64,000 nt of DNA from Octopus bimaculoides (GCF_001194135.2 NC_068990.1:70033820-70097819); one strand, 5' to 3'. Positions 1-64,000 are shown, numbered from the stretch's first letter. Notes: a model not told the origin generated them from the letters alone. A program made the numbers and translations.

Positions 1-171
1 AATGGAAGAGGCAGGAGAAGAAAAGGTGTAATAAGAATGATGATGGAAGGGTGTATCATTATTATTATTATTTTTATTGTTTGTTAGTTTTTAACAAAAG
101 AGTATCACAAATCTGTAGAAATAAATGCAAAGAAGAATGGGGTACTGATTACAAATTCTATTGCATAAACG

Positions 172-255
<84 letters not shown>

Positions 256-929
256 ATTTATACATATACGTGTGTGTATTTGTATGTATGTATTCACCAC
301 AGTCTACTATTCAGGTGCAGACATGACTGTGTGATCAAGGAACTCATTTCATAACCATATGGTTTTGGGTACAGTCCCACTATGTGGCACCTTGGGCAAG
401 TGCTTTCTACTATAGCCTTGTGCCAACCAGTGCCTCATGAGTAAATTTGGTAGACAGAAAGAAAATTTGTGGAAGCTTGCTGTGTGTGTTGCACCACCAT
501 CTCGAGGACTGCTTGACAACCATCGTTGGTTTGTTTATGTCCCTGTACTTTAGTGCTTCAACAAAAGGGGCCAATAGAATAAGTTACAGACTTGAAAATA
601 AGTGGTGGAGTTGATTTATTTGACTAAAACTCTTCAAAGCAGAGCCCTCAGCATGACTGAAGTCATGTGACTGAAACAAGTAAAAGATATACACACGCAT
701 ACGCACACACACACTTAGTATGAAACACAAAGAGAGTTGTACACATGTATGTGTACGCAAGTGTGTGTGTATTTATGAATAAATAAATCTTCTTATATTT
801 GTTAAACACTTTCTCCATTCAAATTTACTCATGCTACTGGAGTATAAACGTACCTGCCAACACCTAATCTCTACAGTATTTCACTCTTTATTTTTAAACT
901 TTTCCTTCATGGATTTTATCATCATCATC

Positions 930-1330
930 ATCATTTAGCATCCATTTTCCATGATGGCATAGGTTAGACAATTTGACTATAGCTGGAGAGCTGCACCAGG
1001 TTCCAGTCTACTTTGGCTTGGTTTCTATGGCTGGATGCCTTTCCTAACGCCAACCACTCCATAGAGTGTACTAAGTGCCTTTAACGCGTCACCAGCATGT
1101 GTGCCTTTTATGTGTGGCCAGCACGAGCACCTATTACGTGTCACCAGAATGGATGCCTTTTACATGTCACCAACACAGTTGCCTTTAACATGTCACTGGC
1201 ACAGGTGCCTTTTATGTGTCACTGGTATTGGCTACAACTATGATTTCGCTAAGCTTGACATGTCTTCTCAAGCACAGCAAATTGCCAACAGTCTCAGGTA
1301 CTTGTCATCACTTCCATGAGACCCAGCATC
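930..1330 (-). mobile_element. Older RTE-tail-related element with an internal 25-26 bp tandem array
   Basis: (CAT)n, CATCCATTTTCCATG, CTGGATGCCTTTCCTAACGCCAACCAC; array at 1075-1228. Confidence 0.6.
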
Positions 1331-1379
1331 CAGATCATATTTCATGAAAGAAAAAAAAAAGCATAAAGAAATTATATTA

Positions 1380-1797
1380 GGTGCAGGCGTGGCTGTATTA
1401 AAAAGCTTGCTTCCCAACCAGATGGTTCCAGGGTCAGTCCCTCTGCATGGCATCTTGGGCAAGTGTCTTCTACTATAGTCGCAGGCCAACCAAAACTTTG
1501 TGAGTGGATTTGGTAGACAAATACTGAAATAAGTTTGTTGTATATACATATATATACGTATGTCTGTATGTGTGTGTGTGTGTCTTTGTGCCTGTGTTTG
1601 TTCCCCATCACCACTTAACAACTGATGTTGGTGTGTTTACATCCCCCTAACTTAGCAGTTTGGCAAAAGAGGTTGATAAAATAAGTACCAAGCTAAAGAA
1701 ATAAGTCCTGCAGTCAGTTTGTTCAACTAAAACCCTTCAAGGTGGTGCTCCAGCATGGCCACAGTCAAATAATTGAAACAAGTAAAAGAATAAAAGA
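1380..1797 (+). mobile_element. tRNA-headed SINE family A (CCTTGGGCAAG central motif, internal (TG)n, GAAACAAGTAAAAGA tail), representative copy
   Basis: Repeated many times in both orientations: about 314-688+, 2318-2626-, 18848-19150+, 19660-20055-, 34506-34877+, 35633-36066-, 42941-43581-, 44645-44957+, 52835-53210+ and several partial copies. Confidence 0.85.
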
Positions 1798-2271
1798 GTA
1801 GGCCAAGACAGCAACAGACCTTCAAATCTTAGCAGCTGTTAAGGGACCAGCAATAACAAGGGCAAGTTAATTGTATTGAGGACAATTTCCTTTACTCCTC
1901 ATGGATATCAAGTTTTACTTGGAGATAGTGCTACCATGTGACAGCAACCAGAGCTGATCTCTTCACCATTATACACCAATCTGTGCAACTCCTAATTGAC
2001 CTGTATGGACAATGAGCAAAGACAAGTCAGAAACGATGCTGAATCTTTCATTCTACAATGCTTCAATGATGTTTATGCTGTTGTGTCTTTATCAATCAGT
2101 ACAAAATGGAAGTGCGTTTGGTACCATTGCTGATATAGCTATATACATATATATATCTATAAACAATAGCTTTTGGGGGGAGAGACTACAATAATTAACT
2201 GTTCCTCCTTTGTATTCTGTCCTCAATAACAGTCACATACTTACACAAGGCTAAAATACTCCTACATTTTT

Positions 2272-2319
<48 letters not shown>

Positions 2320-2776
2320 AGCCTATTACTTATTCTATTGGTCTGTTTTGCCGAACCGCTAAGTTACAGGGTTGTAAACACACCAGCATCGGTTGTCAAG
2401 CAATACTGGGGAGACAAACAGACACACAAACATATACATATACATACACACATACATATACATATATATGACGGGCTTCTTTCAGTTTCCGTCTACCAAA
2501 TCCACTCACAAGGCTTTGGTCGGCCCGAGGCTATAGTAGAAGACATTTGCCCAAGGTGCTACACAGTGGGACTGAACTCAGAACCATGTGGTTGGTAAGC
2601 AAGCTACTTACCACATGCCCACTCCTATATATATATAAAAATTATAATATAGGGTATCTAAGAGATACCACCACGCTGAAAATAGCAGTCAAATCTTGAC
2701 TCTAAACCACAATAAATGTTCATATAGCACAAAGAGTGAAAACGAAGATAAAATAAACTAGTAAAAGTACTGGATA

Positions 2777-2835
2777 ATTCCAGATCCCGGATTTCTGGCT
2801 TTGCATAATAAATGCTTTGCCTTCATCAGTGAAAT
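2777..2835 (-). ncRNA. Type I hammerhead ribozyme-like motif with intact core
   Basis: Minus strand AUUUCA-CUGAUGA-A-GGC(AAA)GCAU(UUAUU)AUGC(AAA)GCC-A-GAAA-UCCGGGAUC-UGGAAU; 6-bp stem I, AUC cleavage triplet. Confidence 0.6.
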
Positions 2836-2904
2836 ATACTCAGAAAAGCACATAAATACAAATATATATATATAAACATACAATATACTTACATATACGA
2901 ACGT

Positions 2905-2936
<32 letters not shown>

Positions 2937-3971
2937 TCTATTTGTTCAGAAAATCTTTCACTACTTGTAATGGTTTTGTCATTGACATTGTTGTAAGCAT
3001 CACTATCATCATCTTCACCATGTTGTTGTTATTGATAGTGTGCAAGTGTTGGTGCTATTGTTTGTGCAGCTGTTGTTGATGCGCATATCACTGTTACTCT
3101 CCTTGATTCCATTCACAACTGTTGTTGTTGTTCTTGCAGCTGCTACTGTTGCTGTCATCACTGCTGCATTTGTTGTTAGCATTGCAACAGCAACAGCAGC
3201 AGAAGCTGCTGTTGTTTTTTTGGATACAACTAATTAAAACAACACTATTATTCAAGTAACTAGAAATAGCAGCCAAATCCCCTTCAATTTGTATCCTACC
3301 ATTAAAAAAATTTGTTTTTAAATGGAAGGACACTTTGGATAATGAAGACCTAGAAACATGTCTGGAAAAATATGACTGGATAGTTAGGGTTAGGGTTGGA
3401 ACTTAGGACTAAAAACCAATGCCAGTTAGAATGATCTGGCTTTTTACTGTCTCTGTACCCCAATGACTATCTCCTTGGTGTCATTAATGGAAGTGGATAT
3501 TCGCGAAAACTACCAATGAAAATAACCAGACTTCTGTTCTTGGGGCAGGACTTCACAAGCCGATCATAATGATTATGGCTATGAGAATGAAGATGATGAT
3601 GATGATAATGATCATGGCTATGAGAATGAAGATGATGATGATGATGATGATGACAGTGTGATGGCAAAGATTGTGGTGGTGATGACAATGAGGATGACGA
3701 TGACAACAATGACACTGATAATTGATAATAATAATGATGATGAGTTCTTACTATAATACGGGGCCACAATTTTATAGAAGTATTTTTGAGAATGATTTTT
3801 TTGTGTGTGTCTGTATACAAACAGAATTTTATGTTTCAGGTAAAAATGATTTTTTATTAAATGGATACATGTGATTTTTTTTTCGTATGTGTACATCCGT
3901 GCTTGCAAGCTTATGTATGTATGTGTATATGTATATATAAGTGTGCATGTCTATATCTATCTATCTATCTA

Positions 3972-4026
<55 letters not shown>

Positions 4027-4490
4027 NNNNNNNNNNNNNNNNNNNNNNNNNNNNNNNNNNNNNNNNNNNNNNNNNNNNNNNNNNNNNNNNNNNNNNNNNN
4101 NNNNNNNNNNNNNNNNNNNNNNNNNNNNNNNNNNNNNNNNNNNNNNNNNNNNNNNNNNNNNNNNNNNNNNNNNNNNNNNNNNNNNNNNNNNNNNNNNNNN
4201 NNNNNNNNNNNNNNNNNNNNNNNNNNNNNNNNNNNNNNNNNNNNNNNNNNNNNNNNNNNNNNNNNNNNNNNNNNNNNNNNNNNNNNNNNNNNNNNNNNNN
4301 NNNNNNNNNNNNNNNNNNNNNNNNNNNNNNNNNNNNNNNNNNNNNNNNNATATATACATACATATATATATACATATACATACATACATATATATATATA
4401 TATAAATACATAGATATATACATACATATATATATATATACATACATATATATATGTATATGTATATATATATACACTTACATATGTGTG

Positions 4491-4523
<33 letters not shown>

Positions 4524-4648
4524 ATATATATATGTGTGTGTGTATGTATATATGTATGTATATATATATGTGTGTGTGTATATATATATATATGTGTATA
4601 CATATATATGTGTATATATATGTATATGTGTATTTATATATATGTATG

Positions 4649-4689
<41 letters not shown>

Positions 4690-6045
4690 ATGCTACATAA
4701 AAAGCATTGGTTTGGACGCTGGTGCCACATAAAAAGCCCTCAGTACATTTTGTAAAGTGGTTGGCATTAGGAAGGGCATCCATTATAGAAACCAAGCCAA
4801 AACAAACTAGGGAACCTGGTGCAAGCCCGATCTTACCAGTTCTTGTCAAACCATCCTACTCATGCCAGCAAGGAAAATGGACGTTAAATGTTGATAAAAG
4901 TTGTTCTTGATTGAATCAACCTCCAGTACATTACTGGTTCCTATTCTATTGATTACCTAGAAATAAAAGGCAAACATCAACATGCTCAGGGTTTGAACTT
5001 TGATGCAACTTAGTTTTAGTTCCAAATTTTTACCATGTTTGTTTGTTTGTTTTGTTGTTTTTTTTTTTACATCTCCCCTTCCTTGTAATAATAACCTCTT
5101 ACATTAGCACAAGGCCAGAAATTCAGCTAGTTGACTGATCCTTTATTTTATCAACTCTTGATGGATCAAAAGGAAAAATTGATCTCAGCAAGATTTGAAC
5201 TTAGAGCCTTAAGGGACTTAGTTAAATACAACAAAATTTTTAGTTCTATACACAACAAATTCATTCATGATGCTTTCTTATCATCATCATCATCATCATC
5301 CTCATCATCATTGTTAATAATGTCCATAGGTCTGATGGAGTTTTATTGAGGCCAATTTTCTTCAGCTGGAAGCCTTTTGCGTATCCAAATGTCATCTGTT
5401 TTCAAGCAAGATGATATGTCCCAATGGCTAGGCATGTTTTTGCAGAAGACTGGAAATGAACGACACTGCTTGTATGACACTGATACTCATTTACAACTAT
5501 CATATGGTGTCGAGCCAAGGAGAAACAAACATACACTCACAGGCACATTCACACACACACACACACACACATGCTCGGACATGCATACAGTTGGATTTTT
5601 TTTCCTTCAGATGCTATTTACTGAAGCCACTCACAAGGCTTCTCGTTGGCCCAAGGCTATTGTAGAAGACATTTTCCCTCGGTGCTGCTCAGTGGGACTG
5701 AACTTGAAACCATGTGGTTGGGAAGCAAACTTTCTAGCCACAATCCCACTGTAACTAAACCAACACCAACCACACGAAAAAAGTAAGAACCAGGAGAAGA
5801 TAACTCTAGTTTTGTATTCCTGATTGTCCTTCTAATTTAAACATTCAGAATTGTTTGTTTTCTTCTGGGAGGTGGGGAGGGGTTTCTTCTCAAATGTCCA
5901 CACTTTGCCTTCCGTCTGTCTTGTTTAATTTAAGATCATGTATCTGGTATCAGACACTCTTTCCTTTTCCATTTCCTCCCCCTCCACCCCCACCTCTCTG
6001 TCTTCATACTCAGCCTGTATATCTGGTACTTACTCTGCATGTGTA

Positions 6046-6081
<36 letters not shown>

Positions 6082-7610
6082 TCACTTGTGTCCTTTCCTT
6101 TTCTTTCATATTTTCTTTAAACCAAATGGATATTTTTTATATATCTTTTTAGTTTATCTTAGATCAAAAGATGCTACAGTAGTCACCTCCAAACTTTCAA
6201 CTAGTTTTTCTACATTTGAGCAAATAATAATAAAAATGATAATAATAATAATAATAATAAAGAAAGCACTAATAATGATAAAGAAAATAATAGTAATAAT
6301 AATAATAATAATAAAGAAAACAAAACTAACAACAATAATGTTGATAAAAATAATGATGTTGGTGATAATAATAATGATAAGGATGATGATGATAATAATA
6401 ATAATAATAATAATTAGAAAAAATAGAAAGATGAATAATGTATTTAGATAAATAAATTAATGGATAAATGATAAAAATAGAAAAAAAAAGAAGCATTGAA
6501 AGAAATAGAGAATGATAGAAGTTGAAATAATGAGAGAAAGACAGATAAATAGAAAGTGTTATAGAATTTTATATATAAAAAAAAAGTACATGGAAAAAAA
6601 TTGGCAGATAAGAAAGAAATATAGACAGATAATGGAGCTCCCCTGCACTGAAGGTACAAACTAGTACCCTCTGTCAATTGAAAGGAAAAACACTAGCTAT
6701 ATACATATGTGTATATATATATATATATAAAATATTTGTGTGTATATTGATAAGAAAAAGCTTGAAATCAGATAATTTGGAAGTCTGCTGCTGCAGGAAA
6801 ATATGAAGAACGAAATAAATCAACAGCTGAACAGATACAAATCTGTTAATCTATAATTGTTATCTGTATGTAGGTAGGTAGGTAGGTCTTTAACTGGTTC
6901 CATGAAAATATATTTATCATTTTGTATTATTATATCTTATTGTGGCTGTGTAGTCGAGATGTTTGCTTCCCAACCAATGTAGTTTCAGGTTCAGTTCCAC
7001 TGTGAAAGGCATCATGCTATAGAAAACCTTCATCAATATTTTCAATCTGACTTAGGCACACCTCAAAAAAGTGAATACTAAAACAATGATGAAGATGGGT
7101 TTTATTTTTATTATCGTTATTATTAGATAACTGACAGAATCATTAGCACATTAGACAAAATACTTAACAGTATTTCTTCTAGCTTCTTTACATTTCGAGT
7201 TCAAATCCTGCCAAGGTCAACTTTGCCTTTCATCCTTTTGGAGTGACTAATAAAGATGTCAGTTGAACACTGGGGGTGATGTGATCAACTAAACCTCTTC
7301 CCTCAAAACTAGCCTTGTACCAAAATCTAAAATTACTATTATTATTGTTGTTGTTGTTATTCAACATTTAACGTCTGTTTTTCAGGCTGGCATGGGTTGG
7401 ATGACTCAACAGGAACTGGCAATGTCAGGGGTGGCATCAGGTTCCATAATCTGTTTTGGCTTGTTTTCTCCAGCTGGATGCCCTTTCTAGCACCAACAAC
7501 TCCACAGAGTGTACTGGGTGCTTTTTACATGGCACCAGCATCCACACCAACGATTCTTATGTAGTGTCTTGGTTTCCAGATCTTAATTCTGTTATTATCA
7601 TTAACTTTAC

Positions 7611-7653
<43 letters not shown>

Positions 7654-7804
7654 TCCACCAAGGTTGACTTTGCCTTTCATCCTTTCAGGGTCGATAAATT
7701 AAGTACCAGTGGTCAATAGCAATTGACTAGCCCCCTCCCGAAAAATTTCAGGCCTTGTGCCCCTGTAGTAGAAAGAATTTTTATTATAGCCATCATCCTC
7801 ATCA

Positions 7805-7853
<49 letters not shown>

Positions 7854-8358
7854 AGGTGGCAAGCTGGCAGAATCGTTAGCATTTTTTTGTCTGTCTTTAC
7901 ATTCAAAGTTAAAATTCCACCAAGGTCAACTTTGTCTTTCATTCTTTCATAGTTGATAAAATAAAGCACCAGTTGAAAACTGGAGGCACTTGTAATTGAC
8001 TGCCTCCCCTCCTAAAAAAATATAGTAGAAGAAATCATAAAACTACAACATGCAATATTATTTAGCAGAGATGTTGCCTTGTAGTTTGTTAACAAGTTGC
8101 ATCTTTTGAAATTTTTCTTAGAATTCTTGCAGAGTACAGGATTGCACTTTGTAGGTTGATAAAGCAATCTTATTTCAATATCATTCTGCCACTTGTGTAG
8201 CAGTTTGTATGTTGTGCTAAGTGCACCAATTTACCACTAAAACAATTATCACCTTAGTATCTTTGTCTTCCACAATCTCATAATCTCTCTGGTTAGGTCT
8301 TGATATTACATCAGATGTAAATGACGATGTACATACACACACACACACGCACGCACAT

Positions 8359-8401
<43 letters not shown>

Positions 8402-8560
8402 CATACATTCAGTTTCTGCCTACCAGATCCACTTACAAGGCATTAATAGACCTGGAGCTGGAGTAGAAAACATGGCCACGCTGTGGGACTGAACCCAAAA
8501 ACTACGTGGTTGGGAAACAAGCTTCTTACCACACAACCACACCTGCACCTATGTGTATGT

Positions 8561-8597
<37 letters not shown>

Positions 8598-9501
8598 TAA
8601 ACACTTGATTGTGATTCAAGAGAGATTTAGTTACTATTCCTAACTAGTTCAATAACATGTAAAGCAGTCATGGATAATCTGCATCTCATGAGCCACATGT
8701 GCATTTGTGGCTTGCAGGATTTCCTGAAAGACATGCCTAGCAAAAAACTACAATAGCTTTTTTTCCTTTTCGTTTTCTAGAAACAGGGTGCATGCCTAAT
8801 GTAGAAGCTCCCCTCTTTTAATCATTTTATCATTTGTTTCCACAATAAATAATGCTCTTTCCTGCCACCTTGTTGAGCTGTACTTCAGTCTGGCTCTGAG
8901 TTTTATTGGATATTTTAAAGTTATTTTTCTCATCATTCCCACCACAGATCTTCTCTAATTCTCACAAGCACTGCCATTTATCACCAATATAGGAACTATC
9001 TGCACCTAGTTGTCATCATGCATTTAAACCCCCAGTCATGAGGACATACACACACACATCTATATATATGAATGGTTGTGATGAAATGTTCATTGAGGGT
9101 GTATATATATCCTGTATGTATGTATGTGTGTGTGTATATATATATGTATATATACACACACACATATATGAATAGTTGTGATGAAATGTTCATTGAGGGT
9201 ATATTATCCTCAAGTTGTCATTACTTCTATTATAACCTCTCCTAACTGCTATTGACCTATTTCTCGCTTGTTCATTCTTTGGTTTATATCAGCTTTTCAA
9301 CAAACACACACACACACGCACACACACACACACACACACACATCTTTTGTAAACCCTGACTTCCTTTTATTTTACTTTAATAATTTTATTTGAAATCTTC
9401 ACATAAAATATAATGATTTGAACAAATATCTCTATATACACCTCTATTAACACACACATCATGGGTGGCGAGGTGCATTTTTATCTCAACCTCTGTAAAG
9501 C

Positions 9502-9569
<68 letters not shown>

Positions 9570-12188
9570 TGTGTGTATGCATAATTTCAGGGTGTGACTA
9601 GTTCAAAAGGAGCTAATCTCCAGCAATTTAGAGTACTCAAAGATAAGTCTGGGAGTTTTACATACTAATAAGGTAGCTTTAGACACTTTACCCTTTGTTT
9701 TCTATATGCGCCCATCAATATCAATCTCAACAGAAAAAACATTTTGGTCTTTTTGGCTATACATACCAAAACACTATGTGTCTCAAAAGGGTTAATAATG
9801 TAATGATAAAGTCCTTTTCTAAATTTTTCATTTTCATTACATTTTTTTTTTTAATTATGGAACAAAGACAGTATAGTTCAACAGAAATATATTAATAAAA
9901 GGCTTAAATTTTATGTATTTAAGTACATGTCATTATTATTATTATTATTACTATTATTATTATTATTGAGTGAGAGAGCAGTGCATGCCATCAAATATAT
10001 GAAGCCCAATAGGCCTAAACAATAGCAACAACAATAACAACATCAACAATAGCAGCAATGGCAGCAAAGATTTTTCAAATTATTCTAAAACGATAAAAAA
10101 AAAATGGGGGGAAATATTAAACTGGAACCTGATAATATTACATAATGACATTGACTGAGAATAGAAAGAAAATGATTTTTGGAACAATTCGAACTGTTCA
10201 CACTCTTGGAGAGTCTGCAAGTACTTTATTTATTTATTTATTTATTAGATGGAATGGTGTGATGAACTAACTGCTGCTGCTGAGAATTGCTCAGTGTGGG
10301 ATGGTGGGGCAGGGAGCAGCATTTGGCTGGGAGTTAAGTTGGAAGTAACGTTAGTCCCTATTATCTGTTTTCTCTTCTGCATGCTTAGAATCATTTCAAA
10401 AGATAAAGTTACTGAAAATAAGATTCATCAAAAAGATAACTTTAGTAAATAATCTGTACTTCTTCAGTGAAAAGGACCGAGTTTATGTGCTCTCAGGGTA
10501 TAAAACATTTCCTTTAATATATACAATATTACTTATTATAAATACAGATATATTAAGTACAAAGTGAAGCAAAAAAAGACCCCTCTCAGATTCTTATTCT
10601 TGATAAACATTTCAACAAAAATCGCATGATCTGCACTGATCCAAACAACAAGCATAACTCAAACGCAAACAGTAAAACATTAGCTATATGAAGATACTAG
10701 CACCATTTGTCCAACTTCACTAACGCCATGCTAATGCCCAAGAAAAATATGGGAGGTTTTTCTGTTGCACCCTGTACTTATTAAATTCATTACACTGTAG
10801 ATGTTGTTTTTTCTATGGCTGTTGTTGTTGTCTCTTTTGAATCTGATTGCCATATTTTGGCAGAAGTCCATTGAGAGTAGTAGTGCAAAGATCGCTCTGA
10901 GAAAGTGTTTATAAAATAAATAACTTTACTTTATTGATTTCTCCCCCTATCACATGAATCCAATGCAATAATACAAGTCCCCACCTCAGGGTTGTGGGCA
11001 ATGAATGAAGAAATCAAAATAAAGCAGGCTATAATTGAAAAGATAGTGTTTGGTTTAACCAGATTTTATCTTTAAAAAAATAGTAACTGCGTTCCATTTG
11101 TTTAGGTTTGCCATTTCTGTATCAATTTTATTTATAAAGTAAGTAAAAACTCCCCCATTTCCTTGAGGGCTATTCAAAAGTAGTGTTAATAGCATCGTTA
11201 CAGAGAAGTCAACCTCAATATTAGCATTAATTCAGTGAAAGAGTAGGTAAGAGAGAGAGAGGGAGGGAGTGAGTTAAATATATTTAAAGCACTATAATAA
11301 ACTCTTTAACCAGATATTTTAAACCAAAGAGAATTTTGGTATTAATAGGCATGGATTGTTGTTGCTTAACAGACATATGATCTAAGACCTTCCATCCATG
11401 GCCATCATTGACTGTATTATCTAAGTATCCTCTTATTTGTTATACAAACAGTATTGCTTGTTATTTGTGGTTACAGGTACAGTTCATTGGTTCCTATGAA
11501 AAACAGACATTAAACAATGAAATTTGTATTAAATGTTAGTAAAAGCCAGCTTATTTTGCCATATCTCCAGTTTGAGCCAATATCGGCCAGACCATATCCT
11601 ACGTAAAAGCACATTTTGCAAGGGGAGCTCAAAACAATTTGAAAATCCTACATGATTAGGTGAAAAGCGCTTTATTTNNNNNNNNNNNNNNNNNNNNNNN
11701 NNNNNNNNNNNNNNNNNNNNNNNNNNNNNNNNNNNNNNNNNNNNNNNNNNNNNNNNNNNNNNNNNNNNNNNNNNNNNACCAGAACTTTATAAATGAAAAT
11801 TTGGTAGAATGAAACTATATGGAAGTTTATTGAAGGGACCATTCCTGTGGAGTTTCTTTGGTTGTAGGTTTAGTTGATCTCTCATTAAAACCATTCCCTG
11901 GCCCCTTGGGTATCTTCAGGGGAGTCTGCTCTATTACAGGTTTTCTAGCCTGGTCACTGGTTTGAGAATATCTTCTTCCAGTCTTCCCAATAGTTTTAAA
12001 GGCCCCTGCCGAACTATCAAGTATGCTGCTATCAAAAAAGAAAGGGAAAAAATCTTCTGCCCCATTGTGGCACATTGAGCAAGTGCCTCCTATAATAGCT
12101 CCAGACTAACTAATCCTTTTTTCAATGAATTTGGTTTTTGGAAATTGTGCAGAAGTCAGTCTTGTGCATGTATATGTATCAGTATGTT

Positions 12189-12224
<36 letters not shown>

Positions 12225-12234
12225 NNNNNNNNNN

Positions 12235-12273
<39 letters not shown>

Positions 12274-12789
12274 CTTTGTATGTGTTTTGCATCTGCATTT
12301 GTGTCTGTATTTGTCAGTCTCTTCATAAGTAGTCTTCATGCGAACACTTTGACAACCAGTGTAAATTTTAAATATGTGACTCATGGACCAGTTTAAAACC
12401 ATCACCTGGCACTGTAAGAGTCTTTAGTTGAGTCTACTCTATTGCAAGAATTAGGACCAGGTCTGCAGTGTCAAGATTTCTCTCTTCCACCAAAATGTAA
12501 AAGGTCATAGACATTGCCTTCCTTTCTCACTAAAAGACTTTTAAAATAACACCTGGTATACTTATGTACCTCCTGAACTACCTTCTTGCACTCTGGGATG
12601 TGAGTTGAGGGCATAACACATTAAGAACCCCTATCTATAAGCATAGAAGTTCATNNNNNNNNNNTGAGGGCATAACACATTAAGAACCCCTATCTATAAG
12701 CATAGAAGTTCATAAATGCAAATTTTATAATGACTTGAGCATTAATGATACAGGATTTTCATGAATGAGCCCTGAGTGACCTGATCACT

Positions 12790-13078
12790 TTAACCCGTTT
12801 GATACCATCTTTCTGTTAGAATACATTGCCTTTGCTTCATTTAATTTTGAAAATAATTAAGAATTTAGTAAAATAACCTTGTCATTATTNNNNNNNNNNT
12901 TAATTTTGAAAATAATTAAGAATTTAGTAAAATAACCTTGTCATTATTAAGCTAATGTTTAGAACAAAAATTAACATGAAATTTTTGACAGAAAGTTTAA
13001 TTCAGATTGCTTTAAAATAGAAAATTTGTATCCCCAAACAAGGGATGATCTCAGGCAGGTTAGCATTAACTGGGTTAA
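12790..13078. mobile_element. TTAA-flanked piggyBac-like MITE (degenerate)
   Basis: TTAACCC...GGGTTAA termini; interior related to 55228-55371. Confidence 0.45.
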
Positions 13079-13682
13079 AGAATACCTGTTGCTTGATGAA
13101 AAGTAATTGTAAAGTGGGTGCTACCTGATGTAGAGAGTTAATAAACTGTGATTTTTAAAAGTACTGCATTGTCTACTCAAAACTTTTTTGGACAGAATTA
13201 CTTGAGAGTTGTTTAGTTGGAGAAGTTATTTACAAGAGACAGTAAAATGGGGGCTGCAAAGGAGAAACAACAAAAGTTGGCTTGAAAGAAAAAGGGGAAA
13301 AAGACATTCATTGAAGGAGCAAAGAAATTGTTTCACTCTTGTTAATTTTATTTTATCAGCCATTAGAACAGCTTGTGTAGTTGTCAGTATATTTGCATTT
13401 GTGTTTTTATCATTAAGCTCTTGTTTTAGTTATATTTTTGTAATTTTTTCATAAATTATGTAAATATGTGTATGTGTGTGTATACTCGCACACACATACA
13501 CACATATATATTCATACTCCTATACATGCAGATACATGCTCATATATAAAATAATGTATGTATACACACACACACACACACACACNNNNNNNNNNNNNNN
13601 NNNNNNNNNNNNNNNNNNNNNNNNNNNNNNNNNNNNNNNNNNNNNNNNNNNNNNNNNNNNNNNNNNNNNNNNNNNNNNNNNN

Positions 13683-13718
<36 letters not shown>

Positions 13719-14210
13719 CACACACCTGGAAGCATGTGATTGGGAAGCAAGCTTCTTACCACACAGCCACGCTTAGCTTATAACATACACACACACATAC
13801 ACACAGATATAATTTCATCATCATCATCACCATCATTTAATGTCCATGTTCAATGCTGACTTGGGTTGGACAATTTGACAAGGATCCAATGAGTCGAAGG
13901 ACTGCATTGTGCTTCATTGTCTGCTTTGCCATGATTTCTATGACTGGATGCTTTTCCTAATGCCAACCACTTTACAATATGTACTGGGTACTTCTTTTGT
14001 GCTACCAGGACTGTTGAGGTCACCATGTAGCTGAGAAGACTAAAAACTCATGTTTTTGCAGAATATTGAAAATGAATGACGCTACTTGTCATGACTGGCA
14101 ATCATTTAAAGCTATCACATTATGTCAAAACAATGAGGGACACGCACATACACACACACACACACACACATACATGCACACACACACACACACACACNNN
14201 NNNNNNNCAT

Positions 14211-14253
<43 letters not shown>

Positions 14254-16101
14254 CACAGTGTTCATAAATTATCTTTACAATTTCCACAATTTATTGTCTT
14301 GTATTGTCTAGGTGTGTTGCATGCAACCAATGGAGCCCATGTGGAAGCATTCAGATATTTCTATTAAAAATTTGTTTTTCTATAAACTCAACTGAATTAT
14401 CTTTATTTAAAAATTTTTTTTGAATTTTTCAAATTCTAAAAGTAATTTATTTATATAAATATGTATACATATATAAATTTGTATACATACGTGCATACAC
14501 ACACACTCGCGCACACATGCAACAGGCTTCTTTCAGTTTCTGTCTATTGAATCTACTGACAAGGCTTTGACCAACTTACAGCTATAAAAGAAGACATTTG
14601 CTCAAGGTGCCATGCAGTGGAACTGAACCTAAAATCATGTAGATGGAAAGCAAACTTAACCATACAGCCAAGCCTAAACCAGTTAAATATCTCTTAGAAA
14701 AATATGGAATCACTTTGAATTAAATGTTTGTCATTTTCTTTCTGCAACAGAAAAAAAAAGAGCCTGAGAAATTATCAAAACCCAAATCCCATGTTGTGTT
14801 TTGGGGAGTTATTTTTATTTTCTTTGCTTTTTTTGTTTGCTACTGAATTCAAAAAATCCTTTGTTATTATTATTATTATTAGTAATAATAATAATAACAA
14901 TAATAATACGTGCACCCTACAGTCAACTTGGATGAGCATCTGGGGGGAATTTATTTATTTCTTTATTGTTCAAGTGAGTGTATATTGTTGAAAGTTAATG
15001 AGTAAATAAATACACAGAGACAAAAATGCATTGAAGCATTCTCTAGCAGAAATTTTGATTCCATGTGAGACAAATAAATTGCATCAAAACATATGCAGCA
15101 TTTTTCTCAAATTTCTTGCATGGTTAATTTGTAGGAATCTTAGAGATAAAAGAAGGTGTTACCTTGATGATAAAAAAGAACACCTTTTTTGTTTTGTTTT
15201 ATCATTATCTCCCTAGAAACGTGATATTTAACCCATAGTTTGTGAGAGGACCTTCTTAGATTCAAATGGTAAGCAGTCAAGTAAGAATGGTGCAGGCTAT
15301 GTAAATGTCTAAAGAATTAGAGTTTCCAATATTGAGAAGGGGTTTCCAATTGGCAACCAGTTCTCAAAATAAAAGATTGCATCTCATATTTTGCTACTTA
15401 GTTTTGCAAAAGGAATACAGGATCACTGTTGACAAGTTGCTGATACATGAGTTTATTCATTTCTTTCATCTAATGTCTGTTTTCCAGTGCTAGCATGACA
15501 TAGATGAAAATAGATTTGAGGCAGGATTTTTACAGCAGGTATACTCTTTGTGTCTCCAACCCTTACCTGTTTTTCAAGAGATTTTTATTCCAGAGGTCTC
15601 TGAAAGTGTATAGCTGGTGGATGATTTGTTGAAGGGTGATGTCAACAAATTTCACTAGTAGTAGCCCAAACACACTGTTAGCATGTCAAGCAAANNNNNN
15701 NNNNNNNNNNNNNNNNNNNNNNNNNNNNNNNNNNNNNNNNNNNNNNNNNNNNNNNNNNNNNNNNNNNNNNNNNNNNNNNNNNNNNNNNNNNNNNNNNNNN
15801 NNNNNNNNNNNNGTCGATAAATTAAGTACCAGTGAAACACTGGAGTCGATGTAATTGACTAGCCCCATCCCCCAAAATTTCAGGCCTTGTGCCTTCAGTA
15901 GAAAGGATTATTATCATCATTATATGTTTGGCTTTTGCTTTGTATTTGTACAAGTTGACTCCAAGTCTNNNNNNNNNNNNNNNNNNNNNNNNNNNNNNNN
16001 NNNNNNNNNNNNNNNNNNNNNNNNNNNNNNNNNNNNNNNNNNNNNNNNATCATTATTATTTTGTTGTCATTTTATTAATATTGCTGTTGTTGTTTTTGCA
16101 G

Positions 16102-16461
16102 TTTGCCGTGGTACAAGTCAGAAGCTGACGCATTCTGGCTCAGCAATGTTCAGATATGATTCACTACGGAGAAAATACACGAACTGTACATATATTGAAG
16201 GCAACTTGGAAATTGTTTTTCTCAATAACAAGTCAATTAAATATGACTTGTCATTCCTAGAGACTATCAGGGAAATTACTGGTTATGTTCTAATAATTGA
16301 CGTTTATGCGGACTACATCCCCCTAACTAATCTTCAGATTATACGCGGAAGGGAACTTTTTAAACATAAAGAAAGTGACTACAGTTTATTTGTAGCAAGT
16401 AACTACGAAAGAGGAACTAAAAAAGTTGGTCTGAAGGAACTACGTTTCAAATCACTTGGAG
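16102..16461 (+). CDS. EGFR: EGFR exon A, receptor L1 domain (V)CRGTSQKL...ELRFKSLG
   Basis: TTTTTGCAG acceptor, G|GTAAGT donor, 360 nt, phase 1-1; YTNCTYIEGNLEI, LSFLETIREITGYVLI, NLQIIRG. Confidence 0.96.
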
Positions 16462-17489
16462 GTAAGTCTTAATTTATTTATTTCAAAAGAGCATCTCTTT
16501 TTTTTATTGCAGTGAAAAGTTTCTGTCTTCAAGGGTATCACAAAAGGCCTGGTTGGAGGCTCAACCTTCCAAGTTCTTTTACAGTGCTGAAGGACTCCTG
16601 CAATTAGTGTGTGAATTTGATGAATAAATTCATAATTAACTTATCCTCCTGTATTTTCTTTTACACAAAGCCAGAAATTGTTCAGTACCTTCTCATAATG
16701 TTGTGGCTGTGAGTTTTAATAATTTCTCAATCACTTTCACATCTTGCTAGTCACCTTCATAACTATGTGTGGTACATGCCTGGAATATCTATGATCATTG
16801 GTCTACTCAATCAGAGTTGACTTAAAAATAAAGAACAATGATGATGACAATGAAAATGATGGCAATTATTGACACTGAAGACACCAATGATGATGACAAA
16901 TGACAGCAATGGTTTGTGACAATTTTCAAATGCGTTTTAATGTGATTCAAATTATTTTAGTTGTTTGTAATAAGAAATATAGTTCTAAACCAAAATATAT
17001 TACAAAGATTCTGTTTTCTTTTTTTATATTCCATAGTGGCCGTTGCCAGTATCGCCTGACTGGCCTTCGTGCAGGTGACATATAAAAGCACCTACTACAC
17101 TCTCTGAGTGGTTGGCATTAGGAAGGGCANNNNNNNNNNNNNNNNNNNNNNNNNNNNNNNNNNNNNNNNNNNNNNNNNNNNNNNNNNNNNNNNNNNNNNN
17201 NNNNNNNNNNNNNNNNNNNNNNNNNNNNNNNNNNNNNNNNNNNNNNNNGATGATGATGATATTGGACATTTTGACAAATTTTGGCTATTAAATAGGAATC
17301 ATTTAATTTATTTCTAAAAGCTGGACATTATTTCTGTTTCAAATGATTGAATAACAAAATAAAAGTGGGATTTACTTCCTGGAATTCTCTACAATAACAA
17401 TCTGACAAAGTTTTAACTTGTATCTTTTAATATTCATCATCTGTGAAGAATTATTGCCGTTCATGTATTTCATAGAGAGAGAACATATC

Positions 17490-17711
17490 TGTTGGTTGGA
17501 TTGTGATCCAATATGGATGATGGGATTATCTGAGAGAAACTTCTCTCCAGTGTACTACCCACAGGAAAGAATCCAGCTAGGAGATCACAGGGTACACTGC
17601 AAAGAATATAGAAAGATTAACTTGAAGGCACTTTTGATTAACCCTAACACCTGGAAGATATTAATCTCCAATGAAGGTGCCTGAAGACAGATTCTGCTGA
17701 AACGGCTGTAC
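17490..17711 (+). mobile_element. Degenerate RTE LINE C-terminal coding remnant
   Basis: Frameshifted W-L-x-x-V..MDDG..KLL.S.LPTGK, NLKAL.INPNTW, EDR pattern. Confidence 0.5.
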
Positions 17712-17980
17712 TAGACTGAAAAAAGCTTCTCTCCACCCTGTACAAACTTACACACACACACACACATGCGCTTGGTCCAAAGACCATAAANNNNNNNNNN
17801 ACAAACTTACACACACACACACACATGCGCTTGGTCCAAAGACCATAAAAACCAGTTCTACTAGAAATAACTTGATACATTTTAGAATGTTTTAGAATAT
17901 ATATAATACATTTTTGTATTTTTTATTCTATTTAGAATATTGTACAGTGTGTGTGTGTATGTATATACACACACATAAAT

Positions 17981-18020
<40 letters not shown>

Positions 18021-18063
18021 NNNNNNNNNNNNNNNNNNNNNNNNNNNNNNNNNNNNNNNNNNN

Positions 18064-18107
<44 letters not shown>

Positions 18108-20067
18108 CAGTGTTTTAAAAATATATTTCCATGTTATTATGAGTGGAATATATTTCAGATGCAGGATAAAAAGACATTGTTTTTACAGGTGGATGCTCTT
18201 CCTATGAACTGTTAAACCTTCATCTTTAAAATAAGGTCTAGCTCTTGTTATTTTTTTCACCTGTCAAGTAAACTAGAGCAAATAGAGTTGTGTGCCTTGC
18301 TCAGAGACACAAGACAATAGCCACATCAGTAATATTTGAACATATCATGATATGATCTCTAAACTAACTCGTTAACCTCTCAGTCTGGGTTTAGTTTCAA
18401 ATACTAGTTAAAATGATTCTTCTCTACCACCATCACCACCACCGCTATCATCAGCATCATCATAACTAGTCGANNNNNNNNNNTACCACCATCACCACCA
18501 CCGCTATCATCAGCATCATCATAACTAGTCGATTTTCTACTTTACCATAATAGTAAGGTGCTCCAAGAATTCTTTATTCCCTTCAGATTTCTTTATTCAT
18601 GTTTATTTATTCTGATCCATTTATTTAAGCTAAACAAACAACTTCATGCACATGGCCTTCCCTAGTGACCAGTTATTGTTAGGAAAATAATCATTTCTGG
18701 ATAAATCTTGGCTGGATTGGAAGTTTGAATTTTAAATCAAAGAACAAAAAAGAAAATGAAGAGAAAATATATCTTATCTTTTTTTTTTTTTTTNNNNNNN
18801 NNNNNNNNNNNNNNNNNNNNNNNNNNNNNNNNNNNNNNNNNNNNNNAGCTTGCTTCCCAACCACATGATTCCAGGTTCAGTCCCACTGCATGGCATGTGT
18901 GTGTGTGTGTGTTTCTGTGTTTGTCCCCCACCATCACTTGACAACCGATGTTGGTATATTTACATCCCCATAACTTAACAGTTTGGCAAAAGAGACTGAT
19001 AGAATAAGTACTAGNNNNNNNNNNTTTGGCAAAAGAGACTGATAGAATAAGTACTAGGCTTATAAAGAATAAGTTGGTTTGTTCAACTAAAGGTGGTGCC
19101 TCAGCCTGGCTGCAGTCAAATGACTGAAACAAGTAAAAGAATAAAAGAATAGTGCCATTTCATAACTCTACAATAAATATTCATTAGTCTCCACCAGTTT
19201 GTTTTAACAGAGTTCTTAATGTCCATTCTTATTCCATAGCCTTATTTACTTCTTTGTTAAAAATTAAGCCATTAAACTCTTCATGAACCATGTCTATTCA
19301 TAGAATCAGCACATTATTTTCTCATTTCTTCAAGTTGTACTGATGAAAGAGAATTTTCTCTTTGGTTAGGGCACCACACTAATGTTGGTTTCAAATTTTG
19401 GCACAAGACCAGAGATCTTGAGAGGAGAAAATTTAACTGATTTCTCCACATCAGTACTTGACTGGTTCTTTCTTTTATTAACCCCAGAAGGATGAAAAGC
19501 AAAGTTGACCTCAGCAGTATTTTAACTCTGAACATGAAGAGCTGGAAGAAATGTTAAAATGTTCTAACAATTCGGCTANNNNNNNNNNGAACATGAAGAG
19601 CTGGAAGAAATGTTAAAATGTTCTAACAATTCGGCTAGCTAATAATCCTTTCTATTATTGGTACAAGACCTAAAATTTGTGGCAAATCGACCCCAGGACT
19701 TATTCTTTGGAAGCCTAGTACTTATTCTATNNNNNNNNNNNNNNNNNNNNNNNNNNNNNNNNNNNNNNNNNNNNNNNNNNNNNNNNNNNNNNNNNNNNNN
19801 NNNNNNNNNNNNNNNNNNNNNNNNNNNNNNNNNNNNNNNNNNNNNNNNNNNNNNNNNNNNNNNNNNNNNNNNNNNNNNNNNNNNNNNNNNNNNNNNNNNN
19901 NNNNNNNNNNNNNNNNNNNNNNNNNNNNNNNNNNNNNNNNNNNNNNNNNNNNNNNNNNNNNNNNNNNNNNNNNNNNNNNNNNNNNNNNNNNNNNNNNNNN
20001 NNNNNNNNNNTGTGGTTGTTAAGCAAGCTACTTACCACACAGCCACTCCTACGCCTATGTGTGCAAC

Positions 20068-20158
20068 GCTTACGGCACCTAGGTTTCCCAAGCGGTCACC
20101 CATCTAAGTACTCACCAGGCTCGATGTTGCTTAACTTCGGTGATCGGACGAGAACCGG
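20068..20158 (-). pseudogene. 5'-truncated 5S rRNA copy (about nt 28 to the 3' end)
   Basis: Minus strand CCGGTTCTCGTCCGATCACCGAAGTTAAGCAAC...GTACTTAGATGGGTGACCGCTTGGGAA...GGTGCCGTAAGC matches the animal 5S sequence as I recall it; no oligo-T terminator. Confidence 0.88.
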
Positions 20159-21572
20159 AGGGATGGTTATGGTTGAAATGCCTTTCATTATAGATTTGTT
20201 AGATCAGAGCTGACCTAATTAAAACAAAAACAAGTTTATATTTCAAGCCTATCGTCATATGTGTAATTGTCCTCTATTCACCTTCCATAATATGGCCAGG
20301 CTATTTTTATTATTATTATTAATATTATCATTAAACTAGTGAGCTAACAGAATCATTAGCATGCTGGACGAAATGCTTAGTGGTATTTTGCCCATCACTA
20401 TATTCTGAGTTCAAATTCTGCCTAGGTTGATTTGTCTTTCATCCTTTTGAGAATTGATAAAACAAGTACCAGTTGAGCACTNNNNNNNNNNTGTCTTTCA
20501 TCCTTTTGAGAATTGATAAAACAAGTACCAGTTGAGCACTGGATTTGATGTAATCTTTCCTCCAAAATGTCAGGTCTTGTGCCTATAATAGAAAGGGCTA
20601 TGGTGAGCTGGCAGAATCATTAGCACACCAGATAAAATGCTTAGCGGCATTTTGCCCCATTGCTATATTCTGAGTTCAAATTCCGCCATGGTCAACTTTG
20701 CCTTTCATCCTTTTGGAGTCCATAAATTAAGTTCCAGTGAAGCATTGGGGTCGATATAATTGACTATTCCTCTCCCACAAAATTTCAGGCCATGTGCCTA
20801 TAATAGAAAAAATTATTATTATTCAACTTTACGCTGAAAGTCTGGCCGGTAACGTATTTTTCTGCATTATATGGACAATTTATCCTAATCACGCTATTTA
20901 TAGCATTATCATGCGTTTGAGAAATAAATTTATTTCTNNNNNNNNNNGCTATTTATAGCATTATCATGCGTTTGAGAAATAAATTTATTTCTGTATTATT
21001 ATTATTATTATTTCATCGTAAGGGGGTGAGCTGGACAAAATTCTCTGCAGCATGTTGCCTCCCTTTACATTCTGGGTTCAAATCCTGCCAAGGTCAACAT
21101 TGCCTTGCATCATCTTGGGGTTGATAGAATAAGTACAAGTGAGCTCTGGGCTCATTGTAATCAACTAACCTGTCTCCACTCTAAGCTTTCAGGCTTTGTG
21201 CTTCTTGTAGAAAGAACTATTATTCATTTTTTTAATATTCACTTTTGCATGTTTGCATGGGTTAGATGGAATTTATTAAAGCAGATTATCTATGGCCAGA
21301 TGCTTGAAATGTTGCCAACACAAACACTCACTGACATATATATACAATAGGCTTCTTTCAGTTTCCATCTACCAAATCTACTTACAAGGTTTTGATTGGC
21401 CCCGGGCTATAGTAGACAACGCATTTGCCCAAGGTTCCACATAGTGAGACTGAACCTGAGACCACATGGTTGAGAAACAAACTTCTCAACCACACAGCTA
21501 CACTTGCACCTATTATTATTTTATATTAATCATTTAACCTTTATTCTTTTTCTTTTTTTTACTTTATTCCAG

Positions 21573-21710
21573 AAATCCTAAATGGAAAAGTTGCTTTCAT
21601 GAACAACAATTTGCTGTGTTATGAAATGACCATTAATTGGACGGATATTAACCCAACATCGGATCCTCCAGCTGAATTTTTCTTTGCTTCTGACTTTGAC
21701 AGACGAAAAT
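21573..21710 (+). CDS. EGFR: EGFR exon B, end of L1 (E)ILNGKVAFMNNNLLCYEMTINWTDI...
   Basis: Pyrimidine tract + CCAG, GTAAGT donor, 138 nt, phase 1-1. Confidence 0.93.
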
Positions 21711-22435
21711 GTAAGTACTCTTTTCATTTCCATTATTTCATGATATCATATTGACTTATATGGTGCAATATTGATATATAATATATATGCTTACAGTATA
21801 TATTATTTTCATAGCTAACTGGATGTCTGATGTATTTTTACAATAATACATACACGCATAAATATGTATTTATATTCTCTTCCATTTTCCATTATTTAAA
21901 GTCTTTTTCTTAGGAAAAAGTTGGTTTCTAACAAAAATGCAAAGCTCAATCATTGAAATATAAATAGCAAAAACAAATCTACAGTTTGAGCTTGAGAAAA
22001 GTCTTGCACATTTTTACTGTTCTGCTTGCAGATTGTATTTTTAATATATGTATATGCATGCATATAGATAGATAGACACTTAGACGCTTGTATTGAACAG
22101 TGAGAAAGTGTGTTCGACACTGAATTGGTGGGTAACTATACTTTATTTGTGGCTAACAATGCACCCAATAGTACCATCTGGAAGAAATCCCCACAATTGT
22201 TCAACTAAACCACATGGGAATGCTATTACTCATCTCCATTTTCAATGAGAATATATATGCATATAGTTTTCATGAAGCAATGTCTGATATATATAAATGA
22301 TATTAATTTTTTTTTTTAGCCAAAACCATGCAATTATTAATAATATAGGTCAATGATTAGTAGTTTTACATTTCCATGTTTCAAGAAATCTTCAAAGAAA
22401 AGGTGTTGTGAGCTGACTTCAACTTTTCTCCAGAG

Positions 22436-22475
22436 ATTTCCTGAAGAAGGGTTCCTAACCCCAAAATATTGAAAT
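22436..22475 (+). ncRNA. Degenerate minimal hammerhead motif (GAAA changed to AAAA)
   Basis: AUUUC-CUGAAGA-A-GGGUU(CCU)AACCC-C-AAAA-UAUU-GAAAU; stem I AUUUC/GAAAU perfect. Confidence 0.55.
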
Positions 22476-22912
22476 GCCGGGTAATAATACAAACCATTGA
22501 CCTGTATTTTTAATACCTTGCACTGTTTTTGCTTTAAAATAAAATAAAATCATTTGTGTGTGTGTGTGTAGAATACTTTAGATGTGATAATGAATGATAT
22601 AATANNNNNNNNNNGTGTGTGTGTGTGTAGAATACTTTAGATGTGATAATGAATGATATAATACTACAAACAATCTCTTTAATTTAAAAGGAATATATTT
22701 TAGAGTCTTATGTAGGTTATTATCAAAGCTGAGGTTGTCTAATTTATATATACATTTCATCATCTTTTAATGCCCATTTTCTAATGGTTGCTTTGGTTGG
22801 ATATGAGGGAGGATCCAATGAGTCTGAGGACTGCATCATACTCCAGTGTCTACTCAGGCATGATTTCTATGACTGGATACCTTTTCTAATGCCAACCACT
22901 TCACAGAGGGCA

Positions 22913-22948
<36 letters not shown>

Positions 22949-23869
22949 NNNNNNNNNNGTGTGTGTGTGTGTGTGTATGTGGTACCAACACTAGTGAGAT
23001 TCACTTTGCAGCATACAAGACTAATATGGGTATATATGTATGTGTGTATGTATATATATATGTGTGTGTGTATGTATATANNNNNNNNNNNNNNNNNNNN
23101 NNNNNNNNNNNNNNNNNNNNNNNNNNNNNNNNNNNNNNNNNNNNNNNNNNNNNNNNNNNNNNNNNNNATATATATATATATATTGAACTCTATGAAAGTG
23201 ACTCATAAGTGGTGGTGGTGTTGTCACTTCTCCTGTCAGTAAATCAACTGCTTGCCTTCTGCCTTTGAAGTTGTGTGAAATAAAAGATCCTTTACTTGCA
23301 AAACATGTAAGGGTTAGTGATAGGAAGAACATCTAGCTGTAAAACAAGGCCTCAATAATGTATATGTCAAATCCATGCTAGCATGGAAAAAATGAATGTA
23401 AAACAAATGAGATATACATACACACACACACACACACACATATCTATAATCCTCCACTTCAGTTTGCAATGAGTTCAAGAAATGCTGAAAGGATAGAGAT
23501 TTTGGTCAAGTAGTACAAACACTGCCAAAGAGAACTTTGTTCTTCTTGAGAATTTTCTGCTAATTTCCTCCACCATTTTCTTGATTATTAAACATGACAA
23601 TAATTCAGACGATCCCAACAGAGCTAAAACATTTCACTGCTACAATATTAATTACAAGATCTTTCTGTATTTTATATTTAACAAGACAAAACTATGTTGT
23701 ATACAATTGATATAAAGTAACATGTGGTGACATTCACTTTATATACATTTTGATAATTATATGTACTTTATATACATTTTCTTACTGGCATTCCATTGGT
23801 TACAATGACAAGGGTTCCAANNNNNNNNNNATACATTTTCTTACTGGCATTCCATTGGTTACAATGACA

Positions 23870-24208
23870 AGGGTTCCAATCAATGTAACAGTCCACCCAT
23901 GAAATTTTCATGCAAGTGACTAAGCACTCCAGAGGTGCACATACCCTTAATGTAGTTCTCAGGGAGATTCAGCATGACACAGAATATNNNNNNNNNNTAC
24001 CCTTAATGTAGTTCTCAGGGAGATTCAGCATGACACAGAATATGACATGGCTGGCCCCTTTAATTACAGGTACAAAGTCATTTTTGCCAGTTGATTGAAC
24101 TGGTGCAATGTGAAATAAAGTGTCTTGTTCAAGGATACAACATACCATCAGGAATTGAACTCACAACCTTATGACTGTGAGCCAAGTACCCCTAACCACA
24201 AAGCCACT
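23870..24208 (-). mobile_element. Third tRNA-headed SINE family
   Basis: Minus-strand head GTGGCTTTGTGGTTAGGGG...GAGTTCAATTCC, CCTTGAACAAGACAC; related copy at about 47690-47895. Confidence 0.55.
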
Positions 24209-24389
24209 TTATATATGCCTTGGTGATTGATTATATGCACTTTGTATGCACCTTGATGATTAAATGCACTCTGAATACATTTTGATGATGACCTGCACTT
24301 TATATACACCTTGGCAATTATATTCACTCTATATATACACTTGTGATTATATGCACTTTATATACCCTTGGTGGTGACATGCACTTTAT
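24205..24389. repeat. About 29-bp minisatellite, about 6 units
   Basis: CACTTT/CACTCT unit starts at 24205, 24238, 24267, 24296, 24325, 24354, 24382. Confidence 0.8.
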
Positions 24390-24556
24390 GGTTACATAAA
24401 AATTGCATATAGCTTGCATATGTACTAATGGTTTTGCTTATGTTCGCACTTTATTTTCTAATCAGATTCTGTTTATGTAATGAGTCTTAAAGTTAATTAA
24501 ATAGTTAAATACTGAATTTTGTTCCAGTCTGACTTTATATGTTCTTATATTTTTAG

Positions 24557-24640
24557 GTAAACCCTGTCATCATAGCTGTTACCATAATAGCACAAACAAG
24601 CTGAATTGTTGGGGTGCAGGACCAGACATGTGCCAAAAAT
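24557..24640 (+). CDS. EGFR: EGFR exon C, furin-like CR1 (C)KPCHHSC...CWGAGPDMCQK
   Basis: TTTTTAG acceptor, GTAAGG donor, 84 nt, phase 1-1. Confidence 0.92.
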
Positions 24641-24870
24641 GTAAGGGACTTCAAGCTTATCTTATTTAAATATCCTTTTGAATAACACCTAAAGGTTAAT
24701 CCATAAATGCCTAATACAAACTTGTAGTTATTTTGTGGGGTGGAGTAGTGGGTTTGTGTTGTTTCTTTACTGACAAAAATCTAGCATTAGAAATCATATG
24801 TGACTTATCTGCCAAACATTGGTTTGGCTTCCAGATTTGCAGTGCACAGTAACACACATGCATGCACGTC

Positions 24871-24909
<39 letters not shown>

Positions 24910-24947
24910 NNNNNNNNNNNNNNNNNNNNNNNNNNNNNNNNNNNNNN

Positions 24948-24983
<36 letters not shown>

Positions 24984-26587
24984 TGGGTTCACCATGTCAC
25001 TGCTCAGTCTTTACAAATATGGATAGTGTAAACAAATATGGATGTTATAAAAGAATGGATATTATAAANNNNNNNNNNTGGATAGTGTAAACAAATATGG
25101 ATGTTATAAAAGAATGGATATTATAAATGAATATGGACATTATAAACAAATATAGATATTGTAAGCAAATATGTTTGATGAGATTGCCTGCCAAAAACAA
25201 AACTAAGTCAGATATGTGTGAAACAGGCACAGCTCTTTACTGGCTGGCTGTAACCCTCATGTCCATCCCATACTACACACATTGTTTGTGAGTCGAAAAT
25301 GGCAATTTAAAAGCATCTGTTTGTTCTGGCAGCAGAGGTCACAGAAATATGTCACTCTAGTATTTGTGGTTCCAGAATTTTCTTAGAATATATTTCACTT
25401 AAATGATTGCATTCAAACATGTAAGCATGGATGTGTGGTTTAGAAGTTTGCTTCTCAACCACATGGTTTTAAGTTCAGTCCCACTGTGTAGCACCTTGGA
25501 CAAGCCTTCTACTATAGCCCTGGGTTGACCAAAGTTTTGTGAGTAAATTTGATAAACTGGAAACTAAATGAAGCTTGTCATATATATATATATNNNNNNN
25601 NNNNNNNNNNNNNNNNNNNNNNNNNNNNNNNNNNNNNNNNNNNNNNNNNNNNNNNNNNNNNNNNNNNNNNNNNNNNNNNNNNNNNNNNNNNNNNNNNNNN
25701 NNNNNNNNNNNNNNNNNNNNNNNNNNNNNNNNNNNNNNNNNNNNNNNNNNNNNNNNNNNNNNNNNNNNNNNNNNNNNNNNNNNNNNNNNNNNNNNNNNNN
25801 NNNNNNNNNNNNNNNNNNNNNNNNNNNNNNNNNNNNNNNNNNNNNNNNNNNNNNNNNNNNNNNNNNNNNNNNNNNNNNNNNNNNNNNNNNNNNNNNNNNN
25901 NNNNNNNNNNNNNNNNNNNNNNNNNNNNNNNNNNNNNNNNNNNNNNNNNNNNNNNNNNNNNNNNNNNNNNNNNNNNNNNNNNNNNNNNNNNNNNNNNNNN
26001 NNNNNNNNNNNNNNNNNNNNNNNNNNNNNNNNNNNNNNNNNNNNNNNNNNNNNNNNNNNNNNNNNNNNNNNNNNNNNNNNNNNNNNNNNNNNNNNNNNNN
26101 NNNNNNNNNNNNNNNNNNNNNNNNNNNNNNNNNNNNNNNNNNNNNNNNNNNNNNNNNNNNNNNNNNNNNNNNNNNNNNNNNNNNNNNNNNNNNNNNNNNN
26201 NNNNNNNNNNNNNNNNNNNNNNNNNNNNNNNNNNNNNNNNNNNNNNNNNNNNNNNNNNNNNNNNNNNNNNNNNNNNNNNNNNNNNNNNNNNNNNNNNNNN
26301 NNNNNNNNNNNNNNNNNNNNNNNNNNNNNNNNNNNNNNNNNNNNNNNNNNNNNNNNNNNNNNNNNNNATATATATATATATATATACTTGTGAAACAGTT
26401 AAGTATTGATGAGGGAACGCATTCATTCATAAAATCATGCCTCAAATAATGCTTCATCATGGAAGAATACATAATAAACATCTAAATTAGGTTAAGAGTA
26501 TAATCTCTTTTTGAGAAATGTTTTAAATTTTGAATATTTTTGTCATTCCTTCCAGTAAAAATTTTTATATTCGTTTTGTTGCTTTAG

Positions 26588-26709
26588 TAAGCCAGGGTGC
26601 TGTGTGCAGTGCTTCCTGTGACAACCGGTGTTTCGGTAAACTACCAAACCAATGTTGCCATGCTGAATGTGCTGGTGGATGTACTGGACCCAAGAATACT
26701 GATTGTTTG
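26588..26709 (+). CDS. EGFR: EGFR exon D, CR1 (L)[14 protein letters not shown]...[19 protein letters not shown]
   Basis: TTTAG acceptor, GTATGT donor, 122 nt, phase 1-0. Confidence 0.95.
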
Positions 26710-28104
26710 GTATGTAACTATACTCCAGCTTTCTCATTGTATATGTGCAATTGTGTGTGCGGGTCGAGATTATTGATGAGAAGCTGTGTGTTGAAACATT
26801 TTCTCTTTTGAAAGTATCATCCAATGTTGATGTATGTGTTTTTATTTGCAGAATGATTTTTCTAGTATTCATATCTTTCAGTCTAGCAGGAAGGCAGTAC
26901 CCATGACCCATTATAGGGCCTCTGAGACTACTGAGAGGAAGGGAAGGCAGATGGTGTCTTCAAACTGGATGCCTCATTTGAGTGCTCTCAACAGAGTAGA
27001 CTCCACTAAAGACATTCATGGTGCCAGGTGGCAGGATCGAACTGAGTGACAAGTTAAATCTACCACCTGTGTAGGCTATGGCAGGATTTGAACACAGAAC
27101 ACAAAGACTCAGAGCAAATGCTGCAAAGCATCTGGTCCAACATTTTTGCTATTCCACCAAACCACTATCTGGAGTGTTTCTGTTCTGTTTTGTTTTTATC
27201 ACCATTCCTGAAAGGATGACAGGCAAAGTTAACATCAATAGGATTTAAACCAATAATGTAAAGACCCAGAACAAATATCACAAAGCAATCTCCCCAACAC
27301 TCTAACAATTCTTCCAGTTGAATCTTATCAACCACAAATACAGAATTTGCTCTAGGCATACAATATATATGCATAACCATCCATGTATTATGTTTATACA
27401 CTATTGAAAGGCATGATGCTGTGGTTTTCATCCAAGATAAAATCTTTTCAAGGACTTGTGTTAAAAGCAATATGTATCAGAGAGATATTAAAAATTATTC
27501 ATGAGAAAGCCAGATGCATTTCAGCCGTCTTGAGCCTTATCAAAAATGTATACTTGCAGTTACTCATCTGGATGGAATCTGTTCCCTCCAATATATAAGA
27601 AACAGTGAATAATGCATTCACTGATATTGCAAATAGCTACCAAGTGGAATAAAAGTATGTTCTGTAAATAGAGACTGCTCTACCAGTTTAAAAACTTTGT
27701 GCCTGCCACAAAACCTTAACTGTGCACTCGTCTTTCACTTCTTATGTTAAGTCTCTCTGAATCTCCCTCCCCCCCCCACTCCCTGTACAATGTAAAGCAG
27801 GACAAAAGATATCAACCAACAACCAACCAACACTAATGTCAGCTATTATTATACAGAGATGATTTTTGTTTTCTCTCTCTCACAGTGTGTGGCATTTTTC
27901 TATTCATTGCCACCCACTAAGCATTCATTCTGTACCTGTTAGGCTAACTCTGTGTCTGTCCTTTACTCTTTCTTTCTTTTCGCTATCTTTATGCTGTAAA
28001 CCATGAGTGGGAAAATCAGTCATCCAACCAACCAACCAACATTTATATCAGCTGTTATTATATAAAAAACAAACCAAATGCTTTTTTTTTTCTCCTTATT
28101 GTAG

Positions 28105-28246
28105 GCTTGTCGAAGATTCAAGAATGAAGGCGAATGTGTTGCTTTTTGTCCTCCTATGACAAAATATAATGCCGTTACATTTGAGATGGAAAAGAATCCA
28201 AACTACAAATATTCTTATGGATCTCTTTGTGTTAAGAATTGTCCAA
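28105..28246 (+). CDS. EGFR: EGFR exon E, CR1 ACRRFKNEGEC...KYSYGSLCVKNCP
   Basis: TGTAG acceptor, GTGAGT donor, 142 nt, phase 0-1. Confidence 0.95.
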
Positions 28247-29515
28247 GTGAGTTAGAATTCATTTGTTCATTTGCTTTTATGTCCAATTTTCTATGATAGC
28301 ATGGATCAGGTAAATATATTATTGTGGCATTATTTTAAAGGTGGATACTCTTCCTGTTGCTAACCCTTGCCTGTTTTTCAAATAAGGGATTTCTCATTCT
28401 ATTCCCAGTCTTTGAAGGGACAAAGCCAGCAGGTGATTTCTTGACAAGGTAAACATCACCATCACATGTAGCTCAGCAGCTTTTGGAGAAGCACAAGTGT
28501 AAACACACATGCATACATACACACCTAACAGGCTTCTTTCAGTTTCTGTCTACCAAAGCCACTCTCAAGATTTTGGCCAGCCTGTAAAATAAGTAGAAGA
28601 CACTTGTCCAAGATGTTCTGTGGGATTGAACCCAAACCCTCGTGGTTGACAAGCAAATGTCTTAACCACACAGCCATGCTGTTACCTATACTATTAAATA
28701 ATTTATTTTTTTTAGATAATTAGACCATTTATCCCAAAAGTGTCTGTTTTATGGTGAGGTCACTACAGTGAGATTTCTCTAAACAATTACCAGAAGATGG
28801 AGCTATAATATTTCTGAATGGGTATTAATTATGTCTGTTAGGAAGCTTTACAAAGAGGCTGACCAAGGACCAGGATATCTGGTGCATTTCTGTACTCAAG
28901 AAGACCCATCTGCCACAGCAGAATTGATAACTCGTACTGGTGCCATGTTAAAAGCACTGGTGCTGGTTTCACGCAAAAAGCACCCGATATACTTTGTAGC
29001 CTAGTTGATACTATGAATGGCATAGAAATCATGCTAGAATCAGCCCATGCCAGCATAGAAAACGGTTCTCAAATGATGATGATGATGANNNNNNNNNNNN
29101 NNNNNNNNNNNNNNNNNNNNNNNNNNNNNNNNNNNNNNNNNNNNNNNNNNNNNNNNNNNNNNNNNNNNNNNNNNNNNNNNNNNNATCTTGCGCAATAATA
29201 TGATCACATTTATATCTACAACATATATATATATTCATGAACATACTTTCTGAATATACATAGCTGTCTAGTTAAGAATTTTGCTCCTGAACTATATGGT
29301 TTTAGGTTCAGTCCCAGTACACAGCATCTTGTTCAAATGGCTTTTACTATATCTTCAAGCTAGCCAAAATATTGTGAGTGAATTTGGTAGTTGGAAATTA
29401 ACATGAAGCTTGTCAGATGTGTGTGTGTGTGTGTATGTATATATATATATATATNNNNNNNNNNATATATATATATATATACGTGTGTGTGTGTGTGTGT
29501 TTGTTTGTTTGTTTA

Positions 29516-29906
29516 TTTATTTATTTTTTGTGTATCAAGGCTACCATTGGTTTCTTGTTAAGAAATACCTCAGCAATTATCAAGACCATCATGTGGAAAC
29601 ATCAGTGTCTGTCTCCATTTTGGNNNNNNNNNNNNNNNNNNNNNNNNNNNNNNNNNNNNNNNNNNNNNNNNNNNNNNNNNNNNNNNNNNNNNNNNNNNNN
29701 NNNNNNNNNNNNNNNNNNNNNNNNNNNNNNNNNNNNNNNNNNNNNNNNNNNNNNNNNNNNNNNNAAATAATAGATAGATATATATATATATATACATACT
29801 CCAAAATGGAGACAAGCACCGATGTTTCCATGTGACAGGCTTGATAATTGTTGCGGCATTCTTTAACGTGAAACCAATGGTAGCTTAAATACACAAAATA
29901 AATAAT
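29516..29906. mobile_element. Foldback element, about 105-bp inverted arms around a gapped (TA)n centre
   Basis: GCTACCATTGGTTTC...GGAAACATCAGTGTCTGTCTCCATTTTGG mirrored at 29801-29906. Confidence 0.6.
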
Positions 29907-30267
29907 TTTTATCCACCAATGCAGTGTTGAGCACTCATTCTCATTGTTCAATATTTATATATATATATATATGTACATATTTTGTGTGTTCTTGTCTTGA
30001 CATTGCACACTAAATGTAAACAAATATCACCATCATACATGTGATGTTGTTTATTTGCATTCTTCTATGAAAACAGACCAGGAGGAAAATATTACTTTGC
30101 TTTCTATCCAGTTAAAATGATCATCAGGCTGCAGAAAATCTGCCTCAAGAAATTTTGTCTGCTCCATACAAGTTTCAAAAATTAGATATTAAAATGATAA
30201 TGATGATTATATGCTATTGGTTTCTAAAACCTATTCTATCAATATTATATAAACTTTGATCTTACAG

Positions 30268-30369
30268 GTCACATGTTGAAAGATGATTCTGCTTGTGTAA
30301 GGAAATGTCCTCCAAACAAACAAGCAATCAACAACACCTGCGTACTGTGTGAAGGAGTTTGTCCAAAAA
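30268..30369 (+). CDS. EGFR: EGFR exon F, end of CR1 (S)HMLKDDSACVRKCP...CEGVCPK
   Basis: TTACAG acceptor, GTAAGT donor, 102 nt, phase 1-1. Confidence 0.94.
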
Positions 30370-30587
30370 GTAAGTGTACTTAATGCTTTCNNNNNNNNNN
30401 GTACTGTGTGAAGGAGTTTGTCCAAAAAGTAAGTGTACTTAATGCTTTCATTTTTGCTGGTTTCACCCATACATGTTATCTATATGTATATATAAATGTT
30501 GGGGAGAATCCATGTTACTGAAACTTACTTAACCTTTCAGTATTTAAANNNNNNNNNNTGGGGAGAATCCATGTTACTGAAACTTAC

Positions 30588-30813
30588 TTAACCTTTCAGT
30601 ATTTAAACCAGTCGTATCTGGTCCAAATATGCTGCCTGTTTTATGTTCAAATCAACCAGATCCAACCAAACACACGTACCCTTCAATGTCATTTTCAAAA
30701 TATACAATCACATCATTAAAATTTCGAATCTACAAAATAATGCATGATTAATTGAAATCAGTGTGAATGAAAAAGTATTACATTTGACAATAATCTGAAT
30801 GCTAAAGGGTTAA
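30588..30813. mobile_element. TTAA-flanked piggyBac-like MITE
   Basis: TTAA-CCTTTCAGTATT ... AATGCTAAAGGG-TTAA. Confidence 0.6.
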
Positions 30814-31823
30814 TGTAATCAGTTTTTGCTTTCAATCTAATTTTTGATTTTACAGATATTGAAAACAAATACACTATGAAGAGAGTATCCTATAAGTAAA
30901 CAATATCCTATATATAAGCAACATTTTCTAAATAAGCAATATTTTCTAAATAAGCCACATCTGATTGACGAGCTATGTCCTATAGATCAAATGTATCCCA
31001 CAGATCAGTCTCACCCCATAGATGAGTCACATCCCACAGATGATCCACATTTTAGGGATTAACTAACTGTATAATTAGTATAATTAAACTACATCCATAA
31101 ATAAACCAGATGCTAATAACTGAAGTAGAACTTAAGAGGAGACAACTAGCTTAGTAGAGAAGATAGGTTACTGAAGTTTATGAACAGAATGTTATTGTCA
31201 ATCATGATTGGCCGAGACTGGTGCCTGGCCAAACAACTAATTTTGGCATTATACTTTTGTCACTGTGGTTGACTTCAGGTAATGTTATATTGCTGCAATA
31301 ATTTTATTTTTATTCATTTTCAAAATTCCTATGACTTATTAATATGGACATCATTAAGAACAATTCAACATATACTTCAATACAGCATCACTACATTGAA
31401 GACTGTTGTTAGGAAGGCATTCGGGTATATCCACAAGAAGCAAAGAGGATACATAGTCTTTTTCTTNNNNNNNNNNCATTCGGGTATATCCACAAGAAGC
31501 AAAGAGGATACATAGTCTTTTTCTTCTGCATTATATATATATATATAGTTGTGGTATATTCTGTTAAGAATGTAGTAGAGTACAGTATAAAGCTCATCCA
31601 GCTTCAGATTTCACCCTGTGCTATCCAGGTTTGCATTTGTTTACAAAATAACCTTCTACAAGTAAGACAGTAGACCGGCTAAAGAGAGAGAGTAGTATCA
31701 GGGAAAGGAGAGGAGAGAAAAAAGTAATACAGTGAAGGAGAGGCAGAGAGAGTAATAGCTATGACTGAGAGAGTGAGAGAAAGTAATGACTGTTTGAGAA
31801 AGAACACAGTGTATCTTCATATA

Positions 31824-31865
<42 letters not shown>

Positions 31866-32200
31866 NNNNNNNNNNNNNNNNNNNNNNNNNNNNNNNNNNN
31901 NNNNNNNNNNNNNNNNNNNNNNNNNNNNNNNNNNNNNNNNNNNNNNNNNNNNNNNNNNNNNNNNNNNNNTATATATACAATGGGCTTCTTTCAGTTTCCA
32001 TCTACCAAATCCACTTACAAGACTTTGTTCAGTTCGAAGCTACAGTGGAAGGCACTTGCCCAAGGTGCCATGCAGTGGGACTGAACCTGGAACCATGNNN
32101 NNNNNNNCCCAAGGTGCCATGCAGTGGGACTGAACCTGGAACCATGTAGTTGGGAAGTAAACTTCTTACGACACAGCCAAACCTGCACCTGTGTCTGTAG

Positions 32201-32240
<40 letters not shown>

Positions 32241-32304
32241 GTATANNNNNNNNNNNNNNNNNNNNNNNNNNNNNNNNNNNNNNNNNNNNNNNNNNNNNNN
32301 ATAC

Positions 32305-32342
<38 letters not shown>

Positions 32343-33610
32343 GTATCAATAAATACACTACATGCCACTTTGTGTGATGTTTTTCTTGATCCAAGTCCTA
32401 CCTCTAAATGAAGGCAACAGCCATGGTAGTAAAAATAGGAAAAAGAGCAGATAGAGAAATTGTAGTAGTAGGAGTTAAAGGCAGAGGAGGTGAATTATTA
32501 ATTGTTATTTTATAGCAGGAGGTATAGCAAAAGTAATAGACAGTGAGAAGTGCGGGACAAAGAGTTATTCCATATAAGGTTATTTGACATGCTCAGCATG
32601 ACCAAGCAAGCAACAATGAGAATTTTTATTCTATGAGCATTTTTATTCCCATTTTTACATTTTAATTTTTCATGTGTTGTATAGATCCATAAATTGAAAT
32701 GTAGTTTTGACATCTATCAGTGCACAATNNNNNNNNNNTATAGATCCATAAATTGAAATGTAGTTTTGACATCTATCAGTGCACAATATTTTGTTTATTC
32801 CTCAGTCTTTGAAATTATCTATCAAAGAACCAATATCTCAGATCTTTTCTGTTTGGCTGCTCCTGTGGAAATTTTGAAGTTTAGTGAAGATTTTAAAATT
32901 TGGTGTATTGATGTAATTTTCCATGTCGAGTCTCATGGGCTAATTCACTTCCAGAAAATTTTTTTTTCAAATTAAAGAGGTTTGATCATTTTTACCCAGT
33001 CAGAAAAGAGGATTTGGAAGCTATCATTTTGTGCGTGACTGCACCTATTGTCAACTATAAACAAATGAAGTATTGATGGAATTCTGCTTTATGCTTGCCA
33101 CATAACCCCTCATAACTTTTTTATATTTTGGAAATTTCAGAAAATTTATGCGAATTTGTATTCTACATGTGAGAATTCATACAATTATGCAAAAGCCAAA
33201 AGAAATTTTGGTGCATGATTTAAAGCCTATTCAGCTATTATTTTTAGCACATCTCATGACCACCTCATACCTCATGTGTTTTAAGCATTTAATAATCAAA
33301 AAATGATTACGTGGGTAAGCAGCTTAGTAACTGAATGATTTGTTACTACGGAAACAAGCACCTATGTCTGTGGCTTTCAAATTGGCTAAAATTACCCAAA
33401 ATTTGCAAACTTTAAAAACTGTTANNNNNNNNNNNNNNNNNNNNNNNNNNNNNNNNNNNNNNNNNNNNNNNNNNNNNNNNNNNNNNNNNNNNNNNNNNNN
33501 NNNNNNNNNNNNNNNNNNNNNNNNTTACCTACCTTTTTCCCCTCTTTCTTTAACCTAACAATATCATAAACCATTGTACCACACTAAAATGTTAATCTAT
33601 TTCTTTCTAG

Positions 33611-33716
33611 CTTGCAATGGAACTAAAAGTTGGTTGAATTCAAAAAACATTGCTTCTTTCAAAGACTGTACCATTATCGAAGGCAATTTAATTATGTTAG
33701 GTGTAACATTTAAAGG
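33611..33716 (+). CDS. EGFR: EGFR exon G, start of L2 (T)CNGTKSWLNSKNIASFKDCTIIEGNLIML
   Basis: TTTCTAG acceptor, GTAAGT donor, 106 nt, phase 1-2. Confidence 0.94.
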
Positions 33717-33769
33717 GTAAGTTGTTTTGATTTTGACACGTTGAGTTCTTGTGGCCAATAAAATTAAAC

Positions 33770-33931
<162 letters not shown>

Positions 33932-35859
33932 AAAGGATAAAAATTTATTCACACTATGCACTAGTGAGATAAATATTTATTCACTCCCTGCACTTGTAAA
34001 ATAAATATTTATTCATCTCCAGCATTTTCTCAGGTAAATATTTATGAATCCCCAGCATTTATAAGATAAATATATTTATTTCATTCAGCCTTCCATAGCT
34101 TGAAGTATCCAGTAATAACTGTTTAAACCCTGTTGGCTTCATGTAGAAAAGGGGGAAAGCAGGAGTTGTGGCTTTCATGCCTTTCACAAGGCTAAGTATT
34201 GGAAGTATCAGTGAAGGGAAATTATACCTGCCAGTTAAACTATGGTGTACAAGCCAACAGGTTAGATCCTGTGTGATTGCTTAAACTGGTAAAAATAGCA
34301 GCGAAATATCCCTCAACTTCACACTCTACTATCTTAAAAATGTAAGAACATATTAGATAATGTAGTCCTAGATAAACTATGTCTGTAAAAAGTGACATGG
34401 TCACATCTGGAATGTCTTTGATGATTCAATCAGTCAGGACTGAATTAGTGGTTAGCTACTAATATCTATCTAGTTACTAACTAACCACTTATTGCCTACT
34501 CTCTGGTGGTCATGCTTTAACATCATAACTTCTTGCTTTGCAGTCATGAGGTTTGGGGTTTGGTCCCACTATGTGATACCTTGGGCAAGTATCTTCTATT
34601 ATAGCCCTAGGCCAACCAATGTCTTGTGAGCGAAATTGGTAGATGGAAACTGTGAAAGTCCATCTTATATATGTTTCTGTGTGTTTGTGTCTGTGTTACT
34701 CCCCTCCCCCACTGCCTGACAATTAGTGTTGGTTTGTTTTTGTCCCTGTAATCTAGTAGTTCAGCAAAAGAGAGCAACAGGATAAGTACAGGAGTCAATT
34801 TGTTGGACTAAAACCATTCAAGGTGGTGCCCCAGGATTACCACAGTCCACTGACTGAAACGAGTAAAAGTTAAAAGATGGACATGTTAGTGGATGACAGA
34901 TAGTGCACCACACTTTAGTTTGTATTCAGTTTGTCTTTTTTCAGTCTGAGTTCAAATTTTGCCAAAGTCAACTTTGTCCTTTCATCTACCCTGGGGCATC
35001 CAAAAGTTAAATATTGATGTTGACTTGATCAATATGTTACTCTCTCAATATTTGTGGTTATATATATAAATGATAGCAATTACTATCTAAATATTTGTAA
35101 AGGTGCTGGTGCCATATAGAAATAAACAATGTCCGTGAAAGCTTCCTGGTCACAAATATTTGTTAGTGTTGGTGCCATGTAAAAAGCACTGGTGATGGTG
35201 CCACATAAAATCACTGGTGATAGTGCCATGTAAAAAGCACCCATTACACTCTGTAAAGTGGTTGGCATTAGGAAACATATCCAGCTGTAGAAATTAAGCT
35301 AAAACAGAGTATGGAACCAGTTGCAGCTTCTGTCAAGTCATCCAATCCATGCCAGCATGGAAAACAAACTTTACATGATGTTGATGACAAGAATCCTTGT
35401 CTAAATGCTTTTGGAAATTACTTTCTATCATAAGTGTGGTCTTATTTCTCTCTGACTCTACCTTCAAACTTTTGGGGTTGACAAAAGTTAATATCAATCA
35501 TTTACTGAGATTAATTTAACTGACTCCCTCTGTCTCAGTTCCCAGACCTTCAGTACTAAGCAACTTTCCCTATCATTTTCCTAGAATTCATCTGTCTGGA
35601 ATTCTGCCCTTATCATTTACCTTTTGTCTTATATATTTTTGTTTCAATCATTGGACTGCAGCCATACTGGAGCACCACCTTCAAGGGTGTTAGTCAAACA
35701 AATAGACCTAATACTTGTTGTTTTTTTTTAAGTCTGGTACTTATTCTATTGGTCTCTTTTTGCCAAACTGCTAAGTTACAGGAATGTAATCAAACCAACA
35801 CCAGTTGTCAAGTGGTAGTGGGAGGCAAGCACAATACACAGACGTACATGTAGATATAT

Positions 35860-35900
<41 letters not shown>

Positions 35901-35910
35901 NNNNNNNNNN

Positions 35911-35948
<38 letters not shown>

Positions 35949-36326
35949 CGGGCTTCTTCCAGTTGCCACCTATCAAATTCACTCACAAGACTTAGGTTTG
36001 TCTAGAGTTATATGATAGCAGAAGACTACTGTAATTGGGAAGCTAGCTTCTTATCCACACAGCCACAATTTTCCAGCAAACATTGACTTGGATCTGTTAT
36101 ATTCAATCTGAATATAACTGGTATGAACTTCAAGCTTTGAAGGGCTGGCAGGTGACAAAGTGGGAGATGCACTATCCTCCACTTCAGACTATTTTATACA
36201 ATTTTTTTTACAAAACACCTCTAGAATTATATGAAATCAATGTATGGTCCTTCAGTAGAAGGTGATTTTGTGTTGCAACTTTTAATGTTTGAATGTTGTT
36301 TTGAATCATGTTCTTGTTTATTTTAG

Positions 36327-36494
36327 GGATCCCAGTTTTCTAATTAGGCCTCTAGTTCTGAAACACCTTGACAATTTAAACAGCGTGCAAGAAATAACTG
36401 GACGTTTCACCATACAGGAAAGTCCTGTGGAACTAAAGAATCTCTCCTTCTTCAAAAACTTGGAAGTCATTGGTGGACGAAACGAAGCTGTCCT
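36327..36494 (+). CDS. EGFR: EGFR exon H, L2 DPSFLIRPL...VQEITG...LSFFKNLEVIGGR
   Basis: TTTTAG acceptor, GTAAGT donor, 168 nt, phase 2-2. Confidence 0.94.
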
Positions 36495-36687
36495 GTAAGT
36501 CTAATTAAGTATATGTGTGTATGAGTGAAAGAACATATGCATGTGTGTGTATTTGGAAAACAATTCTTATTTTTTGCGATACCGATTGAAATACTTATCA
36601 ATGTACAACAATCTAAATATTCACTGCCCACCCCAAACTCTGTAATCACTTCTCCTCTGTTTTTTATATCTCCTCTCTCTCTCTCTT

Positions 36688-36739
<52 letters not shown>

Positions 36740-36941
36740 CTGCTTTCTCCTTCTCTCTTGCTTTCTATCTCATCCATTCTTTCTCCCATACTTTCTATCT
36801 CACCTATTCTCCTTCCTCTCCTTTCTCTCCCCCACACTCTTTCTTAAATTACTGCTATTGTCTAGACTTCTGGCTCCTTATTAACCCTTTACCTTTCATT
36901 ATCCCTATCACTAATTCCACATACAACAACAATTATATCTT

Positions 36942-37487
36942 AGTGGAAGAGGTAGGCCCAGGAAGACCTGGGCTGAGGTGGTGAGGCAAGACCTTCGAAC
37001 ATTGGGCCTCACCGAGGCGATGACTACTGACCGAGACCTTTGGAAATGTGCTGTGCGTGAGAAGACCCGGCAAGCCAAGTGAGATCGTTGCCAGTGCCCC
37101 TGGACTGGCTCTTGTGCGGGTGGCACATAAGATGTACCGTCCTGATCCATCCTGAGCGTGACCGTTGCCAGTACTGCCTGACTGGCCCTGTAGGGTTTTC
37201 GAGCGAGATCGTTGCCAGTGCCCCTGGACTGGCTCTTGTGCGGGTGGCACATAAAAGACACCATTTCGAGCGTGGCCGTTTTCGTGCGGGTGGCACATAA
37301 AAGCACCCACTACACTCTCTGAGTGGTTGGCGTTAGGAAGGGCATCCAGCTGTAGAAACTCTGCCAAATTAGATTGGAGCCTGGTGTAGCCATCCGGTTG
37401 CACCAGTCCTCAGTCAAATCGTCCAACCCATGCTAGCATGGAAAGCGGCCGTTAAACGGTGATGATGATGATGATGATGATGATGAT
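36942..37487 (+). mobile_element. 5'-truncated RTE-clade LINE (ORF C-terminus, 3' UTR, (GAT)n tail)
   Basis: 36942-37082 reads SGRGRPRKTWAEVVRQDLRTLGLTEAMTTDRDLWKCAVREKTRQAK*, an RTE C-terminal pattern (GRPxxTW...DR..W). Confidence 0.85.
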
Positions 37488-38609
37488 CAGTAATAACAAA
37501 TTCCATCAAATATTTACAGCAAGCTGTCAAAACACTTCATACTTGCTTTTGTCCTGAACAAACCCAAATGCATTTGTTGCTTCCTAAAATCCATATTGAC
37601 CCTTGTCAATCTGCCAGAAATCCTCACTGTGTATGTTTTCTCTAGCCAACTGTTTGCACCTGACTGTACAGAAATAGATATTTCCCTGATCCAGTTGCAC
37701 TTTTTCAACACCCTCGTCATGCCTTCCCACCTTTTGTTTTGTTGTTCTTTTTGTTTTGTTTTGTTTTTTATATATCCCTGCTAACATTCTGGTCTTTTTT
37801 CTCAAATGTACACTTTACTCTTCCAAGTTTCTGTTTGCCAGTCAAAGTTGAACTTCATTGTGAAGTTTTTAAAGGCTTGGATGAACAGAACCTTCACAGA
37901 ACCTGGTCCTAATACCCTCTGTCAAGACCTTTAAAACATCTCATCCATTTCTCTTTCCTGACACACTATTTTTCTGTTTACCGTTTTGTTAGTCAAAAGT
38001 CCTTTTATTTTAATTACTTTTTCCCTTAAACTGCTACTCTTTGTAACTCAATACCATCATCTTGTTTTCTTATGGACTGTGAAATTCAGCCCTTTAGGCT
38101 TTGTATCAATCAACATATTTTGAATTTGTTGGCTCCTTCTTTTCCTTCTTTGTGATCCCTTATATTACAAAGCCTCAAGTGTTGTTTGGGTCAAAATCAT
38201 TTAAAACAAAAAGACAGTACACCTTTTTTATCAATCAAACTTGAATTTCATTGTGATGTCTTTAATGACTTGGGTAAAGAAAAGACAAGAGGACCATAGC
38301 AAACCCCTTTTTATTGATTAAATTTCACTGTATTGAGAACCAGTTGTAGGACTATTTAATTCTTTTATTCATGATATGTGAATTGCTCTAGAATAGTTTA
38401 TCAGCAGCTTACATTCACACCTGGCTTTCTGATTTTCGTGTACAGAATTCCACTAGAAGCCTTCTCTTTGTTGACAAAATCATTTATCAAATGATAAACT
38501 GACAAATACAAAACTTATATGCTGACCTTGTTAGTGCCAGTATCATATAAAAAGCACCCAGTACACATTGTAAGGAAGGGCACGCTGCCATAGAAATCAT
38601 ATCATATAT

Positions 38610-38932
38610 TCTTATTTCATTTGCTTTATCTAGTGTGATGTTGCTACTCTTAACTAATTTTCCTCTTTTCAAGGTTGCTTTGACACATTTTTCTAAGCCA
38701 AATTTCATGTTTATTTCTTTGGTAAATCCATGTATTGTCTGTAGTAATGTTTCCAGCTGTTAATCATTTGTAGTATACAGTTTTAGATCATCCATATATA
38801 AGAGGCGGCTGACTGTTTTGCTGTAACAGTTGTATCCACATCCATTTCTGTTTAGCAAGTCAGATAAAAGTGTCAGTGCCAAGCAGAAAGTGAGTGGAGA
38901 GAGTGTGTCTCCCATGAATATTCCTCTTCTAA

Positions 38933-38933
<1 letters not shown>
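38610..38933 (-). mobile_element. Reverse transcriptase fragment of an R4/Dong-like non-LTR retrotransposon
   Basis: IRRGIFMGDTLSPLTFCLAL...LLYMDDLKLY..*QLETLL...INMKFGLEKCVKATLKRGK in one frame with a single stop. Confidence 0.85.
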
Positions 38934-38967
<34 letters not shown>

Positions 38968-38990
38968 TCTTTTTTTTTTTTTGTTTTCAG

Positions 38991-39181
38991 AGGAAAATCC
39001 CTTTTTATTTTGAAGACACAACTTGAATTTCTGGGGTTGACCAAACTAAAACATATCCGCAATGGCAATGTGGTAATCAAGCATAATGATAACTTGTGCT
39101 ATGCTGAAACCATAAAGTTCAATTCAATATTTACATCTCCCGGACAGAAACCGTATGTCTCTGAAAATGGTAACAACTGCG
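38991..39181 (+). CDS. EGFR: EGFR exon I, end of L2 GKSLFILKTQLEFLGLTKLKHIRNGNV...NLCYAETI
   Basis: Poly-T + TTTTCAG acceptor, GTAGGT donor, 191 nt, phase 2-1. Confidence 0.93.
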
Positions 39182-39288
39182 GTAGGTGACAGTACTCTTA
39201 ACTTTAACCTACTTTAATGCTTAGGTGTTCAGATTTGTTCATATCGATGTAGAAATATAAAAACAACATAAATTCAAGTATATGTATA

Positions 39289-39556
39289 TATCATCATCAT
39301 CATCATCATCATCATCGTTTAACATCCGCTTTCCATGCTAGCATGGGTTGAACGATTTGACTGAGGACTGGTGAAACTGGATGGCAACACCAGGCTCCAA
39401 TCTAAATTTGGCAGAGTTTCTACAGCTGGATGCCCTTCCTAACGCCAACCACTCAGAGAGTGTAGTAGGTGCTTTTACGTGTCACCTGCACGAAGGCCAG
39501 TCAGGCGATACTGGCAACGGCCACGCTCGAAATGGTGTCTTTTATGTGCCACCCAC
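39289..39556 (-). mobile_element. RTE LINE 3' end (cut by assembly gap)
   Basis: Near-identical reverse complement of the 36942-37487 3' UTR with a (CAT)n tail. Confidence 0.85.
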
Positions 39557-40115
39557 NNNNNNNNNNNNNNNNNNNNNNNNNNNNNNNNNNNNNNNNNNNN
39601 NNNNNNNNNNNNNNNNNNNNNNNNNNNNNNNNNNNNNNNNNNNNNNNNNNNNNNNNNNNNNNNNNNNNNNNNNNNNNNNNNNNNNNNNNNNNNNNNNNNN
39701 NNNNNNNNNNNNNNNNNNNNNNNNNNNNNNNNNNNNNNNNNNNNNNNNNNNNNNNNNNNNNNNNNNNNTATATATATATATATATATATATATATTATGC
39801 ATCTGTGGAGTGCTCAGCCACTTGCACATTACTTCCATGAGCAGGTTGTTCTACTGATCAGATCAACTGGCACTCATGCTATTGTAACCAACTGAGAGCC
39901 AGGCCATCATATTTTCAACTCTCAAAAAACATCTAGTATAAAACCATCTCCCTCAACGCTATTCCCTCCCACTTGGTTGAGTGAGTCTTGTCTTGTCTTG
40001 TGAGTTACTTGGTGACTTCACCAGTGCTGGTGCCAGGTAAAAAGCACACAGCATACTCAGTGAAGTGATTGGGGTTAGGAAGGGCATCCAACTGTAGAAA
40101 TCATACCTAAAATTA

Positions 40116-41321
40116 TCAGGCTGAGTAAAAAGTAAGCAACATTTTGAAACATAAAATTCATCACAATATATTTCAACAATGTGGAAATTTTATTCATCAA
40201 AGTACCATTACAATCAACACATTTTTGCCAACAAGTTACAAGTCTGTTTATTCCGGTAGCATAAAAATCTGGATTTCTGAAGCTAATGAACTCTTTGAAT
40301 GCACTTTCAGCATCAGTTTGATTTTTTTAACTCCTTCTCTCACAGGAAAGCATCAAGGTGCTTGAAAAAGTGGTAATCAGTAAGAGAAAGGTCTGGGGAA
40401 TATGGTGGGTGGGGAAAAACTACATAGCCAAGTTCCTCAACTTCTAGAGTGTCATTGGTGAAATGTGTGGTTGAGCATTGTCATGAAGAATGGTTGGTCC
40501 TCTTCTGTTGACCAGTCTGGGACAGAGGAGTAACAGTTTTTCATTCATTTTGGCAATCTCATGGCAATATGTTTCTGCAGTAATGGTTTTTCCAGGTTTT
40601 AAAAAGTTTTAGTGGATGAGTCCAGCAGTGCACCACCAGACAGTCAACATAACCTTCTTTTTGAAGAGCCTGGGTTTAGGGAAGGTTTTCAGTGCTTCAT
40701 TTTGGTCCAACCACCGTGAAAAATTCTTTTTATTACTGTATAGAATCCACTTTTCATCACAAGTTACAGATTTTCTGATTTTCATTCAAATCATGTGGTA
40801 CCCATTTGTCAAGCTTTTTTTGATTTTCCGATCACATGCAAATGGTTGCAGGCAGTTTTCTGGCTGACTTGAAGTTCTTTTGCCAGTTCTCAAGTGGTTT
40901 TACATGGATCTTTCTCAATGACATTCTTTAATTGACCACAGATGGGTGTCCACTATGCTCACAATCTTCAAGGCTCAGATCTTTACTCGAAGTTGTTTGA
41001 ATCATTTTCAAGCTGACCACTCGCTGATCATTTTCTCACCAAATGTTTTGTTGATATCATGAGCAGTTTCAACTGCTTTACGTACTTTTTTGAAGTTGAA
41101 TATCAAAATTACTTGAATATCGCACTTTGACAGTTCCATTTCAGATGACTGTAACAACAGTGAAAAAATATCAATGTTAATTTATTGATGCATTTGGGCA
41201 AGTCTATGTATGTATTATCAGACAAATCAAAAAAAATGCTTAGATAAAATTCAAAACTCTGCAAAAATCTGATACAAATTCTTCATGTTTCAAAATGTTG
41301 CTTACTTTCTACTCAAGCTGA
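40116..41321 (-). mobile_element. Near full-length degenerate mariner (DD34D) transposon
   Basis: 37-bp TIRs (34/37 identical), TA on both sides; minus-strand remnants WVPHDL, CDEKWILY, HDNA, YSPDLS..DY; many stops and frameshifts; ATG at 41139. Confidence 0.92.
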
Positions 41322-41662
41322 TAGATATGAAAGGAAGACATGGTCCACCAGTCTGTTGAATCCGGTCAAACCATCCTACCCATGTCAACATGGAAAGCAG
41401 ATATAAAATAATTCTTTGTACTAAAGGTACAAGGCCTGAAATTTTGATGGGGGTGGGGGACTAGTCAATTACTTCAACCCCAGTGTTTCACTGGTACTTC
41501 ATTTATCGACCCTGAAAGAATGAAAGACAAAGTCAACCTCAGCAGAATTTGAACTCAGAACATAAGGATGAACAAAATGCCACTCAGCATTTTCCTCGGT
41601 GTGCTAATGATTCCACCAGCTCACCACCTTAAACAGACATAAAATAATTACAACAATAATTA

Positions 41663-41900
41663 ATTATTTACATTTGATGGATATTTGTCCTCATCTTGTT
41701 TGTTGTTAACACAACATTTCAGCTGATATACCCTCCAGCCTTCTTCAGGTGTCCTGGGGAAATTTCAAACCTGGGTTCTCATTTCTAAGGCATTTTTCAG
41801 TTTTATTATTATTATCATTATTATTATTATTCAGGTCACTGCCTGGAATCTAACTCGGAATCTCGGGGTTAGTAGCCTGCACTCTTAACCACTATACCAT
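41663..41900 (-). mobile_element. tRNA-headed SINE-like element with (AAT)n spacer and hammerhead-containing tail
   Basis: A-box-like TAGTGGTTAAG, CT-ACT-AA anticodon-like loop, B-box-like GAGTTAGATTCC (41845-41856), (AAT)n, then the 41708-41753 hammerhead and an A/T-rich end. Confidence 0.7.
41708..41753 (-). ncRNA. Minimal type I hammerhead ribozyme motif with intact core
   Basis: GACAC-CUGAAGA-A-GGCUGG(AGGGUAUA)UCAGCU-GAAA-UGUU-GUGUU; stem I GACAC/GUGUU, 6-bp stem II, GUU triplet. Confidence 0.7.
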
Positions 41901-43154
41901 ATGATTACTCTTTCTGATTTAATTATTAAACTTATTTATAACTTAATTCAAGACAATATAGAGCATTGGAAGTCTATCGATTCTTGTGATTCACTTTACT
42001 TAATTCTATATGCTTTCAAATATCAACATAGCATGTAGCAACTATTTCTGGGAAGGTCATTTGTGAAGAGACTAATCATTTTCTCATATATTTTTGTCAA
42101 AATATTAGATATTGAGGCAGAGGTTATGAATGTGACTAGTAAAATAACTTTATATTCCTATGCCAATGTTGTAAAGAACCATGTACTTTAACTACTTGTA
42201 ATGTCGGTGTGACTGTAGTGGAAGATTAATTTGAATAGAAAATAAAACAGTTTAACTTTGCTAAAAAGAAATATTATAGCAGTTAATGAAAGCAATAATG
42301 AGATGACAACGAAATCCTTTACACTCCTCTACTGCACTGAAAATAATGAAAAGACATACAAGGTGCGATTGTAGGTGTGCAGTCTAAAAAAGGAAAATGA
42401 GTGATAGGCACAGTTGGACTGTCTTTGATATTGTGTTTTATTGTTACTTGGGGACTGGGCTGATCTAGAGTTAAATACCAAAAGCAAGAGGAGTGGCTTT
42501 GATGAATTGATTTTAGTAGATTCAGTTATTCCAGCAAACACAACCAAACACACATGCCCCAGATATCATTTCATCTGATAAGAGTGACCTGGTATACAAT
42601 ACAAATACATATAGATACATATATATATGTGTATCAGACTTAGTGAGGTATGGGGGAGTATAATGTGGGAGAGGGGGTCCCAAGAAATTTGAGATGGATT
42701 GAGGCGGGTTGTAGATTATGCAACTCTAAGCATTATTTTAACTTTGAATAGGAAAAAAAAAACAAATGAACATAAACAAAAAATCTGCTACAGTAACTCT
42801 TATTTGATAGTCTAATAACAACTGTGACTGTTTGTCAAACATTGTGAGGGGTGGGGGTTATAGTTTTGAAGAAGCTCAGATGAGAGTGAGAGAAGGAAAG
42901 AGAGGATGAAAGTATGATATATAGATAAGAGGGAGAAGGATGAAAGGGAATATCTTTTGTTTTTCACTTGTTTCAGTCATTGGACTGTGGCCATGCTGAG
43001 GCATCAACGTGGTTGAAAAGTTTTTGTCAAACAAATCAACTTTTTTTTTTTTTTGAAGTCTGGTACTTATTCCACCAGTCTCATTTGCCAAACTGCTACA
43101 TTATAGGAGCATAAACAAAGTAACACTAGTTGTCAAGCAGTAAGATGGAGGGGA

Positions 43155-43384
43155 AGGCGGCGAGCTGGCAGAAACGTTAGCACACCGGGCGGAATGCTTA
43201 GCAGGATTTCGTCTGTCTTTACGTTCTGAGTTCAAATTCCGCCGAGGTTTACTTTGCCTTTCATCCTTTCGGGGTCGATGAAGTAAGTACCAGTGAAACA
43301 CTGGGGTCAAGGTAATCGACTTAATCCGTTTGTCTGTCTTTGTTTGTCCCCTCTGTGTTTAGCCCCTTGTGGGCAATAAAGAAA
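43155..43384 (+). mobile_element. tRNA-headed SINE family B, young copy with a 14-bp TSD
   Basis: TAAGATGGAGGGGA at 43141-43154 and 43385-43398; central GCCTTTCATCCTTTCGGGGTCGAT motif; other copies at about 7128-7330, 7855-8030, 20335-20810, 21025-21220, 41415-41620(-), 48215-48425, 49060-49265. Confidence 0.85.
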
Positions 43385-44609
43385 TAAGATGGAGGGGACA
43401 AACACACACACATGATGTGCTTTCACATAGTTTCTATCAACCTATTTCATTCACAAGGCATGGTCAGCCCAAGGCTATAGAAGTCGCCAGCCTTTGCCCA
43501 AGGTTCCAAGCAATGGGATTGAACCTGAAACCACATGGTTGCAAAGTGAGTCTCTTAATTACACAGCTAAGCCTGTGCCTTTGGAAATAAAATTAAATTA
43601 AAAATTGATTTTTCAATAAAATATTTACATTTACAGGTAAAAGAAGGTGACAATGTACCTTGCACTAAATTAGTGACTTAAATGTCTAAGTTAATTACTT
43701 TTATCTTTTCATTTGTTTCTGTCGTTGGACTGCCTGCCCAACAAGATGTTGTGCAGTGGGAATGAACTTGTGACCACATGGTTGGGAAGTAAACTTCTTA
43801 ACCACACAGCCATGCCTGCAAGTGTGTGTGCATGTGTATTTGTAGTGTAATATATGGATTCATAGTATCATGTGGCTATCATGGAAAGCTCTTCTTGCAG
43901 ACCCAGCTAGCAGACCATTTAGTAATCCAATGAGGAAGAAAGAGTATAATGCAGAGTGCCCAGGCAGCTGAAATCCAGGAGCTCCAGTCTTTTAAAAAAT
44001 TCCATTAGGAGTATATAAAACATAAAAAGTGAGAGAAAGTGTGACTTTTTATGGTTTATATATACATGCAGACAAAAACATTCGCATAAATAGCAACAAA
44101 ATAAACCAGAAACATTATAAAAAAACTATACACACACAAATATACACAAGCCATTACCAGCTGACACGGAGAAAATACAATGAAGGAAGGTTCTAGATTT
44201 TGTAATCTTAAAACTTAATATTCGATTTCTTTCTTTTATTGCTTATCTGTGTGTTATCTGCCTTATCTATTTCATCTGATGTATTTAACTTTTATGCTCT
44301 GTCAAGCCAAGATTACATTTCAATCTATTTACTAACACACAGCTAATACAAATGACAAAGAAACTCCATTCTGCTCTAGAAATATATTATTTTATCTCCC
44401 ATTCTATTAGATTATCTTGAAAATATTATCTAGCAGGGTTTTTCTTCATTTTCTTTTTGAAGTTTTTTTTTTTTTTTTTTTGTATTTTGTTGTGAAGTAT
44501 ACTGGAATGAAAACAGACTGGCAGAATGCACACAAGATACTTTTATATATATATTATTCATACATAGACACACACACTCACATAGACACACACACTCACN
44601 NNNNNNNNN

Positions 44610-44649
<40 letters not shown>

Positions 44650-45181
44650 TGTGTGGTTAAGAGGCTCACTAAGCAATCACATAGCTTCGGGTTCAGTCCT
44701 ACTGCACAGCAAGTGTCTTTTACTGTAGCCTTGGGCCAACCAATACCTTATGAGTGAATTTGGTTTACAGAAATTGTATGGAAGCCTGTTGTGTGTGTAC
44801 ATGTTTAAATTTATCCCCTGCTACTTGACAACCAGTGTTGGTTTATTTATACCTCCATAACATAGCAGTTAAGCAAAGAGTCTAATAGAATAAGTACCAG
44901 ACTTAAAAAGTAAGTACTAGAGTGAAACTATTTGACTAAACCCTTCAAAGTAGTACCAAATTCTTCATCCAGAACTGGCCCATGGCATCAAGAACAGCTA
45001 TAAGAGAAAACCAAAACAAACTGATGTGGAGGTAATATTGCACTTAAACACAATTAGGCTGTACATCTATCACTCCATCCATCCGTCCATCTGTCTAGAT
45101 ATATTCCGACAAAAACATACATATATATTTATATGGAGCTTAGTCAAGCCTAATTGTGTTTATCAGCATTCCCACCTCATA

Positions 45182-45234
<53 letters not shown>

Positions 45235-45362
45235 ATATAAATATATTGTATATAAATGTTGCAATATGTTGAATGAATTAGAGACATGCTCAGTGCATGT
45301 TGTAAAGTTGCAGAGAAAAATCAACCAACTTAGTATACATTCTCTCACTGATTCACTGTGAT

Positions 45363-45444
45363 TACAGAGTGTGGCTTAAAAACCTTCCACATTTCACATT
45401 GATTGCTTCATAAAATATGGGAGGTTTTTCTGCCTCACTGTGTA
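45363..45444. mobile_element. Tiny TA-flanked MITE
   Basis: TACAGAGTGTGGCTTAAAAACC vs GGTTTTTCTGCCTCACTGTGTA imperfect TIRs; half copy at about 10750-10777. Confidence 0.5.
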
Positions 45445-46259
45445 GTATGCTTCTTATTGTTGTTGCAATCTTGTATTATAAAAAAGAAGCTAATCTCCAT
45501 CTATCTGTCTGTCACATGCTATATGTGAAGGAAGGGAAGAAGGAGAAGAGAAAAAAGTTGATAAAATAGGAATACAGTGAGATAGAAAGACTGTGTGTGA
45601 AAGATAGACAGGTAATGTTGTCACCATTGATTGTAACTAACATGTTTTGGTTAAAAACACAAGAATTTTATGTGCAAGTCTGTCAACATAACGCAACACA
45701 GGCTTCAAAAATGATAAAAGACTTTCACTATATAATAATATAGATAGTTATTTTTTGGTTGTTTGTTTGTGTGTGTATGTGTGTTTCTGTATGTCTTTCA
45801 ATATAGAAACAATGCAACACAGATTTTAAAAAAAAGGCTTTCACTATAATAACAGGTTGTTATTGTTGACAGAAAAACACAGTGAGAGAGAAAGAGAGAG
45901 AGAGAGTGTTTGTGTGTGTGCATGTGTGATAGACAGACATACATGCAGACAGGCAGGTAGGTTGTTGTCACCATTGTAACTAATAAGACTTTCACTATAT
46001 AACAGCCTACTATTAAAGGAAGGTACATGCTTGATTAACAAATATTTTTACCAGCAGCATAGCACCAGACAAAGACCTAGTTATTTTAATTTTCGTTGTT
46101 ATTTGAGTTGTTGTTGTTGTTTACTTTCTTACTGTTGTTAGCAGTGTTATTATTGTTACTGTAGTGTTTTTTCTCATTATCTTGTTTTATTTTTTCAGTA
46201 AATAACTTAAAGAGAAAATTTCATTAAAAAAAAATAAACCCTGTAATTTTCTTCTTCAG

Positions 46260-46459
46260 AAAACAAGACATGTGATCCTCAATGCAAGAATGGATGTTGG
46301 GGTGCTGGTCCTGAACGATGCTTAGAATGTGCCAATTACCATATTCATAAAGCAGCTCCTTGTATTGCTTCTTGTTCCAGTGTGCCATTACATTATGATG
46401 CTGGCAATAAAATATGCAAGAAATGTCATCCACAATGTGCCAACAATTGCACTGGACCT
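46260..46459 (+). CDS. EGFR: EGFR exon J, CR2 (E)NKTCDPQCKNGCWGAGPERCLEC...CHPQCANNCTGP
   Basis: CTTCTTCAG acceptor, GTAAGT donor, 200 nt, phase 1-0. Confidence 0.94.
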
Positions 46460-46527
46460 GTAAGTATATTTATACTTGTTGATATGGTGTTCATGTGTGG
46501 GGGGGGGGGCATGCATATATGTGTGGG

Positions 46528-46578
<51 letters not shown>

Positions 46579-46828
46579 CAAATCAAAAATAAAAGCAAAA
46601 GTCAAAAGGGCCTTCAAGGTCAAGACATATGGGTTCCCCCTTCTCCCTTTTCTCCAACAGTGGCTATTTCATGTCACAGTTGTTGTTCTAGCTATCCTCA
46701 GTTCTACAACTGGTGATGCTGTTGAAGCAGTAATTACTGCAAAGGCCGTGAACTTCCTTTAACTTTCACCTCAGAAAACTGCTGGTGGATGTCTGTTGCT
46801 ACCACCCTTTCCGCCAACTTCTTTTCTG

Positions 46829-46885
46829 TCAGTAGGCTTTCATGTGGCCTTTATTGCAACATATGTAGCACCAGGGTCTTCTGCC
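46829..46885 (-). mobile_element. CCHC zinc-knuckle remnant (retroelement ORF1/gag-like)
   Basis: GRRPW-CYIC-CNKG-H-MKAY-TGA: CX2CX4HX4C spacing with the last Cys read as a stop. Confidence 0.45.
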
Positions 46886-48000
46886 TTGCAACATGAATCA
46901 GACTGACCTCTTGTCCCTCTTCTCCCACAATGGAGTATAACTGTAAGATAACCTTGTGGTCTTGAGGCCATCAGTTCCTATAAATCCATTCAGGCACCTT
47001 CTGATCACATGATGTGCACCACCTCTGCACTCATCCCCTGCAAAGTTCACAATGAGCTGAGGATTTCACTTCAACACTAACATCTTTGAGAGTGACGTTT
47101 CTGTTTTTCTTACCTGAGTACTGTGGTATCAACAAGTAAGTAGTTGTGTAATCTACTGACTCTGCCTCTCCTTTCACTTCATAACTGGCTCATGCTTTCA
47201 TATCTATAGTTAGAGGAGAATACCTCCTGCCATACACCAGTTACAGCTCTCAGTAACTGCTCTTAGGTGGGGGGAGTATATACAAACATTTTTGTTTGCA
47301 AAATAGATTCTACACATCACTTTATTCTTTGCCCTTTCTTAGATAAAATCTATGAATATAATTTTACTTTCCATTAGCTGCTTCATGAGAACTTTTCTAC
47401 TCATATCACCATAAACAGGAGTGGAACACAACTAGAGCCCTCACACTTGCTCCAAATACTGGGTTTTTTTTTGTTTTTTTTTATTTTTTTATATTCAGTT
47501 TCACACTTTTGCCTTTAATTGACTAATGTTCACCTCCATCCTTTGATCTTTGATATTGGCAACAGATGCTGGTGGTTGTGATTCTGTAGAAACCAGCCAA
47601 AGCCAACATATTTATTTATTAATTTTGTTTGCCTGAAACTTTCAGATGCATGAGGCCAGAGTGTATTTGAACTCTCAAGCCTGGAAGCTGATGATGGTTT
47701 TCACCAGCGAATACAACATAAGTCCATCATAGGATTAAACCCCAGATGCCACTAGTACTCACCTTTACCTTGGTATATTGAAACAATGTGAAACAAAATG
47801 CCTTGCTCAAGGACACAATGCATCACTTAGTCCAAGAATTAAACTTCTGACTCATTGATCATGTGTGTAACCACCTAACACACTAGGCCACATACTTTCA
47901 AATATCATTGTTATTAATGCTATTTTTCATTATAATCTACTTACTTCAACACATTAATATTACTATCTAATGCTTTAGTCTTTGTTTTTTTTTATTTCAG

Positions 48001-48128
48001 GGAGAACATGAATGTGACAGCTGTTTAAAAGTACAACATGGTCCTAACTGTATGAGTCACTGTCCACCAAACATGTTTCCAAACCAAAAAAAGATTTGTC
48101 AAGTATGTCATATCAACTGTGATGACGG
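48001..48128 (+). CDS. EGFR: EGFR exon K, CR2 GEHECDSC...CQVCHINCDDG
   Basis: TTTCAG acceptor, GTATGT donor, 128 nt, phase 0-2. Confidence 0.93.
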
Positions 48129-48631
48129 GTATGTCTGCTTCCTCATTAAAAAAAAAAAAAAATCATTCCGGAATGTTCATAAATAATTATTTGTTAATCA
48201 TACATGCACTTAAGGTGGCAAGCTGGCAGAATCATTAGAATACCGGGCGAAGTACTTTGCAGCATTTCATCTGTCTTTATGTTCTGAGTTCAAATTCTGC
48301 CAAAGTTGATTTTGCCTTTTATCTTTTCAGGGTCAATAAAATAAATATCAGTTGAGCACTGAGGTGAATGTAATCAGCGTACCCACTTCCCTGAAACATT
48401 TGACCTTGTTCCAAAATTTGAAACCAGTTATACACACAGTTACACCTACTCATATAAAATATATATACATTGTGTAGGAACAGGCCTGGTTGTGTGGTTA
48501 ATATGTTTGCCTCCCAACCAAGTGTTTTTTGTATTCAGCCCTGTTGTGTGCCACTTGGGCATGTCTTCTAATATAACCCTAAGCCAACTGAAGCCTTCTG
48601 AGTTGATGTGGTAGACGAAAACTGCAAGAAG

Positions 48632-48697
<66 letters not shown>

Positions 48698-49333
48698 GTG
48701 CGTGCGTGTGTGTGTATGCAACCTCCTCATCTTGACATTGCATGACAGTTGTAAACCAGTGTCACCATCATACAAGCAATGTTATTTATTCTTAAACTGC
48801 CATGAAACCAAGTTTGACCATGGGGAAATATTACCTTGCTTGGAAACAACTGAGGGTTGGCAACAGGAAGGGTATCCAGCCATAGAATATCTGCCTTGAT
48901 GAATTCTGTCTGTGGCATGCAAGCATGGGAAAGCTAAGTGGTGTTGAGTGATGATGACAATATGACAAAAATGATAAGCTGTCAGCAGAATCAGTGATAT
49001 ATCATGCAACACTCACACTGAAAAAATGTCTAATTTATTTAGTAATACTTCTCAGATGTCAAGTCAGCAGAATTGTTAGCACACAAGGCAAAATGCTTAG
49101 CAGCATTTCATCTGTCTGTACATTCTAAGTTCAAATTCCTCCAGGTTAGATTTGCCTTTCATCCTTTTAAGGTCAATAAAATAAGTACCAGTTGAGCACT
49201 GAGGTTTATATAATCAACTTAGCCCCTCCTCTGAAATTGTTGGCCTTGTGCCAGAATTTGAAACCAATATTTAGTAATACTTCTTGTAATTTTCAAATGT
49301 TTAAATATAATTATTTTCTCTCTTCTTTTCAAG

Positions 49334-49502
49334 ATGTTCTGGCCCAAGTTCTGAACTAAAAATTGGTGGTTGTAATAGCTGTAAAATTGGACTCCAGCAG
49401 AGTGATGGCAGAGTTTTATGTTTTTCAAAGGAAAGTTCTGAATGTCCTGATGGTTTCCATCCAACTTACAAGAATAAAATGAAACAAATGAATGGCAAAA
49501 TT
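49334..49502 (+). CDS. EGFR: EGFR exon L, extended Cys-rich region CSGPSSELKIGGCNSC...ECPDGFHP
   Basis: TTTTCAAG acceptor, GTAAGC donor, 169 nt, phase 2-0; exactly bridges the phases of exons K and M; not in the ORF track. Confidence 0.9.
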
Positions 49503-49980
49503 GTAAGCCATATTTTTAATGCTTCAAGACTAACCTACCTCTGTTAGAATTTTCAGATTATTCATTGAAACTAAAATTTTATTCTTACATCAAAGACACT
49601 AGATTTCATTAAGTAAATATTTGTCTTCTAGTTGTTTCCCTAAATTCTTGTAATTCTTGATTATTTTAAAGTTTAACAGAATATTCTTGTTAGGAATATG
49701 GTCACAAAATGGTTAAACTTACATTCTATGTTAGAAGTAATTTCACTTTTAATTATATGTTTCATGTGAACTTTTCAACTCATATCAAGAAAACACCAGT
49801 GCACCCCATCCCCAAAACAAGAGTGGCACTTAACTAGAGACTTCACAACTGCTCCAAATGCTGGGCTTTGTTATTTCTTAGGATCTCTCATGGTGAAAAC
49901 ACATCCTTAACATAGCTAAAACCACATCCCAAACATTACCCATTCTCATCAGGACCAGATATTTCAGTCCCCAATAATCA

Positions 49981-50079
49981 TTGATACTCTATAAGAATCA
50001 ACTAAGGTACACAATGGAGTACTGGTCCCATACAAGGGACATGGTCCTGCCTCTGGCAAATAGACATATGCCCCCTCCC

Positions 50080-50134
<55 letters not shown>

Positions 50135-50234
50135 NNNNNNNNNNNNNNNNNNNNNNNNNNNNNNNNNNNNNNNNNNNNNNNNNNNNNNNNNNNNNNNNNN
50201 NNNNNNNNNNNNNNNNNNNNNNNNNNNNNNNNNN

Positions 50235-50295
<61 letters not shown>

Positions 50296-50530
50296 TAAAA
50301 TATTTGTGCTGCTCAGAACTGGCTGCTTTTTGTATTTCCATCACTCAAGCACTTTTCATCCACACCCATCTCCCTTGGTGCATTCAACTCCCCCACCTTA
50401 TTACCTGCACTAATCCCTATTCTCAGTCCTTCTCCCCCAGACCATCGTCCCTCTGGAATCTCCTTCCAGCTCGTCTCTCTACAAGTATTCACCTGCAATA
50501 GTTTAAACAGAGTATTAACAACATCAATCT
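49981..50530 (+). mobile_element. CR1/L2-group LINE 3' remnant split by (CT)n
   Basis: LYKNQLRYTMEYWSH and SFSPRPSSLWNLLP...FKQSIN resemble C-terminal LINE motifs. Confidence 0.55.
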
Positions 50531-50770
50531 CACTGGTTTTAGAAGGTGTGCAAGGGTCATCAGCTCTGCCCCTTCCTCCACACTCTGCGAACAAAAATAA
50601 AAAGATGGATGGTCATAGCTGTGGGATTAAGAAATTCACTCCTAACCACATGCTGTTAAATTCAGTCCCATTGGGCAAGAATCTTCTATCGACTCAGACT
50701 GTCTAAAGCTTTGTTGAGTGAATTCAGTAGAATGAGAGAGAGTGTGTGTGTGTGTGTGTGTGTGTGCATC

Positions 50771-51354
50771 TAGATTAAAATAGAAAATAAATAAGCAAAA
50801 CATTTAGCATCACTCCTGAACATTTAATTTAAATATAGAATATAAGCATAGTGGAGAGTAGTTACGATAAATAGGTAAAATCTCTTACAGCTGTTTCTAG
50901 AATAGCCGAGCATATAGATCATGTTATTGAGTAAAGAAGTGAGAGAGAGAGAGAGAGAGAGAGAAGTAAGAAAATATAGAAATGAAGAATACCTTAATCA
51001 AGGATATTAGTAGTTACCAGTTTGCTGAGAAATGAAGGAAAGACCAGAATGAAAGGTATATGTGTTTGGTAGTTCCATGATCAAAGAACTAATAAAGTCG
51101 TAGGTTCCATTCAAAAATGGAACCAGTAACATTTATTATCTTTTGCCATGGATTATCCTCGAATCTTAACCCATGGAACTACTACGGAACTTCATCTTTT
51201 ACCCATGACTTTATTAAGCCATTCTAGAAACAGCTGTAAGAGACTTTATCTATTTCTCATAACTACTCTGCCCTATGTTTATATTCTCTGTTTAAATTAA
51301 ATGCTTTTAGAATGATGCCAAAGGTCTTGCTTATTCATTTTCTATTTTAATCTA
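50771..51354. mobile_element. Foldback/MITE with long (about 140 bp) imperfect inverted arms
   Basis: TAGATTAAAATAGAAAAT...CTCTTACAGCTGTTTCTAGAAT is mirrored at about 51215-51354; (GA)n in the interior. Confidence 0.7.
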
Positions 51355-52422
51355 TATCCACCCACTCAAGGAGAAACCACTTTTAGTCGCCTTTGATAGG
51401 CGATTTCAGCACATTTTTCAGTTGCAGTTCAAGCCAGAGTATTTAGTGGTAAACTGAACTGAGCACTCATAGTACATACCTATTACATCATGTCAGCTGA
51501 TGAAAACTCCTTGTGTATTCTCTCTGTACGTATGTGTGTGTGCATATGTGTGTGTATGTGCGAGTGTGTGTGTGTGTGTGTGTGTGTGTACATATGTATA
51601 TAATTCAGGTAATATTATGTTTGAGGATGCAAGGTAATAGGTACATGCAATTAGTGCTCAAGTTGACTTGCTGCCTAAACTCCAACTTCTTGAAGTGCAA
51701 CTGAAAAAGCAGGACTGTTATTGCTGCCTAATAACAATTAACTATAGGCAGTGTTTCAATCAAGCAGGTACATGTAGAATAGAATAAAATTATAAACAGG
51801 CAAACAGCTGGTTTCAGATCAGATTATGACATTTATATATTTAAACGTCAAGTAGAATTGTTATCACAAGAGGTCGATAAAGGATCAATTGAAAAAAGTT
51901 CATAATGATTATATATGCTAGTATTCTCTTAGAACAGTTATATGGTAGGTTTGAATTATTGGTCTTAGGTAAAGCTGGTCTTTAAAGTAATAACCAAAGC
52001 TAGATGAGAAGAAAGAGGAATTAAGGAAGATGGTGTGAAGATACTCTTATAGATGTTTCAAGAATAGATGCACAGTTGCTGCATTTCCCTGCAAGCAATC
52101 AGCAGCCAACATTATAGCTGCGGTCTATATCATCCTAATGATGGAATAGGAGATTCCTTGCTTTCAAAACAAAGATAATGGTTAGCAACACAAAGAGAAT
52201 CTAGCTGTAAAATTCTGCCTAAATAATACATAGTCATCTAACCTATGCTAGCATGGAAAAACAAATTTAAAATGAACAGGCGAAAGAATAATCTTGATAT
52301 AATTGATTCTTTTGAAACTTCTATAATACAATTTCTGCTTTTTGAATTCTCTTAACCTTTTAATGAAGATGCAACGTTCTTTCATTCTTGCAAAACTTTA
52401 AAAAATTTCTTTTTGTTTGCAG

Positions 52423-52674
52423 TTATGTGTTCCTTGTCATAAAGAATGTGAAACGTGTTTTGGTGAAGGGAATTATTCCTGCAGAAAATGTCGCAACTTT
52501 AAGATGAAGCCATACTGCACAAGCAAATGTTCGAACAACTATTTTAGTGATAGAGAACAGATGAAATGTATTGAATGCCATAACGAGTGTTTGAATGGCT
52601 GTCATGGTCCTACATCATCTGACTGTGTTGCCTGTCGCAATTTAAAGATTTATTTAAACAACAACCAAACTATG
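52423..52674 (+). CDS. EGFR: EGFR exon M, additional furin-like repeats LCVPCHKECETC...CHNECLNGCHGPTSSDCVACRN
   Basis: TTTGCAG acceptor, GTAAGT donor, 252 nt, phase 0-0. Confidence 0.94.
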
Positions 52675-52785
52675 GTAAGTTTTACATAATAATTACTTCA
52701 ATTAAGATATAGCTGAAAATTGTAACAATCACTTTTCCCTTTTTCACATGATAACCAAATAATAGATTTTATATATGTTGTCATA

Positions 52786-52833
52786 TCCATAATACAGTGG
52801 TAAGCATCCCCACCTGTCATGTGGGAGACCAGG
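52786..52833 (+). pseudogene. tRNA-Asp(GTC) 5' fragment lacking T arm
   Basis: AGTGGTAAGCAT D-arm, anticodon arm CCCAC-CTGTCAT-GTGGG, then AGACCAGG; matches eukaryotic tRNA-Asp with CpG decay. Confidence 0.75.
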
Positions 52834-52953
52834 ATGTGGTAAGAAGTTTGCTTCCCAAACACATGGTTCTAGGTTCAGTTACACTTGGGCAGGTTCCTGA
52901 CCAAAGCCTTGTGAGTGGATTTGGTAGACAGAAACTGGAAAAAGCCCATTAAA

Positions 52954-52999
<46 letters not shown>

Positions 53000-53288
53000 C
53001 ACACACACCCAGAACCATGATAATAATATGCATATATAATATACATATTATTTACATCTCTGTAACTTAGCAGTTCAGCAAAAGAGACCAAGAGAATAAG
53101 TACTAGGCTTACAAAGAATAAGTCCTGAGGTCGATTTCTTCAACTAAAAACACTTTAAGGTGGTATTCTGGCATGGCCGCAGGCAAATGACTGAAACAAG
53201 TAAAAGAAAAAATACATGTATCTGACCATTGGAATTTGCAGATGTGCTTCACAAGGGCACAGCTTGGACTATAATCCTTTCTATATAC

Positions 53289-53319
<31 letters not shown>

Positions 53320-54547
53320 ATATATTTGTTTTTCTGTGTCTTTGTGTATGCATTTGTCCCCCACCACTTCTTGACAGCCATTGTTGGTGGTGCTGTGAGC
53401 TGATTTATGTGTATTTACACCATTTGTCTACAGTGAGAAATATTCTCTGTGATAAAGCATAGTGACTGACTTGTTTATGAGTTCGAATGTGCCACAAGCA
53501 TGTTGGAACTGGTAATAACATTGCACTTATACTCATCACTGCCAAGCGCTCCCACCGATTAGCACCCATCACTGTTAATTTGTTTACGTCACCATAAATT
53601 AGCTGTTCAGCACAACAGAACTGATAGAATAAGTACTGGGCTTTAAAAAAATAAGGAAGTGCAATTGATTCATTCAACTAAAACCCTTCAAGGCTGTGCC
53701 TCGGCATGGCTGCCCATCTAATTATGAAAACAAGTAAAAGATAAGAAATAAAGACAGGGTTGATTCTTTTCTCGATTTCAACAAAACTTATAAGAGGTTA
53801 GCCATCAGATCAACCCTAGTACTTATTTTTACATATGGCCATTATTCTACCAGTTTCATTTTGCCAAACTGCTAAGTTACATAGATGTAACCCGTTTCTG
53901 CCCTCAACCATTTTCTCATACTTTAATCCCTGATCTTGTAGCTTAAAACCACTTCTCTTGAGGTTTGTAGTCTTGCAAGCTGCATGGCAACCTCACTAGT
54001 GCTGGTTACACGAAAAAACAAAGGACACACTATAAAGTGGTTACTATTTGGAAGGTAAGTTCCCATAAAATTGATGGAGTAAGTTTGAAGACTTCTGCAT
54101 TCTAATGGAGATCTCACAAGTACATTGATGTTATTGACAGAAACAAACAACATGAAACTGAGGATCTTACTGAAGTTAATAGAGGAGATTCCTGGTGTAG
54201 CATTTGAAATGCTGTTGCAGACATTTGAAAAAGAATATATCTACTGAGTCATCTTCTAAATCTACAAGAATTATTTCTCAAACAGGATATCAAGGAAAAT
54301 TATAGATTTCCCTTTGTGTGATTCAATTTTATTCAGTTTCTTTACTATAAGGATTTCTGTTAAATGCTTTACTAGAAAAGTTATCCAGATTTAAAATCAT
54401 TTTACCTAAAATTAAAAAAAAAACAACAAGGCAACATTTGTACTATTTCCTATCAAATGTGTTATAGATTTGTTTTCATTGTAGTTTTACCAGAGAAAAT
54501 TTTTTTAAATGCAATTGACAAAATATTTTCTTTTCTATTTAATGTAG

Positions 54548-54663
54548 TTTAACTGCACGGCAGTCTGTCCATTATTTAAGCCATATTCGGTACAAGATGA
54601 AGAGCTGAGAGGTCGTACTGTCTGTGTTGATGACAGCCATCCTGTGATACTTGCAAGAATACA
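54548..54663 (+). CDS. EGFR: EGFR exon N, membrane-proximal ectodomain FNCTAVCPLFKPY...RTVCVDD
   Basis: TGTAG acceptor, GTATGT donor, 116 nt, phase 0-2. Confidence 0.88.
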
Positions 54664-54871
54664 GTATGTAACTTTATTCTATATATGTTCTTAATGTGCT
54701 TGTGTGCATGTGTGTGTAGGTATATATATATATATATATATATTGGAATAGTTAGTATGAAGCATTGTGTGGAATATATTCTATAAAATTCATGGGTAAG
54801 GATGGAACAATGCGAAATAAATCCAAGGTAAATCACAAGAAAACAGGCATATGAATTAATGATGATTTACT

Positions 54872-54921
54872 CTACATTCAATATTTCAGGGTTATGACCC
54901 CCCCCCCTCTTCAGGAATTAG
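54872..54921 (-). ncRNA. Minimal type I hammerhead ribozyme motif with intact core
   Basis: CUAAUUC-CUGAAGA-G10-UCAUAA-CCCU-GAAA-UAUU-GAAUGUAG; palindromic AAUAUU replaces stem III. Confidence 0.7.
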
Positions 54922-55093
54922 GAAATGTTGCAGACGGACATGTTTGAGTATGTGGGGAGTAGACATGCGCAGAAAGTTGTTATAGCAACCAGCTAGCTTC
55001 ATATAACTCTCTTCAAAAGAGAGTTATATATAACTCTCTTTTGTACATATAACTCTCTTCAAAAGAGAGTTATATGTACATCTGCAACATTTG

Positions 55094-55142
55094 CTAATTC
55101 CTGAAGGGGGGGGGGGTCATAACCCTGAAATATTGAATGTAG
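55094..55142 (+). ncRNA. Inverted copy of the 54872 hammerhead with core A9 lost
   Basis: CUAAUUC-CUGAAG-G10-UCAUAACCCU-GAAA-UAUU-GAAUGUAG. Confidence 0.6.
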
Positions 55143-55686
55143 AGATAAATCACCATTAATTCATATGCCTGTTTTCCTGTGATTTACCTTGGATTTATTT
55201 CGCATTGTTCCAGCCTTACCCACGAATCTTCCACCAAACCTTAGTCACAATTTATGTTCCTAACACTAACTGAGTAATAACTAAGTTATTTTACTAAATT
55301 CTTTGTTATATTTAAAGTAATTAAAAGAAACACAGAGCATCTCAAAATAAATGCAGTAACAAAAGGTTTAATGGCCATACTGTCATGGATTGGACAGTTT
55401 GACGGGAACCAGTGGGTCTGAAGACTGTACCAAACTCCAGTGTCTGCTTTGGCATGAAACCATACCCTTCCTGATGCCAACCACTTATTATAGTGTCTAC
55501 CGGGTTATGTTTTTATGGTACTGTGCAACAAGTGACATGAGGTTATCATACAACTTAACAAGACATATTTAGTTCCAGTGAATTGCAATAGGAAGGGCAT
55601 AGAGCCATACTGGCATCTGCCTCAACAAAATCCATTTGGCCTATGCATGCATGGAAAAGTTGGCATTAAACAATGTCAATAATGAT

Positions 55687-55907
55687 GAGGGGTGGGGGTG
55701 AGGTGCTGAAAAGTTCCTAGCTTTAGGTAAATGAAAATTCAGGAGGATCAGTTGATTATGATTTTATTCAACATATTTCTCAGAATCACACACTTACTGC
55801 AGTTGGCCTTCAGCTTTTCTAAGACCTGTAAAAGAACTCAAAAGGTTGGGCTTCCAACCAGGCCTTTCGTGATACCCTTAAGGTTAGGAACACTCCCCCA
55901 CCTTGTA
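55687..55907. mobile_element. Short mariner-type MITE upstream of the TM exon
   Basis: Ends GAGG..GTGCTGAAAAGTTCC and GGAAC...CCACCTTGTA; degenerate. Confidence 0.45.
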
Positions 55908-55954
55908 TGTATATTTGCATGTATTTAAAATGTCATTTTTTTTTTAATCTACAG

Positions 55955-56120
55955 AGAAAAACAGAAGAAAACCAATTATATCATCATTGGTGCCGTAATC
56001 GGAGTACTTATGATAGTTTTCTCTACTGGTTTTGCAATCTATTACTCCTGTAAACGAAGGCGAGAAATAGCAGCTGTTACCAAATTAAATGCTGCAATGC
56101 TAGGTTATGATGAAAACGAG
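55955..56120 (+). CDS. EGFR: EGFR exon O, transmembrane helix IIIGAVIGVLMIVFSTGFAIYYSC plus basic juxtamembrane KRRR
   Basis: CTACAG acceptor, weak GTTGGC donor, 166 nt, phase 2-0; hydrophobic stretch followed by stop-transfer basic residues. Confidence 0.9.
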
Positions 56121-56479
56121 GTTGGCATTTTGATATTTCATTAAACTGTTGTAAATTAAGAATTAACCAAGAACTTGTGTGTCAAATTTGGCTGGTTCAT
56201 TATTTGTGTTTTTAATTTGTGTTTATAAAGTCAAATATAATCCTGGTTAAGGATTATCTTGATTGTTTATAAAATTCGATATAATCTTAGTTATGGATTA
56301 ACTTACTTGATTAACTTTGATAAAGAGAGTCTCACAACCATTCATTAGATCATAATATTGTCCTTTATTTAACATTCATATTCTTCAGTTTATTCATCAT
56401 TGCTATGAATCTGTAACTTATTGGTTCAATCCCAGCTATAGAACTATATTATGTTCTTGGATAGATGGTGATGGAAATA

Positions 56480-57362
56480 CAAGGCAGTATCAAAAAGTTC
56501 CTGGACTAGTTATGTTTAATAAAAAAAATAACTTATTTATTTAAGTTTTAATATCATCTCCTTCAAAATAGTCACTTTGTGCAGCAATACGCCGGTCCCA
56601 GTATTCCTGCCACTTTTGGAATCTGTCCTGGAAGTTGTTTTCCATAAGCAAATTGAATCGAAGATATTCTGCAATTTGCTCTAGATCTCAATAAACAACA
56701 GTGACCTTTGAACTGCATTTTTATCGTGGGGAAGAGATGGAAGTCTGCAGGTGTTAAATCTGGTGAATAGGGCAGGTGTTGAAGGGATACCTTGTTGTTT
56801 TTGATGAGAAACTCATGAGTGAGGAAACCTCGCTGATGGGGTGTATTATCATGGTGAAGAATCTAATTCTTTGCGCTCCACAGATCCAGTTGTTTGCACT
56901 GAATATCCTCCCTCAATTGCTTCAAAACATTGTCCTTTGACAAACCTCATGCACAAGCTGATGAATTTTCTCCATATTTCTGGAGGTGATGCTCTTAGCA
57001 GGTCTTCCAGATTGCTCATTATCTGAAGTGCTTGTGCCACTCAAAACATTGCGTACGACCCATTGCCTCATTGCCATAAGCTTGCCTAAGTATGCTCAAT
57101 GTCTCTGTAACAGACTTCCCAAGTTGAAAACAAAATTTCATGTTAGATCTTTGTTCCTGTCCATGATAAAATCACAGACTACAGTGTACATATGATCACA
57201 AAAACACAAATTTCACAACTTGCTCAGTAAACATGGTGATGTCACTCAGCACACTGCCTGCCTCATGAAGGTCACTGCTAGCTCTCACTGTGCACACAAT
57301 TGTGTGCTGCCATCTGTTGGCAAACTACAGAACTAGCCCGGGAACCTTTTTATACCAACTTG
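56480..57362. mobile_element. Internally deleted, degenerate mariner-family element
   Basis: Imperfect TIRs (AGTATCAAAAAGTTCCTGGACTAGTT vs AACTAGCCCGGGAACCTTTTTATACC); mariner-like subterminal CATCTGTTGG. Confidence 0.6.
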
Positions 57363-57366
57363 GCTT

Positions 57367-57861
57367 GCGAAGACCTGTTGGGGCAAATGAAAGCAAAATC
57401 GTGATGGCATCTGTACCAGTGGACCGCTTAGAGCACCGTCCAAGCGTGATCATTGCCAGAGCAGCTGTCTGGCTTCTGTGCCAGTGGCACGTAAATAGTA
57501 CCATTTGAGCGTGATTGTTACCAGCGTCGCCTTACTAGCACTTGTGCTGGTGGCACGTGAAAAGACATTCGAGCGAGGTTGTTGCCAGTGCCGCTGGACT
57601 GGCCCCTGTGCAGGTGGCACGTAAAATACACCATTTTGAGCATGGCCATTGCAAGTACCGCCTGACTGGCCTTCATGCTGGTGGCACGTAAAAGCACCCA
57701 CTACACTCTCGGAGTGGTTGGCATTAGGAAGGGCATCCAGCTGTAGAAACTCTGCCAAATCAGATTGGAGTCTGGTGTAGCCATCTGGTTCACCAGTCCT
57801 CAGTCAAATTGTCCAACCCATGCTAGCATGGAAGGCGGACGTTAAACGATGATGATGATGA
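57367..57861 (+). mobile_element. RTE LINE 3' UTR with four internal sub-repeats and (GAT)n tail
   Basis: Shares AAAAGCACCCACTACACTCTC...GGACGTTAAACGATGATG with the other copies. Confidence 0.8.
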
Positions 57862-58221
57862 CCTCATAAGTGCCTTTTACTACTGCTATGATATTTTGTT
57901 ATGTATCTAAGGTTTCCTTAATCTCTCTTGGCATCACCTACAAAGTGTTTATCTTATTTATTTGAAATATTTATCTGACTATAAGAAAAACTTTATTTTA
58001 CCTGAAATTTTTATGTTAATTTACTTCTAAGTGAAATAAATCAATAGTAATTGAAATACACTATTTGTTAATTTACTTCTAAGTGAAATAAATCAATAGT
58101 AATTGAAATACACTATTTGTTAATTAACTTATATATTTTCCATAAACAGTTACAAAATTAAAATAGTTAGATCTCATAGTTGATCACCTTCTCATTTAAT
58201 TTTGTTTCTTGGGTAATTCAG

Positions 58222-58335
58222 CCTCTCAATCCAACTGATATAAAACCTGATTTGGCCCAACTTCGATTAATTAAAGAATCCGAACTTAGAAAAGGTGGCA
58301 TAATTGGATCTGGAGCATTTGGAACTGTCTATAAG
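58222..58335 (+). CDS. EGFR: EGFR exon P, juxtamembrane B + Gly-rich loop PLNPTDIKPDLAQLRLIKESEL...GSGAFGTVYK
   Basis: TTCAG acceptor, GTGAGT donor, 114 nt, phase 0-0. Confidence 0.96.
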
Positions 58336-58404
58336 GTGAGTTATGAAAAATTAAAAACTGAGTCAGATGACATACATACGTACGTACGTACATACATACA
58401 TACA

Positions 58405-58435
<31 letters not shown>

Positions 58436-58438
58436 TCA

Positions 58439-58701
58439 TTCATACCAGTAATAATTGGAGCACTAGGTTTTGTTAGTAAATACTTAAAGGAGACTCTGGA
58501 TAAACTGGGATTTTCAGAAAGAGAAATCGACCGGCTAATCCGTACATTACTAGTGCAATCTGTGAGTGGAACAGTAAAAGTATGTAAGACTTTTCTCAAG
58601 TGCCAAATGTGAATTCGTCTGTGTTAACTACATCCCAAAGATGGAACCTTGTATCTTTGTTGGAAACTGGCTCCCCCACTCAGTGGAAGATTTATAATAA
58701 T
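58439..58701 (+). mobile_element. 3' end of a restriction-like-endonuclease non-LTR element (R4/Dong-like)
   Basis: IPVIIGALGFVSKYLKETLDKLG...SGTVKVCKTFLK*, short UTR ending TATAATAAT. Confidence 0.65.
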
Positions 58702-61033
58702 CAAAAAAAATAGAAGAGACATATATACATACTTACATACAGACGTACATACAGACAGACATGTGTGTTTGTATATAGAGAGATATATGTGTGTTAAAAT
58801 TGACATCATCCTATTCCAGCCTAACATCTCTCAATCTATCAGAATTCATATCCTGGCTAAGAAGAGCATTCTTGACCTCCCCAATATGATTATCACTGAT
58901 ATTCCCTTATTTTCTAATATAATTCCCCTACTATGCTAGACAGCAACAACAACTAAACATTAGTCTTAGACTGACCATGTGTATAAAAAGCCCATATCAA
59001 ATTTCAACACAATGGTTGGAGAATATCTAACCTATAAACAATGCTAATATGGTAATGTGTGTTGACCTGACTACAAACATGTTTTATGATTGTTCCTCTT
59101 CCAAATTTTGGCAGTACAATACCCTTGCTTCTATTAAGTGACTCTTATACCATCCCCTTACTTCTTTTCACCCCTTTGTAACTTGTCTTCCTCTGTTCTC
59201 TCATCTACTTGCATCTTTCCCTCTTCTTCTTCCCCACTTCTTCGTGGAAAAGCCGTTCCTTCAGTGCTCTGCTTATTCTAACCAGAAATGGCTCTGATGA
59301 AAGTAGCATTAAGTTTCTTAAGTCGTTCAATTTTTCTCTATTAACAGACCAATTGAGTAAACTTACCAGTAATATATCTATAATGACTACTGGAGGATCT
59401 AGTCTTTCTCATTCGCAAAATGAGCCCACTTCAATTTTGCTCAGATTGCTTTCAATGTTGATGCAACTCTGAATTACAATCAAGCAATTACTTTATCTTG
59501 TAAATTAAAGAATCTGATGTTATTTGGAATTAAAGTTGAGAAATTTGGGTAATTTTAGCCAAACGGCAGACAGCAAGACATTAACAGCTTGTTACCATGA
59601 CAACCGCACACTTTGTTGTGTTTCACTCGCATGTGTTGATTCTTCACACCACGAGATTTATTTCACCCTTGTGTTTTGTTTTAATAAAAATTCATATTTA
59701 TCAATTAGAATTTTATTGTAGATATTTTTCATCAATTACCTTAATATTTTACATATTTTTCATATATAGCAAAAGTTGTTTGTGATGTTTCTACAGTTTC
59801 TTGGCATTATGAAGGTGAATGGCATATGTGAACTTAGTACATACAATTTGACATTATTTTTGAATTCTGCATGCAGAAACATATAAGATATAGGTATTCT
59901 TTTTCTTGGGACAAATTCTTTGTTGACCAGTGTTATTCTTATCATAGTTTAAAAATTCAAGCATGAAAACATTACTCAACTTTAAAGTTTTGGAGACAGA
60001 CACCCCATTTTCACAGTCACACACACACACACACACATGTGCATGCACGCACACACACACACACACACACACACATGCACTTATATATTAAGGATGCACA
60101 AAATACATGACAGGTATACATAATACTGAAATACACATAAAGTAAACCCATGCAGACAAATATATTAATATAACAAATTTTTAAACAATAATAAAAACAT
60201 ACAATCAATGAAGAGACAAAAGAAACAGTAAGATGATATATGTTGATTTTATTAGATTTTTCTGTTTATTTAGAAACCTACAATGAAGAGGTCATTTCAC
60301 AGATGCTAAGCTATAAATTTCACAGGGTACAACCTAAAGTTGATACCACTCTGCTAAACACAGAAAATTTCTGTCTCACTATTGGCTAAAAATACACAAT
60401 TTTTCTATTTTTAAACCTCTGTAACTTTTCCTCCAATTTTTTTCTCCACAATATCACACCTTCACAGTTAGACTGGAAAACTTTATTTTAGTCAGTTTTC
60501 AGATTTTTTGCGGTCTTTTAAAAAATGCATATTTTGCGAATGAAAAAAAACTAGAACCCCACTGGAAACAGCTGTAGGCCAAATTTGCTCCAATAAAGGA
60601 AAAATACATAATGACCATTATTTTAAACTTGTTCTTTATATATCAATCTGTGTAAAAACCAGTTTGTGTGGAGCCCATCCACTGATTTACAATATAGAAT
60701 TGTGATGAACCATATAACCTTGATCCCTGCCACAAGATTACCTGAAGTTCTTCAGTAATCTAAATAATTTCGTTAGCCTGGTATGCCAACAGAGAGCTAA
60801 TGAAGTATTTTGTCCAGATTGATAATCCCTCTCTATTAGTTGTATATATTATATGCACACATACACACATAAAAAGCACTGTCTACTCTGTAAAGTGGTT
60901 GGTGTTAGGAAAGGCATCCAACTGTAAAAACCATGCCAAAGTAGACATTGGAGTTTAGTGCAGTCCTCTGGTTTATCAGCTCCTGTAAAACTGTCCAACC
61001 CATGCCAGCATTAAAGACAGACATTGAATGATG

Positions 61034-61067
<34 letters not shown>

Positions 61068-63062
61068 NNNNNNNNNNNNNNNNNNNNNNNNNNNNNNNNN
61101 NNNNNNNNNNNNNNNNNNNNNNNNNNNNNNNNNNNNNNNNNNNNNNNNNNNNNNNNNNNNNNNNNNNNNNNNNNNNNNNNNNNNNNNNNNNNNNNNNNNN
61201 NNNNNNNNNNNNNNNNNNNNNNNNNNNNNNNNNNNNNNNNNNNNNNNNNNNNNNNNNNNNNNNNNNNNNNNNNNNNNNNNNNNNNNNNNNNNNNNNNNNN
61301 NNNNNNNNNNNNNNNNNNNNNNNNNNNNNNNNNNNNNNNNNNNNNNNNNNNNNNNNNNNNNNNNNNNNNNNNNNNNNNNNNNNNNNNNNNNNNNNNNNNN
61401 NNNNNNNNNNNNNNNNNNNNNNNNNNNNNNNNNNNNNNNNNNNNNNNNNNNNNNNNNNNNNNNNNNNNNNNNNNNNNNNNNNNNNNNNNNNNNNNNNATA
61501 TATATATATATATATATATATAGTTCAAATTTACAGAAAACAAAAGATGAAGGCTGGTGTATGAACAACAAACAGGTGTATTTGTTTAATGCTCAGGAAA
61601 AATGGAAAAGTCTTTTATGTTTCAAACCTACGCTCTTCAACAGAAAGGATTAAGAGGAAAAAAAATAGAGAGAGAATGAAAAAAAACAGAGAGAAACAAT
61701 GTGCAGAATTCAACAGTCCAACATGGTGAAATGACTAGAGAAAAGAGGTTGAATAAAAGGGAGATAATAATTATGATGATAATAATAATAATAATAATAA
61801 TATCAATAAAGGTAATGGTGACCCCAATGAACTAAGGTGCACAAGCGTGTGTGCGTATGTGATTTTGGTGTGTGTGAGTGTGAATGGTGGCAAATGAGTC
61901 TAACGTGTGTTGTGTGTAGCAGTTGTGTGCTTATTCAGGTGGTGTGTGCACATGTGTATGTGTGTCTGTGACCAAATAGTGTGCATGTGTATAGTGTATG
62001 TTTGTGGACAAAGTTATATTTGTCTATGTGTGTTGTGTGTGTTTATGCATGTGGCGTGTGTGTGTGTGTGTATATTGTCTGTGTTCAGGTATTATGTGCT
62101 TGTGTAGGTGTGAGAGTGTGCATAGTCATGTGTGTACTGAGTTAAACAGTGTGTGTGGTTGCTCGTATAGTGGTAGGTGTGGTGATGTTAGTGAAGATTG
62201 TATGTGGGTATGTGTGTAATGGTGTGTGAGGTGAGTAATGAGTTGAACAGTGTGTATGGATGTTTGTATAGTGGTGTGGAGAGGGTACTAAGGCAGGCAG
62301 TATGCAGGTGTGTAGGTGGAGGGGGACAGTTGGATGTGGGATGTATATATGAATCTGTGTTAGGTTGGTGTCAGATGAAAGGAAGTAGTGAATTGAGCCC
62401 TTATGGCACAATGGAAGGAAGAGAGAAGATTAATTCTTGTTCACAGCAAAAGTGGGAGTCCAGGTGACCCCTGTGCAGAGACAATCCAAACACAGACAAA
62501 TATGTGTGTGTGTGTGTTGCTGTAGACTTTAAGAAATAGATTACGGACAAAGGGGTTTGTGTTTCAGTTGATAAACCTAAAGATCTTCAGAAAAAATAAA
62601 ATTACAAGGTCACTTGTCTTGATGGGGGTATTTCACATCATGTACAACAAAGTGGGTAGAATATGAATCTAATGACAAATTATCTCAGTGTTATAGCAAG
62701 GGTTCTCGATACCTGCAGGTAAAGAGAATTTTTAACACCTCCTACTTAGGGGACAGGCTTAATAAACAAAAAGAAATTTTGTGCCCATTCATATCTGCCT
62801 CCACTCTCATCTGTTGTTACACCTTTGACTTAGCTATTGGGCAATAGTTGATGTAGCCTTCTCAGAATTGTTGATCTGAGTATCAGTTTTAAATCATAAG
62901 TTGGTGTTTAGTTTGTTTTGTTTTGTTTTGTTTTTTTGTGTCCAACAGAAAATAAAATATTCAATATTTCTCTTTTTTGGCATTTAGCATTTGGTGCTAT
63001 TTTGTTCCTTTTATATATTTACTTGGCAACTTACCTGTTTTAATATTTCTGGTTTCTTAAAG

Positions 63063-63347
63063 GGATTCTGGATTCCTGATGGAGAAAATGTGAAGATTCC
63101 TGTTGCAATCAAAGTTCTCCAAGAAGGAACATCACCAAGCCAGAATAAGGAACTGTTAGAGGAAGCTCGAGTAATGTGCTCAGTTGATCAGCAATGTTGT
63201 ATCAGAATATTAGCTGTGTGTATGACTGCTCAGATGATGTTGATTACACCCCTCATGCCACTCGGTTGTCTGCTCGATTATATCCGCAAAAATCAGAAAG
63301 CTATAGGATCCCAAGTTCTACTCAACTGGTGTACACAGATTGCTAAG
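63063..63347 (+). CDS. EGFR: EGFR exon Q, kinase N-lobe/hinge [17 protein letters not shown]...LEEA...[10 protein letters not shown]...NWCTQIAK
   Basis: AAAG acceptor, GTAAGA donor, 285 nt, phase 0-0. Confidence 0.97.
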
Positions 63348-63499
63348 GTAAGAATTTTCTTTTTTTGTTGAAATATTAGATTTATTGAGTGTGTATTGTA
63401 TTACTTGCACTTAGGTGCTCCCGCATTTGGTAGTGCATAAGTCATCTACCCTAAGTGCATCATTCCACCATAGATTTACTGACTGATGATCTCTGTTGA

Positions 63500-63680
63500 T
63501 GATTTCATCTTTGAACATCCCCTGTGTCGTTGCCCCTGAGGGGTCCACTTAAGGACATGGTTGGCACATCTGTTTGTCAGATGTTTTATAACATGTCTCA
63601 ACCAACTCAGTTGGTATTTGCATATGGTGATAAACACTTAGTATTGGTCTGTTCTTCTGACAGCCTCCTTGTTGCAGCTG
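63500..63680 (-). mobile_element. Degenerate RTE-type LINE remnant
   Basis: Minus-strand QLSWLRHV...KW(T)PQGQRHRG across a frameshift. Confidence 0.45.
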
Positions 63681-64000
63681 ATGAAACCAGCAGCAAGGAA
63701 CATATTGCTGGTTATATTTTAGCTACATTTAAAAGTTGTCATGTTTTTAAAAAATCTACAAAACTCAGAGCTTATAATTTTTTAGTGTGTTCAGTTACTG
63801 TAATCTGTTATTCAGAATACATATAGTTAGTACAATATATGTTATGTACTAAAAATTATTAAAATATTTAAATTAATTACAATTATCTTAACAAATATTT
63901 TGAAGGTACTTCTTCATTAAAACATTAAAAGAAATCTTAGAATAGATGTTACTGGCAAGTGAATAAGACATGTATCTTTTGCTAACTATGTAGTTGCAAA

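What the first reader, a model, noticed from the sequence alone, without database searches (positions are those of the whole stretch)
54788..55227. Two hammerheads locked in a 147-bp inverted repeat 125 nt after an exon donor
The arms differ at only 7 positions and each contains a minimal hammerhead with palindromic AAUAUU. The minus copy has an intact CUGAAGA; the plus copy has lost A9. Inverted pLTR arrangements are characteristic of Penelope-like elements. In the EGFR pre-mRNA the arms would form a near-perfect duplex that both sequesters the ribozyme and creates an ADAR/Dicer substrate next to exon N.
Basis: partly seen in the sequence, partly recalled or inferred. Interest (0 to 1): 0.8.

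Follow-up and report, generated by a model that had tools for sequence, protein, structure and literature searches.

The report
Decayed hammerhead retroelement pair in intron
Two broken-off tail ends of a hammerhead-ribozyme-carrying retrotransposon (Penelope-like in build) lie head to head in an EGFR intron. This is an already described kind of insertion scar, so the finding is real but ordinary.

Summary
They start 125 nt after a confirmed EGFR exon (54547-54663) and are present in independent read sets, so this is not an assembly artefact.

The minus-strand arm carries every core nucleotide of a minimal type-I hammerhead, with cleavage predicted after U54880. The plus-strand arm, the only one inside the pre-mRNA, lacks A9.

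Related copies in this genome and three related species keep the ribozyme block better than its flanks. A larger sister family (relic at 22436-22476) shares the same architecture, with a compensatory change in helix I.

At this locus the "intact" ribozyme is weakened. C11.1 has become U (CpG decay) and the G-run in helix II has grown from 5 to 10.

The anatomy fits a Penelope-like twin insertion: 3' ends outward, both copies 5'-truncated, snap-back filler in the middle, an extra ~43-nt tail on one side, and a microsatellite at the left end. No RT/GIY-YIG gene was found in the window.

The sense RNA would fold into a ~150-bp duplex (-295 kcal/mol). One RNA fragment shows four A>G changes that are absent from DNA.

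Verdict: a new member of a known kind, of low to moderate interest.

The parts
54547..54663 (+). EGFR/ErbB exon, between the domain IV exon and the transmembrane exon. Its donor GT is at 54664-54665.
   Evidence: A spliced 1020-nt RNA contig covers exactly 54547-54663. Neighbouring exons match GF_recep_IV, Furin-like and PK_Tyr_Ser-Thr, and human EGFR/ErbB2 chains.
54700..54743 (.). (TG)n(TA)n microsatellite abutting the outer (3') end of the left element copy.
   Evidence: Sequence. Read depth is extremely high here.
54745..54787 (-). Tail extension of the left copy. It is homologous to the family tail but lies outside the inverted repeat, because the right copy lacks it.
   Evidence: Paralogue contigs run on to 54744-54783. 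Loose-end consensus sequences TATTGTATAAAGGATCGTGGGTAAGG and AATCCTTTATACAATATATTCTACACAATG match this stretch.
54788..54941 (-). Left arm of the inverted repeat. The element copy is in minus orientation, with its 3' end to the left.
54876..54918 (-). Minimal type-I hammerhead, antisense to the gene. Helix I is 54915-54918 paired with 54876-54879. The core CUGAAGA is 54908-54914. The G-run is 54898-54907. GAAA is 54884-54887. AUAU is 54881-54884. U17 is at 54880, and predicted cleavage lies between 54880 and 54879.
   Evidence: Sequence and descriptor hit. The block is invariant in paralogues except for G-run length.
54942..55014 (-). Further upstream part of the left copy. It is homologous to the family and ends at a 5' truncation point at 55014.
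   Evidence: Paralogue contigs cover 54877-55014. Loose ends diverge after 55014 (16 contigs in X10).
55015..55073 (.). Junction filler made of inverted and direct duplications of the left copy's terminal ~15-30 nt (two hairpin units CATATAACTCTCTTCAAAAGAGAGTTATAT).
   Evidence: the repeat finder D1, I4 and I5. These are the miRNA-like hairpin hits below threshold in Rfam. Depth here is single-copy or zero in paralogues.
55074..55227 (+). Right arm of the inverted repeat. The element copy is in plus orientation, is 5'-truncated at 55074, and stops where another repeat begins.
   Evidence: The junction 55046-55188 is also present in a related species (X14).
55097..55138 (+). Dead hammerhead relic in the sense (pre-mRNA) strand. 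It reads CUGAAG then a G-run, so A9 is deleted. U is at position 11.1.
   Evidence: Sequence and alignment column 170.
55119..55186 (+). Four A>G differences (55119, 55121, 55132, 55186) in one RNA fragment that spans the locus-specific junctions.
   Evidence: X16 contig 55089-55239. No such variants appear in DNA runs X1, X4, X5 or X21.
55225..55371 (.). Very-high-copy interspersed repeat, cut at its left end, that bounds the right arm.
   Evidence: Depth is 10^4-10^5 times single copy in four species. Loose ends lie before 55225 and behind 55371.
22436..22476 (+). Hammerhead relic of a larger sister family. It has the same architecture, but G12 is lost through CpG decay.

Best explanation
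The feature is the fossil of one integration event of a hammerhead-bearing retroelement. The element was Penelope-like, or a non-autonomous derivative that uses Penelope-like machinery.

How it formed. Both cleaved target strands primed reverse transcription from the 3' region of the element RNA. This gave two 5'-truncated copies with their 3' ends outward: the left copy about 54745-55014 on the minus strand, and the right copy 55074-55227 on the plus strand. The copies were joined in the middle by snap-back duplications (55015-55073).

Role of the ribozyme. The hammerhead is part of the element's terminal repeat. In the element's own life cycle it would cut multimeric element transcripts as a dimer, through the AUAU palindrome that replaces helix III.

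State at this locus. Both ribozymes are decaying.
- The sense copy, the only one in the EGFR pre-mRNA, has lost A9 and is dead.
- The antisense copy keeps the whole core, but it has C11.1 changed to U and a G-run grown from 5 to 10. No RNA read covers it.

Effect on the host. The pre-mRNA can fold the arms into a ~150-bp duplex that is at least occasionally A-to-I edited. The neighbouring exon is still spliced normally, so the insertion is most likely neutral.

Shown: the repeat, the motif, family conservation, the truncation points, the predicted duplex, and normal splicing.
Inferred: twin priming, Penelope-like identity, past cleavage activity, and editing.
For: Repeat and motif:
- The inverted repeat and hammerhead motif are in the sequence.
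- Independent read support comes from three samples. The locus-specific junction is also in a related species.

Conservation of the ribozyme:
- Between 54875 and 54921, paralogues in four runs differ only in G-run length, C>T at 54898/54899 inside the G-run, and two minor sites (54881, 54890). The flanks carry many majority variants.
- Unitigs of 43-46 nt covering exactly the ribozyme sit at 3-5 times single-copy depth with 0 substitutions.
- The sister family has ~100-160 contigs per run, and its depth peaks exactly on the ribozyme block.
- Its majority consensus is AUUUC-CUGAAGA-A-GGGGU-CCUA-ACCCC-GAAA-UAUU^GAAAU. This has the extra base after A9, the G10.1-C11.1 pair and the palindrome listed for Penelope-like hammerheads (PMC4209133).
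- Helix I shows a compensatory change between the two families: A-U here versus U-A there at 2.4/1.4.

Retroelement anatomy:
- Copy number rises towards the outer ends, as expected for 5' truncation.
- The left copy runs on to 55014 in register with paralogues, and then the filler starts.
- The arm ends lie 93 nt and ~135 nt after the cleavage site. In the anole element PAc, the RT start sites lie ~85-92 nt after the hammerhead cut, and a 30-40 bp tail lies between two RT start sites. In vitro, both DNA strands are cut and extended (PMC11167929).
- Inverted 5'-truncated adjacent copies, one-sided tails and a microsatellite insertion bias are described for these elements (PMC8557442).

Host RNA:
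- The hairpin has dG -295 kcal/mol and z -34.6.
- Four A>G changes occur in one RNA fragment and not in DNA.
Against: - No RT or GIY-YIG ORF lies in the window. The only RT fragment (38490-39098) looks non-LTR. Penelope-like identity therefore rests on ribozyme type and insertion anatomy only.
- No Rfam hammerhead model matches, even at E <= 10.
- The right arm ends at the start of another repeat, so its end may be secondary rather than an RT start site.
- Nearest-neighbour folding does not favour the double-hammerhead fold: -7 to -10 versus -29 kcal/mol for the dimer MFE.
- Many diverged paralogues have broken cores, so constraint is not universal.
- The editing evidence is one fragment at depth 2.
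Confidence: 0.65

Rival explanations
1. The element is a hammerhead-bearing non-autonomous retroposon (retrozyme-like or SINE-like) that is not itself a fragment of a Penelope-like element. The pair arose in the same twin-primed way, using some other reverse transcriptase.
For: - No RT/EN gene was found.
- No ORF follows the ribozyme.
- An abundant derivative joins 54843/54858 directly to 54976/54981 and lacks the ribozyme (joints). The outer ~60 nt are hundreds of times more abundant than the ribozyme part.
- A 2026 preprint argues that animal retrozymes derive from Penelope-like terminal repeats.
Against: - There is no tandem direct repeat of a 170-400 nt unit here.
- No circular or abundant RNA comes from the locus.
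- The minimal ribozyme without helix III, and the inverted truncated pair, are the Penelope-like signature.
Confidence: 0.2
2. A single truncated copy inserted first. The inverted repeat arose later at the DNA level, by fold-back or template-switch replication (palindrome formation), not during reverse transcription.
For: - The centre consists of short hairpin units and inverted duplications.
- Related species show different centre joints: 54934->55010 and 54976->55071 on opposite strands. This suggests an unstable palindrome.
- The arms share the unusual G-run expansion.
Against: - Both arms point their element 3' ends outward and are truncated at different 5' points. This is the pattern reported for Penelope-like insertions and matches two-strand priming in vitro.
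- The sister-family copy at 22403-22476 also has an inverted piece at its 5' end, so the feature recurs with this element type.
Confidence: 0.1
3. The unit is a foldback or MITE-type DNA transposon whose terminal inverted repeats contain a hammerhead-like string by chance.
For: Long, nearly perfect inverted arms surround a short centre.
Against: - No target-site duplication flanks 54788/55227 or 54745/55227.
- Paralogues do not share the unit as a whole. They continue past 54941 to 55014 and past 54788 to ~54745 on one arm only, and their copy number forms a gradient.
- The ribozyme block is the best-kept part in two families and shows a compensatory change.
Confidence: 0.03
4. The repeat is an assembly artefact (a collapsed or mis-joined repeat).
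For: The window is a gapped short-read scaffold with 43 N-runs. Penelope-like insertions are known to trouble such assemblies.
Against: - Zero-difference unitigs for both arms and the centre come from samples dated 2015, 2022 and 2025.
- Raw reads cover the centre (X21).
- An RNA fragment crosses 54959-55239.
- The junction is present in a related species.
Confidence: 0.02

Closest known systems
Minimal hammerhead ribozymes (min-HHR) in the pseudo-LTRs of metazoan Penelope-like elements (Cervera & de la Pena 2014, PMC4209133; Lunse, Weinberg & Breaker 2016, cited in PMC6765202)
   Same: - Type-I topology with a short helix I (4-5 bp).
- No helix III; a palindromic AUAU replaces it, implying action as a dimer.
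- An extra base between A9 and G10.1, and the G10.1-C11.1 pair, in the family consensus.
- Many dispersed truncated copies, and pairs on opposite strands 100-700 bp apart.
   Different: - At this locus 11.1 is U and the G-run is doubled.
- Helix II is 5 bp rather than the 6-8 bp typical of the Schistosoma families.
- No linked RT-EN ORF was found, and cleavage is untested.
Penelope/Poseidon element PAc of Anolis carolinensis (Frangieh et al. 2024, PMC11167929)
   Same: - The insertion ends lie roughly 90 nt and 90 + 30-40 nt downstream of the hammerhead cut.
- Both target strands are cut and extended in vitro, which explains head-to-head pairs.
- The target is AT-rich.
   Different: - In PAc the ORF starts inside the ribozyme. 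Here no ORF follows it.
- The host is a distant animal.
- The right end here coincides with another repeat, so its origin is ambiguous.
Complex tandem/inverted insertions of Penelope-like elements (Craig et al. 2021, PMC8557442)
   Same: An inverted 5'-truncated copy lies next to another copy, truncation is heavy, the tail is on one side only, and a microsatellite sits at the insertion site.
   Different: Here both copies are short (about 150-270 nt). There is no full-length unit, pLTR-ORF-pLTR, in between.
Metazoan non-LTR retrozymes (Cervera & de la Pena 2020, PMC7229834; Li et al. 2026 preprint)
   Same: A small non-coding repeat with a type-I hammerhead, probably mobilised in trans and related to Penelope-like terminal repeats.
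   Different: Retrozymes are tandem direct repeats expressed as circular RNA and are reported to avoid introns. This one is an inverted pair inside an intron, and almost no RNA from it was detected.
Intronic inverted-repeat retroelements as ADAR substrates (for example inverted Alu pairs; from general knowledge, not tested here)
   Same: A long intramolecular duplex in a pre-mRNA, with clustered A>G changes.
   Different: The evidence here is a single RNA fragment. No small-RNA data were available.

Membership tests
Hammerhead ribozyme, type I, minimal (Penelope-like type) | Catalytic core C3 U4 G5 A6 N7 G8 A9 ... G12 A13 A14 | tested here: met
   Met for the minus-strand copy (CUGAAGA 54908-54914, GAA 54885-54887). 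NOT met for the plus-strand copy, which lacks A9.
Hammerhead ribozyme, type I, minimal (Penelope-like type) | A15.1-U16.1 followed by a non-G residue at 17 (the cleavage site) | tested here: met
   A54884, U54881, U54880, then G54879.
Hammerhead ribozyme, type I, minimal (Penelope-like type) | Helix I formed by the sequence 5' of the core and the sequence 3' of the cleavage site (4-5 bp) | tested here: met
   AAUUC/GAAU gives 4 bp. The sister family has AUUUC/GAAAU with 5 bp, a compensatory A-U to U-A change at one pair.
Hammerhead ribozyme, type I, minimal (Penelope-like type) | Helix II closed by the G10.1-C11.1 pair | tested here: not met
   This locus has G.U (CCCU before GAAA) in both arms. 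Relatives have CCCCGAAA (loose ends; G at 22463 in 37-47% of depth). The U is therefore a CpG decay of a canonical pair.
Hammerhead ribozyme, type I, minimal (Penelope-like type) | One extra nucleotide between A9 and G10.1 | tested here: inconclusive
   The family forms fit: G + GGGGU/ACCCU in paralogues with a 5-G run, and A + GGGGU/ACCCC in the sister family. This locus has 10 G, which gives a 6-nt bulge or a slipped helix.
Hammerhead ribozyme, type I, minimal (Penelope-like type) | Helix III absent or 1-2 bp, with a palindromic 15.2-16.2 that allows a dimer | tested here: met
   AUAU (within AAUAUU) is present in both arms and in the sister family.
Hammerhead ribozyme, type I, minimal (Penelope-like type) | Match to a curated covariance model | tested here: not met
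   No Rfam hammerhead family matches at gathering score or at E <= 10. From general knowledge, the Rfam models expect a helix III, so a miss is expected for this subtype.
Hammerhead ribozyme, type I, minimal (Penelope-like type) | Site-specific self-cleavage | not testable with these tools
   Folding does not favour the double-hammerhead fold. No RNA ends at 54880 could be examined, because coverage there is zero.
Penelope-like element | Single ORF with a telomerase-like RT and a GIY-YIG endonuclease | tested here: not met
   None in the window. The only RT fragment (38763-39098) is a weak RVT_1 hit of non-LTR appearance. Linkage elsewhere in the genome could not be tested.
Penelope-like element | Hammerhead located in the terminal repeat (pLTR) | tested here: inconclusive
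   The ribozyme sits 93-135 nt from the element's 3' end, as in PAc. However, no full unit is available to define a pLTR.
Penelope-like element | Heavy 5' truncation with an adjacent inverted 5'-truncated copy | tested here: met
   The truncation points are 55014 and 55074, with the 3' ends outward. The copy-number gradient rises towards the 3' end.
Penelope-like element | A 30-40 bp tail present at one end only | tested here: inconclusive
   The left copy has ~43 extra family-homologous nt (54745-54787) that the right copy lacks. But the right end abuts another repeat, which may have removed the tail.
Penelope-like element | AT-rich or microsatellite target | tested here: met
   The left end abuts (TG)n(TA)n at 54700-54743. 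This is consistent with the feature but does not prove it.
Metazoan non-LTR retrozyme | Tandem direct repeats of a ~170-400 nt unit, each with a hammerhead | tested here: not met
   The only direct repeat is the 38-nt hairpin unit in the centre.
Metazoan non-LTR retrozyme | Abundant small circular RNA | tested here: inconclusive
   Coverage of the locus is almost nil in eleven RNA runs. Circularity could not be assessed.
Foldback / MITE DNA transposon | Target-site duplication flanking terminal inverted repeats, with the whole unit repeated | tested here: not met
   There is no duplication at either candidate boundary. Paralogues share one-sided extensions, not the unit as a whole.
ADAR-edited intronic dsRNA | A long duplex in the transcribed strand, plus clustered A>G in RNA that is absent from DNA | tested here: inconclusive
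   The duplex is predicted. Four A>G changes occur in one locus-specific RNA fragment at depth 2 and in none of four DNA runs. No further fragments were found.

The most novel reading that the evidence does not exclude
The hairpin, which is shared by at least two related species, may have been co-opted. As an ADAR-edited (and perhaps Dicer-cut) duplex 125 nt from the donor, it could tune splicing or nuclear retention of the EGFR transcript. In that reading, loss of A9 in the sense-strand ribozyme only, while the antisense core stayed whole, would reflect selection against a self-cutting pre-mRNA.
Probability: 0.06. Interest if true: 0.55.

Novelty: new member of a known kind. Interest (0 to 1): 0.25.

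Why it matters
It adds an example, from a lineage where I found no published description, of minimal dimer-type hammerheads and of the head-to-head truncated insertions typical of Penelope-like elements.

Read-depth profiles alone show that the ribozyme block is the most conserved part of two repeat families in this genome.

For the host gene it matters little. The only ribozyme in the pre-mRNA is dead, and the exon is spliced normally.

The long intronic duplex is a plausible editing substrate, but that is an ordinary property of inverted retroelement pairs.

Tried and rejected
- Rfam at gathering score and at E <= 10 gave no hammerhead. The only hits were sub-threshold miRNA-like matches to the central hairpin units and a microsatellite. 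I read these as generic hairpin matches, far below their gathering scores.
- Monomer folds do not give the hammerhead. The double-hammerhead energy lies well above the dimer MFE for the locus and for both family forms. This is uninformative about activity, because tertiary contacts and protein help are not modelled.
- The search for the autonomous partner in the window found only a non-LTR-like RT fragment and a mariner relic.
- Long-read runs (PACBIO, NANOPORE) were not listed.
- Four more RNA runs gave no locus-specific reads, only paralogue transcripts. Three deep raw RNA runs gave zero coverage of 54874-54941 and 55044-55213 (most of both arms) at 6% sampling.
- The near-perfect PDB hit 9p9u turned out to be a tandem human EGFR kinase scoring twice, not a same-species structure.
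- The Lunse et al. paper is not held in the library.
- I looked for a target-site duplication and for the missing part of the high-copy repeat on the other side of the insertion. Neither was found.
- I ran no further search on naming the host, because the verdict does not depend on it.

Full report

Yes. The window holds two arms, 54788-54941 and 55074-55227, that are reverse complements of each other. In a 155-column alignment they differ by 7 substitutions and 2 one-base indels. The blastn self-match has E = 1e-113.

The arms start 125 nt after the donor of an exon. A spliced 1020-nt RNA contig fixes that exon's limits at 54547-54663. The gene is an EGFR/ErbB orthologue on the + strand. Neighbouring exons match the Pfam families GF_recep_IV, Furin-like and PK_Tyr_Ser-Thr, and human EGFR/ErbB2 chains at about 65% identity.

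The repeat is not an assembly artefact.
- Unitigs from samples dated 2015, 2022 and 2025 tile both arms with zero differences.
- One 259-nt contig runs from the left ribozyme through the centre to the right ribozyme (54878-55136).
- Raw reads of a 2026 run cover the centre.
- An RNA fragment covers 54959-55239.

**2. The hammerhead motifs**

The minus strand of the left arm reads AAUUC / CUGAAGA / G10 UCAUAA CCCU / GAAA / UAUU ^ GAAU. All core nucleotides are present. A15.1 and U16.1 sit in the palindrome AUAU that replaces helix III.

The plus strand of the right arm has CUGAAG followed directly by the G-run, so A9 is deleted.

I built a descriptor from the published definition: core boxes, at least 3 bp in helices I and II, and a palindromic helix III substitute. 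It hits only this minus-strand site in the 64 kb window, against 0.02 expected in shuffles that keep base composition.

Rfam gives no hammerhead match even at E <= 10. From general knowledge its models expect a helix III, so the miss does not weigh heavily, but it is a failed test and I report it as such.

**3. Family evidence**

Laying contigs of public DNA runs on the region shows that this element belongs to a small repeat family. The family is present in this species and in three related species labels.
- Between 54875 and 54921, paralogues differ from this locus only in the length of the G-run (most have 5 G, not 10), C>T at 54898/54899 inside that run, and two minor variants (54881, 54890).
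- The flanks carry many majority variants: 54846-54848, 54851, 54862, 54866, 54871, 54874, 54923 and 54935-54937.
- Unitigs of 43-46 nt that cover exactly the ribozyme sit at 3-5 times single-copy depth with no substitutions.
- More diverged paralogues do have broken cores (loose ends).

A second copy in the window, at 22436-22476(+), belongs to a larger sister family.
- 100-160 contigs per run match it, and the depth peaks exactly on the ribozyme block 22438-22473.
- Its majority consensus is AUUUC / CUGAAGA / A / GGGGU CCUA ACCCC / GAAA / UAUU ^ GAAAU.
- That consensus has a 5-bp helix I, a one-base bulge after A9, a 5-bp helix II closed by G10.1-C11.1, a tetraloop and the AUAU palindrome.
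- These are the traits that Cervera and de la Pena list as arguing against chance for Penelope-like hammerheads (PMC4209133).

With 5 G, the family of our locus folds the same way (G / GGGGU CAUA ACCCU).

Between the two families, one helix I pair is A-U in one and U-A in the other. This is a compensatory change.

The C11.1-G12 step is a CpG.
- In the sister family it is CG, TG or CA in large fractions (22462 C>T in 21-31% of depth, G at 22463 in 37-47%).
- Relatives of our family read CCCCGAAAUAUUGAAUAC.
- The U at 11.1 in both arms of our locus is therefore a decayed C.

**4. Anatomy of the insertion**

The arms are not whole terminal repeats.
- Paralogue contigs stay homologous to the left copy beyond the arm on both sides. 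Inward they run to 55014, where 16 contigs diverge at once. Outward they run to about 54745, next to the (TG)n(TA)n tract at 54700-54743.
- The right copy starts at 55074 and stops at 55227. That is within two bases of the start of a very-high-copy repeat (55225-55371), which is itself cut at that end.
- The 59 nt between the copies (55015-55073) are inverted and direct duplications of the last 15-30 nt of the left copy.
- Copy number rises steeply from the inner to the outer parts of the arm, as expected for elements that are truncated at the 5' end.

The structure is therefore two 5'-truncated copies, head to head, with their 3' ends outward. The ends lie 93 nt (right) and about 135 nt (left) downstream of the cleavage site.

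This layout matches what is described for Penelope-like elements.
- They often show an inverted 5'-truncated copy next to another copy, a 30-40 bp tail at one end only, and a preference for microsatellites or AT-rich sites (PMC8557442).
- In vitro, the anole element cuts and extends both target strands. It starts reverse transcription at two internal sites roughly 85-92 nt after the hammerhead cut and 30-40 nt further on (PMC11167929).
- Pairs of minimal hammerheads on opposite strands 100-700 bp apart were already noted in Schistosoma (PMC4209133).

What is missing is the protein. No RT/GIY-YIG ORF is in the window, and I could not search the rest of the genome.

**5. What it does at this locus**

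The EGFR pre-mRNA contains only the A9-less ribozyme, so the transcript is not at risk of self-cleavage and the duplex has nothing to sequester.

The antisense ribozyme keeps its core but is weakened by U11.1 and by five extra G next to A9. Nearest-neighbour folding puts the double-hammerhead fold at -7 to -10 kcal/mol, against -29 for the best dimer fold. The G-run prefers to pair with the UUCC of helix I and the core.

No locus-specific RNA covers the antisense ribozyme itself in the eleven runs examined. The only locus-specific RNA is one read pair over 54959-55239; the few other reads are paralogue transcripts.

The sense RNA is predicted to fold the arms into a ~150-bp duplex (dG -295 kcal/mol, z -34.6).

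One RNA fragment crosses locus-specific junctions (55089-55239). It carries A>G at 55119, 55121, 55132 and 55186, plus one further unlisted difference. None of these appears in four DNA runs. This is the signature of A-to-I editing on the sense strand, but it is one fragment at depth 2.

No small-RNA data were available.

The locus-specific junction 55046-55188 is also present in a related species, so the insertion is old. The 6% divergence between the arms fits that age.

**6. Comparison, novelty and verdict**

The feature works like, and most probably is, a decayed twin insertion of a Penelope-like or Penelope-dependent element carrying minimal dimer-type hammerheads.

Membership in the hammerhead class is supported for the family. 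At this locus one defining pair (G10.1-C11.1) is not met and cleavage is untested.

Membership in Penelope-like elements is inferred from ribozyme type and insertion anatomy, not from the RT.

The rivals are:
- a non-autonomous hammerhead retroposon unrelated to a Penelope-like fragment (0.2);
- later DNA-level palindrome formation (0.1);
- a foldback DNA transposon (0.03);
- an assembly artefact (0.02).

All parts of the arrangement have been described before. I found no paper on such ribozymes in this lineage, so it is a new member of a known kind.

Interest is 0.25. The most novel reading not excluded is a co-opted, edited hairpin that tunes EGFR splicing, with orientation-specific loss of the sense ribozyme under selection (probability about 0.06).

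Noticed in passing
window 22403-22515: This is a second hammerhead-bearing repeat copy from a larger sister family (~100-160 contigs per DNA run), whose depth peaks exactly on the 36-nt ribozyme block. The copy has lost G12 through CpG decay. Just upstream (22403-22421) it carries an inverted piece of the family's own upstream sequence, that is, another 5' snap-back.
   Followed up: partly
window 55225-55371: This is a very-high-copy interspersed repeat, at 10^4-10^5 times single-copy depth in four species labels, and it is also abundant in RNA. It is cut at its left end exactly where the right arm stops. Its first ~45 nt show about 50% identity to the tail of the hammerhead element (blocks CACAAT and CTAAC), which might mean a shared tail.
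   Followed up: partly
window 54806-54873 and 54976-55014: These two pieces of the element are hundreds of times more abundant than the ribozyme part. Some contigs join them directly (54843/54858 to 54976/54981), skipping the ribozyme. This points to an abundant ribozyme-less derivative family.
   Followed up: no
window 20067-20180 (-): A full-length 5S rRNA match (58 bits, E 1e-9) with several broken pairs lies inside an EGFR intron. It may be a pseudogene or the head of a 5S-derived SINE.
   Followed up: no
window 38490-39098 (-): A reverse-transcriptase fragment with a YMDD motif gives a weak RVT_1 match. It looks non-LTR (LINE-like) rather than Penelope-like.
   Followed up: partly
window 56575-57171 (-): This is a mariner/Mos1-type transposase relic. 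It has an HTH_48 domain and a PYSPDLTPADFHLFP motif, and is broken by stop codons.
   Followed up: partly
window 54997-55082: The central hairpin units score 26-37 bits against several miRNA precursor models, all far below their gathering scores. These are generic perfect-hairpin matches, not evidence of a miRNA.
   Followed up: yes
window 55015-55059: One run of the same species (X10, library type unknown) has zero contig depth over the central hairpin units, although it covers both arms. This is either a polymorphic centre or poor recovery of a palindrome.
   Followed up: no
window, whole: The scaffold has 43 N-runs (10-774 nt) and is rich in (TA)n/(TG)n tracts. A moderately repeated element recurs many times (for example 400-600, 1300-1600, 2450-2600, 5600-5750 and 55400-55480).
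   Followed up: no
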